From NCBI GenBank assembly GCA_023802575.1, contig GCA_023802575.1_3947.1: a stretch of 64,000 nucleotides of DNA; one strand, given 5' to 3'. Source of the stretch: a phage. The notes below the pieces were generated by a model. It did no database searches, was not told where the DNA came from, and was given only the letters and a program-made list of their open reading frames with translations. The translations under genes and the position numbers were made by a program. The first letter of the stretch is position 1. Every line of letters starts with the position of its first letter. Of this stretch, positions 1 through 64,000 are shown one piece after another.

Positions 1-6784: not shown

Positions 6785-6865
6785 ATTTTACTCTCTTCTC
6801 TCATTTGTTGTTTGATGTGACAGACTTTAGAGCAACTTTGTAGAGTCTGTCAACACCTTTTAAAA

Positions 6866-7237
6866 TTATTTTTTGAGAGTCGCTACAGCAGAGAACGTTG
6901 GTTTGTTATCTGTCTGTTGTTGACCACCATTATCAGGAGTCTTCTTAGTGTCTGCTGCAAGTGCTTTCATCTCACCTGCTGAGTGAGTAAAGATAGTTTT
7001 ACCGACCTCAATCATACTCTTGATGGTTACGTCATCTGTGTTTAACCCGAACTCTGCAAGCTTAGCCGCATCCCTTGTAACAATCGCCTCAAACAGCTTT
7101 GCAGCGAACTCAGCAGAATTATCAATGGTCAGTTGAGCTTTTACGAGTGAGCTTTTGTTACGTGAACCTTTCGGTCTTCCAGATGGGTTACCAGACTGGC
7201 CTTTTTTAAACTGGCCTTTGTTTGTTCTGTTTTTCAT
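6866..7237 (-). CDS. hypothetical protein (123 aa) with N-terminal GNPSGRPKG motif
   Basis: six-frame ORF; basic Gly/Pro-rich N-terminus KGQSGNPSGRPKGSRNK. Confidence 0.55.
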   Translation of the reverse strand: MKNRTNKGQFKKGQSGNPSGRPKGSRNKSSLVKAQLTIDNSAEFAAKLFEAIVTRDAAKLAEFGLNTDDVTIKSMIEVGKTIFTHSAGEMKALAADTKKTPDNGGQQQTDNKPTFSAVATLKK

Positions 7238-7364
7238 TGGTATGCCTCTTATAAGACCTCTTAAAAGGCTTTTAAGATAAAAGATAGATATCCAGAAAGA
7301 TATCTGTTTAAATAGCCTTTTTAGAGGAACCTTTTAAGTTATCTTCTAAGTATTTATAAGCCTA

Positions 7365-7388
7365 CACCTTGTCAAGTACTTTGTCAAC
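7365..7388. promoter_or_regulatory. 24-bp conserved motif CACCTTGTCAAGTACTTTGTCAAC in divergent control region
   Basis: near-identical copy at 53210..53233 and inverted half-copy at ~55996..56010; two direct TTGTCAA repeats. Confidence 0.5.
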
Positions 7389-7486
7389 AACTTTTTTAAC
7401 TTGCAATAGTTCTTGACTTGTTGTATGGATTACTGTACCATCTTAGTTAAAGCTGTAGGTCTGCCTTGTTCTACAAAGGAGACTTA

Positions 7487-7648
7487 ATGAGAAAATCAAA
7501 TAAACCGAAGAAAGGTAAGAATACCAATCACTGTAAGGAATCAAAAAGGGTAGAGTTAATCTACTATTCATCCTCTGAAATTGGTCTGTACCTGTTCTTT
7601 CAAAATTACAGAAGACAAGAGGATTATCTATGTGTAGTTCCCAATTAG
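7487..7648 (+). CDS. hypothetical small basic protein (~53 aa)
   Basis: ORF 7466..7648 with start moved to ATG preceded by AAGGAG. Confidence 0.3.
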   Translation: MRKSNKPKKGKNTNHCKESKRVELIYYSSSEIGLYLFFQNYRRQEDYLCVVPN

Positions 7649-7863
7649 AAATCGCAGATATTATAGATTTATATCAAACTGCAAAGAGTCATGGCTATAT
7701 AACCTCAATTGGAAAGAATAGTCACTATGATGCTTTGACTGGAATGTATTTCAGGGCAATGGCTCAATCTAGTGAACAACACTTAATGGTTTCTTCCAGT
7801 GAGTTTACTTCGTTTCTCTATTGCAGCAAAATTATAAATCGCAGGAGAACTGAAAAATGTTAA
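7630..7863 (+). CDS. hypothetical protein (77 aa)
   Basis: six-frame ORF; AGAGGA upstream. Confidence 0.35.
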   Translation: MCSSQLEIADIIDLYQTAKSHGYITSIGKNSHYDALTGMYFRAMAQSSEQHLMVSSSEFTSFLYCSKIINRRRTEKC

Positions 7864-8447
7864 CAGTAAGTTTTAATTACAATAGTGATGGCTCTGTATC
7901 AATTAATTCACCATATGCAAATGACCTTCTTAAAGAGCTAGTCAATCAGTGTGATAGAGGTCTTCACTATGTTCAAAATTCTTTTAAGCAGAAGACTATT
8001 GCAAATAACCTGATGCGTGTGACGGTTACAACATCAAACCCAAACTACGACATTGATAGTGAAAGTCCTTACTCTTTAGTGGCTCTTGGAGAATGCAGTC
8101 AATTCAAACTTGTATGCCACGAATCAGAAACATTTCTTAAGGTATTTTCCAGCCTTATTCACAATAACAAGTATGGATATGTTGATGGTAGTGTTAACTT
8201 CTATCCAGCAAACTATACCTGTCTATTGATTGATAATATGAGAAGTAGCAAGCAAGAGCCTACAGAAATTTCATTTGATGTGAACTCTAGTCCAGATGCA
8301 GAAACAAGTAATAACTTCGATATGAGTTACGCACTATCACTGAGTAAGAAATCCGAGTTCATTGATTATGTCAATGGATTTGGTTTTAAGTTTGACGAGA
8401 GCATGAATCTCAAAAAACTTAAGAACCTACTTAAGACCAAAGCTTAA
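7857..8447 (+). CDS. hypothetical protein (196 aa)
   Basis: six-frame ORF; followed by terminator hairpin. Confidence 0.6.
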   Translation: MLTVSFNYNSDGSVSINSPYANDLLKELVNQCDRGLHYVQNSFKQKTIANNLMRVTVTTSNPNYDIDSESPYSLVALGECSQFKLVCHESETFLKVFSSLIHNNKYGYVDGSVNFYPANYTCLLIDNMRSSKQEPTEISFDVNSSPDAETSNNFDMSYALSLSKKSEFIDYVNGFGFKFDESMNLKKLKNLLKTKA

Positions 8448-8456
8448 GTATAAACA

Positions 8457-8480
8457 GGGGCTGATGCCCCTTTCTCTATT
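8457..8480 (+). terminator. intrinsic terminator-like hairpin
   Basis: AGGGGC-TGAT-GCCCCT then T-rich tract. Confidence 0.5.
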
Positions 8481-8494
8481 TATAAGGATATTTA

Positions 8495-8866
8495 ATGAAG
8501 GCTAAGAGTGCAAAAGACTTTTACTGCTTCCTACAATCCTATATCCACTCCGTGGAGAATGGTGAAAGATATAATCTCAACGATGTTATTGCATCACCTT
8601 TAACATGGAGAATGAGTAAATGGCCTGAAGAGGATATTACACCAACTGCCGAACAACCCGCCTATAACCCAGAAATTAAACTCCCAGATTCAGATAAGTT
8701 ACTATACCCGATGTTCCACATTGTTGGGCTTGGTACGTTTCTTATGGATATCCAGTATGTAATTGGTAAGGGCTATAAAGTTGAAGGTATTGTTGTTAGT
8801 GATGTGTCTCCACAACATAAAGGCTATTTTAGATTAAACGCACGTTTAGAGGCTAAAAAGAAATGA
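8495..8866 (+). CDS. hypothetical protein (123 aa), paralog of the N-terminal domain of the next gene
   Basis: N-terminal similarity to 8863..9996 (K-x-x-DF, GxRY, W(P/R)..E(E/A)DI, MD(I/L)QY). Confidence 0.6.
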   Translation: MKAKSAKDFYCFLQSYIHSVENGERYNLNDVIASPLTWRMSKWPEEDITPTAEQPAYNPEIKLPDSDKLLYPMFHIVGLGTFLMDIQYVIGKGYKVEGIVVSDVSPQHKGYFRLNARLEAKKK

Positions 8867-9996
8867 TTAAAGCAAAGACTTACCCAGACTTCAAAGAATT
8901 TGTAAAGGGCTTCATTGCAAATGTAAAGGCTGGTAAGAGATATGATTTTAGAACATATCAAGAAGCTATTTTACCACTTACCTATAGTTCATATTGGCCT
9001 GAAGCTGATATTGCAGAAGTTGAGAAGTTTGATTACAAACCAGACTACAAAGTTCCATTTAGTGATGAACTCCTTTACAGCGTCGGCGCGCAGATGAGAA
9101 CTGCTGATTTCTTCATGGATTTACAGTATGCAATTATCAACGGTAAAGATGTTGACACAATTTACTGTGAATGGCTGGCAAGAGTGAAGCCATTCTCAAT
9201 GTTGAATGCTAAGCTGAAGGATGCTATTAAGCCACCAGCAATTACTCAGCAACCAACAGGACAAACAGTCAATGAGGGTGGCACACTTACTCTAAGTGTT
9301 CTAGCAACTAACGCCACTGGATATCAGTGGAAGAAGGATGGTGAGGATATCCCCAGTGCCACTTCTGCAACTTACACAAAACAATCTGTAGTACCTTCTG
9401 ACGCTGGCTCATACACTTGTGTTGTATCTGGAGAGGCTGGAACAAGCGTTACCTCAGATGAAGCAACAGTTACTGTGAACGCTTTACCAGTGATTACCAA
9501 ACAACCTTCTAGCCAGACCATCAATGAAGGTGGCAACATTAGCTTGGAAGTGACTGCCACAGGTGCAACGGGCTATCAGTGGAAGAAAGATGGCTCTAAT
9601 ATTCCTTCAGCTACAAACGCTACTTATAGCAAGTCTGGCGCACTACCAGCAGATGCAGGTTCATATACTTGCGTTGTAACAGGTGCAGGTGGTTCCGTTA
9701 CTTCTAGCCCTGCAACAGTAACCGTTAAAGCACTTCCTGTAATCACTCAACAGCCAACTAATCAAGAAATCACTGAAGGTGAGACATTGACACTCAACGT
9801 TGTGGCAACAGGTGCGACAGGTTACCAGTGGAAGAAGGGTGAGGAAAACATCCCAGACGCAATGACTGCAACTTACACCAAAGAAGGTGCAACTGCTGCT
9901 GATGCAGGAAGCTACACTTGCGTAGTGACTGGTGCAGGTGGCTCTGTAACATCTAATGCGGCAACAGTTACAGTTAACCCAACAGGGGAGGCATAA
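8863..9996 (+). CDS. protein with N-terminal domain plus three tandem Ig-like repeats (377 aa)
   Basis: three ~80-aa repeats each with GATGYQWKKDG...DAGSYTCVVTGAGGSVTS...ATVTV; DNA-level tandem repeats ~9230-9990. Confidence 0.65.
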   Translation: MIKAKTYPDFKEFVKGFIANVKAGKRYDFRTYQEAILPLTYSSYWPEADIAEVEKFDYKPDYKVPFSDELLYSVGAQMRTADFFMDLQYAIINGKDVDTIYCEWLARVKPFSMLNAKLKDAIKPPAITQQPTGQTVNEGGTLTLSVLATNATGYQWKKDGEDIPSATSATYTKQSVVPSDAGSYTCVVSGEAGTSVTSDEATVTVNALPVITKQPSSQTINEGGNISLEVTATGATGYQWKKDGSNIPSATNATYSKSGALPADAGSYTCVVTGAGGSVTSSPATVTVKALPVITQQPTNQEITEGETLTLNVVATGATGYQWKKGEENIPDAMTATYTKEGATAADAGSYTCVVTGAGGSVTSNAATVTVNPTGEA

Positions 9997-10460
9997 TGCA
10001 ACTCTCAAGAAAAGGCTTAGAAGCCATTAAGTTCTTTGAAGGTCTGAAGTTAGAGGCTTACAAAGACTCTGCCGGAATCCCAACAATCGGGTATGGTACA
10101 ATCCGTATTGACGGAAAACCTGTTAAGATGGGTATGAAAATCACGGCTGGACAAGCTGAACAGTATCTTCTCGCAGATGTTGAAAAGTTTGTTGCAGCAG
10201 TGAACAAAGCTATCAAGGTTCCAACCTCTCAGAATGAGTTCGATGCACTTGTAAGTGAAACATACAACATTGGTATCACAGCTATGCAGGATTCTACATT
10301 TATTAAGCGCCACAATGCTGGTAATAAGGTAGGTTGTGCAGAAGCTATGCAGTGGTGGAACAAGATTACAGTCAAAGGTGAGAAGGTCACTTCAAACGGC
10401 CTGAAAAATAGACGTAGAATGGAAGCTAACATTTATCTTGACAGTGTATATCCAAAGTAA
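9996..10460 (+). CDS. endolysin, T4-lysozyme-like glycoside hydrolase (GH24-type)
   Basis: N-terminal EGLKLEAYKDSAGIPTIGYG catalytic region typical of phage lysozymes; 154 aa. Confidence 0.85.
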   Translation: MQLSRKGLEAIKFFEGLKLEAYKDSAGIPTIGYGTIRIDGKPVKMGMKITAGQAEQYLLADVEKFVAAVNKAIKVPTSQNEFDALVSETYNIGITAMQDSTFIKRHNAGNKVGCAEAMQWWNKITVKGEKVTSNGLKNRRRMEANIYLDSVYPK

Positions 10461-10470
10461 TATCTTCATA

Positions 10471-10494
10471 GGCTCCTTCGGGAGCCTTTTTTAT
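10471..10494 (+). terminator. intrinsic terminator
   Basis: GGCTCC-TTCG-GGAGCC followed by TTTTTTATTTT. Confidence 0.7.
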
Positions 10495-10511
10495 TTTCTA
10501 AGGAGAAAACT

Positions 10512-10910
10512 ATGAAGCTTTGGGCTAGTGACTTTGGGACTTTTAAGTACACTCGTAATGGTTCGCTTGTACGCATTGTCGGAAACAATGTGGTTTCAAG
10601 AGGTGACAAGGTGTATACACGGTTTACTGTAGAGCTTGTTGAACTGTCACCTATTGAGTCTGTGAACAATGGTCTGTTCAAGTTTGAGACTTACAATGTC
10701 AATGAACATGGACAATTCAACCCTCTTGGTGAAAGTGGACTTGATATTATTTCAGAACACCCCTTGACAAGAGAGCAGCTTGCGAGTTACTATAAAACAG
10801 TTCTTGAAAGGACTTTGGCAACACATGAGCATGAGGCCAGATATCACATAGAACGATGTGAAGTTTTAAGAGCAAAAATCGAACAAGCAGAGAGAGGTTT
10901 TTATGAATAA
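10512..10910 (+). CDS. hypothetical protein (132 aa)
   Basis: six-frame ORF; AGGAG upstream; translationally coupled block. Confidence 0.55.
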   Translation: MKLWASDFGTFKYTRNGSLVRIVGNNVVSRGDKVYTRFTVELVELSPIESVNNGLFKFETYNVNEHGQFNPLGESGLDIISEHPLTREQLASYYKTVLERTLATHEHEARYHIERCEVLRAKIEQAERGFYE

Positions 10911-11298
10911 TAGCAGTCATATCCACGTTAAAGTTGATGTCAGTCGTTACAGTGAAAATGAAGAATTAGACCTGCAAGATGCTCTTCTATTTGAGAAGAA
11001 TGGTAATCTTCATTTGCATTTTGAAGGTACAAACACATATCTCCACAGATGTCGAGATGATGCAGATGGTTGCCCTGTTTTTGCTTGGTATAATTTAGAG
11101 TTTCCTCTTTATGCAATCCACTATCCAGATGGTGGAGAAGACTGGACAACTCAATCAATCTTTGATGAGCTTAATGGTATTCAAGTTGAGCAAGAAGAGC
11201 AAGAACCTGTTGAACTCACCTTCACCTTTATCAAAGAAGAGAAAGTAGGTGATTTATCAGTAACTGAAGCAATTCAAGTCACACAGGTTATCCGTTAA
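10903..11298 (+). CDS. hypothetical protein (131 aa)
   Basis: six-frame ORF; overlapping start with upstream stop. Confidence 0.55.
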   Translation: MNNSSHIHVKVDVSRYSENEELDLQDALLFEKNGNLHLHFEGTNTYLHRCRDDADGCPVFAWYNLEFPLYAIHYPDGGEDWTTQSIFDELNGIQVEQEEQEPVELTFTFIKEEKVGDLSVTEAIQVTQVIR

Positions 11299-11591
11299 TG
11301 AGTAAAGTACAGGTTATTTTCCCTATTTGTGACTTCTCACTAGAGCGTGAACTTGACCTGTACGAAGAAATTACTGACGAAATCATCTGGTCTGTTGTAG
11401 AAGAGGCTATCAAGAATCTGTATGGTGGCCTCTTAAATCCATCAAGTAAGAAGTTAAGCACTAAGCAAGTAGCTGACCCATATGTTTCATACGATGCCTA
11501 CAACAAACCTTTTGAGAATACCTGCTTTGACCTTATGGTAGGTAATAATAAAGTCAACTATTTCTTCGTCAGAGAGTTTAACGATGAGTAA
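11298..11591 (+). CDS. hypothetical protein (97 aa)
   Basis: six-frame ORF; ATGA-type coupling. Confidence 0.55.
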   Translation: MSKVQVIFPICDFSLERELDLYEEITDEIIWSVVEEAIKNLYGGLLNPSSKKLSTKQVADPYVSYDAYNKPFENTCFDLMVGNNKVNYFFVREFNDE

Positions 11592-11928
11592 GCTCCATGT
11601 CACAGTTTACAAAAACTTCTCAGATATCAAAGAGTCTTTAACAAATAAGCTTGACTTACAACGTAAAAGACTCTTTTTAATGTACGACATAGATAACTAC
11701 AAACATCCTAAAGAGTTTAACTACAAAGATGGTACGAAGGTTGTCGAATTTGAAGATTCTGTAACGGTGTATGTCAAGCATGACTTACCAGCAAAGTACA
11801 TAGGGATGTTAGAGTATTACATATTCAAACATACTGGTATGCGAGGTGAATCTGTCAAGATATCTTCTATAGAAGTTTTTGAGAAACCTAACACACAACT
11901 TAAAAAGTATTTAATGAGGAAACTGTAA
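11584..11928 (+). CDS. hypothetical protein (114 aa)
   Basis: six-frame ORF; coupled. Confidence 0.55.
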   Translation: MSKLHVTVYKNFSDIKESLTNKLDLQRKRLFLMYDIDNYKHPKEFNYKDGTKVVEFEDSVTVYVKHDLPAKYIGMLEYYIFKHTGMRGESVKISSIEVFEKPNTQLKKYLMRKL

Positions 11929-12509
11929 TGTCCGAAGAGCAACAGCTTATCACTCCACAAGTAACACTAGTTCAACATTTTGGAAACATTGAAGGGTGTA
12001 TAGCACTTTTTCAACCAAGCATCAATTCCCCTGCAAAAGTTTGCAAGTTGACCATGAACGTTAACAACATCAGCGTTTGTCTTGTTGATGAAGTCCAATA
12101 CTTCAAGTTCAATGACAGAGAAGTTGATGCAGCTTTGTTGAAGTATCGTGCAAATCTTGAAAAAGACATTGACCACAAAGAACTTGTAACACTGTTTGGT
12201 GACCTACACAAGCTTCTTGAAAAGGTTATGAAGCGCACATATTATATGAATAATGGTTCAATCATCACTACTTTGATTTCACCATGTATATCAGAACCAA
12301 TCCTGACAGATGAAGGTGCATACTACGTGGTAGCATCAGCAGATTCTGATTGGTGGATGAAAAATACAGCACTGAAGACAGTGATTGAAGCCATTCGTGA
12401 ACATATCCCTTCATTCAGTCCGTGGAAAGGTAAAGGTGATGACTTTATCGCACTGTTGAGTGAAGAGAGTAACAAGCGCAGTGCATTACTGCCTAAAAAA
12501 TACTCTTGA
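11928..12509 (+). CDS. hypothetical protein (193 aa)
   Basis: six-frame ORF; coupled. Confidence 0.55.
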   Translation: MSEEQQLITPQVTLVQHFGNIEGCIALFQPSINSPAKVCKLTMNVNNISVCLVDEVQYFKFNDREVDAALLKYRANLEKDIDHKELVTLFGDLHKLLEKVMKRTYYMNNGSIITTLISPCISEPILTDEGAYYVVASADSDWWMKNTALKTVIEAIREHIPSFSPWKGKGDDFIALLSEESNKRSALLPKKYS

Positions 12510-12658
12510 CCAAGTATACAAGATTAACTATGATGGGAGCTATCGAGAGGTAGTTCCCTTTTTAGTTTCTGGAGAGTAGATATGGCTAAAGCTGGTCTCA
12601 CTCCAAATGAAGTTACAAGAGAAACACAACGTCAGTTCAGAAACGCTATGGTGAGAGA

Positions 12659-12877
12659 ATGAAAAAGTTAACTACAGTTGAAGATTACTACAAGCTGTCT
12701 CTATTAGAACAATATCGTAGAAGCCAGAATATCAGGAAATGCTATGGTAGACATGCTGAAGGTGATTTTTACCATTGTTATGATGCAGATTTAAAAGGTG
12801 TAACACCTAGAGGTAAAGTCCTGCAAAGACTTGTTGACCTTGAATGGAACAAACGATTGAGAGGGGTTGGAAAATGA
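12659..12877 (+). CDS. hypothetical protein (72 aa)
   Basis: six-frame ORF. Confidence 0.45.
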   Translation: MKKLTTVEDYYKLSLLEQYRRSQNIRKCYGRHAEGDFYHCYDADLKGVTPRGKVLQRLVDLEWNKRLRGVGK

Positions 12878-13377
12878 TTTTTGAAGAAAGATACAAGATA
12901 GACTACCAGAAAACTGGTCATCATGTCTCTTTAAGAGTAACTAAACCAAATGGAGATACTGGTATCATAGCACATTTTGGTGGTGATTATTGGTACGGTA
13001 CAGGTTGTTTTGAAGGTTACAATCAAGAGTACTTGAAAGCTTTCTACAGAGACTTTACAAACGACTACAACAGAGTTGTTGACGAAAAGAATAAGTGCAT
13101 TAAGCATGAATACCATGCAAGAGGTTGTCTGAATATTGCTATGATACTGGTTTTCTTCTTAGCAACATTGATAGCCGTATCATCAATCAGCTACATAGCT
13201 CAAGACTTAACCATTACACAGATTACCGCAAAGGTCTATGATGTTTGGTACTTGTATGCTGTTCCTTTAGCTGGTATCATCATCTCACTAATGAGATTCA
13301 GAGTTCATAAGAAACGACTTAAGGACTCTGAGGTTAAACTTGAAGAGGTAAGTAAAGAATGCAACCTACAATTATAG
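12874..13377 (+). CDS. hypothetical membrane protein (~167 aa)
   Basis: ORF 12844..13377 with start moved to ATGA-coupled ATG; two hydrophobic helices. Confidence 0.5.
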   Translation: MIFEERYKIDYQKTGHHVSLRVTKPNGDTGIIAHFGGDYWYGTGCFEGYNQEYLKAFYRDFTNDYNRVVDEKNKCIKHEYHARGCLNIAMILVFFLATLIAVSSISYIAQDLTITQITAKVYDVWYLYAVPLAGIIISLMRFRVHKKRLKDSEVKLEEVSKECNLQL

Positions 13378-13453
13378 CTGTATGTGTTCGTTTTGCAATC
13401 GCTGAAATGATTAACAAGGCAATCTTGAAAGATGCCTATGGAGAGACTAAGTA

Positions 13454-13678
13454 ATGATTAAGACACCTGTACCAATTTTTGGATTTCCTTCTATAGAAGA
13501 GTTCAAAGTTTATCTTGACAAAAACTTCTACAATGAGCAGCCTGTTACTTTACTGAAGAGTGACTTATCAGAGCTTCTTGATATGGTTATCAAGGCAATT
13601 CCTGAGAAAGAACCTGAGCAGAAGGCTGAGAAGAAGACTAGTAAGAAATCTGATAAGAAGACTGAAAAGTCTGAGTAA
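13454..13678 (+). CDS. hypothetical protein (74 aa), Lys/Glu-rich C-terminus
   Basis: six-frame ORF. Confidence 0.45.
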   Translation: MIKTPVPIFGFPSIEEFKVYLDKNFYNEQPVTLLKSDLSELLDMVIKAIPEKEPEQKAEKKTSKKSDKKTEKSE

Positions 13679-13731
13679 TAACTTAGGGGTTACTTGATAG
13701 CCCCTTTGTAGAAACTTAGAAGGTAGCGAAT

Positions 13732-14160
13732 ATGCAAATCATAGCTGGTCAAGAACTTGACATCATAGATGCAAAAACACAGGAGTACATCGCAACAGTG
13801 AAGGTTATAGGAGTCAGGGAGTGGAATACTGAATACCCAATTCAATGCCTTGTGCTGGAGAAGTTTAAAGCTAATGGTGTACACTTTTACCACGGTGACT
13901 ACATCAGCTTTAACAAAGATGGTTACTGGCGTGGTAGTGACCACCCTCAAGCAAATGAGTTTAATATGCGTCTAGCAATACCACAAAAAGATAACCAACA
14001 AAACGTAAAAGATATCCTTGTAGAAGCCTATGAAGAAGGTATAATAGCTGTTGTGCATGATGTTGAAAAAGCTTTAAAGCTTGTTATGCCGCATTTAGAA
14101 TCTGGAAAGCTGACTTTAGAGATGCTTAATAGGGTTATTCGGAGAGCTTATGAAAATTAA
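13732..14160 (+). CDS. hypothetical protein (142 aa)
   Basis: six-frame ORF; SD-like upstream. Confidence 0.55.
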   Translation: MQIIAGQELDIIDAKTQEYIATVKVIGVREWNTEYPIQCLVLEKFKANGVHFYHGDYISFNKDGYWRGSDHPQANEFNMRLAIPQKDNQQNVKDILVEAYEEGIIAVVHDVEKALKLVMPHLESGKLTLEMLNRVIRRAYEN

Positions 14161-14614
14161 AGAAGTAGTTCAAAAAGCAATGCTTAACAACTCAACTAAA
14201 GATGAGATGTACACAGAAATTTGTGATAAGTTGAATTGCTCAAGACATGCTGCTAAGGTTCTTGTACATTGTTTTATCTGGGAATGCTCAGAAGCTTATA
14301 TGCAATATGTAGCGTTTGAAAGTTCTCACTTGCTAGGTGATGTAGAAGCTGGCGAAAAGCTAAAAGAACCTGAAGTGAAAACAGTCCCTAAAGTTGGTAA
14401 TACATACCCTCTTAAAGACTTCAAGACTGGAAAGATTGTTGCAAAAGGTGTAGTAGAGTCTGTCTACCATGATGGTAAATACTTACTTAAAATATTCGAG
14501 TATGACAGCCACTATACGCACTTATGTGGGATTACATTCTTAGTAACAGAAGAAGACCTTATTAGGAACAATAGCAACAAGTTTGCAGTACCAGCTTACC
14601 AAGTTTTACGATAA
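14150..14614 (+). CDS. hypothetical protein (154 aa)
   Basis: six-frame ORF; coupled. Confidence 0.55.
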   Translation: MKIKEVVQKAMLNNSTKDEMYTEICDKLNCSRHAAKVLVHCFIWECSEAYMQYVAFESSHLLGDVEAGEKLKEPEVKTVPKVGNTYPLKDFKTGKIVAKGVVESVYHDGKYLLKIFEYDSHYTHLCGITFLVTEEDLIRNNSNKFAVPAYQVLR

Positions 14615-14627
14615 TGGTGTGATAGCT

Positions 14628-15176
14628 ATGGAAAAAGATAACTTAAAAGAAGTTGAAGGTAACTACCTAGTCCTTGACTGGAATGATATTCGTGGAGCAC
14701 TCTCCGAAGAAAATTTTGACTGGTTCGAACAAATCATCTTTGCAGTACGGCATAACAGAGAAGTTGAAAATGGTAAAGAACCACTTGAAGGAATCTTTGT
14801 AGAAAGGTCTTATCCGTTCTATGAAGACACTTTGCAGAAAGTTAAGATGTACTTTAGACAGAAGAACCGTAAAGTGGTCACTATGGTCTCTCTTGGTGGA
14901 CAGAGTATGTCTGTGATGGAAGATATCAACCCTAAGAGACCGAGTAAAGGTGTTTGTATAAAAATCACAGGTCATGAAGAGTATATCTCAGTGGATGACT
15001 TTAGTGCATTCTGTAGTGGTTCTTGTGTCTTTAATGGTTTTCACTATGATATCCGAGTTTACCCAATCAAGGGTGATGGTATCATGATGCAGGTATTCGA
15101 TAATAACAATGGATTTACTCATTTTTATCAGACAACCAAGTCATCACTGAAAACAGTTCTGGAAACACTGATTTAA
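14628..15176 (+). CDS. hypothetical protein (~182 aa)
   Basis: ORF 14583..15176 with start moved to first ATG after upstream stop. Confidence 0.5.
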   Translation: MEKDNLKEVEGNYLVLDWNDIRGALSEENFDWFEQIIFAVRHNREVENGKEPLEGIFVERSYPFYEDTLQKVKMYFRQKNRKVVTMVSLGGQSMSVMEDINPKRPSKGVCIKITGHEEYISVDDFSAFCSGSCVFNGFHYDIRVYPIKGDGIMMQVFDNNNGFTHFYQTTKSSLKTVLETLI

Positions 15177-15187
15177 AATATCTTAAG

Positions 15188-15216
15188 AGCCTCCTTAATT
15201 GGGGGCTTTTTATTGA
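15188..15216 (+). terminator. intrinsic terminator-like hairpin
   Basis: AGCCTCC-TTAATT-GGGGGCT then TTTTTATT. Confidence 0.55.
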
Positions 15217-15229
15217 GTAAAATTTACGA

Positions 15230-16340
15230 AATTTATATTTTTTATAAAATTTATCGGTTGTTCCAACCTCTGGGTCACCATGATATGTGAACAAAGTATC
15301 TAACCTTCTTAACAGCCTTCTTAATCTTACTCTCTATATAGTTATATAGTACTATATAGTATCTTAGTAACTATCTAGTGGTCTTAATAGCCATCTGTAT
15401 AGCCCTTCTAAATAGCCCTCTAAACACTCTTCTAACAAGCCTTCTTAACAACCTATACAATCACCTTAACCATCTCTCTATACCCTCTTAGAAGCTCCTA
15501 TACACCTCTTAATCTCTATGTCAGCTATGTTACCCTCTATAGGTGTTCACTAGGTATTACTAAGCCTCTATATAGACTGTTTTAACAAACTTAACAGGAA
15601 TGTCTTCACAGACCTTATCTCACAAGGTCTAACACGGCACTAACAAGGTATCTTATAAGCCTGTTTCTACCTGTATTTTTAAAAGACTGTATAGGTAATT
15701 ATTCAGATTTTTAAAATTTTTATAAAATAGGACTATCAAGTCATTTTTTAGGGTCTTTGAAGGAACTGAAAAATATCTGTAGAAGATGTATATCTGCTTG
15801 GTAGCCCTTAACATCCCTGTAACATCCCCTTTGCAAAATTTTAAAATATCCTTAACAATCTCTTAACAGTTCTCACATCTTCTTAACATCTCTTCAAAGG
15901 TCTTAACAGATTCTTAACAGAACTAACAAGGGCTTAACAGTTTCTTAACAGTCGATACATGGTCTTTATAGTCTCTTAACAGATGACTAACAAGAGCTAA
16001 CAAGTTAATTTTTAAGAGTTATTTTGTTAAGATAATTAACAAGTTCCTAACGAGTGTCTAATCTTTTTAACAAGCTATTAACATGGTCACTACTCTTCTC
16101 TTATCGTTCCCTTTCCTTTCTTAGTGATTCTTTAAACATACCTCTTAAAAGCTCTCTATAGCTCCTTGTAAGCTCTTTTAAGCCTCTCCCTAGTAATTAC
16201 ACCCCAACTGTACAGATACCTCTTTATAGGGCTTTACAGGGGCTTTAAAGGCTATGCCAAAGGTTCTTACAAGGCTTTTACGTGGTTTTAACAGAGATTT
16301 AACAAGGGGCTAACAAGTTGCTAACAAGTGCCTTAAAAGC
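15230..16340. repeat. ORF-free region densely packed with CTTAACAG / CTAACAAG short motifs (phased array densest at ~15850-16085)
   Basis: ~30 copies of (C)TTAACA(G)/CTAACAAG with 10-13 bp spacing; no ORF >=60 aa in any frame across 15177-16821. Confidence 0.7.
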
Positions 16341-16394
16341 ATAACTATGTAGGATTTGTTAAGAAATTGTTAAGAAAATGTTAAGGGGGCTAGC

Positions 16395-16447
16395 ATTTAC
16401 GTAACTTTATAGCCCCTTTTACGTAACTTTAAAGCCCCTATAACATA
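16395..16447. repeat. tandem direct repeat TACGTAACTTTA(T/A)AGCCCC x2
   Basis: two adjacent copies ~26 bp apart. Confidence 0.5.
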
Positions 16448-16872
16448 CTTTTTAGTGACTATCAAGAGGTTGTTTAGTTATTCACAAGAATACTAATGAG
16501 ATGATAAAGCTTACACCCTTATAAGATTCTTTTAAGCCTCTATAAAGCCCTGTAAAGAGCTTTTTAAGGCTGGTTAATGCAATCCCTTAAGTTAGGTTGA
16601 TAAGGCTGATATAGAGCTTTATAGAGCGTTTAAACGGTTGCCCTTCCCTTTCGGGTTATAGGCTTATATTTAAGTTGATTTGATAAAAGGTTATAGAGTA
16701 AACTATAGAGTTATTGCTTTTTAAGGTATGAGATAGATTCTATCGAATTAGTGGGATAGATTCTAGGAAGGAAAGGGAAAGGGTTGTATAGAGGCTATTA
16801 CATAGACGTAAAAAAGCCCCTATGAGAAGGAGCTTTTCAGGTATCTGGGGCTATTTAGCCCCGCTGCGTCGA

Positions 16873-17121
16873 TTAGTTATAATCTTGCTTGTTGTAGTAC
16901 AGGGAGACAATTTTTTCTCCCCAGTAGTGGTAGTGATATTCCTCGTTTATGGCTTCTTTTACAGCGTCCTTCCAAAAGTCATCGGTAGGGTTATAATCTG
17001 GTAGCACCTGCTGAATCAGCATTTTGATAAGGTCAAAGGTGTTATTTGTTCCACCGATATCGAATTTTGCATCAAGTTCGTGGCAGCCATAAGCATTAAC
17101 AGTTACGCGGATAGTTGACAT
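16873..17121 (-). CDS. hypothetical protein (82 aa)
   Basis: six-frame ORF; GGAGA SD upstream; small-gene cluster. Confidence 0.5.
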   Translation of the reverse strand: MSTIRVTVNAYGCHELDAKFDIGGTNNTFDLIKMLIQQVLPDYNPTDDFWKDAVKEAINEEYHYHYWGEKIVSLYYNKQDYN

Positions 17122-17189
17122 AATTTAGATTCTCCAGTTTAGGACTTTGTTTAGTGGGGAAGGTCATTCCCTCCCCGTTGATTAGTAAT
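17122..17189 (-). promoter_or_regulatory. conserved intergenic cassette type B (GGGGAGG..CCTTCCCC hairpin, conserved leader, SD GGAG)
   Basis: shares CAACGGGGAGGGAATGACCTTCCCCACTAAA..AAGTCCTAAACTGGAGA with 5 other intergenic copies. Confidence 0.6.
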
Positions 17190-17453
17190 TTACTGCATAT
17201 TGGCGTATGTTGCAAGCCTTTTTTCGTTGTATTTTGTAAGAATCTCACAAGACAAAACATCGTACTTTGTAACAGCGTTGCCTTTGTCGAGGTCAAAGAA
17301 TCCAAATGCTTTACCATCTTTGAATCCGACAACTTCGTAAGATTCTTTGATGATTTCACCATTGAATAAATCGCTTTCGATACGGTGAAACAGTGCTACA
17401 TCTTCTTTGTCAGTTGCAATCTGCAATAGTGTGGTTAATTCTACGTTTTCCAT
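17190..17453 (-). CDS. hypothetical protein (87 aa)
   Basis: six-frame ORF; cassette upstream. Confidence 0.5.
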   Translation of the reverse strand: MENVELTTLLQIATDKEDVALFHRIESDLFNGEIIKESYEVVGFKDGKAFGFFDLDKGNAVTKYDVLSCEILTKYNEKRLATYANMQ

Positions 17454-17519
17454 CTTGATAACCCCTAGTTTAAGGACTTTATTTAGTGGGGAAGTGATTT
17501 CTTCCCCTTGATAGACACT
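17454..17519 (-). promoter_or_regulatory. conserved intergenic cassette type B (variant)
   Basis: GGGGAAGAAATCACTTCCCC hairpin plus shared leader. Confidence 0.5.
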
Positions 17520-18047
17520 TTAAAGATTTGATAACGTTTCGTCAAGTGCATTTTCTAAATTTTTTAAAGATTTTTCGTAAAGCTTGATTAAATCTGTTAA
17601 TGCCTTGCCTAACGTTACTTTAAAGATATCTGTTTTGTATTCACTTGTAAACAGTTTTTCAACTTCATAGATTGGGTGTTGTTGATTGCCTGTACCAGTA
17701 GCAGACACGCCAGTGTAGAAAATTGCAATAAAAAGGTTATGAGACTTTATAGAGCGTTCATAAGCCATTTTGTATTGGTTTAGCTCGTTTTTAGTCGCCT
17801 TGATAGCCATTTCGTGAATTTCTGCGACGATAGCCATATAATCCGGCAGGATAACCGCTACGGCCTTCATAAAGTTGTTAGCTGTTATCATTTGCTGATT
17901 TGGGCGATGTATGTAATATTTCTTATCTTCCCCTTTCGTGATAACTGCAAAAGTTTTATCTTTCAGGGTAAATTCGAAAGTATCCTTGACAGGCTTTTTC
18001 ATTACGTCTTTTGAGCGAATAGTGTTGATTGCTGTGAACTTATTCAT
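17520..18047 (-). CDS. hypothetical protein (175 aa)
   Basis: six-frame ORF; GGAGA upstream. Confidence 0.55.
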   Translation of the reverse strand: MNKFTAINTIRSKDVMKKPVKDTFEFTLKDKTFAVITKGEDKKYYIHRPNQQMITANNFMKAVAVILPDYMAIVAEIHEMAIKATKNELNQYKMAYERSIKSHNLFIAIFYTGVSATGTGNQQHPIYEVEKLFTSEYKTDIFKVTLGKALTDLIKLYEKSLKNLENALDETLSNL

Positions 18048-18247
18048 CTTGATTTCTCCAGTTTAGGAAGTTGTTTTGCTTGATAGGTACTATAGGGCTT
18101 TTAGAAAGTGATTGCAAGCAATTTTTTAAGTTTATCTATAAAGAATCTTTTAAGTGAATCCCTTTTAGATAAACCCCCTCGAACAAAGTTACCAATGTCA
18201 AGAGGGATTGTCAACATTTTTTTTAAAAGTTTTTTGTAAGTTATTGA

Positions 18248-18589
18248 TTAACTGATGAATATTTTTTCAGGTTTTACATAGCTGATACGCTGATTTTTTA
18301 GCAGGCTATCCCATAACAAGGCGGCAATGTGCCCATATCCGGCCTCACGCAGACCCTTCATCGTTTCAACTCGACTCTCAAAACGATTTGCGTAATACTC
18401 GCTATTAAGTGTCGTTTTGTTTCCTTCGTTATCTGTATGGATGATTTGCATCACTTGAAAGGGGCTGACATCCTCGCCTTTGTTCCACTGCTCAAAGTAT
18501 TTTAGGCACTGCATAGGCGACATCTTATCACTGACTTGAGTTGACCAAGATGAATTTTCTTTATTGGTAATTACAGTTACATAAGCCAT
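18248..18589 (-). CDS. hypothetical protein (113 aa)
   Basis: six-frame ORF; cassette type A upstream. Confidence 0.55.
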   Translation of the reverse strand: MAYVTVITNKENSSWSTQVSDKMSPMQCLKYFEQWNKGEDVSPFQVMQIIHTDNEGNKTTLNSEYYANRFESRVETMKGLREAGYGHIAALLWDSLLKNQRISYVKPEKIFIS

Positions 18590-18675
18590 TTTAGAATCTC
18601 CAGTTTAGGATTTAGTGGTAAAGCTCTTTATCTGGGGCTTAAGATACCAACTTTTAAGCCCCCTGTAAAGTACTT
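18590..18675 (-). promoter_or_regulatory. conserved intergenic cassette type A (GGGGCTTA..TAAGCCCC hairpin, AGATAAAGAGCTTTACCACTAAATCCTAAACTGGAGATTC leader)
   Basis: near-identical copies at 19875, 21003, 22302, 22648 and a variant at 20209. Confidence 0.6.
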
Positions 18676-18924
18676 TTAAGCGTCTTTGTATTCGATTTCT
18701 ATACACTCACCTTTTACTAGCTCAAAAGTCCACAGTAAGCGTTTATATTCAATAACTATTACAGTGATAAAGTCAGTTCTTTTTTCATTAGTTTTGAAAT
18801 CTATTGTGTGAGTATACTCATAACTAGACTTATCCATGATTTTTCCATAGCGTCTACATTCTTTGTAGACTTCATCCATTAAACCATTGTTAACCATGCT
18901 TTTAAGTTGCGTTTTAGTATACAT
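18676..18924 (-). CDS. hypothetical protein (~82 aa)
   Basis: ORF 18676..18990 with start moved to ATG at 18924 downstream of cassette SD; the 5' extension translates the cassette. Confidence 0.5.
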   Translation of the reverse strand: MYTKTQLKSMVNNGLMDEVYKECRRYGKIMDKSSYEYTHTIDFKTNEKRTDFITVIVIEYKRLLWTFELVKGECIEIEYKDA

Positions 18925-19014
18925 TTTAGAATCTCCTAGTTTAAGGACTTTATTTAGTGGGAAGGTCATTCCCTCCCCGTTGATTGACACTATATAGACT
19001 TTAATCAGGCTTGT
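18925..19014 (-). promoter_or_regulatory. conserved intergenic cassette type B
   Basis: sequence match to other type B copies. Confidence 0.55.
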
Positions 19015-19248
19015 CTAGTCTTTTTCAATGAGAATCTCATATTGACCGTCCACGCTGTCAAAATAGATGCCGTCTTCATCTTCTGTCTTAAAGTAGCATT
19101 GAATGTCATCACTGGCGGGATAGTCTTGTCTTGCTATCTGGCAAACTTGAATAGCATTTTCTTTACTTCCTGTAAACTCCTCAAGCCCTTTAAAATCACA
19201 TGAATGACCGTTACAAATGGAAAGGATGAGATAAATGGTTGTAAGCAT
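19015..19248 (-). CDS. small secreted protein candidate (77 aa) with N-terminal signal-like segment
   Basis: hydrophobic N-terminus MLTTIYLILSICNGHSC; four Cys; AGAGGG SD. Confidence 0.45.
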   Translation of the reverse strand: MLTTIYLILSICNGHSCDFKGLEEFTGSKENAIQVCQIARQDYPASDDIQCYFKTEDEDGIYFDSVDGQYEILIEKD

Positions 19249-19316
19249 GGTTTAAGCCCTCTAAATGGCCCTGTACGGGCCTTAAGTTGGAAGTTGGTGT
19301 CTTTGTACTGATTAAC

Positions 19317-19874
19317 CTAAAAGTCTTTTAAATTGCGTTCTGTGATGTTTGCCGTGATTTTATCCAGCAGGTCACAAAACACAGAACTATCACCGCTATT
19401 CTGTACAATTTTCGCCATACTTAACAAATCATCGTCAACATAGCCTAAATTGCGGTTAGTTGCATCTGGTACAAAGAAAGGCGCATACATTGCACTAAAT
19501 TTCGTCGAGTGAAGGCCAATAATCCAATCTTTATCAAAGTGTCCGGTAAAGCTGGCGATATCACTCATGTTGTCACAAGAATAATCATCCTCTAGCTCTT
19601 CCTCTGGGATATCCATCTCAATGACAATTACGTCCTGCGTTTCCATTTGGAAAGCTGCCGTAATAAGCCCAGATTCTAAAGCGTTTTGAATGCATCGTTC
19701 ACGAATGTAAGAATCTTCCTCATCTTCCAGACATTCCGTTTTGATAACCTTGTTCATTGGGTAAACGTAGAAACAATCATCCATGTAGGAGCAGTTCCAG
19801 ATTCCTTCCGGCTTGTCGCCACCATTCAGTAAGTTTACAAAGTTTTTCAGAGTAGTGCCGTGATAGCATTTCAT
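19317..19874 (-). CDS. PARP-like (H-Y-E type) ADP-ribosyltransferase domain candidate (185 aa)
   Basis: N-terminal YHGTTLKNFVNLLNGG aligns residue-for-residue with the PARP catalytic motif WHGSRTTNFAGILSQG; aromatic-rich segment and acidic VIVIE follow. Confidence 0.5.
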   Translation of the reverse strand: MKCYHGTTLKNFVNLLNGGDKPEGIWNCSYMDDCFYVYPMNKVIKTECLEDEEDSYIRERCIQNALESGLITAAFQMETQDVIVIEMDIPEEELEDDYSCDNMSDIASFTGHFDKDWIIGLHSTKFSAMYAPFFVPDATNRNLGYVDDDLLSMAKIVQNSGDSSVFCDLLDKITANITERNLKDF

Positions 19875-19959
19875 TTTTGAATCTCCAGTTTAGGATTTAG
19901 TGGTAAAGTTCTTTATCTGGGGCTTACTTTATCGAACTATAAACCCCTTGTAAAGTACT
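19875..19959 (-). promoter_or_regulatory. conserved intergenic cassette type A
   Basis: sequence match. Confidence 0.6.
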
Positions 19960-20208
19960 TTATTTAACTTTTTTGAGAAAAATTAGTTTAACTGCAACTG
20001 TAGGAATCTCGTCAGCGGTTGTAACCAGCATTACTTTTTGAGTGACCAACTTATAACCGTTCTTTGCAGCGTATGCGGTAAAACGGTTGACATTGTAACT
20101 ATAAGTTTTTGGTGTGTTGTCTGGCATGTGGTAAAGAAAAGGTTTACCCAAGTTTTCTTCTTGTGTCAATAGTCGGCAGGTATCAGGGATATTGAAATAG
20201 TTCATCAT
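19960..20208 (-). CDS. hypothetical protein (82 aa)
   Basis: six-frame ORF; GGAG SD. Confidence 0.5.
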   Translation of the reverse strand: MMNYFNIPDTCRLLTQEENLGKPFLYHMPDNTPKTYSYNVNRFTAYAAKNGYKLVTQKVMLVTTADEIPTVAVKLIFLKKVK

Positions 20209-20299
20209 TTTTTAATCTCCTAGTTTAAGGACTGTGTAAAGCTCTTTATCTGGGGCTTAAGATACCAACTTTTAAGCCCCTTGTAAAGTACTTTATTAC
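20209..20299 (-). promoter_or_regulatory. conserved intergenic cassette (type A hairpin, hybrid leader)
   Basis: GGGGCTTAA..TTAAGCCCC hairpin plus AGATAAAGAGCTTTACAC. Confidence 0.5.
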
Positions 20300-20497
20300 T
20301 TAATTTTTGACAACTTTTAAAACTGCAAGATAACCTAAGCAATAAGAATCCCCGAAGAGAGTTCTACCCATGAAAGAATCCTCTTTGATATCCTTTGCAG
20401 TGACAGTTTTTTCTACGCCGTGGGAAAGGACTACATCACCAACTTTGATATCTTTGATGTGTGTTGTTTCAATGGTTAAGCCGTTAATAATAGCCAT
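20300..20497 (-). CDS. hypothetical protein (65 aa)
   Basis: six-frame ORF; cassette upstream. Confidence 0.45.
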   Translation of the reverse strand: MAIINGLTIETTHIKDIKVGDVVLSHGVEKTVTAKDIKEDSFMGRTLFGDSYCLGYLAVLKVVKN

Positions 20498-20597
20498 TTT
20501 AGAATCTCCTAGTTTAAGGACTTTATTTAGTAGGGAGGTTATTGCCTCCCCGTTGATGAGTAATTTAATCTATCTAAAAATCAGTGTCAACATCTTT
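20498..20597 (-). promoter_or_regulatory. conserved intergenic cassette type B
   Basis: sequence match. Confidence 0.55.
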
Positions 20598-21002
20598 TTA
20601 AAGTTCTGCGTAGATTGCATCACAGACATCACGGAAATCATGATTTGTTAAGTTACGTTGTAACCAAGTGGCAAAGAAATCAGCGATTGCAAAATTAGCG
20701 TCATACTCGACGGATAGCCACACTTTAACAGCAAATCGGAACATCTTTAAATCAAGCTCTTTATTCATTACCTTTGATTTGCCTAACATGTCGGCCATCT
20801 CATGTTGTGCACCGTCTAGCGTGATACCGGCTGCAACGTCAGCCAATGAGTTTTTTACGCTTTCAACGTCTAAGATAATACTTTGAATCTTCCCAATAAT
20901 GTTTTGCAATGTTTCATCTGGTGCTGATGATGTGATAACATTAATCCGGTTGACGGTCAAACGTGCTTTTAAGATAGATAACTCACGATTATTAATAGCC
21001 AT
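20598..21002 (-). CDS. hypothetical protein (134 aa)
   Basis: six-frame ORF. Confidence 0.55.
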   Translation of the reverse strand: MAINNRELSILKARLTVNRINVITSSAPDETLQNIIGKIQSIILDVESVKNSLADVAAGITLDGAQHEMADMLGKSKVMNKELDLKMFRFAVKVWLSVEYDANFAIADFFATWLQRNLTNHDFRDVCDAIYAEL

Positions 21003-21087
21003 TTTTGAATCTCCAATTTAGGATTTAGTGGTAAAGCTCTTTATCTGGGGCTTACTTTATCGAACTATAAGCCCCTTGTAAAGTACT
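21003..21087 (-). promoter_or_regulatory. conserved intergenic cassette type A
   Basis: sequence match. Confidence 0.6.
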
Positions 21088-21360
21088 TTATGCTAAATGC
21101 AGCTTTTTGCCTTTTACTATGATGTAACTTGATGCGCTATTGCCGCATACATCTTGATAAATTCTACGCAAACGGCCTTCGTAGTATACTTTCCAGCTAG
21201 TTGGAATCTTTTTCCCGTATCCGGTAGCAGTTTTTTGGAATCCTGCAAGTTGCCAATCCAAAATGTGCTGTTCAGCTTGTAAATCCTCGAAGTGCATTAC
21301 ACCGTTTACATAGTGGCGTAGGGTTACGTTTAAGGTGCGACCGTTGTTAGTAGTGTACAT
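21088..21360 (-). CDS. hypothetical protein (90 aa)
   Basis: six-frame ORF. Confidence 0.5.
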   Translation of the reverse strand: MYTTNNGRTLNVTLRHYVNGVMHFEDLQAEQHILDWQLAGFQKTATGYGKKIPTSWKVYYEGRLRRIYQDVCGNSASSYIIVKGKKLHLA

Positions 21361-21450
21361 TTTAGAATCTCCTAGTTTAAGGACTTTACTTAGTGGGGAA
21401 GGTCATTCCCTCCCCGTTGATTAGTAATTTACTTGTTTTTAAAACTAAAA
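21361..21450 (-). promoter_or_regulatory. conserved intergenic cassette type B
   Basis: sequence match. Confidence 0.55.
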
Positions 21451-21783
21451 TCAAGAGAAATTTTTTCGTTTGTTCAGTTCTTGGACAATTACAGTGTAAT
21501 AGTCTTTTAAGTCACTGATATTTAAAGCATTTATCAGAGAGTTATAATCATCGACTAATTGAAAATCATCTTTGAAAATGTCACTGATTTGATAAGTTCT
21601 TGCCCTGAATCTGAAACTCATCTCTAACCGTTTTAATTGTTCATCACTTAAACGCTCTAGAAAGCTCATTACAAGACTATTACTAACCTGTTGTGTGATT
21701 GCCTTACTTGCCAGATTATAGGCGCTATAAGCCTTATAGAGCGCCAGAATAGCGATGATTGCAGTTATGGCCATCATTAACAT
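21451..21783 (-). CDS. hypothetical membrane-anchored protein (110 aa)
   Basis: N-terminal hydrophobic helix; six-frame ORF. Confidence 0.5.
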   Translation of the reverse strand: MLMMAITAIIAILALYKAYSAYNLASKAITQQVSNSLVMSFLERLSDEQLKRLEMSFRFRARTYQISDIFKDDFQLVDDYNSLINALNISDLKDYYTVIVQELNKRKNFS

Positions 21784-22073
21784 GGTGCTTCCTCTTTACG
21801 TGACACTTTGCCATTTACAGTTATCTCATAAGAATCTAGTAAATCGCTTTTAGCTTTGACAGGACTTTTAAGAGTATCATCATAGATATTAACTTGCAAT
21901 ACAGGTTTTTTATACCCCATGCAACTATTCCATAAGCAAATCACTACACGACGACCTTTTATTTTACCGTGTAACCATTCCATAACATCATGGCTGTTTC
22001 TTGATGTTTCAATGAAATCAATTTTGTTGAGTAACTTGCTTAGATTTTCACGAACTTTATTTGATAATTTCAT
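21777..22073 (-). CDS. hypothetical protein (98 aa)
   Basis: six-frame ORF; 7-nt overlap with downstream gene. Confidence 0.5.
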   Translation of the reverse strand: MKLSNKVRENLSKLLNKIDFIETSRNSHDVMEWLHGKIKGRRVVICLWNSCMGYKKPVLQVNIYDDTLKSPVKAKSDLLDSYEITVNGKVSRKEEAPC

Positions 22074-22088
22074 TTTTGAATCTCCAGT

Positions 22089-22301
22089 TTAGGATAAAAT
22101 AGTAATCGTAAAATTGTAATGACCATTAAGCTGATAAGCATAACAGTTAGAGAATACACCAACTAACCGAGGTTTTCCATAAATTTTCATGCGCTCTTTA
22201 ATCTCTTTGAGAGATTTCAAACCTGTAAGGTCTTTATTGAAATAGTCATCATCTGTGAACAGGACTTGTGAGGCGGTTTTCAGTTTTTGATTAATGTTCA
22301 T
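22089..22301 (-). CDS. hypothetical protein (70 aa)
   Basis: six-frame ORF. Confidence 0.45.
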   Translation of the reverse strand: MNINQKLKTASQVLFTDDDYFNKDLTGLKSLKEIKERMKIYGKPRLVGVFSNCYAYQLNGHYNFTITILS

Positions 22302-22389
22302 TTTTGAATCTCCAGTTTAGGATTTAGTGGTAAAGCTCTTTATCTGGGGCTTAAGGTATCAGCTTTTAAGCCCCCTGTAAAGTACTTTA
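22302..22389 (-). promoter_or_regulatory. conserved intergenic cassette type A
   Basis: sequence match. Confidence 0.6.
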
Positions 22390-22647
22390 TCAGATTAAAT
22401 TGCCAGTTAATGATAAGTGCATTTTATAGCCTTTTTTGGTAAAGACGTTCACTTTACCGAGTGATTTTACACCTTTAAAAAGGTTGTTTGAACTGCGTTT
22501 TAAGGTTAGTTGTTTATCAACCTTCACGCCCCACCTTACAGCAGATTGTTTTCCGTTGTCAACCACTTTCCCGCATAACTTTTTAGCCATGATACGAGCG
22601 TCATCACGAGTTTTTACAGTAATTACAACGTTTTTGATAATAGCCAT
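22390..22647 (-). CDS. hypothetical protein (~85 aa)
   Basis: ORF 22390..22662 with start moved to ATG at 22647 (cassette SD spacing). Confidence 0.45.
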   Translation of the reverse strand: MAIIKNVVITVKTRDDARIMAKKLCGKVVDNGKQSAVRWGVKVDKQLTLKRSSNNLFKGVKSLGKVNVFTKKGYKMHLSLTGNLI

Positions 22648-22733
22648 TTTTAAGTTCTCCAATTTAGGATTTAGTGGTAAAGTTCTTTATCTGGGGCTTA
22701 CTTTATCGGACTATAAGCCCCTTGTAAAGTACT
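22648..22733 (-). promoter_or_regulatory. conserved intergenic cassette type A
   Basis: sequence match. Confidence 0.6.
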
Positions 22734-23117
22734 TTATTTGTTAATTTTGAAGATAGTTACGTAACCATCACTACCGATTATTTGAGACGCTCCAGCTTTT
22801 TCTACTTGATAGCCCATATTTTCAAGATGATAAATAGCATCATCGTAACCGTATGCGCCACCCTGATAACGTCTCTTGTCACATCTTATCAGGTTTTTTC
22901 CACGTCCTGCAAGTGCATGGAGAATGGATTTTTCACTTGAAAGAGTACCATCTAGCATTGTAGCTGTGTAATGGTTGATTTTATTCCCGTTGATATCGTA
23001 CTTGAAATTAAATGAGTGAACAACAATAACGTTACCTTTAAAATTCTCATCAAGTGACTTCTCCAGTGCGTTGCGAAAGTTGTCTTTGTTCACGAATTTA
23101 GGTGCACGGTATGCCAT
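22734..23117 (-). CDS. hypothetical protein (127 aa)
   Basis: six-frame ORF; cassette type B upstream. Confidence 0.55.
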   Translation of the reverse strand: MAYRAPKFVNKDNFRNALEKSLDENFKGNVIVVHSFNFKYDINGNKINHYTATMLDGTLSSEKSILHALAGRGKNLIRCDKRRYQGGAYGYDDAIYHLENMGYQVEKAGASQIIGSDGYVTIFKINK

Positions 23118-23185
23118 TTTTGAATCTCCAGTTTAGGACTTTGTTTAGTGGGGAAGGTCATTCCCTCCCCGTTGATGCAAATACT
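23118..23185 (-). promoter_or_regulatory. conserved intergenic cassette type B
   Basis: sequence match. Confidence 0.55.
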
Positions 23186-23330
23186 AGATAACCACGTTCA
23201 AAGAGTCAAGAAAAATTTTAAAAATATTTTTGGCAAAACTGTAATGAAACGGGCGCACACGACTACCACAAAACAGAACACAAATCAAGAATTATTTTTC
23301 AATCCGCTACAAATTTTTCTCTTGACTTTT

Positions 23331-23365
23331 GGGGAGAGGGGGAGTAAGAGGGGGAGAGGGGTTGG
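23331..23365. repeat. purine-rich GA tract (GGGGAGAGGGGGAGTAAGAGGGGGAGAGGGG)
   Basis: low-complexity G/A run in intergenic region. Confidence 0.6.
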
Positions 23366-23385
23366 TCTGGCTGTTTATAAAAACC

Positions 23386-23566
23386 TACCTGCACAATTCT
23401 AAAATGATTTTTCTTGCCCGACCTGAGCGGGGTCTGCACGTTTTGAAAATGAAAAAGCTCTTTGGAGATTACCTGCACAGTTTGAAAATGAATTTTCCCT
23501 TTGGAGTTCAAAATTCTCTCCACAGATTTCTGTCCAGACTTTTACCTGCACAATTCTGAAATGAAA
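23386..23566. repeat. three direct repeats of ~21 bp ACCTGCACA(A/G)TT(C/T)(T/G)(A/G)AAATGA
   Basis: copies at ~23386, ~23470 and ~23546 in ORF-free region upstream (minus sense) of the small-gene cluster. Confidence 0.6.
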
Positions 23567-23637
23567 AAGCCCCCCTTACCTGAAAAATTTACCAGATAAG
23601 AAAGGCTTAGTCTATTGTGTATATTCTACACAGTTTC

Positions 23638-24423
23638 TTAGTTCTTTGCGTCTAAGAAGGTAACTTCTGGTGATGAGAAGATTGCCTTAACATTCTCATC
23701 AGTTCTCGCATAAATGTAAGCATCTGCATCACTACCGAATGTCACAGCAATACGATTATTGCTCTTTGACAGGCGGGTAACTAGAGCGTTACTTAGAGAC
23801 ATCTTTTCAACCGGAGGGTTACTTTGATGTATCTTACCCTTTCTACGTCTGAAGAGGGTAACTGCATTATCTGTGAACACTGCTATACCTGCAAAATATT
23901 CTGGTTCACAATAGTTCTTCCAACCTGAGCGTAACTTGTGGTACATCTCACCTTCATAGACATATAAGTAAACGTCTACGCTTTTCATTACCTGATTGAT
24001 GATAACGGTGACAGCTTGATGGTCAAGTCCACCGATACCTGCACCAATCATAGGTAAACCAACTTTCTTCAACTGATTAACTTCGCAGTACCTGTTAAGT
24101 TTCTTCAAAGATGACTCTAAAGCACTGTATCTGGCATCTTTACCAGTTTTAAGCTGAGTGTAGAGGTTAGCTATACGGCCTTGTTCTAAACGTGCTACAG
24201 AGATATTACCTAGTAAATCCTCACAGGGTTTATGTCCAATGCCACCTGCGTACAAGTAAACTTCTGTGTCAGTTTCATAGGCTTTTGGGTAAAGTTTAGA
24301 AATCTTGTCAGCAATACCTGCACCCATTAAGTTCATACAGTTGCAACCGTGTCCAATGACATCAAACTTGCCTTTATCAAAAGCATTAAAGATATCACCA
24401 TTGATGATTTTTACAATACCCAT
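23638..24423 (-). CDS. macrodomain protein, TARG1/OARD1-like ADP-ribose processing fold, with ~100-aa C-terminal extension (261 aa)
   Basis: GDIF...GHGCNCMNLMGAGIA and LPMIGAGIGGLD match the TARG1 motifs GDLF...AHCISEDCRMGAGIA and MPRIGCGLDRL. Confidence 0.75.
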   Translation of the reverse strand: MGIVKIINGDIFNAFDKGKFDVIGHGCNCMNLMGAGIADKISKLYPKAYETDTEVYLYAGGIGHKPCEDLLGNISVARLEQGRIANLYTQLKTGKDARYSALESSLKKLNRYCEVNQLKKVGLPMIGAGIGGLDHQAVTVIINQVMKSVDVYLYVYEGEMYHKLRSGWKNYCEPEYFAGIAVFTDNAVTLFRRRKGKIHQSNPPVEKMSLSNALVTRLSKSNNRIAVTFGSDADAYIYARTDENVKAIFSSPEVTFLDAKN

Positions 24424-24424
24424 C

Positions 24425-24625
24425 TTAACATCTCTCCCAAGATTCTTTGTCTTCAGAAGGTTTTACACGTTGCCCTTCATGGTCTACCCAGATGCACCCA
24501 CAACCTTCACAGATTACTGGCATTGCATAACCAGCTTTAAAGTCATCTTCAGTGATAAGACCTTTTAAGTCACCTGTATCACGTCCGAACATTTCAATAG
24601 AACAGTCTTTGCAGAAGTCAGCCAT
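24425..24625 (-). CDS. small zinc-ribbon-like protein (66 aa)
   Basis: CKDC...CEGCGC cysteine pairs. Confidence 0.45.
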   Translation of the reverse strand: MADFCKDCSIEMFGRDTGDLKGLITEDDFKAGYAMPVICEGCGCIWVDHEGQRVKPSEDKESWERC

Positions 24626-24637
24626 ATAACATACACC

Positions 24638-24865
24638 TTATAGTTCAGTTTCTCGTAATTCTTTACCTTCATCATAGAAGCATTTATAGAATGTATCTAT
24701 AGAAATTCTGGCAAAGGTAAGGTCTTCAAAGTATTCTTCTGGAGTTATACCTGTAAAACTAAAACCATCAAGATTGTAAAACGGTATTACTGTGTCATCG
24801 CTCATGAAAACACATGCAGATACGACTTCTCCAGTATCTTTGTCAATTATTTCTAGAGCTTTCAT
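24638..24865 (-). CDS. hypothetical protein (75 aa)
   Basis: six-frame ORF. Confidence 0.45.
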   Translation of the reverse strand: MKALEIIDKDTGEVVSACVFMSDDTVIPFYNLDGFSFTGITPEEYFEDLTFARISIDTFYKCFYDEGKELRETEL

Positions 24866-25166
24866 AGTTTACCTTCTCAGTTAGCTCATATAAATCAACA
24901 TGCTCAATACTGTCAATGTTGATATCAATCTTTTTGAAACGTTCTATCACTTCATTGTCAGTCATCCATATCAGACACCAATGATTCTGGATGGATTCTT
25001 CAAGAAGGTCAACACAATCTTTAAAGGTTTTTGTATCACTTCTTGTTCCTACTACTGCGATTGTTCCATATAGCCACTTACCATTGCCATAAGATACTTG
25101 TGCTACGCCAACTTCTTTACCTTTCTCGTAGTAAACGGCTACAAAGTCTCTTCCGTTAATCTGCAT
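24843..25166 (-). CDS. hypothetical protein (107 aa)
   Basis: six-frame ORF. Confidence 0.5.
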   Translation of the reverse strand: MQINGRDFVAVYYEKGKEVGVAQVSYGNGKWLYGTIAVVGTRSDTKTFKDCVDLLEESIQNHWCLIWMTDNEVIERFKKIDINIDSIEHVDLYELTEKVNYESSRNN

Positions 25167-25168
25167 AG

Positions 25169-25438
25169 TTACTTCCTCGTTTTAAGAACTGCTAAGATTT
25201 CTTTAGAGTCTGGTAAGAACCATGTGTAGTGATTCTCTTTGATTTCTGGATGAGTGTCAACCTTTATTTTGCACTCTTTACCAACATGCTTAAGCTGCGC
25301 TGTGACACCCTGCATAAAGATATGACACATCACATTATCCATAATGGTTGGTATGAAGTCAATTCGCATATAAGTTTCTTTTGGTCGCGGTAACAGTAAG
25401 TAACCTTCTACGTAAAAAGTATCTTCATTCTCTGTCAT
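25169..25438 (-). CDS. hypothetical protein (89 aa)
   Basis: six-frame ORF. Confidence 0.45.
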   Translation of the reverse strand: MTENEDTFYVEGYLLLPRPKETYMRIDFIPTIMDNVMCHIFMQGVTAQLKHVGKECKIKVDTHPEIKENHYTWFLPDSKEILAVLKTRK

Positions 25439-25704
25439 TGCTGTTTATTTCCTAATAAAATCATATCAATAAGGTTATTAGCTTTGATTGTGCACTGGTA
25501 AAATCCATCACGATAGAACTCAAGGGCTGCTGCCACATCACTACCAGTATTACCTTTGATAGTAAATCTTGAATCTTCTTGAGTGTACTTATCACTCTCG
25601 CTCACTTGGGAGTTTTTGAATGTACTGTTCACTTTGTTCGTTGAACACCCTGACATAATTATCAGTAACACAAACATTATAAAACTCTGGCTTAGTTTTT
25701 TCAT
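25435..25704 (-). CDS. lipoprotein, o-spanin-like candidate (89 aa)
   Basis: signal peptide with lipobox-like IMSGC; start lies inside the 3' end of the upstream TM-protein gene (Rz/Rz1-like overlap). Confidence 0.45.
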   Translation of the reverse strand: MKKLSQSFIMFVLLIIMSGCSTNKVNSTFKNSQVSESDKYTQEDSRFTIKGNTGSDVAAALEFYRDGFYQCTIKANNLIDMILLGNKQQ

Positions 25705-25945
25705 ATGTTAGTACCTCTTTTGTATGCTTATTCTTAGCAAGCACATCTTTCAAATCATTTTTGTAATTGGTGCTCAGTGTAACTAACCCTTCCTGATAAG
25801 CGTCTTTAGCAACACTTATCAGCTTCTCATTATTTAGCTCAGTTTCAGCAACTTGGTAGTCTCTGTAAGAGTATCCTCCCCAGACACCTGCCCCAACTAA
25901 GAAAACAATTATGAAAGTAGCTTGACAGAACTCTTTAAATGTCAT
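25592..25945 (-). CDS. N-terminally membrane-anchored protein, i-spanin-like candidate (117 aa)
   Basis: N-terminal TM helix FIIVFLVGAGVWGGY then charged helical region; overlaps lipoprotein gene. Confidence 0.45.
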   Translation of the reverse strand: MTFKEFCQATFIIVFLVGAGVWGGYSYRDYQVAETELNNEKLISVAKDAYQEGLVTLSTNYKNDLKDVLAKNKHTKEVLTYEKTKPEFYNVCVTDNYVRVFNEQSEQYIQKLPSERE

Positions 25946-25963
25946 TTAACAATCTCCTAAAAT

Positions 25964-25985
25964 GAAAAAGGCTCCCGAAGGAGCC
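25964..25985 (-). terminator. intrinsic terminator
   Basis: GGCTCC-TTCG-GGAGCC with minus-sense U-tract. Confidence 0.65.
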
Positions 25986-25997
25986 TGTATCTTAACC

Positions 25998-26477
25998 TTA
26001 ACCGAGGACTTTAGCAAGGATATTCGCAGCCATCGAAGAAGCTTTTGCAGCAGCAACTACGCCAGCTTTGACAGTGCTATCCTTAATAGCAGATACCGTT
26101 GCAGCATCAGTAAAGAGATAAGTGATTGTTTTGGAACCACTTGTAAAGGAAAGCATAAGAGTAGTTTCCAGATTGAAAGAGCGATACGGAGCACCTTCTT
26201 TAACGATACCTTCAGCACCTAACTCTGAAGCCTTACCCATATCATAGATAGTCATCAGGTTTTCTTTGTGTGCAGTCGTTGAACCAACACCTTTTACGTG
26301 CTTCTTAACGTTCAACAATGCACGATATTCACGAATGCTACCGTCAGCTTTTACATTAACAGCACGGAAAATTTTACCTTCAAAGTTACCTTGAATCATT
26401 TTACGAACTACTTCAGATTTGTTTGCCGTATCGTCCAGTGCTACCGTAATGATATTGTTCATAAGTTCTTCTCTCAA
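25998..26477 (-). CDS. hypothetical protein (159 aa)
   Basis: six-frame ORF. Confidence 0.55.
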   Translation of the reverse strand: MREELMNNIITVALDDTANKSEVVRKMIQGNFEGKIFRAVNVKADGSIREYRALLNVKKHVKGVGSTTAHKENLMTIYDMGKASELGAEGIVKEGAPYRSFNLETTLMLSFTSGSKTITYLFTDAATVSAIKDSTVKAGVVAAAKASSMAANILAKVLG

Positions 26478-27169
26478 TGTTTAACTAACATAGTTTTAAT
26501 GTGTGGAAGGATTCTGTTTACCTTCTGAACATTATTCTCTGTATCTTCTATAAAGCATACTATATTAAAGTAAGGAAGAATGCAAGACTGAATCATCCTC
26601 ACTTTCAAACTTTCTGCACTTATAGAGTTAGTTCCAAAACCACGCATAAAAAGCAAGTAATCATGCTCTATATTGTGCCTTAAAAACATCTCAGTAGGTA
26701 TTCTCTGAGATTCACCTCTTGCTGTCAAGAGTCCAACTGCTGCATGATTTGCAATTGCATCAATAATGTTGAAAACATATGTTGGTTTTGCTCTTACAGA
26801 ATCAAGAAGATTAGTGTACTGTGAGAATGACCCATCAGTCAATTCCGTTGAGCAATCTTCGTGATTAAAATTTGTAAGAACGCCATCAATATCTGCTAAG
26901 ATGAGGTTACCTTTTTCTACAAGGTCTTTATTGACTATGACTAAACTATCACGCCTTACACCTATAGTTTGTCCAGTCTCTTTGTCCACAACGCTCACAA
27001 TTGGTTCTGATGTATGGAACTCTTCAAGTGAACATACAACTTCTCTTGCAGTATCTTCAAAATCCCTGCACTGTTCTGGAGTCCATACACAGGAATCAAG
27101 ACCTAACTCATGAGGGTGCAAGTCATAAGCATGGCACAGTACTTCATCAGACTTTCTTAATTTTTTCAT
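26474..27169 (-). CDS. HAD-superfamily phosphatase-like protein (231 aa)
   Basis: motif I-like LADIDGVLT; later GLLTAR; weak call. Confidence 0.4.
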   Translation of the reverse strand: MKKLRKSDEVLCHAYDLHPHELGLDSCVWTPEQCRDFEDTAREVVCSLEEFHTSEPIVSVVDKETGQTIGVRRDSLVIVNKDLVEKGNLILADIDGVLTNFNHEDCSTELTDGSFSQYTNLLDSVRAKPTYVFNIIDAIANHAAVGLLTARGESQRIPTEMFLRHNIEHDYLLFMRGFGTNSISAESLKVRMIQSCILPYFNIVCFIEDTENNVQKVNRILPHIKTMLVKH

Positions 27170-27695
27170 GGTTTACCTTAGAAATGTTTGTTGCAAATTC
27201 ACATTGAGCAATCACTTTCATATTGTTATAGACATCTTGAGAATATTTCTTAGCTTTAGGGATTTTGTACGAATACCCAGCATTATATGATGCTAAAACT
27301 TTTTGTAAAGTCTTCTTTGACTTTGGCTGACCATGCACCTTTGTCCAAAACTCAAGTTCTTTGTGAGTTTCCTTCGCAGCATAATCAAAGTCTCTTAAGA
27401 GTTTCTTTTTAGCCACATTAGGGCTAATTTTGTTACGCTTTACAACAGTCTTCAAGTGATTCTGGAAAATACCATAATCATGTGTCTTTTTATTCTCTAC
27501 CTTCAGACCTAACTCTGACTCTTGTAAGGCTATAGCAGCTAGAGTGATACCCCAACCTTTGCCCATGTTATTCTCACCATACTGGTAAGCTTTTAACATG
27601 TTTACTTTTTGGCTAATTGATAGCTCTGGGCAGTCAACTGCATAAGATAAGTGTGCTGTAAACATTAAGCACAAACCTAGAATCAATTCCTTCAT
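27147..27695 (-). CDS. secreted lytic transglycosylase-like protein (SLT domain) with signal peptide (182 aa)
   Basis: signal peptide; SLT-type motifs QESELG, GIFQ, SYNAGYS. Confidence 0.55.
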   Translation of the reverse strand: MKELILGLCLMFTAHLSYAVDCPELSISQKVNMLKAYQYGENNMGKGWGITLAAIALQESELGLKVENKKTHDYGIFQNHLKTVVKRNKISPNVAKKKLLRDFDYAAKETHKELEFWTKVHGQPKSKKTLQKVLASYNAGYSYKIPKAKKYSQDVYNNMKVIAQCEFATNISKVNHEKIKKV

Positions 27696-27754
27696 TGGTT
27701 CTCCTGTTTAGTTTATCGTGACAACAATTATACAGCACTCTGCACAAAATACAA

Positions 27755-27780
27755 ATAAAAAAGGCCGCCGAAGCAGCCTT
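27755..27780 (-). terminator. intrinsic terminator (bidirectional-looking)
   Basis: AAGGCCGC-CGAA-GCAGCCTT flanked by A/T runs. Confidence 0.6.
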
Positions 27781-27795
27781 TTAAGAAATTACTTA

Positions 27796-28905
27796 TTAGA
27801 TTTCACGTTTACGTTGAGAGATGAGTTCACCAGCAGTGCCAACGATAACATGTAGAGCTTCAGTCTTGCCATCCCATGCTTTCAGAACATTACGCTGGCT
27901 ATCAACGATAGCTGCAACTTCATAACGTGATGAACGCATTTTCATATCATTGTAATCAGTTGGAACAGATACAACATCTCGTGGGTGGACACGAACTTTC
28001 AGGATTGTATCACCTGAGAAGCTACGAACATAATCCCAAGCACCAACATGAAGACCTTGAGAGCAAGTCACGTTACGGTTATTATCAACCATCCAACGTG
28101 GCATCTCTACAATGTTACCCAAATCGTTAGGAACTTTGTAGGTGTGGGAGTCAACCAGCTTACCTTCACGAGTAGAGACTTTCTTCCAACCAATGATGTA
28201 ACCTTCTTCATCAATTTCAACATCAAGGTGAGATACAAATCCCCAAAGTTGTTCTACAGAATCTTTAGATGGGTTTTCCATCAGTTTTTCGAAGAACATT
28301 ACAAGTCGTTCAAAACCTTTATCACCAGTTTTCATCATGTGAAGAATACGGTCAACCAGAGTAGAACGCATCTCAACAGCACCGTAGAATAGCTTGTCGC
28401 CTTTGATTGTGATAGCACCCTGAGTGAAGTTTTCGATAGACTTACGAATGTTCATCAGTTCAAATGCTTTCTTGAACTCACCTTTCACAACATGAACTAC
28501 AATCTCTTGATAGTTCGGATGAGTAGACTCAACAATTTCAGATTCTGAACCATAAGTCATAATTACAGAATCACCAGTAATCATGTACTCAATCTTGTCA
28601 TCTTTCTGCATAGCTTCGTGCAGTTTATTTACTGGAGCTTTCTGTACAGTGTCTTTAACGACCTTTTCAACTGGTTTGCCAGCTTTCTTTTTAAAGGTCT
28701 TAGCAACTTGCTTCAAAGTCTTCGTAGCTGGTGTAGAAGTTGCCTTTTTATTCCCTTTTAGGGTTGCTTCATGACGCTCTACAGCACGACCAACTGAACG
28801 GGTTGAGGTGTTAAATTTCTGTGCAATAGCTGTTTTGGTCAGCTTACCTTCTTTTACCAGTTTGTAAATTTCTGCGTCAATCTGTGCTTTAGTTTTAGTA
28901 GTCAT
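27796..28905 (-). CDS. rIIB: rIIB-like protein (369 aa)
   Basis: immediately downstream and co-oriented with rIIA-like gene; size and position consistent; no motif-level confirmation. Confidence 0.5.
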   Translation of the reverse strand: MTTKTKAQIDAEIYKLVKEGKLTKTAIAQKFNTSTRSVGRAVERHEATLKGNKKATSTPATKTLKQVAKTFKKKAGKPVEKVVKDTVQKAPVNKLHEAMQKDDKIEYMITGDSVIMTYGSESEIVESTHPNYQEIVVHVVKGEFKKAFELMNIRKSIENFTQGAITIKGDKLFYGAVEMRSTLVDRILHMMKTGDKGFERLVMFFEKLMENPSKDSVEQLWGFVSHLDVEIDEEGYIIGWKKVSTREGKLVDSHTYKVPNDLGNIVEMPRWMVDNNRNVTCSQGLHVGAWDYVRSFSGDTILKVRVHPRDVVSVPTDYNDMKMRSSRYEVAAIVDSQRNVLKAWDGKTEALHVIVGTAGELISQRKREI

Positions 28906-28986
28906 CTTATTACTCTCTCTCTCGTTAGTTAATCAATCAATTTGTGAGGCTATTCTAAGGGGCTTTTAAGCCCCTTGTCAAACACT

Positions 28987-31353
28987 TTAATCGTAAATTG
29001 TTGTACCTTCTGGAACACACTTCACATCAAAGCCTAAGAACTTACTCACTTCAATAGGTGACACTTTATTCCAATCTAAATGAGAAAGCAAGAAGTTTTC
29101 TTGTTTTCTTTTTGAAAGGTAGTTTGTCACCTTAATGACCATGCGGTCACCAGCTTTCTTAATTTTCTTGTACAGCTTTGTATCATTGTCAAGGCATTCT
29201 TTCAAAGTTTGCAATCTACTAACAGTGTAAGTGTATGCAAACGGTGCAGCAACGTATTGGATTTTACCGAACATTGCCTCTACAGCCTCTTCATTACCTT
29301 CTAGGAAGATAGTTTTGTTTGTATCCCGTGAATAGCAATAACCACGAGAAATCTTCCTATTATTGAATGTAAAGTTTCTGGCAATAATCCAGCTACTTGT
29401 AAGGTCAAGAACACCATTCATGTAGATGCGTGTCATATACCTGTTATGATTAATCCAATGAACATCAGTTAAGCTGTCGTTCAAGAGCTTCTCATCTACT
29501 TCAATCCAGTCTTCTGGTATCTTTTTCCAATTTGCTTTTCGGAAAACATAAACTGTCTTTCCAATAACATTAGCAACTGACTTAGCTACATCTTCTGGAG
29601 ATGAGCAAAAACATCTACCATCAACTGTGTCACCAACTGCCTTAATATAAAGCTGAGGTTCTTCAATTGTGTCTAAGTCTTCTGACACCTCTTTGTATGA
29701 AGCTACAGATTCTGCTGGAACAGCTTTCCATAGTTTTACAACACCTCTCACAGCCTCTTTACGCTGATAATGATGCTCCTTATCAGACATTTTCACAATC
29801 TTTAACAAGCTTTTATCAAGTTTGTGTAGATTGATTAAATCATCTAACTCTTTTTCAGTCGAGAATACAAACACAATACCATTGTATCTGTGGAACAGGC
29901 CTGACTCGTTAGCGTAGTCTCGACATGCACCACGCAAGATTTGATTTCGTCCTACAGTCTTCTCAGTGCCATTTTTATTGCGACGGTCATTAATCACGAA
30001 CAAAAACTGTTCAATTTGGCTTTTACGCATTGCACCAAAGATATTGAACATACTTGCCTCTTGAGTGTAGGAAAGTGCTGTTGCACGAATCTTACTCTCT
30101 AAAGAGTTGAACTTGACATAAGCAACTGGGTCATAAAGGTAATCTACTTTAGGGATGTTGTTTCCGTTCCTATCAACCTTAATATTACCTTTACCGTCAC
30201 GCTCATAAATGACTGAGCCGTCTTCTGCGTAGATAATCCCGCGACGAATGTTTAGCAACTCTTCTTCCAGAGAATCAAGCTTAACGCCTCCCCACTCTAG
30301 CTTTGGACACACAGCATTAAACATTTCTCGTGAGTTCAAACGCAACTCAGCATAAGCCTGTGCAGCATCCATGAGTGTGGGCTGATTGTTAATCTTTTTG
30401 ATAACATCCTTTGTAATGGCTTCAGTTATCTTTTTAGTAGCCTCAATGATAACATTTTTTGTCGTGTCATTCATCTGCAATGCTTCACGAGAAGCTGCAA
30501 TAGCAACTGAACCAATAGGCATGTAGATGTTTACAAGGTCTACGCTCCTACGGAAAAACTCTGGCAATACTTTGAAGAAATCATCGCCAAGTAATGCTTC
30601 CATATTAACAGGGTAGGCAATGTTACCCATCACCACATTAAACTCTGTCCTGTTATCACTAGAACGCCAGCTGTGCTTATGAATCATGGCATCATAAACA
30701 CCTTCTTCACGGGCAATGACGTTCATATCTGCTAATACATCGTTGTACTCAATATTACTTTCTGGTTTTACAGTGAAGTATGAGTACACATTCCCAGCTT
30801 CTTCAAAGAACTTTGAGATACGGTGGTCAGCAACTGCCACACGTACAGCTAAACCATTAGGTTCTTTTGTTGGGTTAGTTGTCAGCTTAGTTACTTGAGG
30901 GATACCATTCTCAAGATAAACAGAGTACTTATTAACAACACCGTCAACATAACTAGATACTGTGAATGACTGAGCAATTGCAAATGGTGACTTTGAGCCG
31001 ATACCCATTGCACCAATGTAGTCATTAGAGTCGTTCTTCGTAGAAGCTCCATAGTTTAGGTACAGACTCATAACTTTATCATGAGTCAATCCAGTTCCAA
31101 AATCACGAACTTCGAAGTAAGGCTCAAAACGAGTAGGTAAATGCACATGGAATGGGATGTTCTCTTTTCCAGCTTCTTTCTGAGCATCCACTGCGTTACA
31201 TGACAGTTCACGAATCACTGCCCTTTCTTTAAAGGTGTATACACCAGAACTCAAAAGGCTGAACATCTCAGGTGTCATTGTAATCTGTGCTTGAGACGTC
31301 TCTAAAGAAGTTGAACTCTTAATCACTTCTGCGTGGTCATTTACCATGCGCAT
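28987..31353 (-). CDS. rIIA: rIIA-like protein with N-terminal GHKL/HATPase-like domain (788 aa)
   Basis: N-terminal RELSCNAVDAQ...GxGxG (AMGIGSK) resembles histidine-kinase-like ATPase fold found in rIIA; size ~T4 rIIA. Confidence 0.55.
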   Translation of the reverse strand: MRMVNDHAEVIKSSTSLETSQAQITMTPEMFSLLSSGVYTFKERAVIRELSCNAVDAQKEAGKENIPFHVHLPTRFEPYFEVRDFGTGLTHDKVMSLYLNYGASTKNDSNDYIGAMGIGSKSPFAIAQSFTVSSYVDGVVNKYSVYLENGIPQVTKLTTNPTKEPNGLAVRVAVADHRISKFFEEAGNVYSYFTVKPESNIEYNDVLADMNVIAREEGVYDAMIHKHSWRSSDNRTEFNVVMGNIAYPVNMEALLGDDFFKVLPEFFRRSVDLVNIYMPIGSVAIAASREALQMNDTTKNVIIEATKKITEAITKDVIKKINNQPTLMDAAQAYAELRLNSREMFNAVCPKLEWGGVKLDSLEEELLNIRRGIIYAEDGSVIYERDGKGNIKVDRNGNNIPKVDYLYDPVAYVKFNSLESKIRATALSYTQEASMFNIFGAMRKSQIEQFLFVINDRRNKNGTEKTVGRNQILRGACRDYANESGLFHRYNGIVFVFSTEKELDDLINLHKLDKSLLKIVKMSDKEHHYQRKEAVRGVVKLWKAVPAESVASYKEVSEDLDTIEEPQLYIKAVGDTVDGRCFCSSPEDVAKSVANVIGKTVYVFRKANWKKIPEDWIEVDEKLLNDSLTDVHWINHNRYMTRIYMNGVLDLTSSWIIARNFTFNNRKISRGYCYSRDTNKTIFLEGNEEAVEAMFGKIQYVAAPFAYTYTVSRLQTLKECLDNDTKLYKKIKKAGDRMVIKVTNYLSKRKQENFLLSHLDWNKVSPIEVSKFLGFDVKCVPEGTTIYD

Positions 31354-31381
31354 AATACTTTCCTCTTAGTTTACTGTTAAA

Positions 31382-31558
31382 TCACTTATTAAACATTTTA
31401 CCAGAACCGCCACACATAGGGCAACAACCTGCTCTTGTATAACCTTCCCCATTACAGAAGTCACATTTTTTGTGTTCTGCATAGTACTTGCAAAGAAGGT
31501 AAACGAACACTGCTACACTACCAAGTGACAGTAAAATTTCTATCCAATATGCTTGCAT
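31382..31558 (-). CDS. small membrane protein with C-terminal zinc ribbon (58 aa; below ORF-track cutoff)
   Basis: manual translation: N-terminal TM helix then CDFCNGEG...CCPMCGGSG; overlaps end of upstream gene. Confidence 0.3.
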   Translation of the reverse strand: MQAYWIEILLSLGSVAVFVYLLCKYYAEHKKCDFCNGEGYTRAGCCPMCGGSGKMFNK

Positions 31559-31875
31559 GACTCACCTCTCATATTTTTGTAAAGGATAAAGCTTCTGTCA
31601 TGAACGATACTTGTAGATACTGCAAAGTTACTTTCAAGCATCTGTTTGTTTGGATTGTAGAAGCTTTCTTTAAACTCGTCAAGTGCAAACTGGTGATGTT
31701 GTGGAAGACCTTTTACACAAACCTTTATTGTGATTGCTGCTGCAACCTTTCCAGTCAGTTCTTCTTTAGCTGCTACTAAAATTTTGTTGAGGAACTTATG
31801 GCCATCTTCAGGCTTCTTGATGTTCTCCCAACGTTCTTCTAAGATAATGTTGATGTTCATTTCTTTGATTTTCAT
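31540..31875 (-). CDS. hypothetical protein (111 aa)
   Basis: six-frame ORF. Confidence 0.5.
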   Translation of the reverse strand: MKIKEMNINIILEERWENIKKPEDGHKFLNKILVAAKEELTGKVAAAITIKVCVKGLPQHHQFALDEFKESFYNPNKQMLESNFAVSTSIVHDRSFILYKNMRGESCKHIG

Positions 31876-31891
31876 AGTCTTCTCCAGAAAT

Positions 31892-31913
31892 TAAAAAGGC
31901 TCCCGTAGGAGCC
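31892..31913 (-). terminator. intrinsic terminator
   Basis: GGCTCC-CGTA-GGAGCC plus minus-sense U-tract, downstream of NAMPT-like gene. Confidence 0.65.
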
Positions 31914-31928
31914 TCTTATCATATACTT

Positions 31929-33710
31929 TTAAAGCTGCTTGTCAATATTATTTCGAATATCGCCAAGAGTTGTGTAGCCAAACTGCTCAGAGTCACTAAA
32001 GACTAAACGTAAAGCACAAGCTGGATGTTCAAGTGCATCTGCAAAGCTCTGGAATCCATAGCCATCTACAGCTTTCAATTTATCACCATCCCACATAGGC
32101 GCTACACCACCAAAGGCAGACTTCTTCACACCACTATCTGTTTTAGGGTCTTTTGCAAGCATAATCTCCTTACCACCAATGCTTGCAAGAGTTGCTTTGA
32201 CAGCAAATGCAAAGGTGTCACGAGTCATGTACTGGTAAGTGTAAGAGCCTACACCAAACACTACGTTAGAGCTTGCAAAACCCATTTCATACAAACGCTT
32301 CAATATTTCGTTTGCACGTTCCAACGTGATAGAGTCACCATAAATAAGTCCGATGTGCTCATCCAGTACTTTAAAACCTTTGGAGTTGATAGTCCCTCCG
32401 AAGATGTTATACAGGGTCTTAATAGCTCCATCAATCTCTGCTACAGGACGTGTTACAACGTTTGCAGAACCAACCATATAAGCATTCTTCAGCAGTACTG
32501 TATCAGCAACTTCAAAGTCTTCTCGGTCAACAACCATTTCGTAGCCTTCTGACAGTAGCCATCCAGCAATACCATAGTTGATGTTTTCAAGCTTCATGTT
32601 CAGAACAGATTTCAGCATTGTATCACTAGCTTCCAGCTTGCTAAGATGTTCATAATAAGCCTTCTTAGCACATTCTAAGTGGATTGCTTTATAACCTGTG
32701 ACAATATGCACAGGGTCTCCAGAGTCAGGACGAATTACCAGCTTGCCGTCACGTTCCATAATCTCTTTACGGAGTTCTGGCAGTATCACTGATACAGTTC
32801 TCCAGAAGTTATAAGTATCTGAAACAATACTTGCAATACCCGTTGGGTAAGTTTCTGTTAAGAAACGACGGAAGGTTTGTAACTCACCTTTAAAGCGTCT
32901 TTCTTCTTCAATCAATTCGTTACCACCTTCCCAAGCAATGTTTGCACACATTACAGAGTGCTCAGTGGCTGGTACAGAGCTACCAATATCAGAGACTGGG
33001 TAAGACTGTCCGTAGATGCGTTTAGCTGTATATACGGCAGGGAAGCTATCAGTTCCTTTAAAGCTGGTCAAGTGGCCTACAGCATTAAATGCGTCATCAG
33101 TAAAGCCGGACATACCACGCATAGCAAAGTCATGGCACTGATAAGGCAAATGCAAGTCGTTATCACAAGTAAGGTCAGCCCACTTCTTACAGATACGTTT
33201 GTAGTGCAATGCAATAGTTGCAATGGTACAAGCCTTCCAAATCTCAGCAGAGAAAGCATCTTCCAGATAACCTGCTACCCAATGGAAACCTGAAACAGTG
33301 TTCTGGAAAACAATCATTGGGACACGCATAGGGACAACTGTGCCTTCTTCTACAGCGTATACTTCAACTGGTAGATAACCTAAGTCGTGAAGTGCTTCCC
33401 AATGCTCTCGACCGATAGCATCTTTACCAAGAACACCATTCATGACTTCTAAGATTTCGTCAATTGTTTCTTTTTTATCACGTTCAAAGAAAGTGGCATT
33501 CCAGTGGTCTATCAAGTAATCTTTAACAAAACGTTGAATACCAAAAGCCGCTACACCGTCAATTGCTAAAGGGCTGTTAAACCATTTATCACTACGTGGT
33601 GTCAGGTTGAACATCAAGTACTCTGTTGCGCTAGGATACTGGTAAACATGACCAGATTTGTAAGCATCTGCATTTAAACCTGCTGGTACTGCATAAAGTG
33701 ATTTAGTCAT
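31929..33710 (-). CDS. NAMPT-family phosphoribosyltransferase (593 aa): nicotinamide phosphoribosyltransferase NadV or NARP1 nicotinamide ADP-ribose transferase (Namat)
   Basis: N-terminal ADAYKSGHVYQYP matches NAMPT signature DSYK.TH..QYP; co-oriented directly downstream of Prs-like gene. Confidence 0.8.
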   Translation of the reverse strand: MTKSLYAVPAGLNADAYKSGHVYQYPSATEYLMFNLTPRSDKWFNSPLAIDGVAAFGIQRFVKDYLIDHWNATFFERDKKETIDEILEVMNGVLGKDAIGREHWEALHDLGYLPVEVYAVEEGTVVPMRVPMIVFQNTVSGFHWVAGYLEDAFSAEIWKACTIATIALHYKRICKKWADLTCDNDLHLPYQCHDFAMRGMSGFTDDAFNAVGHLTSFKGTDSFPAVYTAKRIYGQSYPVSDIGSSVPATEHSVMCANIAWEGGNELIEEERRFKGELQTFRRFLTETYPTGIASIVSDTYNFWRTVSVILPELRKEIMERDGKLVIRPDSGDPVHIVTGYKAIHLECAKKAYYEHLSKLEASDTMLKSVLNMKLENINYGIAGWLLSEGYEMVVDREDFEVADTVLLKNAYMVGSANVVTRPVAEIDGAIKTLYNIFGGTINSKGFKVLDEHIGLIYGDSITLERANEILKRLYEMGFASSNVVFGVGSYTYQYMTRDTFAFAVKATLASIGGKEIMLAKDPKTDSGVKKSAFGGVAPMWDGDKLKAVDGYGFQSFADALEHPACALRLVFSDSEQFGYTTLGDIRNNIDKQL

Positions 33711-33755
33711 CTTTTAATCTCTCTTAAAATGGGGCTTGGAAGCCCCTATAAAGTT

Positions 33756-34652
33756 TTAATCAAGGTTTGCTACAGTAACTTGGCTATAATGTGTTAAGCC
33801 ACGGTCTTTAGCTTCCCCTAAAGAGTTTGTAGTGTAGATATGGTCAATACCATTGTCAAGAAGGTTTTCAACATCTTTAGAGAAGATACCATGTGTTACA
33901 TAGAGTTCCACTCGTTTTGCACCTGCTTCACGAAGATGTTTAGCTGCTTCTATGAAGGTTCGTCCTCCATCACAAATATCATCCAGAATCATGACGGTTT
34001 TATCTGTCAAATCAACATCGTCAAGGATTCGCATACCAGTGATTTCACCAGTCTTGAGGTTGCGTACTTTAGACATTGTGATATATGGTTTATCCACCTC
34101 TTTAGCGGTTTCTGCAACCTTCTTAGCAGCACCTGCATCTGGGGCCACTAAGTAATCAACCAGTGGGTCATTTGCATAGTGGACTGCAATCTCCTTTTGA
34201 GGAATACTCTGGAAGCAGTTAAACAGGTTATCTGGAACGTAACTGTGAGGGTCAACTGCACAGACTGCACCAAACCCCATTGCATTAACCTGTTTAGCAA
34301 AAACCTTCAAAGCTGCTGCATCGCCTTTAAACATGTGACGGTCATATCGTGCATTTGGTAAGTAGTAAAAGATGACAGTCTTTAAAGCATAATCATGAGG
34401 AATTAAATCATCAATTGCTTCTTTAGCAAGTGCTACAGCAAACAATGTGTCTTTATCATAACCTTTTACAATCATAATCACATTGTTGATGGATGATGCA
34501 GCATAAGCAGTAAAATCAACAAACTCTGGTGAAAAGTGTCCACCAATCTCACCAGAAGGAAATTGGATGATGTTAAACTCTTCTTCATGAGTTCCTTTAG
34601 TTGGTGAATGAACTGTAACACGTATAGATGTTTTCATAATTTTCTCTCTCAA
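33756..34652 (-). CDS. ribose-phosphate pyrophosphokinase (Prs)-like protein (298 aa): PRPP synthetase or NARP1 ADP-ribose pyrophosphokinase (Adps)
   Basis: phosphoribosyl-pyrophosphate binding loop VMILDDICDGGRTF; immediately upstream of NAMPT-like gene. Confidence 0.8.
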   Translation of the reverse strand: MREKIMKTSIRVTVHSPTKGTHEEEFNIIQFPSGEIGGHFSPEFVDFTAYAASSINNVIMIVKGYDKDTLFAVALAKEAIDDLIPHDYALKTVIFYYLPNARYDRHMFKGDAAALKVFAKQVNAMGFGAVCAVDPHSYVPDNLFNCFQSIPQKEIAVHYANDPLVDYLVAPDAGAAKKVAETAKEVDKPYITMSKVRNLKTGEITGMRILDDVDLTDKTVMILDDICDGGRTFIEAAKHLREAGAKRVELYVTHGIFSKDVENLLDNGIDHIYTTNSLGEAKDRGLTHYSQVTVANLD

Positions 34653-34927
34653 TCAAAAGTTACGTTAGTTACTGCCATTGCAGACTTGCATTTCACAGGG
34701 TCTACAACGTGATAAAGTACACTACAGTTTCCTGTACTATCTGGCACAGGCTTTACCCATTGCTGTTTGACAGTTGGTTCTCCTAAGTCTTTGTAAGAAC
34801 CATCTGTATAATTATTTACCATCTCAAGTGCAATTGGCTCTGGGACATGACCACGTATCATGTACATTTCACAACCATTACCACCTTCACTGACTAATGA
34901 TAAAATCTCCCACTTTTCTTTAGCCAT
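34649..34927 (-). CDS. hypothetical protein (92 aa)
   Basis: six-frame ORF; ATGA coupling. Confidence 0.5.
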   Translation of the reverse strand: MAKEKWEILSLVSEGGNGCEMYMIRGHVPEPIALEMVNNYTDGSYKDLGEPTVKQQWVKPVPDSTGNCSVLYHVVDPVKCKSAMAVTNVTFD

Positions 34928-35435
34928 TGTAAGTTGCCCTATAAACTATCTCGAACTTCAACAGGAGAGATATTGCCAAATCTGTATAGTTGTTGTCAAG
35001 CACATCTGGCATATTATTTTTGATATATCTCTCTTGCTCTTCATAGGTCATCTTAGGGGTACTTAAAAGACTATCTCCTTGCTTCTGGTTATCAGCTTTA
35101 GTCTGAATAAACCAGTTTGTACAGTGATGTTCACCACCTTTTGTAACAGGTTTGTGGTGGCCTAATGTGAAGGATTGACTGCCTGTGTATCTGCAAAGTT
35201 TATTGAGTACTGTAATGGTGTTCTTCACAACAAAACATTCATACAGGTTGTCTATGGTGTAGTGTGGGGAATATCGAAATAATGCTCTTTCACGAGTACT
35301 CTCACGATTCCAGAGAATCATGTGATTGGAGTTGGAAGGGTCGTATTGGTGGGAGTCAATGAACTCTTGACGTTCCTCAAAACTGAGTCTTAACACTGAC
35401 ATTGCAGCAGAACGTTTCAGATTTGACAGATACAT
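34920..35435 (-). CDS. HNH endonuclease-like protein (171 aa)
   Basis: GHHKPVTKGGEHHCTNW resembles HNH core (HH..P...GG...N). Confidence 0.45.
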   Translation of the reverse strand: MYLSNLKRSAAMSVLRLSFEERQEFIDSHQYDPSNSNHMILWNRESTRERALFRYSPHYTIDNLYECFVVKNTITVLNKLCRYTGSQSFTLGHHKPVTKGGEHHCTNWFIQTKADNQKQGDSLLSTPKMTYEEQERYIKNNMPDVLDNNYTDLAISLLLKFEIVYRATYNG

Positions 35436-35446
35436 ATTATCTCCAA

Positions 35447-35473
35447 AATAAAAAGGGAACCTTTACAGTTCCC
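35447..35473 (-). terminator. intrinsic terminator
   Basis: GGGAAC-CTTTACA-GTTCCC plus minus-sense U-tract. Confidence 0.6.
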
Positions 35474-35486
35474 TTATAGTATCTGC

Positions 35487-35807
35487 TTACTGAGCTACTT
35501 TCAAGATTCTTGTGAATGGAATTTCACTTTCTTCCATTAACTCTTTAGTTTCTTTGGTAACTTTCACAAAGTTATCTAGGCAGATAATCTTCTTATCTTT
35601 CTTGCTATAGGTTAATTTAACCTTTTCAATATCTTTCTCAGAGCTTTTCTCTTCATTGAAGAGTTTTACAGCCTCTTTGAATGGGAGATATGAGCCATCA
35701 TTATCACTAATGAATCCTGTACCACAATAGTAGGAGTTATGCTCTCTAGCCATAAACTGGCACAGTAAGAAAATCTGTAATTTACGAGTGTTATAAACTT
35801 TGCTCAT
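35487..35807 (-). CDS. hypothetical protein (106 aa)
   Basis: six-frame ORF. Confidence 0.5.
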   Translation of the reverse strand: MSKVYNTRKLQIFLLCQFMAREHNSYYCGTGFISDNDGSYLPFKEAVKLFNEEKSSEKDIEKVKLTYSKKDKKIICLDNFVKVTKETKELMEESEIPFTRILKVAQ

Positions 35808-35809
35808 GA

Positions 35810-36076
35810 TTATTTAGCCTTCTTATTACGTTTACGGTTACGAGCTTTCTTAGCTGCTCGTTTAATAGCTGCTGCACCAGACGGACGGTGGGCTTGTTTC
35901 TTACCACCTTTGCCACGGCCTACATAGATGTAAGGCTGCTGTTCAATTTGGCTTGTAAGAACCTGTGCAACCGCTGAAGCATCTACACCGACCTGCTTTC
36001 CAGTCATAGAAACAATTGCTGCTGCTTTTGCCAGTGCCTTCAAGAATCCGGCTTTCATATTACCTAAAATTCCCAT
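35810..36076 (-). CDS. small basic protein (88 aa), Lys/Arg-rich C-terminus
   Basis: C-terminal KRAAKKARNRKRNKKAK. Confidence 0.5.
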   Translation of the reverse strand: MGILGNMKAGFLKALAKAAAIVSMTGKQVGVDASAVAQVLTSQIEQQPYIYVGRGKGGKKQAHRPSGAAAIKRAAKKARNRKRNKKAK

Positions 36077-36172
36077 TTTTAGTCTCTCTCATTAAAGTTT
36101 AATGCAGAACTTATGAAGTTCTTCTTCAGTGATACCAATTGGAGTTATACCTTAATCCATTTGCCAGAATAA

Positions 36173-36658
36173 TCATTCTGCTCGCCATTGGCAATCACCT
36201 TGCCACCCATACTCTTTTCTCCAGAGGTTTTGGTTATCAGAACCACGATATGGTTTAACTGTTGGTTTAGATGAATCATACTTACCATCAATCACCACGT
36301 CAACATATTTCATCACATCAAGGTGAATTTTTTCATGTAACTGAAAACCTGTCCAGAGCCAGATAGATTTTTCTGGGTAAACGGTTTTAATACGTTTGCA
36401 TATGTTGGTAACCTCTTGAATGTTTCTATCATCCAGAGGTTCTCCACCAAGTATTGACAGCCCACTGATGGCATTATCATCCATTAACTTAATGATGCCG
36501 TAGAGGTTTGCATAAGTAAACACTTTACCGGCATTAAACTTCCAAGACTCCCTGTTAAAGCAGCCTTCACAGTGATGCTTACAACCAGCTACGAAGAGGC
36601 TTACACGAACCCCTTCACCATTAGCTGTGTCAAATGGTCGAATCTCCATGTAATTCAT
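36173..36658 (-). CDS. nrdG: anaerobic ribonucleotide reductase activating protein (radical SAM)
   Basis: Cx3Cx2C cluster CKHHCEGC near N-terminus; 161 aa; near nrdD. Confidence 0.8.
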   Translation of the reverse strand: MNYMEIRPFDTANGEGVRVSLFVAGCKHHCEGCFNRESWKFNAGKVFTYANLYGIIKLMDDNAISGLSILGGEPLDDRNIQEVTNICKRIKTVYPEKSIWLWTGFQLHEKIHLDVMKYVDVVIDGKYDSSKPTVKPYRGSDNQNLWRKEYGWQGDCQWRAE

Positions 36659-36667
36659 CTAGTTACC

Positions 36668-36967
36668 TCACCAATACATATAAGTGTTCTTAGCGGCTTT
36701 CTTTGGAGACTTACTATCAATGTCAAAGTCTTCATCTAAGAAGGATGTCTTAGAAAGCTGCCTGATTTGTGTTCTTGTAAGACGTTTAGTAGCCTCCTTA
36801 ATCTCTCTACAAGGCTGGCTTGTGAAGTCATAAGAGCCACCTTTTCTGGACATCATATCAGAATGGAAGTAGACATCTGAAGCATTTTCTCTGTTACGTA
36901 CCTCATTTCTCCACTCATAGAGTCCATGAACGTTCTTCAAACCTTTTCTTCGAATTGTTTTACTCAT
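36668..36967 (-). CDS. hypothetical protein (99 aa)
   Basis: six-frame ORF. Confidence 0.5.
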   Translation of the reverse strand: MSKTIRRKGLKNVHGLYEWRNEVRNRENASDVYFHSDMMSRKGGSYDFTSQPCREIKEATKRLTRTQIRQLSKTSFLDEDFDIDSKSPKKAAKNTYMYW

Positions 36968-37359
36968 TCAAACACCACCTGACAAGGAACCTGTTTAGTA
37001 ATAAACTCTTCGCAGTGCTCTTTAATGAAGTTTTGTAATGGCACACAGTCTTGTGCACAAGTCATTAGCATAATGTACTCTGGATTCATAATATTTTCAA
37101 GACTGTAGAAGACAACATCGTCAGATAGCTCGTGACCATCTTCTTCAGACCAAGTTCCAGTGACTACAGCTAATTTGTCAAGTAATTCATTAGGCAAAGC
37201 TACACCATCTTCTACGGAATCACTTAGAACGTTGTCACCAACATACAATGTGAAGGTCGTATGAAATGTTGAGTATTTTACGTGATTCTTTTCGCAAGAG
37301 CCACACTCTGAGGCGTAATCTTTAATCCACTCTAATTGTTTTTGGCTTAACTTAATCAT
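36964..37359 (-). CDS. hypothetical protein (131 aa)
   Basis: six-frame ORF. Confidence 0.5.
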   Translation of the reverse strand: MIKLSQKQLEWIKDYASECGSCEKNHVKYSTFHTTFTLYVGDNVLSDSVEDGVALPNELLDKLAVVTGTWSEEDGHELSDDVVFYSLENIMNPEYIMLMTCAQDCVPLQNFIKEHCEEFITKQVPCQVVFE

Positions 37360-37571
37360 AATTTGACCTTAGTTGGTATTGCAGAAAATGCAATAGTTAA
37401 CCCTAAAAATGGTTTGAAGCATGACCACAAATCCATCTGACCCTGATATGAAAACTCCCATTGTGGGTCTGAGAAACCCCATACTGTGACACTAACCCCA
37501 ATGAAGAATACCGCTATATGCAGTATGGGTATCGACACCTTTAAAAGCTTAGACATAATTAATTCCACCAT
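37356..37571 (-). CDS. small membrane protein (71 aa)
   Basis: hydrophobic helices. Confidence 0.45.
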   Translation of the reverse strand: MVELIMSKLLKVSIPILHIAVFFIGVSVTVWGFSDPQWEFSYQGQMDLWSCFKPFLGLTIAFSAIPTKVKL

Positions 37572-37942
37572 ATAGTTTTCCCATTATCACATGTGTAAAG
37601 ATATTCTACAGAAGTTTGTGGAACAAGTATAGTGGTACTCCCACTAAGCACGCTCACAAAATAAGTGACCTCACGGTTTTGAGAGGTTTTTACACAATTG
37701 TTTGCATCCATCCATGCCATTACCTTATACGAATCATATACAACAAAAGCACAAAATATAAGGAATACCACTACCATAGCTTTAAAGATAAACTCAGGCC
37801 AAAAATCTGAGCAAATAATGTCTTTAAAACGCATGACACCGATAATGATTAATATGATGAGACATGCAAGGCCACAAACTGCTACATAAAGCCACAAGTC
37901 CATGATACAACTCCAATAAAAAAGGTGATGTAAGCCTATCAA
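37559..37942 (-). CDS. membrane protein (127 aa)
   Basis: two or three hydrophobic helices. Confidence 0.5.
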   Translation of the reverse strand: MIGLHHLFYWSCIMDLWLYVAVCGLACLIILIIIGVMRFKDIICSDFWPEFIFKAMVVVFLIFCAFVVYDSYKVMAWMDANNCVKTSQNREVTYFVSVLSGSTTILVPQTSVEYLYTCDNGKTIWWN

Positions 37943-37965
37943 GACTCACACCACCATGTCAAGTT

Positions 37966-40110
37966 TTACATAGAAACTCTGTCACGAATCTCAGCGATTT
38001 TTGCATCGTTCATTCGGGATTCACCTTTAATCTTAGTCCATCCAAGATACCCACACACCCTGTTAATCACAGAGATATCATGTGAGTGACAAACTTCACA
38101 CTCTTCAACATCTGATTTTGGTCTGTTACCACAATGCTCACAGATTGCTAAGTCAAAGTTAAGTCCCTGATAGAAACCTTTCAACATCCCTCTTGTAATA
38201 CAGCTCTTAAGTGCTGATAAGTTTTCTGGGTTAGCTACTCTTACATACTGGATTCTACCGCCTCTACAGATATGGAAGAATGGTTCTTCTAAGTCCTGCT
38301 TCTCAAATGGTGAGATGTCTGCTGCAACATTCATATGGAAACTGTTTGTAAAGTATTCCTTGTCAGAAACGCCTTTGATAACGCCAAACATATCTCTGAA
38401 CTGTTTTAGTTGAGTTCCGCAAAGTGATTCTGCTGGAGTACCATAGACGGCATATAAGAAGCCATCTTCATTTTTAAACTCTTCGGTTTTCATGTTAATG
38501 TATGCCAGAACATCATATGCAAAACTATAGCTTCCAACTTCATGCAGTCGTTTACCTTCAGCAAGAACAGACAACTCATCAAGCGCAGTAACACCAAAAG
38601 AAGCTGTGAAGGACTTCACAATATCCCAACCAACCTTGTCAGTAGGTTTCTTAGTTCCTTTGTACAGACCACCTTGTGTGAATGCAAGAGGGTTAGAGCT
38701 TGCTGGCATATTAGCAATCATTTCGTAGCGTTTCTTATGGAAACTACGAATCATCTCTAGGTACTTATCAAGCTCTTTCCAGAAATCTAAGCCATTCTCT
38801 TTAGAATACTGGTAAATCATTGGTAAGTTCAAAGATACAGCACCAATGTTAGCACGACCAACGTAGAACTCTTCTCCACCCTCATTAAGATATGGAGATA
38901 AAAAGGCTCTGCAACCCATCGGTGAAATTACCTTACCAGAACGCTCAAAAGCCTCTGCTACAGCACCATGACCAGACACACTTAAGAAATCTGGGTACAT
39001 TGCTTTAGAGCAACACTCAATAGCTTTACTGTACAGGTGACCTTGACAGATATTTTCATCATGTCTCTTCTGGTCATAAATATAAACCAGTTTAGGGAAT
39101 ACAACAGGTTTTTTGCTCTTGCCTTGTCCATTCATACGAACATCTAGGAGAGTACTTGCAATCATGTATTGTAGTCGATTATCCTCATTAGACATATCTG
39201 AGTCAAGTAAACCAAATGTTAAAGTTGTGAATGCAAAATCACCACGGCTACAAGGTACGGTATTTAGTTTCATCTCAAGTGACTGAAAACCTTGAGTCAG
39301 TTCAATTTGTAACTGCTCCATTACATAATTGTGGTAATGCTCTTTAGGAATACCATAAGATGATGCTTTCTCAGCATGATAGCGTAGAGACTTCTTAGCA
39401 TACGGTACAAGTACCTTATCAATCTCTGCTAAAGTAAAACCACCAAATTGCTGTGCAGTTGCTGAAAGTACTACGTCACCAATAACCTGCAACGCTGACA
39501 GTACAGATTTAGGTTCACAGTACTCAATGCCGGACATTTCAAAGCCGCCTTTTAGTACTTTACCAATGTCAAACAGGCAACAGTTAATACCACCAAAAAT
39601 CAGGTCTCTCAAATCGTGGATATAGATAAAGCCTTTCTCAATGGCTTCAAGTTCCTCTGGTGTTAGATGATACTGTTTAAAGATTTCTTTAGTCAGGTAA
39701 CCACGGATAATTGAACCTTTCGTAGAAATTAAACTGCTGTCAAAGTTAGCATTTTCACGGTCACCTAAGAAGAGTGTGTCTCTAGTCTTTTGGTAAAGTT
39801 CATCCCAATTTTGAGCAACCTCTTTACGGTAATTTCTGTATGTTGAGTAAGACTCATAAATCTCGTGATTGACCTCTGCCAAAGCACCTTCAACAATACT
39901 GTGAATATCGTTTACCGAAATTAGTAAATTATTCTGTTTAGTAGATTTTACCAGAATCCTCATAAATGCTGACTCAAGAGCTTGAGTAACATCTGGTGGG
40001 AGTTCTTTATACCCAACCCTATTAGCTGACTTTGTGACTGCTGCTAAAACTTTTTTGATATCAGGTTCTTCGAGTGAGCCATTCTTTTTAATAATCTGTA
40101 CTTTGTTCAT
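37966..40110 (-). CDS. nrdD: anaerobic ribonucleoside-triphosphate reductase (class III)
   Basis: 714 aa; C-terminal zinc ribbon CEHCG...CEVCH and glycyl-radical motif RVCGYLG. Confidence 0.9.
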   Translation of the reverse strand: MNKVQIIKKNGSLEEPDIKKVLAAVTKSANRVGYKELPPDVTQALESAFMRILVKSTKQNNLLISVNDIHSIVEGALAEVNHEIYESYSTYRNYRKEVAQNWDELYQKTRDTLFLGDRENANFDSSLISTKGSIIRGYLTKEIFKQYHLTPEELEAIEKGFIYIHDLRDLIFGGINCCLFDIGKVLKGGFEMSGIEYCEPKSVLSALQVIGDVVLSATAQQFGGFTLAEIDKVLVPYAKKSLRYHAEKASSYGIPKEHYHNYVMEQLQIELTQGFQSLEMKLNTVPCSRGDFAFTTLTFGLLDSDMSNEDNRLQYMIASTLLDVRMNGQGKSKKPVVFPKLVYIYDQKRHDENICQGHLYSKAIECCSKAMYPDFLSVSGHGAVAEAFERSGKVISPMGCRAFLSPYLNEGGEEFYVGRANIGAVSLNLPMIYQYSKENGLDFWKELDKYLEMIRSFHKKRYEMIANMPASSNPLAFTQGGLYKGTKKPTDKVGWDIVKSFTASFGVTALDELSVLAEGKRLHEVGSYSFAYDVLAYINMKTEEFKNEDGFLYAVYGTPAESLCGTQLKQFRDMFGVIKGVSDKEYFTNSFHMNVAADISPFEKQDLEEPFFHICRGGRIQYVRVANPENLSALKSCITRGMLKGFYQGLNFDLAICEHCGNRPKSDVEECEVCHSHDISVINRVCGYLGWTKIKGESRMNDAKIAEIRDRVSM

Positions 40111-40128
40111 TATTGCCCCTTTACATGC

Positions 40129-40150
40129 TAAAAAGGTCTCCGAAGAGACC
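40129..40150 (-). terminator. intrinsic terminator-like hairpin
   Basis: GGTCTC-CGAA-GAGACC flanked by A/T runs. Confidence 0.55.
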
Positions 40151-40158
40151 CTTTCATT

Positions 40159-40365
40159 TTAAATCTTTTTAGAAAACTTCGAAACGAGTTTTCTTAGTTT
40201 TTCAGTGATGCCTAACTGTATCTCTAATATTTCAAAGATAACCCATAGTAACATGGCCCCAAACAATGAACCTTGTTCAAAATCAGTAAATAGGTTAACA
40301 ATCAGCATACCAATCACAATGGCTGGTGCATCAACAACCAGACCTTCCCAAAGGCGTTTAAGCAT
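40159..40365 (-). CDS. small membrane protein (68 aa)
   Basis: hydrophobic helices. Confidence 0.4.
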   Translation of the reverse strand: MLKRLWEGLVVDAPAIVIGMLIVNLFTDFEQGSLFGAMLLWVIFEILEIQLGITEKLRKLVSKFSKKI

Positions 40366-40600
40366 TATTCACCTCTGCCATAAAATTCTGTAGCGTTCCA
40401 ACAGGTTTTAGGTTTTGTCCATCAGTTTTCATGATGAATGGCATCTGACGAACTGGCATCTGTGCAATATCCATCAGGTCTGACAGTTCATAATCCTGCC
40501 CTAACATTCTCACAACATGGTCAATACCACGAGCTTTTGCAAAATTCTTTGCAGTCTCACACTGAGGGCATCCAGTTTTGGAGTAAATCACATAAGTCAT
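40358..40600 (-). CDS. glutaredoxin/NrdH-like redoxin (80 aa)
   Basis: CPQC active-site motif at N-terminus; sits between nrdD and nrdB. Confidence 0.7.
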   Translation of the reverse strand: MTYVIYSKTGCPQCETAKNFAKARGIDHVVRMLGQDYELSDLMDIAQMPVRQMPFIMKTDGQNLKPVGTLQNFMAEVNNA

Positions 40601-41673
40601 TAAGGAACCTCTAAAAATCCACTATTCAAATCATCTACAACAGTATTCAACAGGTACGCACCGTTCTGTTGCTCCTGATTAGCATTCTGCTCTTTATCAA
40701 TTTCCATCTTCTTAATCATATACTTCAAAGGTGGTTCTTTAGGAGCTACAAAATCTCTGGGAATGCCAAACATATCATACAGTGGGGCAGCATTATAGTA
40801 AACCCACTCATGAAGAAGTTTTGTGTTTAAGCCAACTACAGCACGTCCTTCGGAGAAGATATAATACGACCATTTCTCTTCACTTTCAACTACTTCATCT
40901 AAGATTACTTTAATCTCTGGAAGAATTTGTTGAAAAGCTTTCTGCCACTCATCATCTCTTAAAGTTTCTTTTAAAACTTCAATATCAATTTTGGTGTGAA
41001 GGATTTCATCAAGCATAATTTTCTGGACAGCTTGAGCAATACCCTGAAATTTATCCTGAGCATCAAGTGCAAAGGTACATGCAAAGGATGCCATGAAGGA
41101 AATGCCTTCAAGTGCAGTCACTGCAAACAGCCCTTTCAGAATCACTTTATGGAAGTGTAAAGGGTCTTTGTCCAGAAGTGAATCACGGACATAACTCAGG
41201 CGGTAGTTTATACCTTCATCCAGTAATTCTTCAAGAACACGATTCACAGTTTTTAATCGGTCTTGTACAGCAACATTCTGGTTAATCTCATCTAAAATTG
41301 TTTCAGGGTTTTTAATACATTGCCTTACAATCTCTGAGTAAGTAAGAGCATGTAGGTTTTCAATCTCAGACTGCTTCATAATTGCAGTTGCATAGATGTC
41401 ATCAGAGATGAATGGTGCAAAGGCGAATGCCAAGCTCTTAGCAACTTGGGTATCTGCTTCCCACTGCCACTTAAGAATCTCAAGCATTACACCTGACATT
41501 GATGCTGGGACACTCTCAAAATCAAGACGTGATTGTTCAAAAGGGAACTCATCTTCTGACCAATCTTGTGCTTTTTGTTGTTTATAAAGCTCAAAGATTT
41601 TTGGGTAGTGTTTATTAAGTGAGTCAAATGTCTTTCTCTCACCACCTAAAAAGATTGGGTGTTGGTTAATCAT
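40600..41673 (-). CDS. nrdB: ribonucleotide reductase small (beta) subunit, class Ia
   Basis: ferritin-like di-iron protein pattern; start trimmed to MINQHPIF to remove overlap; adjacent to nrdA. Confidence 0.85.
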   Translation of the reverse strand: MINQHPIFLGGERKTFDSLNKHYPKIFELYKQQKAQDWSEDEFPFEQSRLDFESVPASMSGVMLEILKWQWEADTQVAKSLAFAFAPFISDDIYATAIMKQSEIENLHALTYSEIVRQCIKNPETILDEINQNVAVQDRLKTVNRVLEELLDEGINYRLSYVRDSLLDKDPLHFHKVILKGLFAVTALEGISFMASFACTFALDAQDKFQGIAQAVQKIMLDEILHTKIDIEVLKETLRDDEWQKAFQQILPEIKVILDEVVESEEKWSYYIFSEGRAVVGLNTKLLHEWVYYNAAPLYDMFGIPRDFVAPKEPPLKYMIKKMEIDKEQNANQEQQNGAYLLNTVVDDLNSGFLEVP

Positions 41674-41927
41674 AGTGTGATTTCTCCTTTCTTTATCATT
41701 TCTAAGGCTTGTTTTCGGTCTAGAACTTCCCAATTTTCTTCATTGAACATCTCATATGGTCTTGCATAGATTTTACCATCTGCTGTAGAGATGTATGACA
41801 CACCATCGACCCACGAGTCATCATTTTGTTTTATCATCATATCTGTACTACTTACATAGTACAACGTTTTCCGAGGTTTGTAGAGCAGATAAATTGGCCA
41901 CTCATGATTTGCTATTAAGTCCTTCAT
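41670..41927 (-). CDS. hypothetical protein (~86 aa; start uncertain)
   Basis: ORF 41670..42011 trimmed to avoid overlap with nrdA. Confidence 0.4.
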   Translation of the reverse strand: MKDLIANHEWPIYLLYKPRKTLYYVSSTDMMIKQNDDSWVDGVSYISTADGKIYARPYEMFNEENWEVLDRKQALEMIKKGEITL

Positions 41928-41982
41928 ACTCTCTCCAAAGTTATTTTTAGAGGGTCTTTTACGACCCTCATAGTTGTTAAAA

Positions 41983-44217
41983 CTAAACACCACAACCCTC
42001 GCAATAAGCATCTTGCAGTGCAGATTTACCTACACCGATACGGCTGTTCAGATAGTACATGGTTTTCATACCTACCGAGTTGGCATAAATCATGTACTTC
42101 AGAGCTTGAGCCAATGATACCTTCTTAGACTTTGCATAGTCAACATAGAAGTCTGAAGAGATAGCTTGACCAGTGAACTTTTGAACAATTGCATAACAGT
42201 CAATCATATCAAAGGTGTCGATATCCCAAGCAATTTCATAGACATACTTCAACTCTTCATAATCTGGAACAATAAACAGTACGTTACCAGTTGCAGACTT
42301 TTTAGTTAAAATAAAGTCACGAATTGGGTACAAACCATTTGTCGTATTAGTTGCTAGTGAAGAACTCTCATTAGGCATGTAAGCTTCTAATACAGAGTTT
42401 CGGATTCCACCATTTTCTTTGATACGTTGTGCTAAGTTATCCCAATCATATCGTAGTTTTGCATCATGCTTTTCATCAATCTTCTTGTTAGCTGTCTTTG
42501 GAGGAACCCAGCCTTCAGGGTACTTAGTGAACTTCATGTACTCTGGAACTCCACGCTCTTTAGCAAGTCTCAGAGAGGCTTCATGCAGATAGTAAGAGTG
42601 CATTTCAGCAAGCTCATGAAGCTTTGTCTTACCTGCTCGTGAAGAGTAGTTCACGTAGTTCTTCGCAAGGTAATGAGCCACATTTGTAAGGCCAATCCCA
42701 ACAGAACGACGCTTCTGAACATGGTTACGCATCGACGGATACGGATAATCCATAAGGTCAATAACGGAGTCAACCATTGCAAGAGCATAATAAGCAACGT
42801 CAGCGTATTCATCTTCTGAAATTCTCCCTGCAACCAAACTAGCTAGGAAGCAAAGAGCCACCTCACCATCCTCTTTCACAGCATCGTCTCTGTAAAGGTC
42901 TGTCTCTTTCTCAAAACCATACACTGGCAACACAATTTCCATGCAAAGATTTGACATCTTCAATGGTTCTTTAAATGGTGTATGTGTGTTTGCATTGTTA
43001 GTGAAGAATGGATACACACGACCTGTAGCATAACGCTGTTGAATAAACAGCTTAGCAATTTCACGAGCCTTGACTCGTCTGTGCTTGACTCCTGAATGTA
43101 CTGCGTGACCAACTGCCATAGCAAACTCATCAGCAGATGCTGTGTAGAACATGTCATAGAGTTTTGGTGCATCTTTGTAAGAGAATAGCAACCAGTCTGT
43201 ATCATACTGAACACACTGCCAGAAATAATCGTTTGTGCCGAATGAGTAGTCCATCTCATTAATACGTTTAGAAGGAACCGTTGTCGGGTGCTTCAAACGC
43301 AGTAAATCTTCAATCTGCGGGTCTAGAGCAGTGTAGAAGTTATTAGCTGAACCACCACGACTCTTCTGTTTGTTTGCCTCTACAGATGAACGTACAAGCT
43401 TATAATAAGGCAGCTTACCCATGTGCTCAATCGTGTTTTGACGGATACCATCACCAATAGTGCGAGTCTCCATCAGCATCCCGATACCAGCTTGCTTTGT
43501 AGTCATGTCATAAGCAACCTTTGCAGCAATACCAAGTGATTCGGCAGTATCGTTCGCCTTAATCAAACAACATGACGCATAACCTGATTTAGTAGCTCTT
43601 AAACCGTTTAAATAAGGTGTAGGGGCGTTAATCTTTAGGTCAGATAGGTAAGTGTACAGCTTGATAACATCTTGCAGTCTACGGTGCTTTGGTTGCTTCT
43701 CAAAGGCTTTCATAGCCATACCCATGAACATAAATTGTGGTGACTCAAAAAGTCTTCCCGTTTTAATATCACGGATGCCATACTTGTCTCTGAACTGTTT
43801 CAAGACTGCATAACCGTAGGAGATATCTTTTGAGTGCACGATGTAACCTTGCAGGTATTCAAGCTCTTCCTGTGAATAGTCCATCTTCTCCCAAAGTCCT
43901 GCTCTCTCCATATTTTTAACGAAGGTAATCAGCGTAGGAACCTTAGTAAAGCCTCCAAAGGCTTCTTTGTAGATAATCCCCAGAAGTAGCCGTCCAGCCA
44001 TATCTGAGTACTCTTGAGTTTGTTTATCAACACAAACATCAATCATGGCTTGGTGCATCTCTTTTGTAGTGCAACCTTCATAGACACGTTTCATAGCTTC
44101 CATAGTGACTTCTGACCAGATAATTCCACGTTTATCTGCCCATGATGCCCACTTATTCAGTCTTTCTGGGTCAAAGCTTACTACTGTACCGTTTGATTTT
44201 TTAATTGTCTTAATCAT
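41983..44217 (-). CDS. nrdA: ribonucleotide reductase large (alpha) subunit, class Ia
   Basis: 744 aa; N-terminal ATP-cone-like region; adjacent nrdB. Confidence 0.9.
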   Translation of the reverse strand: MIKTIKKSNGTVVSFDPERLNKWASWADKRGIIWSEVTMEAMKRVYEGCTTKEMHQAMIDVCVDKQTQEYSDMAGRLLLGIIYKEAFGGFTKVPTLITFVKNMERAGLWEKMDYSQEELEYLQGYIVHSKDISYGYAVLKQFRDKYGIRDIKTGRLFESPQFMFMGMAMKAFEKQPKHRRLQDVIKLYTYLSDLKINAPTPYLNGLRATKSGYASCCLIKANDTAESLGIAAKVAYDMTTKQAGIGMLMETRTIGDGIRQNTIEHMGKLPYYKLVRSSVEANKQKSRGGSANNFYTALDPQIEDLLRLKHPTTVPSKRINEMDYSFGTNDYFWQCVQYDTDWLLFSYKDAPKLYDMFYTASADEFAMAVGHAVHSGVKHRRVKAREIAKLFIQQRYATGRVYPFFTNNANTHTPFKEPLKMSNLCMEIVLPVYGFEKETDLYRDDAVKEDGEVALCFLASLVAGRISEDEYADVAYYALAMVDSVIDLMDYPYPSMRNHVQKRRSVGIGLTNVAHYLAKNYVNYSSRAGKTKLHELAEMHSYYLHEASLRLAKERGVPEYMKFTKYPEGWVPPKTANKKIDEKHDAKLRYDWDNLAQRIKENGGIRNSVLEAYMPNESSSLATNTTNGLYPIRDFILTKKSATGNVLFIVPDYEELKYVYEIAWDIDTFDMIDCYAIVQKFTGQAISSDFYVDYAKSKKVSLAQALKYMIYANSVGMKTMYYLNSRIGVGKSALQDAYCEGCGV

Positions 44218-44233
44218 TTTTAAATCCTACAGA

Positions 44234-44257
44234 TGAAAAGAGCCTCCGAAGAGGCTC
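44234..44257 (-). terminator. intrinsic terminator
   Basis: GAGCCTC-CGAA-GAGGCTC plus minus-sense U-tract. Confidence 0.6.
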
Positions 44258-44263
44258 CCTAGT

Positions 44264-44599
44264 TTAAATCTTGAAAATTTGCTCATTCTGCCACATGTCG
44301 TAAAACTTATCACTTACCTTTGTGACTGAAGCAGTGTGCATACAATTCAGGAACCACGATGAGGTGTTGCCATTCATAATTGCTTCAAGCTCTTGTGTAG
44401 TGTTCTCATCCATGTCTGCAACAACGTAATTACCTCGCATCTTGCAAACAATTCTTCCAAACAAGATTGCACTTCTTCCTCTTCGGTCATCACAGTACAT
44501 CACTGTGTCCCCGTGCTTGATATCTTGTCCGATACTGTCAACACCTAACTTAGCACCTGAGATGATGTCATCATAAGATAGCTTTTTTGTTTTAGACAC
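44264..44599 (-). CDS. hypothetical protein (111 aa)
   Basis: six-frame ORF. Confidence 0.5.
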   Translation of the reverse strand: MSKTKKLSYDDIISGAKLGVDSIGQDIKHGDTVMYCDDRRGRSAILFGRIVCKMRGNYVVADMDENTTQELEAIMNGNTSSWFLNCMHTASVTKVSDKFYDMWQNEQIFKI

Positions 44600-44924
44600 G
44601 GTATTTCTCCAAGTTTCTTTTTAGATACAACCAACCATAGTCAGTTCTTTCTACACCCATGAATAGGGGGGCGACTACAACTTTACCAAAAGTATTTCTA
44701 TGTTGGCAAATTTCAAAAGAATACTCTTTTTCAATATCAATCCCGTATTTGTACAGAACTGCTCTTAAAACTTGTTCATTATCCAGAAGTGTACCTGGAG
44801 TTTCTCCGTACTTTTCTAGTAACGGGTCATTCATAAACACCGTCATAGAAATATTGTAGTTTGAGAAGTGGCTCTTCTGAGCCACACCTTCTTTATTAAT
44901 GTTCTGTGAATCCATTATAACCAA
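44592..44924 (-). CDS. hypothetical protein (110 aa)
   Basis: six-frame ORF. Confidence 0.5.
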   Translation of the reverse strand: MVIMDSQNINKEGVAQKSHFSNYNISMTVFMNDPLLEKYGETPGTLLDNEQVLRAVLYKYGIDIEKEYSFEICQHRNTFGKVVVAPLFMGVERTDYGWLYLKRNLEKYRV

Positions 44925-45651
44925 CCCCTTTTAACCAGCACTTCAGGTTATTAGCATCATAATTCAGTTTCGGGTATGAGGTTACATGGAACTGCTCACC
45001 ATCATAGTAGACAATATCTGCAATCCATAGTCCATTCTCTTTACAGAAATCTTTATCTGCTTTAGAGGTAATTGGATTAACTTCTGCAAAACCATCTACA
45101 CCCAAATCCTTTAAGCTATCTACAATACCTTTGCAGATAACGCATGTCTCAGATACTACCACAAAAAGTTCTTGGCTTTCAAGTTCTACAATGTATTCAC
45201 CAAGCTGTACTTTAGGGAGATTTGATTGCTTCATAATCTTCCCATCGGCTGCACGAACAATCGCATACCATTCTTTACCATCAACTACTGACATTCTGAT
45301 AATACACTCTTGACCAGTACGCTTCTCAATATCTGCAAGACGTTTTAAAGCTTCTTCATAGTCATCTGTGTACTTCAGGTCATTATTATGGCAAACAGCT
45401 TCCATAGCACCGTTATGGTCATGTTGTGACAGGTAAATCAAACCGTCAAGAACATATTGTAAATCTGCCTGAGCATCCAGTGTCTCAATGGGGTCTTTCT
45501 CTTCAATTGCTTTTACAAGCTCTTTTGCTTCTTCAAGCATACACAGAGACTGGGATTTCAAAGATTCCCAATACTCATCACTGTAAGGTTGCTTTTGGGT
45601 GTTTCCGCAACGAAGATTCCAGTTTTTTACTGATTCTCTTGAGTTAAACAT
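44896..45651 (-). CDS. MazG-like NTP pyrophosphohydrolase candidate with C-terminal CxxC domain (251 aa)
   Basis: helical acidic segment EEAKELVKAIEE...DAQADLQYVLDGL resembling MazG EExxE/D motifs; later CVIC. Confidence 0.4.
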   Translation of the reverse strand: MFNSRESVKNWNLRCGNTQKQPYSDEYWESLKSQSLCMLEEAKELVKAIEEKDPIETLDAQADLQYVLDGLIYLSQHDHNGAMEAVCHNNDLKYTDDYEEALKRLADIEKRTGQECIIRMSVVDGKEWYAIVRAADGKIMKQSNLPKVQLGEYIVELESQELFVVVSETCVICKGIVDSLKDLGVDGFAEVNPITSKADKDFCKENGLWIADIVYYDGEQFHVTSYPKLNYDANNLKCWLKGVGYNGFTEH

Positions 45652-45889
45652 TCGGACTCCTTAAAAATCTGTTAACTTTTAGCTCTCGTGTTTCAATATA
45701 TTCCAGATGCTCACGTAACTCTTGACGTTTAAGCATTAGGTGCTGCATTTGAGATTCAACAGCTTCAACTTCTTTAATTATTGACTCTCTGGCATTTGCA
45801 AGGATGCGCTCAAGTTCTTCAATCTTGCTGTCAACTTTTGCTACATGACTCACAGCTTTACTTTTGTTAAACATTTTATTCTCTCTCAA
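45644..45889 (-). CDS. hypothetical coiled-coil protein (81 aa)
   Basis: six-frame ORF. Confidence 0.45.
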   Translation of the reverse strand: MRENKMFNKSKAVSHVAKVDSKIEELERILANARESIIKEVEAVESQMQHLMLKRQELREHLEYIETRELKVNRFLRSPNV

Positions 45890-45895
45890 TAGTTA

Positions 45896-46393
45896 TCAAG
45901 CACAATTTGCTTTCATTACCTTATGGATTCTTTTTTCAGCATCCTCATAAGTTTCTTTAGTGATAAACTTAATTGCTGCAATGTTGGCATTGTAGAAGAG
46001 TCTGAGCTTAGAGTCAATCCTTTTTGTCATTACATCGAATTTATGTTGGAGGTTTGCTTCACCATAAACTAGGCCACCTTTCGTGTAGTAGGTTTGGATA
46101 ATGTAAAAGTCAAAAAATTCTTTTCCAAAGCTCTCAATATCTTTTTTAATATACTCAGAAGAAGTCTCGTAAGTCATCCAATCACTCTCCTTAGTGACTA
46201 CCTTCTTCCGAGTCTTGCCAGCAACTTTTCTTTTGGTCACGCTATTAAACTGTTTCTTCCCTATATAATATTGTCTGGTTTTCTTACAATATACTAAATA
46301 TACAAAACCAAAATGTTTAGTGGGGTCAACTTCCCCACATAAAGATACCCAATGACCATAGGTGGGGCAATTGCCAAATCCTTTAATCTTCAT
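45896..46393 (-). CDS. GIY-YIG nuclease-like protein (165 aa)
   Basis: FGFVYLVYCKKTRQYYIGKK matches GIY-(10)-YIG spacing. Confidence 0.45.
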   Translation of the reverse strand: MKIKGFGNCPTYGHWVSLCGEVDPTKHFGFVYLVYCKKTRQYYIGKKQFNSVTKRKVAGKTRKKVVTKESDWMTYETSSEYIKKDIESFGKEFFDFYIIQTYYTKGGLVYGEANLQHKFDVMTKRIDSKLRLFYNANIAAIKFITKETYEDAEKRIHKVMKANCA

Positions 46394-47423
46394 TCATACA
46401 CGGCTCCCAATTATATTTCTTAAAAGAGAAATTATCTTTTGGATTTCTCTCTTGATATGCTATCCAGAAATGCTGTTCCATTAACTCTAACGGTGTCTTT
46501 GTAACAGTCTGTCCATCCCATGACACATAGGTATAAGAGTCTTTTTTAGCATAAAGTTCATAGATAGCATCAAGACACTCTTTGTAGGTCTCTTTACCAT
46601 CTAAAGCATTCATCACAGCTACTTTACCAGCACCTTTAAGTCCGAAGTAGTTGTCTGCATTATCTCCAGCAACAGCCTGATAGCACAAGAATTTAAAACC
46701 TACACCAACTGTTTTTGCAGCTTTTGGTTTTGATTTGATAGGACAATCCCAGATATCACCAACATTATTATCAGCAATAAAGATTAGTGGTGATTTTTCA
46801 TAAGTCATATCAATACAATAAGTTCCTTCAGCTTGTCGAAGGTCTTTGTCAATACTCATAAGAGCAGCCTTCTTACCCATATTTTCAGCTTTAGCAATTA
46901 CGATTGAATCGGCTTCGAAGCCCCCCTTTAAGAGCTTGAACTCTGGTCTGGATAAAAGGTATTCACGACAAGCGACTAAGTGTGTTGGTGTGATGGCATC
47001 TTTACGGTTACCTTGATATTGGTGCTCAAGACCTTTAATGTCTTTATGTTTATGCACACCCTTCTCTGTTAAATAACCTACCCAAGTTCTTTCTTTACCA
47101 ACAATCTTAAGCCATTCCTGAAGCACCTGTTGAGTAGCCATGATAGCTTCTTTTTCACTCTTAGCTTCTTTCCAAGTTTGTCTTTCCCATTCATCTTCAT
47201 CAAATGTCAGGCCAAGCTCTTCCACAAGGATTCTCTGGTCTGCTAACCATCTTGCAGCATCTTTCGCATTATCAAATGGTTCAGATTCTTCTGCTGTGAG
47301 TTTATTAACGTATTTATACTTTGCTTTCTCAACTACACAAGCACCTTTATAGGCAATGCTGTCAGAGTCAATAAAGACATGTGTAACTGAATCTGGAAGT
47401 TTTGTTAATGTGTACTTCTCCAT
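46383..47423 (-). CDS. RNase H / flap endonuclease (FEN, 5'-3' exonuclease) family protein (346 aa)
   Basis: VFIDSDSIAY and EADSIVIAK...LMSIDKDLRQ resemble the T4 RNase H segments LIDFSQIA and EADDHIAV...SSDGDFTQL. Confidence 0.65.
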   Translation of the reverse strand: MEKYTLTKLPDSVTHVFIDSDSIAYKGACVVEKAKYKYVNKLTAEESEPFDNAKDAARWLADQRILVEELGLTFDEDEWERQTWKEAKSEKEAIMATQQVLQEWLKIVGKERTWVGYLTEKGVHKHKDIKGLEHQYQGNRKDAITPTHLVACREYLLSRPEFKLLKGGFEADSIVIAKAENMGKKAALMSIDKDLRQAEGTYCIDMTYEKSPLIFIADNNVGDIWDCPIKSKPKAAKTVGVGFKFLCYQAVAGDNADNYFGLKGAGKVAVMNALDGKETYKECLDAIYELYAKKDSYTYVSWDGQTVTKTPLELMEQHFWIAYQERNPKDNFSFKKYNWEPCMNED

Positions 47424-47438
47424 TATGGCTCTCCATAT

Positions 47439-47466
47439 GAAAAAGCCCCATACTAAGTACAGGGCT
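47439..47466 (-). terminator. intrinsic terminator-like hairpin
   Basis: AGCCC..GGGCT stem with minus-sense U-tract. Confidence 0.5.
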
Positions 47467-47486
47467 TTAAAGTAACTTTTTAGAGA

Positions 47487-48344
47487 TTAGTCTTCTGTAT
47501 CGAAGTCTTCATCTTCTTCGTCATCTGGGTCTGGCAAGTCTTCGTCATCGCCATCATCAGAGTCATTAGAAGGTTTGTGGTCTGTTGCATCTTCTTCAGT
47601 GATTTCACCGTTATCTTCAACACCATCAAGACCAAGCATAGCCAGTTCATCTTCATCCAGTTCAGGTTCACCATTAGCACCGTTACCACCAGTGTAAGGT
47701 ACAAGGGTATCAATGATAAACTGTTCCTGAATAGGTTTTGTAAGAACATTGTTCTCAAAAGTGTAGAAGTGAGTAGAAAGAATCACACTACCAAAAGAAC
47801 CGTTACCGACTGCAATATCTGGATGAATTACATCATAGTTCTTGTCATCTTCATGTTTATCAGATGCTTGAGCTTTGATTTTCTTCATCGGCTGTTTAAC
47901 AGCTACACGCTTACCATTTACTTCTTCAATCAGCATCACAGGGAATGACTGTTTAGCTGTCCACACAGCACCGTCTTTATAAGCTGCTGCACGACTTACT
48001 TTCAAGATGTAGTAAGTGTCTGCTTCAAAAGGTGGTTTACAACCAAACTTCTCTTCGAAGTCATCTGCATCAACTGCTTCAGTAGTAACTTTATCCCAAC
48101 CTTCTGGGTTTTTCTTAGACTTAGTAAACTCTTTAAACAGCTTGTTACCATCTTCTGCCAGAATTGAAACGCTGTAGTTACAGTCTTTGCCTGGGAATTT
48201 CTTATCAATGGACTTACCTTTTCCCGGACGTGGTGAAGTATTCAGGTAATAAAACCAGACATCTTTCAGCAGGTAACGCAGAGTTTGACGTTCAGTACCG
48301 TTGTACTTCTCTACCGGAGCTTTCATTTTAACAACTTTAGACAT
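47487..48344 (-). CDS. single-stranded DNA-binding protein candidate with acidic C-terminal tail (285 aa)
   Basis: C-terminus DDGDDEDLPDPDDEEDEDFDTED; located among replication genes. Confidence 0.45.
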   Translation of the reverse strand: MSKVVKMKAPVEKYNGTERQTLRYLLKDVWFYYLNTSPRPGKGKSIDKKFPGKDCNYSVSILAEDGNKLFKEFTKSKKNPEGWDKVTTEAVDADDFEEKFGCKPPFEADTYYILKVSRAAAYKDGAVWTAKQSFPVMLIEEVNGKRVAVKQPMKKIKAQASDKHEDDKNYDVIHPDIAVGNGSFGSVILSTHFYTFENNVLTKPIQEQFIIDTLVPYTGGNGANGEPELDEDELAMLGLDGVEDNGEITEEDATDHKPSNDSDDGDDEDLPDPDDEEDEDFDTED

Positions 48345-48416
48345 TATTTAAACCTCTATCTCAATTTATGAAGAGTACCAATTCTAATTTGTTGATACTC
48401 TATTGTCAAACATTAA

Positions 48417-48566
48417 TTACTGGAAGTTGTGCTTATCTTTAGAAGCTGCTTTACGTGCAGTTTTTCCAGTTCTTACACGTTTTTCTTCATAGTATTTTGC
48501 TGGTTTTCCAGCAGTGGCTTTTAAGGAATCCCCAAAAACTTTTTCAAATGCTTTAGAGTGTTTCAT
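48417..48566 (-). CDS. small basic protein (49 aa; below ORF-track cutoff)
   Basis: manual translation MKHSKAFEKVFG...; GGAGA 7 nt upstream; ATGA coupling. Confidence 0.35.
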   Translation of the reverse strand: MKHSKAFEKVFGDSLKATAGKPAKYYEEKRVRTGKTARKAASKDKHNFQ

Positions 48567-48856
48567 GATATTCTCCGATATACTTGATATTCAAACACAT
48601 CTTCTTTTATTACAAACAGCCAACCAATATTATGTTCAGGTATAGTGATGATGACTGTGACAGTATTGTGATAGGACTTTTTCTCTACTTCGACACCACC
48701 ATCACATTTCATGTAGAGCATTCTATAGAACCTATCAACCTTTGTCAAACACTCTTCCTGAAATTTATTTAAACTTTTTTCTTCAAAGAAGGGTATGAAC
48801 CCCTTTCTTTTATAGCTATCACTCAGTTTCGAACGGGCAGTCATCTGCATCCTCAC
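48563..48856 (-). CDS. hypothetical protein (97 aa; start uncertain, overlaps primase end)
   Basis: six-frame ORF. Confidence 0.4.
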   Translation of the reverse strand: MRMQMTARSKLSDSYKRKGFIPFFEEKSLNKFQEECLTKVDRFYRMLYMKCDGGVEVEKKSYHNTVTVIITIPEHNIGWLFVIKEDVFEYQVYRRIS

Positions 48857-50810
48857 TTAATACAGGTGGAATCGTTGAGCTTTGACGCTGCTCATCAGTA
48901 TAGACTTCACCAGTCTCACGGTCAAACACTTCATCCTCATAATGTGGCAAAGAGTCATCGTAATGGTCTTCAGCCTCACCAATACCAAACTGTTGACGGA
49001 TATTTTCTGCTGCACCATCAATGTCAACTCCACAACCAGATGCTTTAATGAGACGCCCTGTATCTGGATTGTACCAAGTATGACCAGCAATACCCGTTGA
49101 CTTACCGTGACGACGACATTTAGTTAACTTGATTTTTGTCAAGTTTTTCTTAACAGGGTCTGGGTCAACCTTGTTACGCATTAACAAAATATTATTCATG
49201 GAAATCTGGAAATACGCACCAGAACCCTTGATATCCTCTTCAGAGATATCCCCACCTTCAGAGTTAGCTTTCTGACCACCTGCACTCTTACGAACGTGAC
49301 ATACGTTTACCTGCGCATACTGGTAGCGTTTGCAACGACGCAATAGCTCAGACAAAACTTCCTCTTCATCCGTATCTGAACGTGACAGGGCTAACGTGAT
49401 AGGGTCAAGAATGATAATCTTGCAATCTAAACTGTTAACAAGATAGTCAACAAACTCTAGCAGGTTATCTTGGTCAATTGCCCCTTGATGGTCAACGATA
49501 TGGATACGACGACCTTTAGATAGTTCTGCGTGTGCTCCTTTTAATTCATCCCAATCCCGTTCATCATAAGGAATCTCAGAAATCTGTTTGCTCAGGTGAA
49601 TTGCACAGAGCATCTCCATCAACTCTTCATAGGTATCTTCTACAGGAATTACACCGATATTATAATCAGTTTCTTTCCAAGCTGAATAAATCATCTCACG
49701 AGTGTAAGCTGACTTACCTACTGAAGATGGTGCTGCAATAGTTGTAATCTCACCTAAACCATAACCACCATAAGTCAGCCTGTTCAAATCTCCGAAAGAC
49801 TCTGGGAAAGGAATCAATGGAATCTGACCACGATTCTTCATTGCCTCAAAACCATCTGCAAAGTTCTTGATACCAGCAGGGCAGTAACGAGGTGCATTGT
49901 AGATACGCTGTTTAAATCCTTCCAGAACTGTATCTTTTTCTTTATAGAACTTTGTCCACCATTCGTTAAGGTCTTTTACACCCTCTGGATACTGGAATAA
50001 ACGAACCTTCTCAATAGGTAAGATACCAGCAGCCTCTTTGGTAGCTTTAGCACCTGCTTCATCGTTATCAAAGCACAAGTAAATTTCATCAAATGATGTG
50101 ATGTACTGATAGTTATCTTTGATAGACTTGATGTTTGCACCTGACGGAACAGATACATGACAGTAATTCTTACGACGAGATTTGTCCTTAATCGCAAGAG
50201 AAGTCATATAGATTGCTGTCGCACATTCCATCTCACCTTCCCAGATGAATAGACGGTTACCACCTTCTGGAGCAATCCATGAACCGAACATTGCCAGTTC
50301 ACCTTTAATGTCTCCAACACCACCAGAAAAGTCTTTTAACTTACCTCGTAGGTGCTCTTTTGGATGGTCTTCTGGGTAACGGTGACGAACACGGTAGCCA
50401 ACATGCTCTAGCTTGCCATCTTCATTGCGTTTGTAAGTTGGGTAGAAATGCGCGTCAATTTCACCATCACTGTCAATGTCAACCTTGATACCCAAACGCT
50501 CAAGAACTTTTGCAGGAATCTTCCTGTCCTTTAAGTCCATTGCTTCAAGGTTTTCTTTCACATCATCTAAATCCATTCCACGGAAAGTACGGTTTTTATT
50601 GTCTGAACCAGTAGAATAAGTGCTCACGATTTGTCCTTTATCAAAATCCCACTCTGGGAAACCTTTGTTACAACTAAAGCAAGTCATTGAATAAGAACCA
50701 TCGTCATGATGGTAGATTGAACCAGCATCTGATGAACCACAACGTGGACATGCGCAATGACCAACAAACTGACCAGCCTCTTTCAATTTACGACCTTTAG
50801 ACATTAGCAC
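48819..50810 (-). CDS. DNA primase-helicase (T7 gp4-like: zinc-binding primase plus DnaB-family helicase)
   Basis: N-terminal zinc ribbon CACPRCGS...CFSCNKG; Walker A APSSVGKSAYT; 663 aa. Confidence 0.85.
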   Translation of the reverse strand: MLMSKGRKLKEAGQFVGHCACPRCGSSDAGSIYHHDDGSYSMTCFSCNKGFPEWDFDKGQIVSTYSTGSDNKNRTFRGMDLDDVKENLEAMDLKDRKIPAKVLERLGIKVDIDSDGEIDAHFYPTYKRNEDGKLEHVGYRVRHRYPEDHPKEHLRGKLKDFSGGVGDIKGELAMFGSWIAPEGGNRLFIWEGEMECATAIYMTSLAIKDKSRRKNYCHVSVPSGANIKSIKDNYQYITSFDEIYLCFDNDEAGAKATKEAAGILPIEKVRLFQYPEGVKDLNEWWTKFYKEKDTVLEGFKQRIYNAPRYCPAGIKNFADGFEAMKNRGQIPLIPFPESFGDLNRLTYGGYGLGEITTIAAPSSVGKSAYTREMIYSAWKETDYNIGVIPVEDTYEELMEMLCAIHLSKQISEIPYDERDWDELKGAHAELSKGRRIHIVDHQGAIDQDNLLEFVDYLVNSLDCKIIILDPITLALSRSDTDEEEVLSELLRRCKRYQYAQVNVCHVRKSAGGQKANSEGGDISEEDIKGSGAYFQISMNNILLMRNKVDPDPVKKNLTKIKLTKCRRHGKSTGIAGHTWYNPDTGRLIKASGCGVDIDGAAENIRQQFGIGEAEDHYDDSLPHYEDEVFDRETGEVYTDEQRQSSTIPPVLSEDADDCPFETE

Positions 50811-50997
50811 CTCTTCGTTGTAGTTCTGCCTTCAATCCATTTTCAATCTTGTCCAGTTCATGAATTTCATCTGCAATCTCTTTCCTTCGTGATTCAACTC
50901 TCTTAAGACGTTCAATCATTACCTCATTGGAAAGAGATGAGAGTTCCACTAAACGGTGGTCAATAACTCTAAAATTGTCTTTTACTCTCATCTTCAT
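50797..50997 (-). CDS. hypothetical protein (66 aa)
   Basis: six-frame ORF. Confidence 0.4.
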   Translation of the reverse strand: MKMRVKDNFRVIDHRLVELSSLSNEVMIERLKRVESRRKEIADEIHELDKIENGLKAELQRRGANV

Positions 50998-51005
50998 TCT
51001 CTCTT

Positions 51006-51749
51006 TTAAACTTTAATGATGGCTCTTAGCTTGTTCTCAAGGTCTGCAAGAGTACCATTATTATGAATAATGTCACGCTCATATTTTGTAGAAATCCCAT
51101 TTTCTGAAACATGTGATGAAACTTTGTCCACATTGTCTCTTTTTACTTCAATAGTTTGGTGTGCAAATCTACTCAGCCATTCAGCTTCAGAGTCAAATCT
51201 TAAATCACTGATTAAGACAAAACCATATTGATTTCTAAGTGAGCACATTTCATGGAATCTAACCATTCTTTTTTCAAGGTCTTTAGACCAGAACTTGTCG
51301 CCCATTACTTTACGGACAACTTCAGTACCCCAAATCTGTTGAATTTGTCTTGATGAGAATTTATACTTTTTACTAAATCCCAGACGTGTTAATAGGGTAG
51401 GTTTAGCAACCTTCTTAAGCTCCATGATTAATCGTCCGGTTAACTCTGACATAAGCTTGAAGTCCATATGGTAACGTTCATCTCTGAAGGTGAACTCCAT
51501 AGCTTCCGTAACTTTAAACATCAGTTCAGGATATGATAAGTCAAATACCTGTGGAGTCTCTTTAGTTTCACCATACAGGTCATTCCAAGTCAGGTCAAAT
51601 ATCTTTGATGCAGACAGTTTAAGGTTGTCTGCAAAGGCCATTACAGCAACATTGTAGCCATACTCATCCTCTAAGATGTTCTTCACAATAGAACATGAGG
51701 TGTCTTTTCCAGAACGTGCCTTTCCAGTAAATGCGATAATATTACTCAT
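51006..51749 (-). CDS. deoxynucleoside monophosphate kinase
   Basis: N-terminal P-loop IIAFTGKARSGKDT closely matches T4 gp1 dNMP kinase SGVKRSGKDT. Confidence 0.7.
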   Translation of the reverse strand: MSNIIAFTGKARSGKDTSCSIVKNILEDEYGYNVAVMAFADNLKLSASKIFDLTWNDLYGETKETPQVFDLSYPELMFKVTEAMEFTFRDERYHMDFKLMSELTGRLIMELKKVAKPTLLTRLGFSKKYKFSSRQIQQIWGTEVVRKVMGDKFWSKDLEKRMVRFHEMCSLRNQYGFVLISDLRFDSEAEWLSRFAHQTIEVKRDNVDKVSSHVSENGISTKYERDIIHNNGTLADLENKLRAIIKV

Positions 51750-51810
51750 TTTATATCCCTTAATTACTAAAAAGCCCCCAACTAAGGAGGCTTGTAAGAT
51801 TTATAAAGAC

Positions 51811-52611
51811 TTAGTGCAGTTGGTCAGCAGACTCTTTTTCAGCCATAGCTGAGATTTGCTTCACAAAATCATCACCGAAGTTAATGCGTAGCTTCTCTTC
51901 AATGATTGAAGCACCAATATTCACCAGAACATCATTGATTGCTTGCATACTAACGCCACCAGTCATTTCCTCAATGAACTCAATACTCACACCCATCATC
52001 TGTGACAGTTGGATTAGTGCAACGATATTCATCATCGTAGAGATAGCTGGAATCATCAGTGCAACTTTCACCTGAAGTGGTTCAATGTCAGATACAGAGT
52101 CATTTTCAACAGCTTCTTCCAAAGACTCTTTAGTTTGCTGGATAATCTCTTTGATTCGTGGGTTTAATTCTTCTACGCCCCAATCAAGTTTTTCATATCG
52201 TGAAAGTTTCTCTTCCATACGCTTCTCAAGAACAGCCATAACAGCACTCGTTGATGAGATAAGCGTATCAATAATGAAATCAGTGTCCTTAGTCAGCAAC
52301 AGTTCCTTATCTTCGTCTGACATCCTGATATAGTCATTCTTTTGCATTTCATAAAGAATGAACTCAGCAAGTGCATCAACACCAACCGCAATAGATGCCA
52401 GAGCAAGTGTAGTGTCTGTTAACATCATGTTGACCTGTTCTGCAAAAGCACCGTTATCAGACTTGTCTTCAGGCAAGTTATAGCTTGCAGGCATAAACTG
52501 CTCTGTGTAGTTGTTACCACGAAGAATCATAGCCATGCTTTCTACGGCATTGATTAAGAATGCTTCATCAACACCTTTCTCTTCAAGCATCTTTTCTACA
52601 TCGATATTCAT
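51811..52611 (-). CDS. hypothetical protein (266 aa)
   Basis: six-frame ORF. Confidence 0.55.
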   Translation of the reverse strand: MNIDVEKMLEEKGVDEAFLINAVESMAMILRGNNYTEQFMPASYNLPEDKSDNGAFAEQVNMMLTDTTLALASIAVGVDALAEFILYEMQKNDYIRMSDEDKELLLTKDTDFIIDTLISSTSAVMAVLEKRMEEKLSRYEKLDWGVEELNPRIKEIIQQTKESLEEAVENDSVSDIEPLQVKVALMIPAISTMMNIVALIQLSQMMGVSIEFIEEMTGGVSMQAINDVLVNIGASIIEEKLRINFGDDFVKQISAMAEKESADQLH

Positions 52612-52612
52612 A

Positions 52613-53035
52613 TTATTTCTCTCTCAGTTGGTTAAGTTTCTTTCTAGAACATTTTAAGTTTTCTGATGAAGAAAAGTCAAGTGTCTTTTCAGAACGTGGA
52701 TAGTAGTGTCTATCCCAAGAAGTTTCGACATCGTTAATCAGTGATGCTAGATTACACAGGTCTGTACCACTTTGCAACCTCTTTTTAAGAGAATCTAGTA
52801 AAGCAACTGTGTCTTTGGCTTTACGTCTAGCTGTAGCAACATCTTTCATATGCTCAAATACAGAGCATTTTAAGTCATCTTCATAGTTTTCAGACAACTC
52901 TATTTCATGTTGTATATCAACCATTCTCCTGTGATGGTGAGCATATTCCCGTTGAGCAGCAATGTCAAGTTCTTCCAACTTCTGCAAAGCTCTAACAAAG
53001 TCAGCTATGTCTGGGTGAACAAACATTTTCTGCAT
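52613..53035 (-). CDS. hypothetical protein (140 aa)
   Basis: six-frame ORF. Confidence 0.55.
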   Translation of the reverse strand: MQKMFVHPDIADFVRALQKLEELDIAAQREYAHHHRRMVDIQHEIELSENYEDDLKCSVFEHMKDVATARRKAKDTVALLDSLKKRLQSGTDLCNLASLINDVETSWDRHYYPRSEKTLDFSSSENLKCSRKKLNQLREK

Positions 53036-53209
53036 GTAAGCCTCTTTTAAGTAACTATTAAGTTTTAATCTTTTATCTTAACGTATTCTATACGTTATAC
53101 TTTAAAGCTTTTTAAAAGCTATTAAATAATCTTTTAAGAGTTTTAAAGTATCTGTATAGTTAAACTGTTAAGTAACCTTTTAAGTAAAAACCCACTTCGC
53201 AAAGATTAA

Positions 53210-53233
53210 CACCTTGTCAAGTACATTGTCAAC
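53210..53233. promoter_or_regulatory. 24-bp conserved motif CACCTTGTCAAGTACATTGTCAAC upstream of DNA polymerase gene
   Basis: 23/24 identical to 7365..7388; followed by TTGCTT..17 nt..TAATGT promoter-like spacing. Confidence 0.5.
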
Positions 53234-53292
53234 TTGCTTTTTATAATTTTTTGCAGTAATGTATGAGGTTAATGATTTTAGAGGGAGTAAAA

Positions 53293-55992
53293 ATGGAAAA
53301 CGTAGATTTTAAAAACTTACATTTAGTTGGTGATACAGAAACTGATGGTTTACTCCTTGAGTTCACTAAAGTGCACGTAATGGCTTTCGCAGACTATAAA
53401 TCTGACGATGAAGAGCCACCTGTATGGGTCTTTACAGATGAGCCTATCCTCGGTCACAAGTATACCAAGTACATTAAGGGCGGCTTACGTGAAGGTATTG
53501 AGTTTGCGTTAAAGGCAAAACGACTTTGCATCCACAATGGTCTAGGATATGACTGGTGGGTTTTCAATCACATTGCACCTGATTTGTGGAACTTTGATAA
53601 TCCAAAGTGTAAACCGTGGAGTAATTTCTTTCAGGATTCTCTTATCCAGTCTCGTGTTCAGTGGATGGATAGACCAACTCCAAAAGGCTATAAAGGTGCT
53701 CATGGCTTGGCTGCATGGGGTGCTCGTGTTGGTGTCCGTAAACCAGAGATTGAACATTGGGGTGTGTGGAATGCAGAAATCTTCACTCGTGTTGTAGAAG
53801 ATATCCGTATTAACGCCAAAACTAAACGTGCACTGGATAATGAATACCTGAAGCTTAAGAAGTGTGGTATAGACACTTATGAAACCTATATGCGAGCTAA
53901 AGAAACATCTTTCTGGATGAGTCAACAAGCTATCAATGGTTGGAAAGCTGATAAAGAGCTTATGGAGTTCCATGTAAAGGAACTTGACAAGTTGACTAAT
54001 GAGCTTGCTTCAGAGGTTGAACCACATCTACCTCCAACTATTAAGACCAAAGGTAAAGTCACTGGAGAAGAGTTTGCAAAAGCTTGGAATGAGTATGTTG
54101 AAGCATTTGGTCATGCAGATGGACTGAAAAGAATTACCAAGTACCCTAAGACGAAGTATCGTCAGCAGGTGCGTAATGGTGAGATGCAGACTTATGAAAT
54201 CAAACCATTTGGTAAGCCAACTACAAAGATTTTTAACATTGAAAAGAGAAATTGCTATACACCAACCAACTCTGTAACTGGTGAAGAGTACAAGGAAGGC
54301 TTTGTAGCAATGAAGGATGCTCGTGCAATTTGCAATGAGTTGAATGCAAAGATTGGTAAGAAATGCAAAGACTGGAAGCCAGTAAAAACAGTCAAAACTG
54401 TGAAGTACTATAACAGCCACGTTGTTAACCACTTTGAACTTGAGTCAAGTCGCTACACAGGATTGATTGATGCACCATATACACCAATTGAGTTTGAAGT
54501 TTCTCGTATGACTCAGGTAGCAGTTGTAAAAGACTACTTGAAATCAGTTGGTTGGATTCCAGATGACTGGAACTACAAGAAAGACTCAGACGGTCGCCCT
54601 GTCAAAGTTTGTCGTTTCAAAGACAATAAAAAGATGATTACAAAACATCCTAAGTGGCAGGAAATGGTTGAGCGGTGTGGTTTGAGCTATGTTGAACATG
54701 AAGGTGTACAGTACATTGAGCATAACTGGTCTGTGAAGAAGTACACAGATTTGCTTGAGCCTTGCTTAATCCGTACTTCACCAAAACTTACTGAATCATC
54801 TTATGATACGATTGAAGGTGAGCTTGGACAGAAGATTGCTAAGTACTATACTTTGATGCACCGACGCAGAACTATTGAGAACTCAAAGGATGATGAAAAA
54901 GGTTGGTTGAACCAGATTCGTCCTGATGGTCGCCTTAGTGCTGGTGCAATGGTGTTTGGTACTTCAACTGGACGTATGACACAATATGGTATTGTAAACG
55001 TACCGTCTGGTGCTGCTGTCTATGGGGAACCAATGAGGGCAGTGTGGATTTGTGAGGAAGGTACTAACGTTGTCTCTGTAGATATGAACTCAGCCCAGCT
55101 AGTTCTACTTTGTAACTTTATGGGTGATAAAGACTTCACCAAAGCGGTAACGCAAGGTAAAGAAGAAATTGAGTTCATTCGTCAAGAAGATGGACGCTAT
55201 TACTGCAAACACTTTGATGAGTACCTCAACCCAGAGATTGATAAGTACCTTCGCTATGACTCTGAGAATGACCTGTACGTTGTCTATTCAGGGACTGATG
55301 CACATACACTGAACAGTATTTACTTTAGCTTGAATGATGAGCAGGACATCTTGACTTGTCGAGCTACTCAGGATGAGAATCTTCTTCATGAGATTAGCAA
55401 AGGTCGTAAGAAAGCTAAGAATGGTATCTATGCACTGCTGTTCGGTGCAGGTGATGAGAAGTTTGCTAAGACGATTAAAGCTGCGACTACTCAGGAAGGT
55501 GCGCTGACTAAACAGACTTACTTTATACGTTTGCCTAAAATTAAGAAGCTGTTAGATGACTTGGAAGCTGACTACAAAGCAACTAAAAAGGCACTTGAAG
55601 AGGTGTTTGGTAAGACTGCTGCAATCTCTAAAGGGGGTTTTGTAAAGGTTGCTGGAGCTTGGTTGTGGTGTAAATCTCCGCATAAGCTATTGAATTATTT
55701 GCTCATGGGTTCAGAGGCTCAGATTCAAAATGAGGCAATTAACCTTGCTTGCCGTCGTATGATTGACGAAGGCTTAATGAAGTTAAATGGGCGTAAACCA
55801 GCTATTGGTGCTCGTTTACTCTGCGCATATCACGACGAGACGAGTTGGGAATGTCCAGAAAGTATGACGGCAGAAGTGAAAGCAGTTACTGACTGGTATT
55901 ATGGACAAGCTTCTAAGAACTTAGGTCTTAAGAAAGAAACGCTTGTTACAGGTACTGGTAAGGTTGGTAAAAGCTGGCTTGAGGTTCACTAA
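53293..55992 (+). CDS. DNA polymerase, family A (Pol I-like) with 3'-5' exonuclease domain
   Basis: Exo I DTETDGL; motif B-like KKAKNGIYALLFGAG; motif C HDE (AYHDETSW); start set to ATG 53293 after AGAGGGAG. Confidence 0.9.
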   Translation: MENVDFKNLHLVGDTETDGLLLEFTKVHVMAFADYKSDDEEPPVWVFTDEPILGHKYTKYIKGGLREGIEFALKAKRLCIHNGLGYDWWVFNHIAPDLWNFDNPKCKPWSNFFQDSLIQSRVQWMDRPTPKGYKGAHGLAAWGARVGVRKPEIEHWGVWNAEIFTRVVEDIRINAKTKRALDNEYLKLKKCGIDTYETYMRAKETSFWMSQQAINGWKADKELMEFHVKELDKLTNELASEVEPHLPPTIKTKGKVTGEEFAKAWNEYVEAFGHADGLKRITKYPKTKYRQQVRNGEMQTYEIKPFGKPTTKIFNIEKRNCYTPTNSVTGEEYKEGFVAMKDARAICNELNAKIGKKCKDWKPVKTVKTVKYYNSHVVNHFELESSRYTGLIDAPYTPIEFEVSRMTQVAVVKDYLKSVGWIPDDWNYKKDSDGRPVKVCRFKDNKKMITKHPKWQEMVERCGLSYVEHEGVQYIEHNWSVKKYTDLLEPCLIRTSPKLTESSYDTIEGELGQKIAKYYTLMHRRRTIENSKDDEKGWLNQIRPDGRLSAGAMVFGTSTGRMTQYGIVNVPSGAAVYGEPMRAVWICEEGTNVVSVDMNSAQLVLLCNFMGDKDFTKAVTQGKEEIEFIRQEDGRYYCKHFDEYLNPEIDKYLRYDSENDLYVVYSGTDAHTLNSIYFSLNDEQDILTCRATQDENLLHEISKGRKKAKNGIYALLFGAGDEKFAKTIKAATTQEGALTKQTYFIRLPKIKKLLDDLEADYKATKKALEEVFGKTAAISKGGFVKVAGAWLWCKSPHKLLNYLLMGSEAQIQNEAINLACRRMIDEGLMKLNGRKPAIGARLLCAYHDETSWECPESMTAEVKAVTDWYYGQASKNLGLKKETLVTGTGKVGKSWLEVH

Positions 55993-56053
55993 TTAGTGTT
56001 GACAAGGTGCTCATGGAAGAGTACCTTATACTATATCTTATATAGGAGGGCTT

Positions 56054-56263
56054 ATGAGCCATCGTGGAAGAACCCATGCAGCGATGATGAAAGGTGCTTC
56101 AAAGGAAACTATCAAAAATCGTAAGCAGAAGTTGTTTGAGAGAATGAACAGGCTAATTGATAATACTTCCCTGTCTGGTGGTGAGAAAGTTTTCCTTAAA
56201 AGTAACCTTAAAAGCATTGCACAAGAACTTGTAGATATTGAATATTGGAGACATCAAAAATGA
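56054..56263 (+). CDS. hypothetical protein (69 aa)
   Basis: six-frame ORF; GGAGGG SD. Confidence 0.5.
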   Translation: MSHRGRTHAAMMKGASKETIKNRKQKLFERMNRLIDNTSLSGGEKVFLKSNLKSIAQELVDIEYWRHQK

Positions 56264-56478
56264 CACTTGCAGACGTTATTCAGCAACTTCATGATAACTG
56301 CTACACTCCAGAGCTGATTCAGGAGATGTGCATTGTAGTCATGCCTAGTAGGTTCGTAAAAACCTTTAACAGCGACACTTTAAGGTCTGCACACATTCTT
56401 ATTGTTGAAGGCAAGATTGCAAAAGACCGTACTGGAGTACTCAAAGGTGAGCGTATTGATATTCTGGAGTTGCTATGA
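56260..56478 (+). CDS. hypothetical protein (~72 aa)
   Basis: ORF 56245..56478 trimmed to ATGA-coupled start. Confidence 0.45.
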   Translation: MTLADVIQQLHDNCYTPELIQEMCIVVMPSRFVKTFNSDTLRSAHILIVEGKIAKDRTGVLKGERIDILELL

Positions 56479-56621
56479 AGAGAATGTACAGTCTCTGGGG
56501 AAGGGTTGGTAAAGGTTTTGACTGGACACTTATTCGTTCAAACGTTAAACGTAGTGAATTACCAGAACTCATCACTCACTATTTAAAAACATACAGAGAG
56601 GTAGACTATCGTGAACAATAA
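56475..56621 (+). CDS. small protein (48 aa; below ORF-track cutoff)
   Basis: manual translation MKRMYSLWGRVGKG...; ATGA coupling. Confidence 0.3.
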   Translation: MKRMYSLWGRVGKGFDWTLIRSNVKRSELPELITHYLKTYREVDYREQ

Positions 56622-56877
56622 GGTTAAGAGTTGTGTGAAAGTAATGGTTGCACTTGGAGTAATTTTTCTGGCTGGCTGTAACCCATCTTATGAAAACAAA
56701 GATGCCTCTTACAGCCTCCCTCCAGAGATGCAAGACTGCAAAATCTACAAACTCAATGGTGATGCTATAAGCAGGGATATTGTTGTTGTCAGATGCCCCA
56801 ACTCTCAAACAACAACATCTTATAGATATGGCAAAAATGGTCAATCTCACACTACTGTTATTGATGGAGGGTACTGA
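56611..56877 (+). CDS. lipoprotein candidate (88 aa), GTG start
   Basis: signal peptide with lipobox FLAGC; GAGAGG SD before GTG. Confidence 0.45.
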   Translation: MNNKVKSCVKVMVALGVIFLAGCNPSYENKDASYSLPPEMQDCKIYKLNGDAISRDIVVVRCPNSQTTTSYRYGKNGQSHTTVIDGGY

Positions 56878-56878
56878 T

Positions 56879-57085
56879 ATGCAAATTCTAGTCAACTATA
56901 TCTATTGCTACGATGTTGTTTATTCCACTGCAACCGTGGCTCAACAAAACCCAATAGTACCACGAGAGGGTGAACGGGTTAGTATTGATGGTTGGACTTA
57001 CACTGTGGAGAGTATTACTCACAAGTTTGATGTTGCTGTCGGTGTTCAGGTTATCGACGTGGAAATTGGTGGTAAGAGAAAATGA
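56879..57085 (+). CDS. hypothetical protein (~68 aa)
   Basis: ORF 56780..57085 trimmed to ATG after GGAGGG. Confidence 0.45.
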   Translation: MQILVNYIYCYDVVYSTATVAQQNPIVPREGERVSIDGWTYTVESITHKFDVAVGVQVIDVEIGGKRK

Positions 57086-57273
57086 GCAAAGAAGATAACC
57101 GTGAAAATGCTGTACGAACTCCTGATGGAAAGGTTCAATCCTTCATCCTGACAGTTGGTGGAAAGCCGTTTCGTTGCCACTGTGGAGCAAACTGTTTTCA
57201 TAAACCAGATAAAAATGACTTAGAGCTTTACGCATGTAATGCTTGCAATACTTGGTATCACTCAGAGGAATAA
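57082..57273 (+). CDS. small zinc-ribbon protein (63 aa)
   Basis: CHCGANC...CNACNTW cysteine pairs. Confidence 0.45.
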   Translation: MSKEDNRENAVRTPDGKVQSFILTVGGKPFRCHCGANCFHKPDKNDLELYACNACNTWYHSEE

Positions 57274-57274
57274 A

Positions 57275-58378
57275 ATGACAATACTGTACAAACAAAATAA
57301 AGATGGCTCTTTCAATGTCTGGTCATGTGTTGCTGTAGGTGACAAAGTTATTACAACCTATGGTAAAGAAAATGGTAAGATGATGTTTGAAGAGTACACA
57401 GCAGAGCCTAAAAACATCGGTAAAAAGAATGAGCGTAACGCTGAACAGCAAGCTCTCTTTGAAGTTTCTGCTAAGTACAAGAAACAAGTTGACCGCAAAG
57501 GTTATGCTTACACAAAAGAGTCTGCACAGAATACTGAGAAGGTAGGTGTACAGCTTGCTCATGATGCTGCAAAGGTTAGTCATGCAAAGTATCTGAAGTT
57601 CCCTGCTGATGCTCAACCAAAACTTGATGGTGTCCGTTGTAGAATTTCAAGACACTTAAGCATTGGTAGCGTATTTACAGCATACTCTCGTGAGAATACT
57701 GTTTATAAAATCCCTACTGAACTAATACCTGACATTATGACAATGTTAAGGCTCCACAAAGATGTTGATGAATTTGATGGAGAGATTTATGCTCATGGGT
57801 GGGACTTAGAAGATATCGTCTCTATGATTAAAAATGAAGACAATCCTGACAGACACTTACTTAAGTTTTACTGGTATGATATCTGTGACAGTACTAAGAC
57901 GTGGCCTGAGCGTAGAGATATTATTGAGACTTCACCATTGAATGACTTTAGAGATGGCTGTAAAGTTGTCCCTGTTAAGTCTCGTCGTGTAAATTCTTGG
58001 GAAGCGTTTGACGAAGCCCATGATAAGTGGGTTGAAGCTAAGTTTGAAGGTGCAATGTACCGTTCAATTGCTGAAGACTCCTTCTATGAGTGTGGTCACC
58101 GTTCATACTTCTTGATTAAGCACAAGAAGATGCACACTGAAGAGTTTAAAGTGACTGGTGTAAAGACCGATAAGCGTGGTCATGGTAAGTTCGTTGTAGA
58201 GACTCTTCCTAACGTCTTTGTAGATGTTTCATGGAAAACTACACACGAGAAGAAACAGTATCTTGCTGAACATCCTGAAGAGTTTATCGGGAAGCCTTTA
58301 ACTGTTCAGTTCCAGAAGATGACTCGTAAGGGTTCTTTACAGTTTCCTGTAGGGCTAGTTATTAGGGATTATGAATAA
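57275..58378 (+). CDS. ATP-dependent DNA ligase
   Basis: KxDG adenylation motif KLDGVRC; ~367 aa; start set after AGAGGA. Confidence 0.8.
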   Translation: MTILYKQNKDGSFNVWSCVAVGDKVITTYGKENGKMMFEEYTAEPKNIGKKNERNAEQQALFEVSAKYKKQVDRKGYAYTKESAQNTEKVGVQLAHDAAKVSHAKYLKFPADAQPKLDGVRCRISRHLSIGSVFTAYSRENTVYKIPTELIPDIMTMLRLHKDVDEFDGEIYAHGWDLEDIVSMIKNEDNPDRHLLKFYWYDICDSTKTWPERRDIIETSPLNDFRDGCKVVPVKSRRVNSWEAFDEAHDKWVEAKFEGAMYRSIAEDSFYECGHRSYFLIKHKKMHTEEFKVTGVKTDKRGHGKFVVETLPNVFVDVSWKTTHEKKQYLAEHPEEFIGKPLTVQFQKMTRKGSLQFPVGLVIRDYE

Positions 58379-58381
58379 ACT

Positions 58382-58528
58382 ATGTTCAGTACAGTCATTC
58401 TGTTTATACTGGTTGTCTTTGTATTGTCATACGTTGCAAGTAAGCTTTTGGACACATCTTTTGCAATGGGTGTCTTGTTTACAATCTTTTGTTTCGTGAC
58501 ACATATAGCTATCAGAACTTTTTTATAA
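58382..58528 (+). CDS. small membrane protein (48 aa; below ORF-track cutoff)
   Basis: manual translation MFSTVILFILVVFVLSYVA...; two hydrophobic helices. Confidence 0.3.
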   Translation: MFSTVILFILVVFVLSYVASKLLDTSFAMGVLFTIFCFVTHIAIRTFL

Positions 58529-58597
58529 AAAGTTGTTGACATAGAAAATTTGGTGAGTATACTGAGCAGCATAAACCAACGGGTACTCACCAGCATC

Positions 58598-58748
58598 ACT
58601 TAAGAGTCTTCTAAGAGGGTTTTTAAGTGATGTCCGGTAGGGTGAGGTCGGGTTAAGTATTGTCCGGTACGGTAGGGTAAAGTACGGTACGGTAAGGCAA
58701 AGTAGGGTATGGGTAGTTAGTCTCAGCTACATTAAAATGAGACTTACC
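58598..58748. repeat. GT-pentamer repeat module M1: leader, ~16 x GGTNN-type pentamers, terminal hairpin
   Basis: CTTAAGAGTCTTCTAAGAGGGTTTTTAAGTG leader; GTCCG GTAGG GTGAG...; hairpin AGTCTCAGCTACATTAAAATGAGACT. Confidence 0.65.
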
Positions 58749-58749
58749 T

Positions 58750-58880
58750 TTTTAAAAGGTCTTTAAGAGGGTCTTTTAATGAGGTTTCGCTAGGTAGGGT
58801 AGTGTCCGGTTGGGTCTGGTAAGGTCAGGTTAGGTAAAGTGAGGTAAGGGTGGATGGTAGTAGCCACGTTAAAAATCTAC
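58750..58880. repeat. GT-pentamer repeat module M2
   Basis: TTTTAAAAGGTCTTTAAGAGGGTCTTTTAATG leader; GGTNN-rich tract; hairpin GGTAGTAGCCACGTTAAAAATCTACC. Confidence 0.65.
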
Positions 58881-58939
58881 CAAGTTTCTAAAGAGTCTTC
58901 TGTTGAGGGTTCTTTACAAACAACTTAACAACAAACTAA

Positions 58940-59545
<606 letters not shown>

Positions 59546-59547
59546 TT

Positions 59548-59988
59548 ATGAATACAAAAGCATTAGCAGCAAAGTTTAGTTACGGTGACACTGTATCACA
59601 CTCTGAGATGGACACCTTCTTAGGTATTGTGAAGCCAACTTATCAAGGTGACATTGTTAAGTACGAAGATGAAATGAAGGCTTATGCGCTTACACGTCTA
59701 AACCGACTTGAGAAGTTTATTGAGAAGCTTCTTAAAGAAGAGAAGATTTATCTGGTTGCTTCAATGGGTGTTGGTTATCGTGTGGTTGAACCTAAGCATC
59801 AAGCAACTATTGCAAAACGTAAAATGTCTGGTAAGATTGGTCGCGCTTTAAAGCAAGCCACTCAAGCGATTGAGAATGTGAACACTATGGCACTTAGCCA
59901 TCAAGAACGCTCACGACTGATTGAACAGCAAAACCATTTAGCTGCTATGAAAGCTAACATTAACAAGCAACGTAGAAAACCTTTCTAA
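59548..59988 (+). CDS. hypothetical protein (146 aa)
   Basis: six-frame ORF; followed by terminator. Confidence 0.55.
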   Translation: MNTKALAAKFSYGDTVSHSEMDTFLGIVKPTYQGDIVKYEDEMKAYALTRLNRLEKFIEKLLKEEKIYLVASMGVGYRVVEPKHQATIAKRKMSGKIGRALKQATQAIENVNTMALSHQERSRLIEQQNHLAAMKANINKQRRKPF

Positions 59989-59999
59989 GTTGACTAGGT

Positions 60000-60022
60000 A
60001 GCCTCTTCGGAGGCTCCTTTTT
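60000..60022 (+). terminator. intrinsic terminator
   Basis: AGCCTC-TTCG-GAGGCT then CCTTTTT. Confidence 0.65.
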
Positions 60023-60160
60023 AAAAGGTCTTTAAGAGGGTCTTTTAATGAGGTTTGGTATGGTCAGGTATGGTCAGGTATGGTGTGGTGTTGTAAGGTT
60101 TGGTGCGGTCAGGTTAGGCTTGGTATGGGTAGTTAATCGGAGCTACATAAAAATCCGATT
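60018..60160. repeat. GT-pentamer repeat module M3
   Basis: same leader as M2; GGTAT GGTCA GGTAT GGTCA GGTAT GGTGT...; hairpin with CATAAAAATCCG loop region. Confidence 0.65.
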
Positions 60161-60164
60161 ACAT

Positions 60165-60300
60165 CACTTAAGAGTCTTCTAAGAGGGTTTTTAAGTGGTG
60201 TTTGGTAGGATAGAGTAAGGTAAGTTAAGGTAGGGTGAGGTCTGGTATGGTAAGGTAATGTATGGGTAGTTAGTCTCAGCTACATTAAAATGAGACTCAC
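60165..60300. repeat. GT-pentamer repeat module M4
   Basis: same leader as M1; GGTNN tract; hairpin AGTCTCAGCTACATTAAAATGAGACT. Confidence 0.65.
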
Positions 60301-60302
60301 AT

Positions 60303-60420
60303 CACTTAAGAGTCTTTAAAAAGGGTTTTTAAGTGTTGTGAGGTGATGTAAGGTCGGGTATGGCTATATCTTGTATGGTTTGGTATGGAAGGATGGCAGT
60401 AGCCTTATAAAAAATCTGCC
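60303..60420. repeat. GT-pentamer repeat module M5 (shorter)
   Basis: related leader; GGTNN tract; hairpin GGCAGTAGCCTTATAAAAAATCTGCC. Confidence 0.55.
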
Positions 60421-60512
60421 AAATAAGCTATAAAATCTGTTGACAGTTCAGGTGTTATAGCTTATTTTTATACTCAACGTCATACAAAATTTAATATAAC
60501 TTTGAGGTGTTT

Positions 60513-60896
60513 ATGAAAAAGATTTTATTAGCTGCTGCAATGGTTATGGCAATGAGCTTACCAGTTAATGCAACAGAACTGCCAAATGTGAACTTATCAG
60601 GTGTCCCAGAGGATACTTGCCAGATTGTAAAAGGTGTTGCTCTAGCTAATGGTGAGCTACTTAAACCAATCTCTGAAGAGTCTTTGACAGAGATGACTGA
60701 TAAGGTGACTGACTATCAATATCGCGTTCTTGCAGAGTATTTCCTGCAATCTGCAAACATTAAAGAGAAGCACCCTGATGATATTGATGTACAGGCTATG
60801 CTCAATCATCGTATTCAGTTTAAAGAAGATTTGATGCAAAAAGCTATGTATGGTGTTGAGTATTTCTTAGAAAACAGAAGCTGCACAGGTATTTGA
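60513..60896 (+). CDS. secreted/periplasmic protein candidate with signal peptide (~127 aa)
   Basis: signal peptide MKKILLAAAMVMAMSLPVNA; start at ATG after GAGG. Confidence 0.55.
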   Translation: MKKILLAAAMVMAMSLPVNATELPNVNLSGVPEDTCQIVKGVALANGELLKPISEESLTEMTDKVTDYQYRVLAEYFLQSANIKEKHPDDIDVQAMLNHRIQFKEDLMQKAMYGVEYFLENRSCTGI

Positions 60897-60897
60897 T

Positions 60898-61110
60898 ATG
60901 GCTCTTAAAAAGTTACATCCCAGAAGCGGTTATGGTAAGATAATTGATGATACAGACGGCTTTACAGTCTTTACAGTTATCTGTCAAGATGATTCACAGA
61001 TTGAAAAGACTCTTGACGATTATCTTAACGATGAACGTGAAAAGGTTAGGGCTACAAACATAGATTCATTGATTGACACTTCACGCAAACGGAAGAAGAA
61101 AGATGAATGA
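60898..61110 (+). CDS. hypothetical protein (70 aa)
   Basis: six-frame ORF. Confidence 0.45.
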   Translation: MALKKLHPRSGYGKIIDDTDGFTVFTVICQDDSQIEKTLDDYLNDEREKVRATNIDSLIDTSRKRKKKDE

Positions 61111-61402
61111 GACTTTTGACCCTTATGCTCCACAAGATGATTGGGAGGCTGACAGAGAGGCTGAAATGGAGAGTTATATTTGTCCAATGGATGTAGACGA
61201 AATGAGAGATTTCGTTGCACATCGTTTTAAGAGAGAGATTAAATCCAGAGGTCTTTCTCAAGAGCAAGTTGCTAAAATTTGTGGTATCTCTCAGGCTCGT
61301 GTATCCAACATAATCAATCTCACTGGTAATGTCTCTCTTGAGTTTATGTTGGAAGTATGCGAAAAATTTGGTGTTAATTTTAATTTAAGGCTGGCAGATT
61401 AA
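61103..61402 (+). CDS. hypothetical protein (~99 aa), possible helix-turn-helix
   Basis: ORF 61073..61402 trimmed; segment QEQVAKICGISQARVSNIIN is HTH-like. Confidence 0.4.
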   Translation: MNETFDPYAPQDDWEADREAEMESYICPMDVDEMRDFVAHRFKREIKSRGLSQEQVAKICGISQARVSNIINLTGNVSLEFMLEVCEKFGVNFNLRLAD

Positions 61403-61403
61403 T

Positions 61404-61763
61404 ATGAAACGTGAAAACATTATCCACTCTGAAAACTTCGCATTAGGTTTTTATGGTGTGCCTACTCACCTTGAAAAGTATTATGGTGTAAAGATTCTTT
61501 CCAATCTCATTATGGCTTACAAAGATGGTAAGATTAAGCATACTGAGAAGAAACGTGTCATGGGTTATATGGCTGTAGGTTCAGCAATCTCAAACATTAA
61601 GCTGGAAACAACTAGCAGTCAGGTTGTGAAAGACCACTTCATCAAAGAACTTTACCACAATCTTGATGGTGTAGATGTTCAGGCTGTTTGGCTGGATGTT
61701 GACGGTCACAACTACACAAGCTTCGTTTTCAAAAACGATGACATTAAATGTTTGTTCCCATAA
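61404..61763 (+). CDS. hypothetical protein (119 aa)
   Basis: six-frame ORF. Confidence 0.5.
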   Translation: MKRENIIHSENFALGFYGVPTHLEKYYGVKILSNLIMAYKDGKIKHTEKKRVMGYMAVGSAISNIKLETTSSQVVKDHFIKELYHNLDGVDVQAVWLDVDGHNYTSFVFKNDDIKCLFP

Positions 61764-61776
61764 TAGGTGATTAACT

Positions 61777-62292
61777 ATGATTGATATCTACTTACAAGAT
61801 GCTCATGCAGATTTCCTTAAAGAGATGCTTAAAAAGTTTATGGCTTCACAGTATGAGAATGAAGCATCTTTTAAAATAGTCACATGTGGTGATGAAGCTG
61901 GTTTTGTTGAGATTGAACATGAAGGTACTGGAAAGATTGTTTGTAAGCTACCTGATAGCATGTTCTCTAGCACATTCTTAACAAAGACTAGTATAAACGT
62001 TAAGCTTGTACCTCAGATTGAAACATACTCTGGTACAGATTACCCTAAAGGCTTTAAGTCACTGATGAAGTACTTCTTAGATGACTTTGTGAGTAATCTT
62101 CTGCGAGAGGTAAAAGAAAGTCGTACAGTGTTGACTGTAGAGAATATGGGAGGCACTATTAGGGTTACTTCTGACTGCTTTGTTATGAGCCTCTTCGACT
62201 TCGTTCCTAAGAACTTTGATGGTATTCTGGATGAAGAGGATGACTGTGTAGACTTTATATTGGTTCTTGAGCCAGTTTTTGAGGTTAAATAG
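61777..62292 (+). CDS. hypothetical protein (171 aa)
   Basis: six-frame ORF. Confidence 0.5.
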   Translation: MIDIYLQDAHADFLKEMLKKFMASQYENEASFKIVTCGDEAGFVEIEHEGTGKIVCKLPDSMFSSTFLTKTSINVKLVPQIETYSGTDYPKGFKSLMKYFLDDFVSNLLREVKESRTVLTVENMGGTIRVTSDCFVMSLFDFVPKNFDGILDEEDDCVDFILVLEPVFEVK

Positions 62293-62553
62293 ATGAAAAT
62301 TGAACACTGCTATGAGTCTGATGGAACACCTATTCGTTGTCCACATTGTGGGTGTACAGACTTACAAGGTGAGGTGAGTGAAATAGTCAACGGTCATATT
62401 GCTGAAGAGAGTACAAGATGTACAGGGTGTAGTGAAATTATTGCTTTCTGGGCTTACGGTTCATGCCAACCTACACCACACTTAATCTACCATAGCAATA
62501 AAGCTGTGAAGAATGTTATCAACTGGTTCATTAAGAGAGGGTTTACAAAATGA
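62293..62553 (+). CDS. small zinc-ribbon protein (86 aa)
   Basis: CPHCGC...CTGCSE cysteine pairs. Confidence 0.45.
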   Translation: MKIEHCYESDGTPIRCPHCGCTDLQGEVSEIVNGHIAEESTRCTGCSEIIAFWAYGSCQPTPHLIYHSNKAVKNVINWFIKRGFTK

Positions 62554-63095
62554 TTAAATTAATCTTTGCAAGTGGTGAAAATGGTGAGTTTGGTACTCCA
62601 ACTGGTATGCCGTGGCCTCGACATAAACAGGATATGCAAGAGTTTAAGAGACTCACTAAAAATAACTTAGTAGTGATGGGGAATGAGACTTTTAAGACTC
62701 TGGGTAGTAAACCTTTACCAGAACGTGCAAACCTCATCTTAACAAATTCTGTACCATACTTAGGCATAGACTTTGGCAAAGATGATGTAATGTATGCTAA
62801 AGCCAGTAAAGAATCCTTTGGAGCATTTTTGAACTATCTTGATAGCTCTATTGATGAAGATGTCTTTGTAATTGGTGGTGCAGGTGTCCTTGTCAATGCT
62901 TTACCGTATGCTGGTGTAGTTTTCCATACAGTTTTCCATAAAGTTACTGAAGAGGCCACTGTGCATTTACCTTTTGAAAACTTCTTTGAGAAGCTGTATG
63001 ATAACCGTGTATTTACAAAGGTACAGTCAAAACCATCAGAGGATGGTAAAGCAACCTTTGAAATTTATGTTCCACAAGTAAAAGGACACTTTTGA
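62550..63095 (+). CDS. frd: dihydrofolate reductase
   Basis: N-terminal IKLIFASGENGEFG...MPWPRHKQDMQEFKRLT...VVMG matches DHFR fold signature; immediately upstream of thymidylate synthase. Confidence 0.85.
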   Translation: MIKLIFASGENGEFGTPTGMPWPRHKQDMQEFKRLTKNNLVVMGNETFKTLGSKPLPERANLILTNSVPYLGIDFGKDDVMYAKASKESFGAFLNYLDSSIDEDVFVIGGAGVLVNALPYAGVVFHTVFHKVTEEATVHLPFENFFEKLYDNRVFTKVQSKPSEDGKATFEIYVPQVKGHF

Positions 63096-63096
63096 T

Positions 63097-63996
63097 ATGT
63101 CACAAGCAGATACAAGTTACAAAAATATCCTGAACCATGTTTTATCAGTCGGTGAACTGCGTACTACACGAACTGGAGATGTTATCTCTGCATTTGCTCC
63201 ACCACAATTTCGTTTTGATATGAGAACTGGTTTCCCACTATTAACATCTAAACAGGTGTTTACACGGCAAGTTATTGGGGAAGCTTTATGGTTCCTGAAC
63301 GGTGAGAATAAACTGGGTGAACTCCGTTACCGTACTTGGGGTGAAAATGACGGAGAACGTTGGACTATCTGGTCAGATGATTTCAAACGCTGGTTAAGCT
63401 CTAATTATTCTTCTGAACAAGATTGGTTAGAAGATGCAGGTGGAAGGATTTATGGGGTTCAGTGGAGAAACTTTGAAGGTCATAATGGTTGTGTTGTAGA
63501 CCAGTTAGAGACCTTAGTAACGAAGATGAAGGGTGATATCACAGACCGTTACATGCTTGTTAATGCTTGGAATGCAGCAGATATTGCAGCAAACTCAATG
63601 GCTTTAGCACCTTGTCATGTCCTGTTTCAGATTTATATTACTAATGAAGGTGAAGTAGATTTGCAATGGTATCAGCGTTCTGTAGACACCTTTTTAGGAC
63701 TTCCGTTTAACATTGCGTCTTATGGTTTTATTCTGGAAGTTCTTTGCAAGATGACTGGATATACTCCACGATACTTGATAGGTGTCTTTGGAGATACCCA
63801 GATTTATCAGAATCATATGAAGCAGGTTTATGAACTGATGAACAATGAAGAGTTTCATGCACCTACTTTTGAGATTGGTATACCACTTAATAATTTAAGT
63901 GACTTAAAACATCTTACTGCAAGCGACTTTATTGGTGGCATTAGTAACTACCAACATGCAGGAAAGATTGAAGCACCACTATCAGTAGGTAATTAA
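63097..63996 (+). CDS. thyA: thymidylate synthase
   Basis: active-site region MALAPCHVLFQIY (catalytic Cys); 299 aa; paired with DHFR. Confidence 0.9.
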   Translation: MSQADTSYKNILNHVLSVGELRTTRTGDVISAFAPPQFRFDMRTGFPLLTSKQVFTRQVIGEALWFLNGENKLGELRYRTWGENDGERWTIWSDDFKRWLSSNYSSEQDWLEDAGGRIYGVQWRNFEGHNGCVVDQLETLVTKMKGDITDRYMLVNAWNAADIAANSMALAPCHVLFQIYITNEGEVDLQWYQRSVDTFLGLPFNIASYGFILEVLCKMTGYTPRYLIGVFGDTQIYQNHMKQVYELMNNEEFHAPTFEIGIPLNNLSDLKHLTASDFIGGISNYQHAGKIEAPLSVGN

Positions 63997-64000
63997 AAAC

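Follow-up and report, generated by a model that had tools for sequence, protein, structure and literature searches.

An Ig-repeat protein encoded next to the endolysin gene in Felixounavirus DNA is very probably the hexamer decoration protein, and a stand-alone paralog of its capsid anchor precedes it

Directly upstream of the endolysin gene in this phage DNA lies a reading frame for a protein with Ig-like repeats, and the N-terminal domain of that protein recurs as a separate small protein encoded immediately before it. What does the repeat protein do, does its position beside a lysis gene bear on that function, and what could be the role of the stand-alone copy? The original prediction for this locus listed Hoc-like decoration among its possibilities and laid its emphasis on a lysis-associated or envelope-binding accessory. 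We addressed these questions within the whole stretch of DNA that was analysed (64,000 nt, hereafter the window) and by comparison with related phages. The window is Felixounavirus DNA, from the non-structural part of a Felix O1-like myophage genome. It encodes rIIA/rIIB, RNR, exonuclease, DNA polymerase and ligase together with a cluster of 26 tRNA genes, and no structural module, major capsid protein included, was found within its 64,000 nt. The region from 8400 to 10500 matches 251 phage records, nearly all of them from Felixounavirus or other Ounavirinae; Enterobacteria phage ECP2307 matches best, with 96.7% across all 2.1 kb, and many Felixounavirus genomes are 92–97% identical to the window across this region. 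Hosts of the matching phages are Escherichia, Salmonella and Shigella.

The repeat protein is encoded by the middle gene of a compact three-gene unit (Table 1). Both upstream reading frames of the original prediction proved to be real, and its assignment of the downstream frame as an endolysin was borne out by the lysozyme family match. The first two frames share 4 nt (ATGA), and the stop codon of the repeat protein shares 1 nt with the endolysin start (TAATG). One terminator-like hairpin marks the upstream edge of the unit and a second closes it; the AYO145A annotation places a rho-independent terminator at the equivalent of the first and a terminator also at the equivalent of the second. A scan for sigma-70-like promoters returned 15 sites vs. 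16.3 expected from shuffled sequence, i.e., no excess, and placed no site between the upstream hairpin and the first gene. The order of the three genes, with overlapping junctions, was observed in 28 IMG/VR loci, in phage Bas63 and in ECP2307, the sole exception being one locus in which the first gene is deleted (L021), and it recurs in L032, an 87-kb contig that is more divergent. The neighbours in Bas63 match as well, with bas63_0125 upstream as the counterpart of the first gene, the endolysin gene bas63_0123 downstream and the same junction overlaps. Because of the overlapping stop and start codons and the flanking terminator-like hairpins, the three genes are probably co-expressed. The conserved adjacency to the endolysin supports co-expression and nothing more.

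Table 1 Features of the three-gene unit and its flanks (positions counted from the first nucleotide of the window)
Feature	Position	Strand	Remarks
Terminator-like GC-rich hairpin, AGGGGCTGATGCCCCT then T-rich tail	8456..8471	+	23 nt upstream of paralog start
Stand-alone CapBD paralog, phrog_4463	8495..8866	+	123 aa, without Ig domains; phrog_4463 E 1.4e-77
Hex-Dec, ortholog of Sf14 gp20 (very probable assignment)	8863..9996	+	377 aa; phrog_3995 E 1.8e-207, PDB matches
CapBD of Hex-Dec, aa 1-123	8863..9231	+	Arg79 and Arg107 kept
Ig-like unit A, aa 124-207, 84 aa	9232..9483	+	
Ig-like unit B, aa 208-290, 83 aa	9484..9732	+	Missing in two-Ig relatives
Ig-like unit D, aa 291-373, plus 4-aa C-terminal tail	9733..9993	+	Last unit in all relatives
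Endolysin, T4-type phage lysozyme, 154 aa	9996..10460	+	PF00959 E 3.2e-40, phrog_7
Strong terminator-like hairpin, AGGCTCCTTCGGGAGCCT then TTTTTTATTTT	10470..10487	+	Closes the three-gene unit

We identify the repeat protein, with high confidence, as the Felixounavirus hexamer decoration protein, which is called Hex-Dec in Bas63 and gp20 in Sf14. Matches to the chains modelled in both phages run over nearly the full length of the protein, with E values of 1.5e-297 to chain S of 9NCF (Bas63, or JohannRWettstein; 460 aa) and 3.8e-170 to chain S of 9C2D/9C3A (Sf14 gp20; 372 aa). The N-terminal capsid anchor (CapBD) on its own matches 9NCF_S and 9C2D_S at 6.3e-79 and 7.1e-70, and a search of the whole PDB with this domain at E values up to 10 gave sequence matches in 9NCF and 9C2D only. 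The observed domain anatomy, a CapBD followed by Ig domains, is the architecture reported for Hex-Dec in the relatives (PMC12609058, PMC11821841). Two arginines, R79 and R107, occur in the protein of the window and are invariant in 33/33 aligned CapBDs, this one included, and the domain evolves under a dN/dS of 0.044. The Ig part is acidic (pI 4.35). Overall, the 377-aa protein carries every sequence-level feature that defines the Hex-Dec/gp20 family.

The capsid location, monomeric stoichiometry and anchor residues of this family were established by others in Bas63 and Sf14, and its structural description in 2025 for these two close relatives, variable Ig number included, means that Hex-Dec as such is already known. 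In Bas63 it is an ordered monomer at the centre of the facet-edge, pentamer-proximal hexamers only (PMC12609058). Sf14 gp20 has the same hexamer-centre location and was found in virions by mass spectrometry; its anchor comprises the N-terminal 118 residues, with salt bridges between Arg79 and Arg107 and the major capsid protein residue Asp221 (PMC11821841). The protein is therefore present in the virions of relatives (PMC12609058, PMC11821841), and of the possibilities in the original prediction it is Hoc-like decoration that agrees with the cryo-EM and mass spectrometry data. The Ig domains are not resolved in the maps of both phages (PMC12609058, PMC11821841). Across felixounaviruses one to four of them are predicted, and in Bas63 more than 10 kb separate the gene from the structural module (PMC12609058). 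With its rIIA/B, RNR, polymerase and ligase genes and without structural genes, the window is consistent with the same position of Hex-Dec outside the structural module. In a knockout screen, Bas63 did without g124 on most hosts, and the need for the gene was greater on S17-1 (PMC11482910); polar effects of insertions in this gene on the translationally coupled endolysin may have confounded the S17-1 result.

Transferred to the phage of the window, these findings suggest the following arrangement. Once the T=9 head has assembled, every pentamer-proximal hexamer would take up one Hex-Dec monomer in the depression at its centre, giving one copy per asymmetric unit or ~60 per head. Binding would occur via the N-terminal CapBD of ~120 aa, which Arg79 and Arg107 presumably anchor through salt bridges with the major capsid protein at its Asp221. 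The three acidic Ig domains of I-set type (A, B and D) would then point outward as a flexible fibre. Judged from the analogous T4 Hoc, this fibre probably makes virions adhere weakly to surfaces such as host envelope glycans or mucus, or modulates aggregation. Under laboratory conditions Hex-Dec is expected to be non-essential.

Ig-like domains are able to bind carbohydrates, and the hex-dec gene lies directly upstream of the endolysin gene in the same orientation, with the 1-nt stop/start overlap in all loci. On these grounds the repeat protein could be taken for a partner of the endolysin encoded next to it, one that binds the cell wall or envelope and targets or regulates the enzyme. The endolysin, however, is a complete single-domain lysozyme of T4 type, and such enzymes of Gram-negative phages normally need no binding module. 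Furthermore, the N-terminal domain of the repeat protein is a capsid anchor with conserved arginines, distant relatives of this anchor have no recognizable lysozyme neighbour, and the orthologs were built into capsid hexamer density and detected in purified virions (PMC12609058, PMC11821841). A lysis accessory is thus highly improbable, being largely refuted by the cryo-EM of the Bas63 and Sf14 orthologs, and the endolysin adjacency emphasized by the original prediction, a conserved gene order with overlapping codons only, is no ground for reading a lysis function into Hex-Dec. A function in the tail, as given by the phrog_3995 label and most GenBank, PHROG and UniRef records and echoed by matches of the Ig part to PHROG families labelled 'major tail protein', is barely credible, since these are propagated labels with no experiment behind them, the tail-family matches are confined to the Ig domains, two independent cryo-EM studies put the orthologs on capsid hexamers (PMC12609058, PMC11821841), and the Bas63 paper explicitly calls the label a misannotation (PMC12609058). 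Identification as Hex-Dec has corrective value here, as the 'tail protein' label is wrong and UniRef gives the paralog the same one.

Hex-Dec of the window is close in sequence to its Bas63 counterpart (bas63_0124), with about 97% identity in the CapBD and 92–95% in units A, B and D; the Bas63 protein has four Ig domains owing to an extra unit C between B and D, which the protein of the window lacks. Sf14 gp20 comes from a Shigella phage of another genus (Mooglevirus) and shares with it the N-terminal CapBD, three Ig domains and both anchor arginines, whereas its Ig domains are only roughly 60–70% identical to those of the window; in the Sf14 virion it is the pentamer-proximal hexamer monomer detected by mass spectrometry (PMC11821841). 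Resemblance to T4 Hoc lies in a monomer at the hexamer centre (for Hex-Dec a location taken from the literature on relatives), in an acidic string of Ig-like domains on a small capsid-binding domain, and in being non-essential. Among PHROGs of Hoc-like head decoration proteins, the Ig part matches phrog_2973 (3.8e-42), phrog_4069 (5.4e-38) and also phrog_3945. The two proteins differ in that the anchor is C-terminal in Hoc and N-terminal in Hex-Dec (PMC12609058), and the published description further sets the Hex-Dec anchor apart as larger, pseudo-two-fold symmetric and of distinct topology (PMC12609058). Moreover, not all hexamers carry Hex-Dec. The adhesion analogy draws on Hoc, whose anchor domain is non-homologous (PMC12609058). 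T5 pb10 (PDB 5LXK, 8ZVI) has an Ig domain similar to those of Hex-Dec (E 7e-12 to 8e-12 for 5lxk_A and 8zvi_a), but a single one compared with three in the window, and a CapBD search with E values up to 10 did not return 8zvi_a, the chain of full-length pb10, so that homology of the anchors was not detected. Hex-Dec works like T4 Hoc and T5 pb10 and is a member of neither family.

The stand-alone paralog is the only piece of the locus still without an explanation, and we found no description of it in the literature. It is unmentioned in the structural papers on Bas63 and Sf14, the Sf14 supplement included (PMC12609058, PMC11821841); literature on Felixounavirus and Mooglevirus virion proteomics yielded nothing on it beyond these two papers, and the main text of the PhageMaP paper does not mention Bas63 g125. 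The paralogy itself, correctly recognized by the original prediction, is supported by about 35% identity to residues 1-120 of Hex-Dec with 23 invariant columns, by phmmer matches to the first 120 residues of the orthologs in the PDB, 9NCF_S among them (E 1.3e-12), and by cross-matches between the PHROG families of the two proteins at 2e-16 and 3e-16. No Pfam family matched the paralog. Its AF2 model (pLDDT 78, pTM 0.77) was matched by Foldseek to 9ncf_S and 9c2d_S (probability 1.00, TM 0.65) and to no further PDB entry at E values up to 0.001. A dN/dS of 0.12 indicates a real gene under purifying selection, and its presence in Felixounavirus, Mooglevirus and the divergent lineage of the 87-kb contig indicates that the duplication is old. 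A profile built from CapBD and paralog retrieved only 12 clusters from 1.84 billion representatives. In the distant clusters the CapBD is fused to other display domains (Big_2, Ig) or to a disordered tail, and these relatives are single-copy and lack a tandem paralog as far as their available DNA extends.

There is about an even chance that the paralog has left capsid binding and now serves a non-structural, dispensable role inside the cell, e.g., in interaction with the host or its defences or as a chaperone of Hex-Dec. Both anchor arginines are lost, the position of R79 being glycine in 32/32 paralogs and that of R107 mostly Q, H or N. The paralog also evolves faster than the CapBD, with a dN/dS of 0.12 vs. 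0.044 (0.08 for the endolysin) and identities among relatives that fall to 74% while those of the CapBD stay at least at 84%. Its gene carries a natural internal deletion of ~226 nt in one 87.5-kb genome (L021), the published virion models of Bas63 and Sf14 do not contain the protein (PMC12609058, PMC11821841), and small non-structural reading frames surround it. Against this reading, nothing positive points to any alternative partner, no Pfam family matches the paralog, and its tight coupling to Hex-Dec, kept up across genera, suggests a function connected with that protein.

That coupling, a translational linkage in all genera examined, would also suit a paralog that still binds the capsid or procapsid, either as an Ig-less plug for hexamers free of Hex-Dec or as a competitor of Hex-Dec that tunes the density of Ig fibres; candidate sites are the 20 true three-fold hexamers and the hexamers of the unexpanded procapsid. 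We consider such a role possible though doubtful. It agrees with a fold that is the same as that of the CapBD, with the 22 core positions conserved between the two families, with the purifying selection, and with the end of the paralog at the exact point where the Ig linker of Hex-Dec begins. It is at odds with the loss of the anchor arginines and with the partial deletion of the gene in L021, and in Bas63 no density was seen on the other hexamers (PMC12609058), nor is the paralog among the virion components in either structural paper (PMC12609058, PMC11821841). On the true three-fold hexamers, icosahedral symmetry would average out the density of a monomer. The more specific proposal that the paralog recognizes another capsomer state or site (procapsid hexamers or the 20 true three-fold hexamers), or modulates how many hexamers carry Hex-Dec, appears unlikely. 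If true, decoration of a T=9 capsid would here rest on two components, with a paralogous plug setting its pattern, and an effect on hexamer choice would be relevant to the question of how a decoration protein that binds as a monomer picks 60 of the 80 hexamers of such a capsid.

The repeat part of Hex-Dec is better defined. Pfam assigns three Ig-type stretches to the 377-aa protein (Ig_3 5.4e-33, Ig_2 2.7e-28, I-set 5.3e-25), and AF2 predicts three beta-sandwich domains with pLDDT >90 across residues 124-373, whose closest PDB folds are multi-Ig arrays such as titin I67-I69, Robo Ig1-4 (Robo1/2) and LRIG1. Structure prediction thereby upholds the Ig fold that had been proposed from the repeats. 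The CapBD was poorly modelled in the full-length prediction (pLDDT 31-66), as likewise remarked by the Sf14 authors (PMC11821841), and the model was not used for the anchor. At the DNA level the repeats had been described as near-identical units of ~240 bp, which does not hold. The units measure 252, 249 and 249 nt (9232-9483, 9484-9732 and 9733-9981) and are 67–70% identical in protein but only 61–65% in DNA. Third codon positions agree at 31–42%, which is near random, identical residues use the same codon in 33–39% of cases, and the longest exact DNA runs between units span 11–14 nt. Tandem Repeats Finder reported no array between 8000 and 10500 because the DNA repeats are too diverged, and a repeat search recovered only 33-nt fragments of 64–76% identity spaced 249 nt apart. 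The repeats are consequently old duplications held by selection at the protein level and not recent near-identical copies.

Ig number varies among relatives, as observed in a census of 28 IMG/VR loci and two GenBank loci; proteins retrieved by homology to the CapBD were nearly all single-Ig forms of 210 aa and are unfit for such a census. One Ig domain occurs in 4 complete loci (210–211 aa), two in 11 (294–298 aa), three in 10 and in the window (377 aa), and four in 3 (460–461 aa). The domains behave as orthologous cassettes with the layouts A-D, A-B-D and A-B-X-D. Unit X, the insert, is not the same in Bas63 as in two other four-domain loci (L005/L016; 61% nucleotide identity), which implies either two or more origins of the four-domain forms or their descent from an array with more units. 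The single-Ig forms are chimeras of the first and last units (A/D) with three distinct crossover points, near GYQWKK in L017, near ATYTK in L021 and near DAGSYTCVV in L020, so in-register recombination at conserved motifs recurs despite low overall DNA identity. The original prediction that this structure is prone to recombination therefore stands in its outcome, a copy number of 1–4 and three chimera breakpoints, whereas the reason given for it, near-identity of the DNA, does not. As read from these alignments, Ig number changes by in-register recombination between units that are ~63% identical in DNA, which adds a mechanism to the variable Ig number already published (PMC12609058, PMC11821841).

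The Ig part of Hex-Dec, the Hoc-like capsid hexamer decoration protein, varies in copy number among related loci. In three of these loci (L017, L020 and L021) Hex-Dec carries a single Ig domain, and each such domain is a chimera of units A and D, the first and last of the array (locus coordinates about 4370-4630). The point of crossover from A to D differs among the three genes and lies each time at a conserved motif, a pattern that indicates independent in-register deletions. The extra (third) Ig unit of the four-domain forms differs between Bas63 and two other loci (L005 and L016), with ~61% identity at the nucleotide level; the four-domain forms therefore had more than one origin or go back to an ancestor with a longer array.

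Phage orthologs aside, the PDB sequence that the Ig repeats of the window (9232-9993) match best is GhpA, a grappling-hook protein of Aureispira (9FLP, E 8e-68, 8 stretches), and eukaryotic Ig proteins were all far weaker matches. This places the repeats in a bacterial/phage Ig subfamily that has the motif GYQW...DAGxYxC.

The CapBD domain of Hex-Dec (window 8863-9231) was modeled poorly by AF2 in its full-length context (pLDDT 31-66), with an all-helical secondary structure that is at odds with experiment. The stand-alone, Ig-less paralog immediately upstream (8495-8866), modeled from a mixed alignment, reached a pLDDT of 78 and a TM of 0.65 to the experimental CapBD. These results are a warning about reliance on predicted models for this domain. 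Equivalents of the 123-aa paralog (P0045, P0058, P0069 and others) are named 'Tail protein' in UniRef, a label that was apparently propagated via the shared domain from mis-annotated Hex-Dec. In L021 (IMGVR_UViG_2706796742_000001), a complete, 87.5-kb relative, the paralog is destroyed by an internal deletion of ~226 nt beside an intact endolysin and an intact Hex-Dec with one Ig domain, so at least one natural genome can dispense with the paralog.

Upstream of the paralog (window 8456-8494), a terminator-like hairpin ends only 23 nt before the start codon, and no sigma-70-like promoter was found between the two. For its transcription, the three-gene unit of paralog, Hex-Dec and endolysin must use read-through or a non-consensus promoter.

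For the Ec67 retron, 'gene 123' of Bas63 is reported as a candidate trigger, with toxicity limited to the presence of the retron (PMC11482910). If genes in that paper are numbered by locus tag, as g124 (Hex-Dec) is, this gene is the endolysin adjoining Hex-Dec. The two genes overlap (TAATG), so an insertion in g124 could have a polar effect on g123 as well.

Features in the window and in the relative L021
Feature	Position	Strand	Remark
DUF2828 + DUF7788 protein, 471 aa	window 5369-6784	-	
DUF5681 protein	window 6866-7237	-	
Endolysin	window 9996-10460	+	ortholog of bas63_0123
rIIB-like (369 aa) + rIIA-like (788 aa) lysis-inhibition genes	window 27796-31353	-	
Paralog deletion site	L021 3808-4001		equivalent to window 8567-8792

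The DUF2828/DUF7788 and DUF5681 genes are transcribed divergently from the block containing Hex-Dec. The minus strand also holds 26 clustered tRNA genes (window 192-5203), some 3 kb upstream of the unit with Hex-Dec; such a cluster is typical for Felix O1-like phages.

Follow-up and report, generated by a model that had tools for sequence, protein, structure and literature searches.

The non-coding region considered here lies within a 64-kb stretch of phage DNA, which we refer to as the window, and it is flanked on both sides by genes that are transcribed towards it. A plus-strand open reading frame ends at position 15176 and a minus-strand one occupies 16873..17121, each followed by a terminator hairpin, so that the convergent transcription units proposed in the initial annotation hold. 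No open reading frame of 60 or more amino acids is contained between 15177 and 16821, as had been claimed; the longest ones inside measure 53 and 37 amino acids, and a further one of 59 amino acids (15115..15294, minus strand) overlaps the left edge of the stretch. In the annotation of relatives, the neighbouring genes are small hypotheticals. The region is composed of the following elements:

15185..15210, plus strand: Rho-independent terminator of the upstream unit, a 10-bp stem followed by a T-run (-15.2 kcal/mol, z -3.6 versus shuffles), also matched by a terminator scan.
15213..15799, no strand: left untranslated flank, 587 bp, predicted to be the unique DNA beside the terminal repeat at one virion end.
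15800..16390, no strand: almost certainly a short direct terminal repeat (DTR) of 591 bp, to which the exact end duplications of relatives map.
16391..16810, no strand: right untranslated flank, 420 bp, unique, with a tandem pair, CTTTAnAGCCC-family repeats and a polypurine tract.
16811..16838, minus strand: Rho-independent terminator of the downstream unit, an 11-bp stem followed by U6 (-14.0 kcal/mol, z -3.8 versus shuffles).

Homologues of both terminators are annotated in Mordin, and that of the left one is annotated in KhF2 as well. The DTR is embedded in about 1 kb of untranslated DNA between the two terminators, and the terminal gene clusters are transcribed outward, toward the physical genome ends. 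The left flank contains CTTCTTAACA / CTTCTAA-type repeats at 15297-15460, with a 12-nt period at 15382-15450, four TAACA cores at 15583-15645 in addition to those of the DTR, and an AT-rich block at 15677-15760 that reaches 86% AT at 15677-15726. Its conservation (0.83-0.95) is equal to or above that of the flanking coding DNA. The palindromic run reported earlier is also located in this flank, where the CTATATAGTA run (equivalently, the TATATAGT run) extends over 15334-15379.

The other two repeat features noted previously were likewise found, both in the right flank. The 22-bp unit TTTACGTAACTTTA(T/A)AGCCCCT occurs twice in tandem at 16396-16439, with 95% identity between the copies, and this pair sits directly outside the right DTR boundary. 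The polypurine tract is present at 16765-16783 and falls in the least conserved part of the region (0.61-0.67). CTTTAnAGCCC-family repeats are located at 16520-16560 and 16600-16632; they belong to a second repeat family, GGGCTTTAnAG / CTTTAnAGCCC, whose members take opposite orientations on either side of the right boundary. An inverted repeat (I3, 16220-16250 / 16529-16559) is centred on the right boundary in the window and was set aside, being not a strict palindrome. In other genomes both its arm distance (126-163 bp) and its complementarity (19-27 of 31 positions) vary. On this comparison, I3 reflects the second repeat family in opposite orientation, with a symmetry that is exact in the window but not preserved elsewhere. 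An IHF-consensus match (16460) and an adjacent DnaA-box match (16478), one of each, were also dropped, as neither is conserved in relatives. A search of the region for Fis, Chi and GATC sites returned none.

When the 1645-bp region was used as a query, 256 phage records matched, 191 of them over at least 80% of its length, with the best matches at 88-93% identity. The matched records are almost all Felixounavirus (hosts Escherichia, Salmonella and Shigella) or Citrobacter Moogleviruses. By sequence, the source phage of the window is itself a Felixounavirus, a Felix O1-like myovirus. Felix O1-like phages are widely used in Salmonella and E. coli typing, biocontrol and therapy. The window encodes 26 tRNA genes, rIIA/rIIB, ribonucleotide reductases, a primase/helicase, a DNA polymerase and a ligase. 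A terminase, including a small subunit (TerS), was sought in the 64 kb and none was found; the large subunit (TerL) and the head/tail module lie outside the window. In Felix O1, the small terminase is not recognisable (PMC3185647), and Felix O1-like TerL clusters with DTR-type terminases (PMC4837284). Depositors have assigned this stretch no function, annotating only terminators, unnamed repeat_regions or inconsistent tiny ORFs. The deposited Felix O1-like genomes are mostly opened arbitrarily, with the terminal stretch left unannotated or given spurious small ORFs.

Comparison with these records identifies the region, with very high confidence, as the genome-terminus region, in which 15800-16390 would be a short direct terminal repeat carried by the packaged linear DNA at each of its ends. 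In the window it appears in single copy because the assembly was closed through it. In the Felixounavirus vB_EcoM-Ro111lw, a 613-bp T7-like DTR was determined by PhageTerm (PMC6454146). The Ro111lw record starts and stops within the homologous non-coding DNA. The 613 bp at its beginning are identical to the 613 bp at its end, and the two ends map to window positions 16390 and 15800. When the 591-bp segment 15801-16391 was used as a query, its ends fell within 1 nt of the record ends in at least nine records, namely D4, E9, ECP2307, CRP22, SLAM_phiST56, Pr103Blw, NBEco004, NBSal004 and Citrobacter HP1. Exact end duplications are found in Pr103Blw (581 bp, the same length as obtained by PhageTerm; PMC8303462) and in HP1 (570 bp). 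The feature is explicitly annotated as sDTR / terminal repeat in Pr103Blw and as 'DTR' in UAB_69. The boundary sequences agree to the nucleotide in Ro111lw, Pr103Blw, HP1 and NBSal004, while the UAB_69 feature is 2 nt wider on each side; the ends are fixed, with independent records agreeing within 2 nt.

Experimental data are available for UAB_Phi87, in which Bal31 degraded two discrete fragments, and Bal31 digestion combined with run-off sequencing gave a DTR of 608 bp (PMC4837284). The segment between the same boundary words in this phage measures 614 bp; as its GenBank record is not opened at the termini and carries no DTR feature, we used the sister phage UAB_69 and anchoring by the boundary words. 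For the window's phage, the ends are placed from relatives of 76-93% identity and not from its own virion reads. Three readings had initially been offered for this region. That of packaging or genome ends is borne out by the exact DTRs of relatives and by the UAB_Phi87 experiment, whereas that of a replication origin is neither supported nor excluded, and nothing speaks for a partition-like centromere: the phage is lytic, and the annotated neighbours of the region in the relatives examined include no par genes. A headful pac site of the P22/SPP1/P1 type was considered and rejected, because the ends of relatives are fixed and exact, not permuted.

The word TAGCCC(CC)TTAACA is found at both boundaries of the DTR, inverted at one relative to the other. 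The pattern TAGCCC(N0-2)TTAACA has only two matches in the 64 kb, both at the boundaries, where 0.03 would be expected:

15802..15813, plus strand: left boundary word TAGCCCTTAACA, 2 nt inside the predicted terminus.
16379..16392, minus strand: right boundary word TAGCCCCCTTAACA, inverted copy, spanning the predicted terminus.

The cuts implied by the ends of relatives are not exactly symmetric to the word: at one end the cut falls 2 nt beyond the word, at the other 2 nt within it. In an alignment of 12 genomes, three of them Moogleviruses of about 76% identity, the left junction GTATATCTGCTT|GGTAGCCCTTAACA is invariant apart from one substitution in Mordin, and the right junction TGTTAAGGGGGC|TAGCATTTACGTAAC is nearly invariant. 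The word pair recurs in every related locus with both boundaries, except in Sf13, where only the left copy matches exactly.

The interior of the DTR is dominated by short repeats built around a TAACA core. The roughly 30-copy family of 8-mers described at the outset corresponds, in the non-coding region as a whole, to 28 such cores on the plus strand and 5 on the minus strand, and its density is well above base-composition expectation: an order-1 Markov model of the region yields 2.7 +/- 1.7 plus-strand cores, with a maximum of 8 in 300 simulations. An order-3 model is uninformative for the motif count, because it absorbs the motif itself. CTTAACAG is present in 8 copies and CTAACAAG in 7, where the rest of the window would predict 0.08 and about 0, respectively. 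The array is unique in the window, with 17 cores per 300 nt compared to at most 5 outside the flagged region. Spacings between neighbouring cores are 9-13 bp in 15 of 27 cases and exactly 11 bp in 11 of the 27; the remaining ones are mostly 20, 31 or 33 bp. The cores are grouped as follows:

15850..16085, plus strand: main phased array, 14 copies of (T/C)(C/T)TTAACA(G/A) or CTAACAAG, with spacings of 9-11, 20, 31 and 39 bp.
16284..16330, plus strand: second array, T/CTAACA(A/G) in 4 copies at a constant spacing of 11 bp.
16356..16386, minus strand: inverted block, 3 copies of TGTTAAG, 11 bp apart, abutting the predicted right terminus.

The 14 copies of the main array share one face of the helix (Rayleigh R = 0.91 at 10.25 bp; maximum R of 0.82 in 3000 trials of the null), which upholds the one-turn phasing suggested for ~15850-16085. 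The overall layout is oriented, with about 20 plus-strand cores pointing inward from the left boundary and 3 minus-strand copies pointing inward from the right.

Across the 12-genome alignment, the non-coding region is conserved at 0.83-0.95 over most of its length, compared to 0.83-0.84 for the neighbouring genes. Conservation within the DTR is concentrated on the repeats: TAACA cores reach 0.978 versus 0.853 at other DTR positions, a value attained in none of 10,000 permutations, and the profile of the main array rises to 0.96-1.00 over the five core bases versus 0.76-0.89 at adjacent positions. The DTRs of 11 Felixounavirus and Mooglevirus genomes are between 570 and 694 bp long. The larger indels in the DTR measure 11, 11, 21, 22, 49 and 71 bp; four of the six comprise whole repeat units, and those of 49 and 71 bp are not whole helical turns. 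Indels of unit size could arise by replication slippage alone.

The same organization extends to a third genus. Erwinia Kolesnikviruses align to the window's DTR only over ~76-86 nt, in Hena2 at ~74-77% identity, and despite this barely alignable sequence, TCTTAACA arrays fill their DTR region. In Kolesnikvirus Hena2, TTAACA is the top 6-mer of the terminal region, with 18 copies spaced about 11 bp apart, in blocks of opposite orientation directed at the two ends. An exact DTR of 444 bp is present in Kolesnikvirus M7, and its boundaries are recognisably homologous, reading ...TAGCC... on one side and ...AGATATACA on the other. The orientation pattern, with ~20 copies inward at one end and 3 inward at the other, is kept in HP1 (76% identity) and in Hena2, and in both the same inverted block of three adjoins the boundary.

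We infer on solid grounds that the repeats are protein-binding sites, because they combine helical phasing, selective conservation of the core and conservation across genera. As for their purpose, the arrays may well constitute a platform for the packaging machinery, a plausible assignment that we hold tentatively. On balance, we favor the combined statement that the region is the DTR and that its TCTTAACA arrays provide a cis-acting packaging platform. In replicating concatemers, one DTR copy would join neighbouring genomes. A packaging complex, consisting of the large terminase and a putative recognition factor, would coat one face of the DNA through the phased TCTTAACA arrays and cut at the two near-invariant boundary sequences. 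As the boundary word is inverted at the two ends, the simplest model would be one nick on each strand, about 591 bp apart, at the single DTR copy of a concatemer junction. Strand-displacement synthesis from these nicks could then produce a full repeat on each daughter genome. Such a scheme of nicking and strand displacement has been proposed for T7/T3 and is applied here by analogy.

A broader reading, possible but on present evidence doubtful, is that the arrays together with the inverted TAGCCC(CC)TTAACA words form the complete cis-acting packaging signal of the Ounavirinae, read by a non-classical recognition factor that would direct symmetric nicks on opposite strands. A factor other than a classical small terminase is postulated because TerS is not recognisable in Felix O1. 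If true, this would amount to a new DTR-generating packaging system, and would supply a transferable cassette with which these therapeutic phages could be engineered or used for transduction.

Apart from packaging, the arrays could act as replication-origin iterons, with an initiator coating the repeats and melting the AT-rich block, perhaps besides a packaging role. The repeats are iteron-like and mostly in direct orientation, the well-conserved 86% AT block at 15677-15726 is separated from the array by 75-120 bp, and linear DTR phages in some cases have origins close to an end, as with the T7 secondary origins phiOL and phiOR. However, the units measure 8-11 bp, less than the 17-22 bp of classical iterons, the annotation of relatives shows no initiator gene next to the region, and the only DnaA-box and IHF matches (16478 and 16460) are not conserved. 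The region is moreover located between convergent terminators. Some 37 kb from it, near 53.1 kb, are the replication genes and the minimum of the cumulative GC skew, at a divergent AT-rich gap with a palindrome. We therefore regard an origin at this locus as unlikely.

Alternatively, the arrays might have no sequence-specific function and merely be slippage repeats, the DTR serving only as homology by which concatemers form and just its boundaries being of consequence. Here the indels of 11, 11, 21 and 22 bp would represent units gained and lost, and T7 tolerates most insertions near its ends (10.1101/2024.10.10.617714). The selective conservation argues against it, with cores at 0.98 and spacers at 0.85 and none of 10,000 permutations as high, as does the persistence of the core and of the orientation layout in Kolesnikvirus, where the surroundings have diverged almost beyond alignment. 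The 10.25-bp phase is also kept across irregular spacings of 9-39 bp. Absence of specific function is, in our assessment, quite unlikely.

The arrays could also act at DNA entry by binding a host or virion protein for end protection, anchoring or pacing of ejection, as proposed for the repeat-rich injection-stop region of T5. A few hundred bp at most separate them from either physical end, and, being on both virion ends, they would be in the first DNA entering the cell. In T5, the untranslated, repeat-rich and conserved region of the terminal repeat is tied to two-step injection (10.1101/866236). Against this, the region has no conserved DnaA boxes, and an inverted boundary word placed exactly at the cut sites is left unexplained. 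We also know of no two-step transfer in Felix O1-like phages, and we consider a role in DNA entry very unlikely.

That the region encodes a non-coding RNA or small peptides is scarcely credible: ORFs of 25-53 aa are annotated here in some records, but these vary from one record to the next and one of them runs across the physical terminus, the flanking units both stop short of the region, a sigma-70 promoter scan gave 11 sites versus 9.2 +/- 2.8 in shuffles and hence no excess, and the sole match in an Rfam scan of 14900-17200 (Phe_leader, 24.2 bits versus a gathering score of 55, E 0.41) is a sub-threshold chance match on the left terminator.

Packaging remains the reading that we favor for the arrays. 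The DTR of Felix O1-like phages as such is already known, by experiment and from GenBank annotation: those of UAB_Phi87, Ro111lw and Pr103Blw are the same element, at the same locus and with the same boundary sequences, and the papers describing them report existence and length only (PMC4837284, PMC6454146, PMC8303462). In the literature searched, the scope of which did not extend to the 2013 FO1a thesis, we came across no account of the phased TCTTAACA arrays or of their selective conservation, nor of the inverted boundary word or the persistence of these features across three Ounavirinae genera. The array architecture seems to be undescribed so far.

With 15800-16390 as the terminal repeat, the true genome start and end would be fixed. 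The boundary words would provide a sequence rule for the ends in any Felixounavirus or Mooglevirus assembly; this rule does not extend to Kolesnikvirus, in which the boundaries are homologous and the word is different. To our knowledge, the recognition and duplication of short DTRs are poorly understood outside T7/T3. With phased arrays, an inverted word at both predicted cut sites and no recognisable TerS, the Felix O1-like family would offer a clean test system.

Several known systems bear comparison. The cosB R-sites of lambda and pacL/pacR of SPP1 likewise consist of several short terminase-binding sites in helical register beside a cleavage site. These phages differ in having cohesive or headful-permuted ends and a known small terminase, whereas the ends here are exact DTRs. 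T5 resembles the present phage in carrying a large, conserved and repeat-rich non-coding region inside its terminal repeat (10.1101/866236), but its repeat is about 10 kb long, with ordered DnaA boxes and two-step injection, none of which was found here.

In array architecture, the closest analogue is the T7 terminal repeat with its CCTAAAG arrays. The first 400 bp of the T7 genome contain 11 copies of CCTAAAG, which lie both within the 160-bp repeat and next to it, and the word recurs ahead of the right repeat. T7/T3 and the present phage share a short exact DTR in untranslated DNA, fixed ends and a 7-8-bp word repeated many times in and next to the DTR, in T7/T3 as the SRL/SRR arrays. The motif is, however, CCTAAAG in T7 and TCTTAACA here, with no shared end sequence by eye; the motifs are unrelated, and the resemblance to T7 is therefore one of analogy, not homology. 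The DTR here is about four times longer and holds most of the copies, and the phage, in contrast to T7/T3, is a myovirus without recognisable TerS. Inspection of the T7 ends by eye revealed nothing that obviously corresponds to the inverted boundary word, and no equivalent of the terminal T7 promoters phiOL and phiOR is demonstrated here. Genome-wide insertion mapping in T7 showed that its end regions tolerate most insertions; the exceptions were positions 142 and 162, which lie at the repeat's inner edge (10.1101/2024.10.10.617714). By analogy, this pattern fits signals in which the boundary is critical and the array is redundant.

A second repeat family and a direct repeat lie around the boundaries of the direct terminal repeat (DTR), at the following window positions:

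16220-16255, 16405-16440 and 16520-16560: members of the second family, GGGCTTTAnAG / CTTTAnAGCCC
15731-15751 and 16457-16477: the two copies, 81% identical, of the direct repeat GACTATCAAG...TTTAG

Copies of the GGGCTTTAnAG / CTTTAnAGCCC family are oriented oppositely to the left and right of the right DTR boundary, and the family gives rise to a 31-nt inverted repeat (27/31 complementary) that is centered, in the window, exactly on the right terminus. When compared with relatives, neither its arm distances nor its pairing is conserved. Each copy of the GACTATCAAG...TTTAG repeat is located approximately 68 bp outside a DTR boundary. The right copy overlaps matches to the IHF consensus and to a DnaA box, which are not conserved in relatives. 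Within the non-coding region, conservation is lowest at 16701-16800 (0.61-0.67), a stretch containing the polypurine tract and the GATAGATTCTA duplication. Some relatives carry insertions near window position 16470, measuring 26-27 nt in UAB_69 and UAB_Phi87.

Several GenBank records of relatives annotate small "hypothetical protein" CDSs of 25-53 amino acids inside the terminal-repeat region:

L003 (locus in Meda), 3023-4243: small CDSs
L007 (locus in UAB_69), 1365-1660: small CDSs
L018 (locus in UAB_Phi87), 2026-2813: small CDSs

As these CDSs differ from record to record, and one of them runs across the physical genome end, they probably represent over-annotation.

Elsewhere, the window has a gap that could hold divergent promoters or act as an origin of replication:

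53036-53262: short divergent intergenic gap between the primase/helicase-side unit (- strand) and the DNA polymerase gene (+ strand)
53097-53151: near-palindrome with 27-nt arms, inside the gap

The gap is AT-rich, and the cumulative GC-skew minimum falls here.

Window positions 1-64000 contain no GATC site at all, whereas base composition predicts 225 and a Markov model approximately 229. CTGCAG (23 expected), CCATGG (8.2) and GGTACC (8.0) are likewise missing, while CAGCTG (14.3 expected) and ATGCAT (15.9) occur only once each. Such depletion suggests that sites for restriction or methylation, those of the Dam/MboI type among them, are strongly avoided.

The window further encodes a tRNA cluster and an adjoining protein:

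192-5203, - strand: cluster of 26 tRNA genes
5369..6784: gene for a 471-amino-acid protein

The cluster includes three tRNA-Leu and two each of tRNA-Met, tRNA-Gln, tRNA-Lys, tRNA-Arg and tRNA-Ser. The adjoining protein matches a PHROG "RNA-binding protein" family, and its Bas63 counterpart is described as similar to Ro60 in the PhageMaP preprint.

Follow-up and report, generated by a model that had tools for sequence, protein, structure and literature searches.

The locus and its cassettes

The window analysed here, a stretch of 64,000 nucleotides of phage DNA, belongs to a Felixounavirus, and between 17.1 and 23.2 kb its minus strand carries an array of small genes that is the counterpart of Felix O1 genes 14–23. 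As the initial annotation had proposed, two conserved cassette families stand before these small minus-strand genes, six copies of type A and six of type B (Table 1). The type A pattern (33 specified bases) was matched 6 times in the window against 0.00 expected from 100 shuffles, and the type B pattern, at up to 3 mismatches, 3 times against 0.00; neither motif was found elsewhere in the 64-kb window, or anywhere on its plus strand. A full cassette precedes 12 of the 16 array genes, in the order B A A (leader only) (coupled) B A B A A (other hairpin) B A (promoter without hairpin) B B, so that the two types, first described as alternating, do so only loosely. The cassettes are also longer than the 65-90 nt first given (about 90–105 nt), because the upstream promoter belongs to them.

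Table 1. Features of the cassette array, in descending order of coordinates
Feature	Position	Strand	Promoter (-35, spacer, -10)	Predicted +1	Hairpin	Leader and remarks	ATG
Type B cassette 1	23115..23217	-	A/T-rich upstream region, TTGACT-N17-TAGTAT	23173	GGGGAGGG-AATGA-CCTTCCCC	leader, SD GGAG	23117
Type A cassette 1	22648..22737	-	CTTTACA-N17-TAAAGT, -10 in loop and 3' arm	22692 (AGATAAAG)	upper stem GGGGCTTA/TAAGCCCC, 22693-22721	upstream stop TAA; leader	22647
Type A cassette 2	22300..22391	-	TTTACA-N17-TACCTT, TG-extended -10	22345	stem GGGGCTTAA/TTAAGCCCC		22301
Leader-only copy	22071..22104	-	none		none	TCCTAAACTGGAGATTCAAAAATG; before gene 21777-22073	
Type B cassette 2	21358..21462	-	TTGATT-N17-TAAATT	21418	GGGGAGGG/CCTTCCCC		21360
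Type A cassette 3	21001..21092	-	TTTACA-N17-TAAAGT	21046			21002
Type B cassette 3	20495..20598	-	TTGACA-N17-TAAATT	20554	GGGGAGG-CAATAA-CCTCCCT		20497
Type A cassette 4 (chimera)	20209..20296	-	type A, TTTACA-N17-TG-TATCTT	20251	type A	leader tail of type B style, GTCCTTAAACTAGGAG	20208
Type A cassette 5	19873..19963	-	TTTACA-N17-TAAAGT	19918	stem GGGGTTTA/TAAGCCCC with U.G pair		19874
Type B cassette 4	18922..19024	-	TAGACA-N17-TATAGT	18981	GGGAGGG/CCTTCCC		18924
Type A cassette 6	18588..18676	-	TTTACA-N17-TG-TATCTT	18633			18589
Hairpin-less type B relative	18045..18125	-	A-tract, TTGCAA-N17-TATAGT		none	short leader CTTCCTAAACTGGAG	18047
Type B cassette 5	17451..17553	-	TTGACG-N17-TAAAGT	17509	variant, GGGGAAG-AAATCA-CTTCCCC	SD GGGG	17453
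Type B cassette 6	17119..17223	-	TTGCAA-N17-TAAATT	17179	GGGGAGGG/CCTTCCCC		17121
Array end	16811..16862	-	no promoter loop		degenerate type A upper stem (GGGGCTAAATAGCCCC + AGATAC)		
Probable U-tract terminator	within 16811..16862	-			AGCTCCT..AGGGGCTTTTTT	after the degenerate type A stem	

The array is bounded on either side by true U-tract terminators, at 23567-23608 and about 16811-16835, which suggests that it forms one read-through domain; for Felix O1, a terminator t23 (gcccctatttaaaggggctttttt) is listed behind the counterpart of the array. The description of the genes as probable early or host-takeover genes holds only in part, since transcript timing in Felix O1 is mixed, with ORFs 13, 16, 20, 21 and 22 detected by RT-PCR at 5 min (early) and ORFs 14, 17, 19 and 23 at 25 min (middle) (PMC3185647), and since all ten proteins scanned belong to PHROG families of unknown function. 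The warning that the cassettes mislead ORF callers was justified: plus-strand ORFs 17154..17369 and 23148..23402 are mechanical ORFs starting inside the reverse complement of a cassette, and the 5' extensions 18676..18990 (GTG) and 22390..22662 (TTG) reach into cassettes.

A predicted sigma-70 promoter in both types

Judged from the bases that are kept, the dominant conserved signal in both cassette types is a putative sigma-70 promoter, which the initial annotation had overlooked, composed of a -35 element, a 17-nt spacer and TAnnnT, often with TGn, and in type B also an A-tract. The type B copies all share the A-tract, TTGACA or TTGCAA, N17, one of TAAATT, TAAAGT, TAGTAT and TATAGT, and ATCAAC, and the type A promoter reads CTTTACA, N17–18, TAnnnT. 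Among 84 unique type A cores from four Ounavirinae genera, TAnnnT is kept in 83, at a distance from TTTACA of 17 nt in 74 cores and 18 nt in 9; it occurs as 15 different hexamers, TGn is found in 48 cores, and the TA at -12/-11 never varies among 73 aligned unique copies, although the loop that holds it is variable. Of the 6 type A sites, a consensus promoter scan recovered 5 (TTTACA-17-TAAAGT/TATCTT), along with several of type B, and an independent annotator had marked type B as promoter plus hairpin in the record of phage ASO1B. The -10 hexamers match TATAAT at 3-5 of 6 positions only, and a generic promoter scan of the region shows weak enrichment (43 sites against 32.4 +/- 5.3 expected). 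No mapped transcript 5' or 3' ends for any Ounavirinae phage were found in the literature searched, and the Felix O1 paper states that the organisation of transcription is not known (PMC3185647); promoter activity and start sites are given here as predictions.

It seems very doubtful that the cassettes act purely post-transcriptionally within one long polycistronic early transcript devoid of internal promoters, as they had been viewed before. The conserved leader and hairpins, the position of all genes on one strand between two U-tract terminators and the use of the leader alone by one gene (22071-22104) would suit such a transcript, which nevertheless leaves unexplained the invariant CTTTACA at a fixed distance of 17-18 nt from TAnnnT, the invariant loop TA within 15 different hexamers and the frequent TGn, as well as the block of A-tract, -35, N17 and -10 lying 5' of every type B hairpin. 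This block is even kept where the hairpin is absent (18045-18125), in a form that also precedes the same gene family in Suspvirus and Mooglevirus loci. Since the sigma-70 promoter is the dominant signal, we regard the cassettes as primarily transcription-initiation modules, rather than post-transcriptional elements alone, while the shared SD leader and conserved hairpins of the previous description stand.

That leader indeed ends both types, in two sub-variants (CC-TAAACT-GGAG and CCT-TAAACT-AGGAG); it is A/U-rich, with GGAG 8 nt before the ATG, and 3' of the predicted type A start it is predicted to be unstructured (-2.7 kcal/mol, z 0.12). The unstructured leader and the covariation within the conserved hairpins make it plausible that the cassettes help to standardise translation initiation and act in RNA stability or processing.

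The type A hairpin

In type A the promoter spacer and the -10 element lie inside the hairpin, with the -35 on the 5' side of the GC stem and the -10 in the loop and 3' arm. Owing to this nesting, the hairpin RNA would exist only in read-through transcripts; the gene's own transcripts, predicted to start downstream of the hairpin, could not carry it in their leader. The read-through RNA is predicted to fold into a 68-nt three-helix hairpin, the same in all six window copies (-19.3 to -22.9 kcal/mol, z -2.7 to -6.2), in which a 1x1 mismatch separates the lower helix (5-7 bp) from the middle one (5 bp), a 3x3 internal loop separates the middle helix from the upper one (8-9 bp), and a loop of 11-13 nt caps the whole, amounting to about 24 stacked positions or roughly two helical turns.

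Comparison with related phages, proposed earlier as a check, finds both TAnnnT and hairpin covariation kept across four Ounavirinae genera. The stem changes from GGGG/CCCC to GGTG/CACC; in the upper stem 97.5% of the cells are paired, a value reached by 0 of 500 shuffles, and nine Erwinia-phage copies carry a GC-to-UA compensation. The lower and middle helices are 96.8% paired, against 94.8% when shuffled and 30-65% when slid, and their pair a4-b11 is GC in 115 copies, UA in 14, unpaired in 7 and G.U in 1, counts that overstate the number of independent events because the copies derive from one another through duplication or gene conversion. Over 139 copies the hairpin energy is equal on the two strands (-22.41 and -22.40 kcal/mol), so that energy alone cannot distinguish selection on RNA from selection on a DNA palindrome.

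Such a DNA palindrome could be an operator, with a phage-encoded dimeric regulator binding two TAAAG-NN-CTTTA boxes and switching the type A promoters off or on. Each box is near-palindromic and strongly conserved in four genera, the boxes (over the -35 and at +3 to +14) bracket the promoter core, and the equal folding of both strands is what a DNA-level site would give; moreover, according to a recent preprint, terminator palindromes can double as transcription-factor sites (10.64898/2026.08.19.745784). We nonetheless consider an operator highly improbable, for in 14 unique copies a change of TAAAG to TAAAT in box 1 is matched by CTTTA to ATTTA in box 2, complementary changes that lose the palindrome within the box and keep the two boxes able to pair; furthermore, no candidate regulator was identified and the type B stems vary freely in sequence.

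The same fold would also suit a processing site for host RNase III of the type found among T7 early genes, with the promoter nested inside it. If the enzyme cut within the 3x3 internal loop, a protective hairpin would remain at the 3' end of the upstream mRNA, and the downstream mRNA would gain a 5' end (AGAUAAAG) nearly the same as that of promoter-initiated transcripts. The stacked length and internal loop, the GC-to-UA and UG/CG/UA changes in the lower helix, the position between early cistrons directly after a stop codon and a general resemblance to T7 R1.1-type sites are in keeping with such cleavage, which would refine the promoter module rather than replace it. We judge it unlikely, given lower helices that are short and A/U-rich, the lack of a match to any Rfam family, an antisense strand that folds equally well, and a 3' arm that may owe its conservation to being the promoter's initial transcribed sequence.

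The type B hairpin and the question of termination

Across some 80 unique type B leaders, the stem begins between +3 and +5 relative to the predicted start, and its sequence depends on the genus (GGGGAGGG/CCTTCCCC, GGGC/GCCC, GGGGC/GCCCC or GGGA/TCCC); thus the position of the hairpin is conserved and its sequence is not.

Neither hairpin is followed by a U-tract or listed by the terminator scan, in agreement with the earlier statement that they are not ordinary terminators. They might still act as terminators or attenuators insulating each gene from upstream transcription, the role given by the authors of the T4-type promoter-early stem-loops (PeSLs) to their own elements, one of which lowered the expression of a lacZ gene placed downstream by as much as rrnB T1 did (PMC2839356); the stems are rich in GC, at -12 to -16 kcal/mol, and in the ASO1B record the type B hairpin is entered as a terminator on the strength of a WebGeSTer call. 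Against this, the sequence runs on as AGAUAAAG or ACUAAAUAAAG where a U-tract would stand, the terminators at both flanks suggest a single read-through domain, and an efficient terminator in type B, lying downstream of its own start, would also abort the cassette's own transcript. On balance, insulation by termination appears rather doubtful, and with no U-tract on either hairpin the terminator role of that one PeSL may not apply.

Spread and gene shuffling

Database records with these cassettes come from Ounavirinae only (289 phage records for type A, 247 for type B); multi-copy matches in IMG/VR lie only on contigs of 53-94 kb, nearly all of 81-94 kb, and no cassettes were found in E. coli genomes. 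No relative matches at least 80% of the 6.9-kb region in one piece. In gene-order strings among relatives, the gene together with its cassette is the unit of insertion and deletion, and one gene family has type A in front in one phage and type B in another. Ends of homology blocks lie within 25 nt of a cassette in 47 of 56 cases, against a background of 31.6%, and the window itself holds a chimeric A/B cassette (20209-20296). Most likely, then, the cassettes mark sites of gene swapping between related phages, a link missed in the initial annotation. Intergenic mosaic boundaries are expected under any gene-wise shuffling, and the cassettes are not thereby proven to be its cause.

A proposed one-gene expression module

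Taken together, we propose, with a probability of roughly 0.68, that each cassette is a one-gene expression module of the PeSL kind, combining a sigma-70 promoter, a GC stem-loop and a standard leader, and that it serves at the same time as a homology patch for gene exchange. Host sigma-70 RNA polymerase would read the cassette promoter. In type B, transcription would start at an A about 8 nt past the -10 element, and the first part transcribed would be the GC hairpin of 4-8 bp (about +4 to +24), placing a stem-loop at the 5' terminus of the mRNA, a geometry that protects E. coli mRNAs from 5'-end-dependent decay. In type A, the cassette's own transcripts would start directly 3' of the hairpin, at AGAUAAAG, and the hairpin RNA would form only on transcripts begun farther upstream, immediately behind the stop codon of the preceding gene, where it would most likely define or protect the 3' end of the upstream message through attenuation or nuclease processing. 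Being 90-105 nt long and repeated many times in one orientation, the cassettes could act as homology patches through which gene-plus-cassette units would be gained, lost and exchanged among Ounavirinae.

Comparison with known systems

The E. coli ompA 5' UTR hairpin is a 5'-terminal stabilising stem-loop, and the type B hairpin, predicted to lie 2-4 nt from the mRNA 5' end, would be comparable; its constant position and variable sequence are as expected for a protective role of structure only. Unlike the ompA hairpin, it has a predicted start site and is part of a repeated mobile cassette. T7 carries RNase III processing sites R0.3-R1.3 in the spacers of its early genes. Like them, the type A elements recur as conserved, irregular hairpins that span about two helical turns and contain an internal loop; they occupy the spacers in an early polycistronic region that host RNA polymerase transcribes, and the upstream message would keep a 3' hairpin; the sequences are unrelated, however, the T7 sites have no promoter, and the lower helices are weak here.

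In bacterial promoter-coupled terminators, the stem-loop DNA supplies the -35 and the T-tract the spacer, with termination 8-11 bp before the start site (Fletcher et al. 2026 preprint, 10.64898/2026.08.19.745784). What is shared is one DNA stretch serving as the stem-loop for upstream transcription and as the promoter of the next tandem unit, which couples neighbours, and what differs is that in type A the -35 lies 5' of the GC stem and the -10 in the loop and 3' arm, without a T-tract.

The cassettes match the PeSLs, described in the T4-like phages RB49/phi1, T4/PST and KVP40/nt-1 (Arbiol et al. 2010, PMC2839356; Comeau et al. 2014, PMC4122927), a resemblance in anatomy that had also escaped the initial annotation. 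A PeSL is defined by an upstream stop codon, an AT-rich region, a sigma-70 promoter, a polyG/polyC stem-loop and an SD, with the stem-loop between -35 and -10, overlapping -10 or downstream of -10, and PeSLs accompany small ORFans in hyperplastic regions (PMC2839356). Our cassettes present the same succession of stop codon, A/T-rich stretch, sigma-70-type -35/-10, polyG/polyC stem-loop with G.T pairs, SD and ATG; type A would correspond to the first two positions and type B approximately to the third. They likewise occur in many copies, in one orientation, before small genes without a known function, within a mosaic region where insertions and deletions between relatives end at cassettes. They differ in belonging to another subfamily (Ounavirinae, about 88 kb), in having no detectable sequence similarity to PeSLs (blastn matches in Ounavirinae only) and in forming two tightly conserved sequence families, where the PeSLs form five loose positional subclasses. 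In addition, the type A palindrome spans the -35 and the first 15 transcribed bases, giving the three-helix hairpin, the type B hairpin follows the predicted start site instead of preceding it, and the U-tract is absent.

Within the Ounavirinae, the Felix O1 paper lists a 57-bp repeat, CTTTACATGGGGCTTAAAAGTCTGTAAAGTAAGCCCCAGATAAAGAGCTTTACCACT, and a 39-bp repeat, TTGACACTGGTTTTTAGATAGATTAAATTACACATCAAC, that match these cassettes (PMC3185647), and the wV8 GenBank record lists them as DR_1 to DR_9. Those annotators had identical sequences before them as direct repeats only, and what is added here is their reading as promoters, as structures and as sites of gene shuffling.

An array of small genes with two cassette families

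Sixteen small genes stand in a row on the minus strand of the window (16.8–23.7 kb). A U-tract terminator (23567–23608) closes the row on one side, and a second, probable one lies on the other side at about 16811–16835. Repeat finding resolved two families of cassettes in this array, with six members each, and a shared leader of 39 nt present in eight copies; the 12 cassette copies fall within 6.1 kb. Degenerate patterns gave six matches for type A and three for type B, against 0.00 expected in shuffles, and the cassette motifs were found neither elsewhere in the 64-kb window nor on the plus strand. These comparisons bear out the sequence description of the initial annotation, namely two repeated families occupying 12 spacers, each cassette ending in the same Shine-Dalgarno (SD) leader, GGAG-N8-ATG. 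The two families had also been called alternating, which holds only loosely, and the cassettes, although present where described, are longer than had been proposed.

Table. Elements preceding the small genes of the array.
Element	Copies	Position in the window	Strand	Remark
Type A cassette	6	before ATGs 22647, 22301, 21002, 20208, 19874, 18589	minus
Type B cassette	6	before ATGs 23117, 21360, 20497, 18924, 17453, 17121	minus
Leader-only gene	1	leader 22071–22104	minus	without promoter/hairpin cassette
Hairpin-less gene	1	18045–18125	minus	promoter and leader
Further array gene	1			via ATGA-type overlap
Further array gene	1			via unrelated hairpin

The gene order of the region (rIIA, rIIB, polynucleotide kinase, spanins, a macro-domain protein at 23638–24423, terminator, array, terminator and a 1.7-kb gene-free stretch) places the array at Felix O1 genes 14–23. 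In Felix O1, RT-PCR signals peaked at 5 min for ORFs 13, 16, 20, 21, and 22 and at 25 min for ORFs 14, 17, 19, and 23 (PMC3185647). All ten array proteins tested belong to PHROG families of unknown function. The region matched 259 phage records, from Felix O1-group phages of Escherichia, Salmonella, Shigella, and Citrobacter, and in none of these was at least 80% of it covered by a single colinear piece.

Several features of the surroundings were observed as well. The minus strand carries 24 tRNA genes (195–5203), in keeping with a Felix O1-like phage. Three to four direct-repeat copies of about 28 nt (23386–23580, plus strand TACCTGCACAnTTnnnAAATGA) fall in the 0.45 kb without genes that separates the terminator at 23567–23608 from the first type B promoter; they could be regulator binding sites or another class of promoter. 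Beyond the other end of the array, the 1.7-kb gene-free region is dense in CTTAACA/TAACAAG repeats (about 15300–16640), some of them 31 nt apart (15837–16014) and with inverted copies at 16344–16384; it resembles an iteron/origin-like or packaging-related region.

Predicted promoters within both cassette types

The initial annotation had overlooked a putative sigma-70 promoter in both types, and this changes their interpretation. Nine annotated relatives, belonging to Felixounavirus, Suspvirus, Mooglevirus, and the Erwinia-phage genus Kolesnikvirus, supplied homologous arrays for comparison, and the sample also included 60 IMG/VR stretches. Every type B copy consists of an A-tract, TTGACA, TTGCAA or TAGACA, a spacer of exactly 17 nt, TAAATT, TAAAGT, TAGTAT or TATAGT, then N3-ATC, A-A-C, and the hairpin. 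Every type A copy runs from the stop codon of the upstream gene through AAAG-TA-CTTTACA, 17 nt, TAAAGT, TATCTT or TACCTT, and AAGCCCC to AGATAAAG, the stop codon lying in or directly before a conserved (A/T)AAAG box, a few nucleotides ahead of the -35. A consensus promoter scan independently listed all but one of the six type A sites, along with several of type B. Among 84 unique type A cores, TAnnnT is kept in 83, its distance from TTTACA being 17 nt in 74 of them and 18 nt in 9, even as the -10 element takes the form of 15 different hexamers, and TGn stands at the extended -10 position in 48. Within an otherwise variable hairpin loop, T and A at -12/-11 are invariant in the 73 aligned unique cores, which is the conservation pattern of a -10 element and not of a loop. 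Read from their sequence, the cassettes are first of all predicted transcription start modules; we put the probability that type B is a promoter at about 0.9, and type A is probably a promoter, too.

One promoter class, TTGCAA-N17-TATAGT, was never accompanied by a hairpin. In the spacer ahead of the hairpin-less promoter (18130–18245) we observed at least one extra promoter-like site, TTGACA-N17-TAACTT, and a palindrome containing GAGGGGG; in the ASO1B record, the equivalent spacer ahead of the homologous gene is annotated with a promoter and a predicted terminator.

Two other promoter readings were considered for type A. A T4-type middle promoter, suggested by TGCTTTA, a possible MotA box, upstream of type A in three genera, was rejected: the same place reads TACTTTA in Felixounavirus and the motif lies 19 nt from the -10 where about 12 would be expected; that Felix O1 reportedly lacks MotA/AsiA-like factors (PMC3185647) counts against it as well. 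A second promoter in the type A leader was dismissed on inspection, the spacer from CTTTACC to TAAACT being only 9 nt.

A conserved hairpin over the predicted type A promoter

[quoted passage not shown] Its pairing holds in 97.5% of cells, a value reached by 0 of 500 shuffles, and sliding the partner reduces it to 17–62%; all Erwinia-phage type A copies carry the compensated change GGTG/CACC, and the fifth pair is C-G, U.G or U-A. When 12–18 nt of flanking sequence are included, the six window copies all share one longer predicted fold (-19.3 to -22.9 kcal/mol, z -2.7 to -6.2). It is built from a lower helix (5–7 bp), a 1x1 mismatch, a 5-bp middle helix that pairs CUUUA with UAAAG, an internal loop of 3x3, the upper helix, and a loop of 11–13 nt. 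Pairing in the lower and middle helices amounts to 96.8% over 138 unique type A copies, compared with 94.8% in shuffles, of which 0 of 500 equal the real figure, and with 30–65% after sliding. At one position in the lower helix the pair is G-C in 115 copies, U-A in 14, unpaired in 7, and G.U in 1, counts which do not represent independent events because the copies are related by duplication and probably by gene conversion.

Each TAAAG-NN-CTTTA box could alternatively be half of a pair of protein operators, given its internal symmetry. The switch from G-C to U-A breaks precisely that symmetry while preserving the complementarity from box to box, and thus favours a hairpin. Whether RNA or DNA is the selected form is another matter: the U.G pairs looked sense-specific, but strand asymmetry had to be given up as proof of an RNA function, the folding energies being equal (-22.41 kcal/mol sense, -22.40 antisense), so that the sequence accords equally with a selected RNA and a selected DNA palindrome.

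The predicted type A start is the A of AGATAAAG, 8 nt past the -10 and just 3' of the upper stem; therefore, the hairpin would form only in RNA arriving from upstream. In such read-through RNA it begins at the upstream stop codon. Folding of the leader that follows the predicted start shows no structure (-2.7 kcal/mol, z 0.12). Where the array ends (16847–16862) we observed a degenerate type A upper stem, GGGGCTAAATAGCCCC plus AGATAC, lacking the promoter-bearing loop and followed by the probable U-tract terminator, which indicates that the hairpin is able to persist without a promoter.

A positional hairpin in type B, and the shared leader

In type B the stem GGGGAGGG/CCTTCCCC lies just downstream of the promoter, after the predicted start, its first pair falling at +3 to +5 in about 80 unique leaders (with the start deduced from the position of the -10). 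By lineage the stem reads GGGGAGGG/CCTTCCCC, GGGAGG/CCTCCC, GGGGAAG/CTTCCCC, GGGGC/GCCCC, GGGC/GCCC or GGGA/TCCC, and the loop sequence likewise differs. A conserved position combined with a free sequence points to a putative structure-only role. A stem-loop a few nucleotides from the 5' end is the classic protection from 5'-end-dependent decay in E. coli. An antitermination hairpin of the boxB or put kind would need a sequence-specific partner, against which the free variation of stem and loop between genera argues. The mini-ORF ATGACCTTCCCCACTAAATAA within the hairpin is attributed to chance, since variants do not conserve it.

In all leaders a block of 3–4 pyrimidines upstream complements the SD (for example at 22305–22322), as UCC/GGA or UCCU/AGGA and, in Erwinia phages, as CCUU/AAGG or CCUC/GAGG, which suggests a weak anti-SD mini-hairpin of about -2.7 kcal/mol. 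The two Felixounavirus leader variants are perfectly linked in about 390 copies; the sites are 6 nt apart, and linkage alone could explain this. The leader-only copy (TCCTAAACTGGAGATTCAAAAATG) directly follows the stop codon of a 70-aa ORF for which none of the nine annotated relatives compared has a homologue, and it looks like the trace of a gene inserted with the leader alone as homology.

Possible roles in RNA processing

Neither hairpin is directly followed by a U-tract, as had been noticed at the outset: AGATAAAG (type A) or ACTAAATAAAG (type B) stands there instead, and the terminator scan lists neither. This argues against classic intrinsic termination by the cassette stem-loops. No Rfam family was found for the cassettes, either at the gathering threshold or at E-values up to 1. 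The predicted three-helix fold of type A has the right overall size for an RNase III site, but its lower helices are 5–7 A/U-rich pairs; its architecture recalls the RNase III sites between T7 early genes. Cleavage of the invariant GGAG by a T4 RegB-type enzyme was rejected. The sole relative protein bearing that annotation, the "RegB endoribonuclease" of Erwinia phage Panisse (1048–1560 of the Panisse locus), has a signal-peptide-like N-terminus and is homologous (46% identity) to the product of window 27147–27695, which has only a weak SLT transglycosylase hit and looks like a secreted SLT-type protein; the RegB annotation is probably wrong. No RegB endoribonuclease was identified in the window.

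That the hairpins would act at the RNA level in the ways set out here has, in our judgment, an even chance. Far more speculative, and on balance improbable, is the full scheme in which type A would be a sigma-70 promoter written inside an RNA processing hairpin and, together with type B, would form a portable gene socket. Under that scheme, endonuclease cleavage within the 68 nt of type A would end the upstream mRNA and leave it a protective 3' hairpin, the downstream mRNA would begin at essentially one nucleotide, through initiation or cleavage, and type B would contribute a 5' protective hairpin. Each array gene would then give a uniform monocistronic message wherever transcription had begun. 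If true, such a "plug-and-play" socket would allow Ounavirinae to insert any foreign small gene and have it expressed correctly at once.

Probable exchange of genes at the cassettes

Encoding each array as a string of gene families and cassettes showed that ten phages have a common backbone and that what distinguishes them are units made up of a single gene with a single cassette. The unit g18[A], for example (gene family 18 with a type A cassette), occurs in the window and in ASO1B but is missing from wV8, FO1a, and Moogle, and g35[A], g29[A], g14[A], and g24[B] show presence and absence of the same kind; g7, g9, g18, g19, and g25 are preceded by type A in some phages and by type B in others. 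When the window was compared with seven relatives by blastn, 47 of 56 ends of homology blocks lay within 25 nt of a cassette, as against 31.6% of array positions. The window contains a chimera at 20209–20296, with a type A head and a type B leader tail, and the two leader sub-variants assort independently of hairpin type, as recombination within cassettes would bring about. However, selection for intact genes would by itself also place boundaries between genes. We consider it likely that the cassettes are preferred crossover sites.

Distribution and comparison with known systems

The cassettes are conserved across a phage subfamily, and we regard the finding as real and biologically meaningful. 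The conservation check proposed at the outset showed them kept in four Ounavirinae genera; 289 Ounavirinae records contain type A (29 Erwinia phages among them) and 247 contain type B. A host origin was discarded, since none of 5,426 complete E. coli genomes matched the cassette. As sequences, the cassettes had been recorded before. Under the name "direct repeats", the Felix O1 paper gives the core of type A (57 bp) and the promoter of type B (39 bp), and it calls the organisation of transcription unknown (PMC3185647); the wV8 record annotates cassette sequences as DR_1–DR_9, which the wV8 paper does not mention, and the ASO1B record marks type B as a promoter plus a predicted hairpin terminator. 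Our literature search found no Ounavirinae transcriptome or mapped start sites, and no paper applying the concept of the promoter-early stem-loop (PeSL) cassettes of T4-like phages to the Felix O1-like group.

The present reading yields predicted early promoters and start sites for phages used in Salmonella typing and biocontrol, corrects gene starts, identifies spurious ORFs, and explains where the mosaic boundaries of the array region lie. Additionally, it offers compact, apparently host-independent expression parts as candidates for phage engineering.

One DNA stretch serving both termination and initiation is also the subject of a 2026 preprint on bacterial promoter-coupled terminators (10.64898/2026.08.19.745784); the concept is the one considered here, but the geometry differs from that of the cassettes. 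The closer parallel is the PeSL, which combines a stop codon set in A/T-rich sequence with a sigma-70 early promoter, a polyG/polyC stem-loop that includes G.T pairs, an SD, and an ATG. Its stem-loop lies between the -35 and -10, over either of them, upstream or just downstream of the promoter (PMC2839356). PeSLs cluster among ORFans in hyperplastic regions and bound indels between close relatives, and their promoter activity, terminator activity, and mini-circle formation have been experimentally demonstrated (PMC2839356; PMC4122927). At the sequence level the cassettes agree with them in five respects: a sigma-70-type -35/~17 nt/-10 with an A/T-rich upstream region; a polyG/polyC stem-loop in or beside the promoter, whose pairing in the cassettes is conserved and covarying; an upstream stop codon (type A copies) and an SD before the ATG; numerous copies concentrated in a hyperplastic region, among small genes whose function is unknown; and indels or replacements between Ounavirinae relatives bounded by cassettes. 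They share no sequence similarity with T4-like phages, all matches being in Ounavirinae. The cassettes are best read as a PeSL-like system of promoter, stem-loop, and leader that comes in two sequence families. If this is true, such composite cassettes are not peculiar to T4-like phages, since an unrelated Felix O1-like subfamily (four genera) has families of its own with a like anatomy, and they would represent a recurrent solution, in large lytic phages, for early-gene regions that evolve fast.

Follow-up and report, generated by a model that had tools for sequence, protein, structure and literature searches.

A 64,000-nucleotide stretch of DNA from a Felix O1-type phage (the window) carries two early genes, ORF A and ORF B, which we consider more likely than not to be independent NAD+/ADP-ribose-handling genes, ORF B being Adpp-like and ORF A a transferase, and not one writer/eraser module. 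A preliminary description of this DNA had proposed a PARP-like ADP-ribosyltransferase (ART) as writer, a TARG1-like macrodomain protein as eraser and a NARP1-like pair about 8 kb away as NAD+ regenerator. Its overall interpretation is partly supported: the predicted ART fold, the macrodomain and the nearby NAD+-reconstitution pair stand, while the VIVIE glutamate as catalytic acid, the TARG1 mechanism and the functional module do not. Both ORFs were confirmed at the given coordinates on the minus strand, and the pair was located at 31929-34652, likewise on the minus strand, at a distance of 12 kb from ORF A and 7.5 kb upstream of ORF B. The features are as follows.

19317..19874, minus strand: ORF A, phage-only family phrog_3303, predicted minimal ADP-ribosyltransferase fold
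19882..19985, minus strand: repeated ~104-nt promoter-like and RBS module (TTTACA-N17-TAAAGT, GGAG), abutting ORF A on its upstream side
23567..23608, minus strand: terminator-like hairpin with a 17 bp stem and T-run, directly after ORF B
23638..23943, minus strand: ORF B residues ~161-261 plus stop, lineage-specific beta-rich C-terminal domain
23944..24423, minus strand: ORF B residues 1-160, Poa1p-like macrodomain of the Adpp/Tk.4 family (Pfam, hhalign, BLASTP, PDB profile)
31929..33710, minus strand: Namat-like gene (Nampt/NAPRTase family), second NARP1 enzyme
33756..34652, minus strand: Adps-like gene (Prs/PRPP-synthetase family), first NARP1 enzyme

ORF B (23638..24423, minus strand) encodes 261 amino acids and includes GDIF, GHGCNCMNLMGAGIA and LPMIGAGIGGLD. 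It scored 30.8 bits against Pfam Macro PF01661 over residues 25-141, passing the gathering threshold of 22 bits, and shows the macrodomain motifs H25-G-C-N28-C, N86-L-Y-T-Q90 and P124-x-I-G-A-G-I. When its profile was compared with the PDB, the best relatives were TARG1 (5e-15), Mycobacterium tuberculosis DarG (2e-13) and SCO6735 (2e-11). Sequence comparison thus supports a macrodomain of the TARG1/DarG/Poa1p clade joined to an additional C-terminal domain, for which no match was found among known folds. The earlier TARG1/OARD1-type assignment holds for the clade and the C-terminal extension, but a TARG1-type mechanism was rejected because, in a profile alignment to 4j5r, the Lys84/Asp125 dyad of TARG1 is replaced by an invariant Q90 and by G131. 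Like ORF B, SCO6735 has a Gln at the catalytic-Lys position with a supporting Asn, and Q90 and N28 of ORF B match its Gln85/Asn27 pair, which has been shown to be essential. We also rejected a DarG antitoxin identity: although DarG was the sole NCBIfam and PADLOC match of ORF B, the score was 49.4 bits against a 250-bit NCBIfam cut-off and covered the macrodomain part only (model 4-155 of 338), and ORF B lacks both DarG Lys80, having Gln there, and the DarT-binding C-terminal domain.

By homology, the nearest characterised relatives of ORF B are phage Adpp and T4 Tk.4/AdfM. The hhalign comparison of the ORF B family with Vibrio phage Gary Adpp (KNV71_gp137) was full length, with a probability of 99.8% and E 1.2e-28, and ORF B itself shares 30% identity (E 4e-22) with the Pakpunavirus Adpp (Table S1, bioRxiv 10.64898/2026.01.28.702374) and 33.7% identity (E 7e-23, 79 bits) with Tk.4. 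Adpp is the biochemically validated ADPR-1''-phosphate phosphatase of the NARP1-AP pathway; its substrate, ADPR-1''-phosphate (ADPR-1P), is the product of NAD+ cleavage by RES-domain (aRES) defence, and its H24A mutation abolishes anti-defence (bioRxiv 10.64898/2026.01.28.702374). Both proteins are Poa1p-like phage macrodomains with three motifs in common, including the key His (invariant H25 of ORF B aligns with Adpp H24), and both come from phages carrying Adps and Namat. They differ in that Adpp sits inside the operon whereas roughly a dozen genes separate ORF B from NARP1, and in the additional ~100-aa C-terminal domain of ORF B. The published definition of Adpp covers macrodomains at most two genes from Adps/Namat (bioRxiv 10.64898/2026.01.28.702374), so that ORF B, 7.5 kb from NARP1 on the same strand of the same genome, falls outside it, and the published list (Table S1) contains no Escherichia or Salmonella phage. 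In a tree, ORF B formed its own clade (bootstrap 100) apart from the Tk.4 clade, and it was equidistant from Adpp and T4 AdfM, with a bootstrap of 40 for the branching order, so that homology alone does not tell whether ORF B is a DNA glycohydrolase or a phosphatase.

Fold, homology, conserved residues, gene order and distribution were observed, and from these we infer all enzymatic activities and targets proposed for the two proteins. ORF B would hydrolyse substituents at C1'' of ADP-ribose and, by analogy with Adpp, would most likely strip the 1''-phosphate from ADPR-1''-phosphate made by aRES. The phage Adps/Namat enzymes (NARP1) would then rebuild NAD+, so that ORF B with the distant NARP1 would amount to the published NARP1-AP pathway in dispersed form. 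Additionally or alternatively, ORF B may free phage DNA of DarT2-type ADP-ribose, which is what its equally related T4 homologue Tk.4/AdfM does.

That ORF B is mainly such an anti-DarT2 DNA ADP-ribosylglycohydrolase (AdfM), and not an ADPR-1''-phosphate phosphatase, is possible though on balance doubtful. T4 Tk.4 is AdfM, an anti-DarT factor macrodomain, and knockout of tk.4 sensitises T4 to DarTG2 (bioRxiv 10.1101/2025.11.20.689424). BLASTP scores of ORF B were slightly higher for T4/RB5 Tk.4 (79-83 bits) than for Adpp (55-77 bits, the 77 being the Pakpunavirus Adpp), the HGCNC, NLYTQ and IGAGI motifs are identical in ORF B and Tk.4, and these two family members, about 34% identical, are both early-region genes of virulent coliphages. 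The DarG match likewise favours this role, as does the Gln/Asn active site shared with SCO6735, a remover of thymidine-linked ADP-ribose from DNA. However, the phage encoding ORF B carries NARP1, whereas T4, to our knowledge, has none; in Pakpunavirus YS35 the homologous macrodomain stands inside the NARP1 operon, directly after Adps/Namat; the catalytic His of Adpp is kept in ORF B; and having one of the activities need not preclude the other. ORF B also raises the question of whether Adpp (phosphatase) and AdfM (DNA de-ADP-ribosylase) are one bifunctional family. Tk.4 also differs from the two-domain ORF B in being a single-domain protein of 155 aa. A further phage macrodomain, PhiKZ gp104 AdfM, which counters a defence that acts by ADP-ribosylation, is a chimallivirus DarG2-like protein (PMC13309987); it belongs to a separate DarG-type subfamily (V-N-V and P-T-K motifs), with just 29 bits against ORF B.

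ORF A encodes 185 amino acids, with the N-terminus MKCYHGTTLKNFVNLLNGG followed by GIWNCSYMDDCFYVY and VIVIE. Its start is credible, as the promoter-like TTTACA-N17-TAAAGT leads to a GGAG RBS and then the ATG; the module occurs in six copies across the small-gene cluster, one of them ahead of ORF A, and no immunity gene adjoins the ORF. Structure prediction, which the preliminary description had proposed as a check, bore out the fold: the AF2 model (pLDDT 80.7, pTM 0.81) contains the split beta-sheet ART core, with the ART lobe starting at residue 2, the H on strand 1 and the Y on strand 2, so that the prediction for ORF A is an ART fold. At the sequence level, the PARP signature read earlier was recovered as a weak but reproducible match of the HG[ST]-helix and not as a curated-threshold match. 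The same stretch was aligned by hhalign between a 76-sequence ORF A family and PARP1 (pairwise E 0.029), and nine of the 76 members gave sub-threshold Pfam PARP matches at profile positions 48-103. ORF A had no match to the PARP catalytic domain, Pfam PF00644, at E<=1, the best family member reached 19.8 bits against a gathering threshold of 26.7 bits, and curated thresholds were reached by no ORF A sequence match. In the alignments H5 falls opposite PARP1 H862 and Y36 opposite PARP1 Y896, the latter also being aligned with 'IYF' of family member P0130, and H5-G6-T7 aligns with both PARP1 H862-G-S and the HGT motif of Tpt1. The PARP-like sequence is limited to the N-terminal, NAD+-binding half.

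Family members diverge to about 25% identity. On strand 1, H5, G6 and T7 are kept in 75, 73 and 70 of the 76 members, respectively; S29, like W26 a conserved residue ahead of strand 2, is kept in 72 and Y36, on predicted strand 34-39 (strand 2), in 75. The acidic VIVIE pointed out earlier does not supply the conserved acid of the family, since its Glu (E86, strand 3) is found in just 48 members, and a catalytic role for E86 is not supported; the invariant acid is D97 (76/76), in a loop ahead of strand 5 with the conserved motif D97-x-S99-C100-x-N102-M103. D97 lies in a low-pLDDT loop (residues 99-102 below 50), and on predicted strand 5 (residues 107-109) no acidic residue is conserved. With the minimal ART-fold enzymes (the Tpt1/KptA NAD+-binding lobe, the TreTu/TreX Rhs toxins, Arr, DarT and mono-ART PARPs) ORF A has in common the predicted split-sheet core, the H-G-T on strand 1 and the aromatic on strand 2; it is small and standalone, as are Arr, TreTu and AcrIF11, and the spacing of its H...S...Y matches that of R6...S25...H31, the residues with which TreTu contacts NAD+. 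By sequence, ORF A was not detectably a member of any of these enzyme groups, and it differs from them by a long inserted helix (residues 54-76) and C-terminal helices, by its invariant acid in the pre-strand-5 loop instead of on strand 5, and by its phage-only family. All members of this family that were found came from phage genomes or from viral or metagenomic contigs, and scanning 185,579 prokaryotic genomes for the motif gave none; the family occurs in phages of the Felix O1 and PAK_P1 types and in some Vibrio phages and, without annotation, in 373 sequenced phages. A distant homologue adjoins a NUDIX-PncA-NMNAT-NAPRTase-NadE cluster.

Expression of ORF A would depend on an early-type promoter module of its own. 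The protein is predicted most likely to bind NAD+ via H5, S29 and Y36 and to ADP-ribosylate a target belonging to the host or to a defence, with the invariant D97 loop as a putative catalytic or acceptor-recognition element. The phage ARTs T4 Alt/ModA/ModB and AcrIF11 serve host takeover or anti-defence, and by analogy ORF A may have the same role. It is unlikely, in our judgement, that ORF A keeps the ART fold as a non-transferase, that is, as an NAD+/ADPR binder, as an NADase, or as a decoy or pseudo-enzyme with a conserved flexible loop (D97-M103) that could plug an NAD+-processing defence enzyme. The lack of a conserved acid on predicted strand 5 and the location of the most conserved motif in a low-confidence loop are in keeping with this idea, the phage anti-defence proteins Tad3-7 and aRad1 insert a flexible loop into NAD+ pockets, and one family member has a weak Pfam Tad6 match (E 0.0055). 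That match, however, is single and sub-threshold, active mono-ARTs without an acidic third residue exist (PMC9825190), and H-G-T, S and Y stay near-invariant even at 25% identity, which suggests that the NAD+ site has been kept.

We regard it as quite improbable that the genes form one toolkit in which an ADP-ribose mark placed by ORF A is erased by ORF B, and the NAD+ consumed is regenerated by NARP1, a pathway defined in phage Bas63. The three functions do share a strand and an early region; ORF A is accompanied by the two-domain macrodomain and NARP1 throughout Ounavirinae, where the Adps-like and Namat-like partners are conserved together in 258 genomes, and Pakpunavirus genomes also carry all three gene types. 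However, they belong to distinct transcription units, ORF A having its own promoter-like element and ORF B ending at a terminator. The Ounavirinae and Pakpunavirus lineages are believed to be related (proposed taxonomy), and co-occurrence confined to these two may thus be simply inherited. Outside Ounavirinae, no macrodomain lies closer than 10-12 kb to the ART gene in Vibrio phage F100, PaP1 or five metagenomic lineages, and about 90% of the F100 genome showed neither macrodomain nor NARP1. Moreover, the characterised relatives of ORF B act on host-made products (aRES ADPR-1P and DarT2-modified DNA), and their published roles need no phage-made writer.

That ORF A is a Tpt1/KptA-like RNA 2'-phosphotransferase with a part in RNA repair, whose ADPR-1''-phosphate is cleared by ORF B in the manner of Poa1p in yeast tRNA splicing, is highly improbable, since ORF A begins at the NAD+-binding lobe without the N-terminal RNA-binding lobe, Pfam PTS_2-RNA matches, at E>0.1, span just positions 90-127 of the 177 in the profile, and the strand 2 position is Tyr, not His, in its family.

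NAD+/ADP-ribose chemistry now has a central place in the conflict between phages and bacteria, and an ORF A that proved to be an active ART would add a new enzyme family to the few known phage ARTs and would indicate a new host target. More speculatively, and with more doubt than confidence, ORF A may found an unrecognised phage-only ART clade that uses the invariant D-x-S-C-x-N-M loop, and not a strand 5 Glu, as catalytic or acceptor element for early ADP-ribosylation of a host defence or core factor, while the C-terminal domain of ORF B may direct the Adpp/AdfM macrodomain to a new specificity, for instance through contact with a modified macromolecule or an enzyme of a defence system. Both Felixounaviruses and Pakpunaviruses find wide use as therapeutic and model phages. 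NARP1-AP phages, with the macrodomain at most two genes away, were counted as 15% of NARP1 phages (bioRxiv 10.64898/2026.01.28.702374); the co-occurrence of NARP1 with an unlinked Adpp-like gene, the two-domain macrodomain, in about 258 Ounavirinae genomes suggests that this count is an underestimate.

The window is from a Felix O1-type myovirus (Felixounavirus): of the 254 phage records that match its 6-kb region, most are Felixounaviruses of Escherichia and Salmonella, and ORF B is identical (100%) to its counterpart in Escherichia virus TH10. Both ORFs reported in the preliminary description are real, lie on the minus strand and contain the quoted peptides exactly, and the NARP1-like pair, homologous to the NAD+-rebuilding enzymes Adps and Namat, is indeed present 7.5 kb from the macrodomain gene. 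Overall, that observation is confirmed, and the interpretation placed on it is partly supported. The four genes are as follows:

19317-19874, minus strand: ORF A, 185 aa, predicted ADP-ribosyltransferase (ART) fold; preceded by promoter-like TTTACA-N17-TAAAGT, a GGAG ribosome-binding site (RBS) and ATG
23638-24423, minus strand: ORF B, 261 aa, macrodomain protein; abuts its upstream gene, with a 17-bp hairpin and T-run after its end
31929-33710, minus strand, same as ORF B: Namat-like gene of the NARP1 pair
33756-34652, minus strand, same as ORF B: Adps-like gene of the NARP1 pair

The promoter-like, RBS and ATG elements preceding ORF A make its predicted start credible. ORF A had been taken for a PARP-like ART, and this reading holds for its predicted ART fold and for its first motif residues but not for the acid that had been assigned to it. 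In an alignment of 76 family sequences, reaching down to about 25% identity, the near-invariant residues are H5 (75/76), G6, T7, W26 (76/76), S29 (72/76), Y36 (75/76), D97 (76/76), S99 (76/76), C100 (70/76), N102 (68/76) and M103 (74/76). The predicted structure places H5-G-T on strand 1 and Y36 on strand 34-39, and phmmer and sub-threshold Pfam PARP matches align them with H862-G-S and Y896 of PARP1. The Pfam PARP profile meets the family at its positions 48-103 only, scoring at best 19.8 bits against a cut-off of 26.7 bits, and in hhalign the family matched the catalytic fragment of PARP1 over no more than the HG[ST] motif and the helix after it. The H...S...Y spacing also mirrors that of the NAD+-contacting R6...S25...H31 of TreTu.

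The acidic residue had been sought in the 'VIVIE' segment; however, its glutamate, E86, lies on strand 3 and is shared by only 48 of the 76 members; it is therefore not a conserved catalytic acid, and the invariant acid is D97 instead. In the model, D97 begins a low-confidence loop between a two-residue strand (95-96) and strand 107-109, with pLDDT below 50 at residues 99-102; this loop is at the predicted ARTT/acceptor-loop position and is invariant and unusual. At the equivalent of strand 5, neither the alignment nor the predicted structure revealed a conserved acid. The family could be of an H-Y-D type in which the loop would supply the acid; alternatively, it could be H-Y-hydrophobic, resembling mono-ART PARPs and Tpt1, types for which activity is still possible (PMC9825190). 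Two other identities were rejected: aRad1, since those proteins are unrelated and about 70 aa long, and a 2H phosphoesterase with H-x-T motifs, since the second H-x-T (H122) is not conserved. Among individual members, P0133 lacks the His of strand 1 that is otherwise invariant, with Val at this position (GYVGMT), and may, from its sequence, be a degenerate or inactive copy. Another member, P0144, gave a weak match (E 0.0055) to Pfam Tad6, a Thoeris inhibitor, over the conserved W-x-C-S...Y segment, which is probably due to chance.

An exhaustive profile search collected 304 representative clusters of the ORF A family, 129 of them at E<=1e-10, nearly all of those listed being standalone and about 160-240 aa long; a word-indexed homologue search with the ORF A profile gained few distant members. 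By tblastn, 373 sequenced phages encode a family member, in each case labelled 'hypothetical'; these phages comprise Ounavirinae of Escherichia, Salmonella, Shigella, Citrobacter and Erwinia as well as Pseudomonas Pakpunaviruses (e.g. PaP1 gp143) and Vibrio phages of 138 kb. No relatives turned up when 185,579 bacterial and archaeal genomes were scanned for the motif, and three distant members, each searched alone in IMG/VR, had no matches there. Neither the single sequence nor the 76-sequence profile gave anything above threshold in Pfam, NCBIfam, PADLOC or PDB, and none of the papers searched links Felixounavirus to an ART. We regard ORF A as a putative novel element, belonging to an unannotated phage-only family with a predicted ART fold and conserved candidate NAD+-site residues.

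About 42 phage records encode an ORF A protein at least 80% identical to this one and about 330 one below 60%, while the flanking DNA is about 90% identical, and megablast matches to HY02 and EC6 end exactly at the ORF A start. Judged by its sequence, ORF A is a divergent allele, and its divergence amid such flanks suggests allele replacement or diversifying selection. It is preceded by its own copy of a promoter-like module, suggesting independent, early-type expression. The small-gene cluster at 17113-23176 holds two repeated intergenic modules, six copies of each:

18597-18700, 19882-19985, 20215-20318, 21010-21113, 22309-22412 and 22656-22759, minus strand: ~104-nt promoter-like and RBS module, intergenic
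17113-17182, 17444-17513, 18915-18984, 20488-20557, 21351-21420 and 23107-23176, minus strand: 70-nt module, GC hairpin (GGGGAGGGAATGACCTTCCCC) then RBS, intergenic

Rfam identified nothing in the window between 16 and 27 kb. The neighbours of ORF A differ from lineage to lineage. One distant homologue (8001-8597), on a metagenomic contig of 72 kb (L035), lies just downstream of genes for a NUDIX protein, a PncA-like isochorismatase, an NMNAT-like protein, NAPRTase and NAD synthase (NadE), the whole spanning 2702-8597. This cluster is a full NAD+ salvage set beside an ART-fold gene, and its adjacency hints at a link between ORF A and NAD+.

ORF B has a Pfam Macro match above threshold and belongs to PHROG 335, labelled 'phosphatase', and its relatives are annotated as phosphatases or O-acetyl-ADP-ribose deacetylases. 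Its family profile matched TARG1 (5e-15), M. tuberculosis DarG (1.8e-13), Poa1p (1.4e-11), SCO6735 (2.2e-11) and T. aquaticus DarG (2.3e-11), and its sole NCBIfam/PADLOC match, DarG, covers the macrodomain part only and is far below the cut-off. The earlier label 'TARG1-type' therefore fits the neighbourhood of ORF B but is wrong as a mechanism, since TARG1 catalytic K84 is replaced by the family-invariant Q90 and D125 by G131. The invariant Q90 and N28 correspond instead to Q85 and N27 of SCO6735, an active thymidine-linked DNA de-ADP-ribosylase in which Gln Q85 is essential and is supported by Asn N27 (PMC9411070).

Functions for phage members of this Poa1p-like family are assigned in two recent preprints, by which ORF B is essentially explained. 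In one (Osterman et al., bioRxiv 10.64898/2026.01.28.702374), aRES (RES-domain) systems split NAD+ into nicotinamide and ADPR-1''-phosphate, a product that NARP1 is unable to use; its phosphate is removed by the macrodomain Adpp, whose gene lies no more than two genes away from 15% of NARP1 operons, in the pathway named NARP1-AP, and Adpp mutations, with H24A among the constructs, abolish the effect. In the other, T4 requires tk.4 ('AdfM') to escape DarTG2 (HIDEN-SEQ preprint, 10.1101/2025.11.20.689424). The Adpp of phage Gary aligned with the full macrodomain of ORF B (hhalign 99.8%, E 1.2e-28), H24 matching H25, and Pakpunavirus Adpp is 30% identical (E 4e-22); T4/RB5 Tk.4 is 34% identical (79-83 bits), compared with 47 bits for TARG1 and only 29 bits for PhiKZ AdfM, which is DarG-type and retains the Lys (PMC13309987). 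A bootstrapped NJ tree supported three clades, Tk.4 (99), Adpp (94) and two-domain ORF B (100), but no particular order among them. By homology an anti-DarT2 role would be equally compatible, and would not exclude an Adpp-like one.

Genomic context favours the Adpp-like role. The Namat-like/Adps-like pair occurs in 258 Ounavirinae records, and the full two-domain macrodomain is present in the same number. Bas63, the phage in which NARP1 was discovered, we take to be a Felixounavirus; none of the papers searched mentions Bas63 together with a macrodomain. Pakpunavirus YS35 (contig L041, 11969-15480) has Adps-like, small ORF, Namat-like, small ORF and Poa1p-like macrodomain genes in the order of the published NARP1-AP layout; its phage group also has a homologue of ORF A at another genomic position (PaP1 gp143). 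Felix O1-type phages are missing from the published Adpp table because their macrodomain lies 7.5 kb from NARP1. What is new in ORF B is this unlinked, 'dispersed NARP1-AP' arrangement and its orphan C-terminal domain.

The proposal that ORF A and ORF B form a writer-eraser toolkit was not supported. In every Ounavirinae-like contig, Erwinia phages included, ~4 kb separates the two genes, but promoter-like modules and a terminator-like hairpin put them in different transcription units. The surroundings of the ART gene, out to 10-12 kb, contain no B-type macrodomain in PaP1, Vibrio F100 or five metagenomic lineages. In Vibrio F100, about 90% of the genome is free of both macrodomain and NARP1 genes. 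Pakpunaviruses possess all three gene types (ART, macrodomain and NARP1), which may be explained by shared ancestry, as they have been proposed to be distant relatives of Felix O1-type phages. The data support a common theme of NAD+/ADP-ribose chemistry among early genes and do not support a dedicated writer-eraser pair.

Many Felixounavirus relatives have an HNH homing endonuclease annotated where their matches to the Namat-like/Adps-like region (31929-34652) fall in two pieces; it is absent from the window. A 231-aa ORF at 26474-27169 is called 'polynucleotide kinase' in phage GEP101, yet has no Pfam match at E<=0.001. Finally, ORF B is followed by a non-coding gap:

23177-23637: 460-nt gap with a strong terminator-like hairpin and a C/T-rich tract
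23386-23407, 23470-23491 and 23543-23564: three copies of a 22-nt repeat (TCATTTTAGAATTGTGCAGGTA-like) in this gap

Rfam recognised nothing in the gap, which also holds a sigma70-like TTGACT-17-TAGTAT and could be a regulatory region or encode a small RNA.
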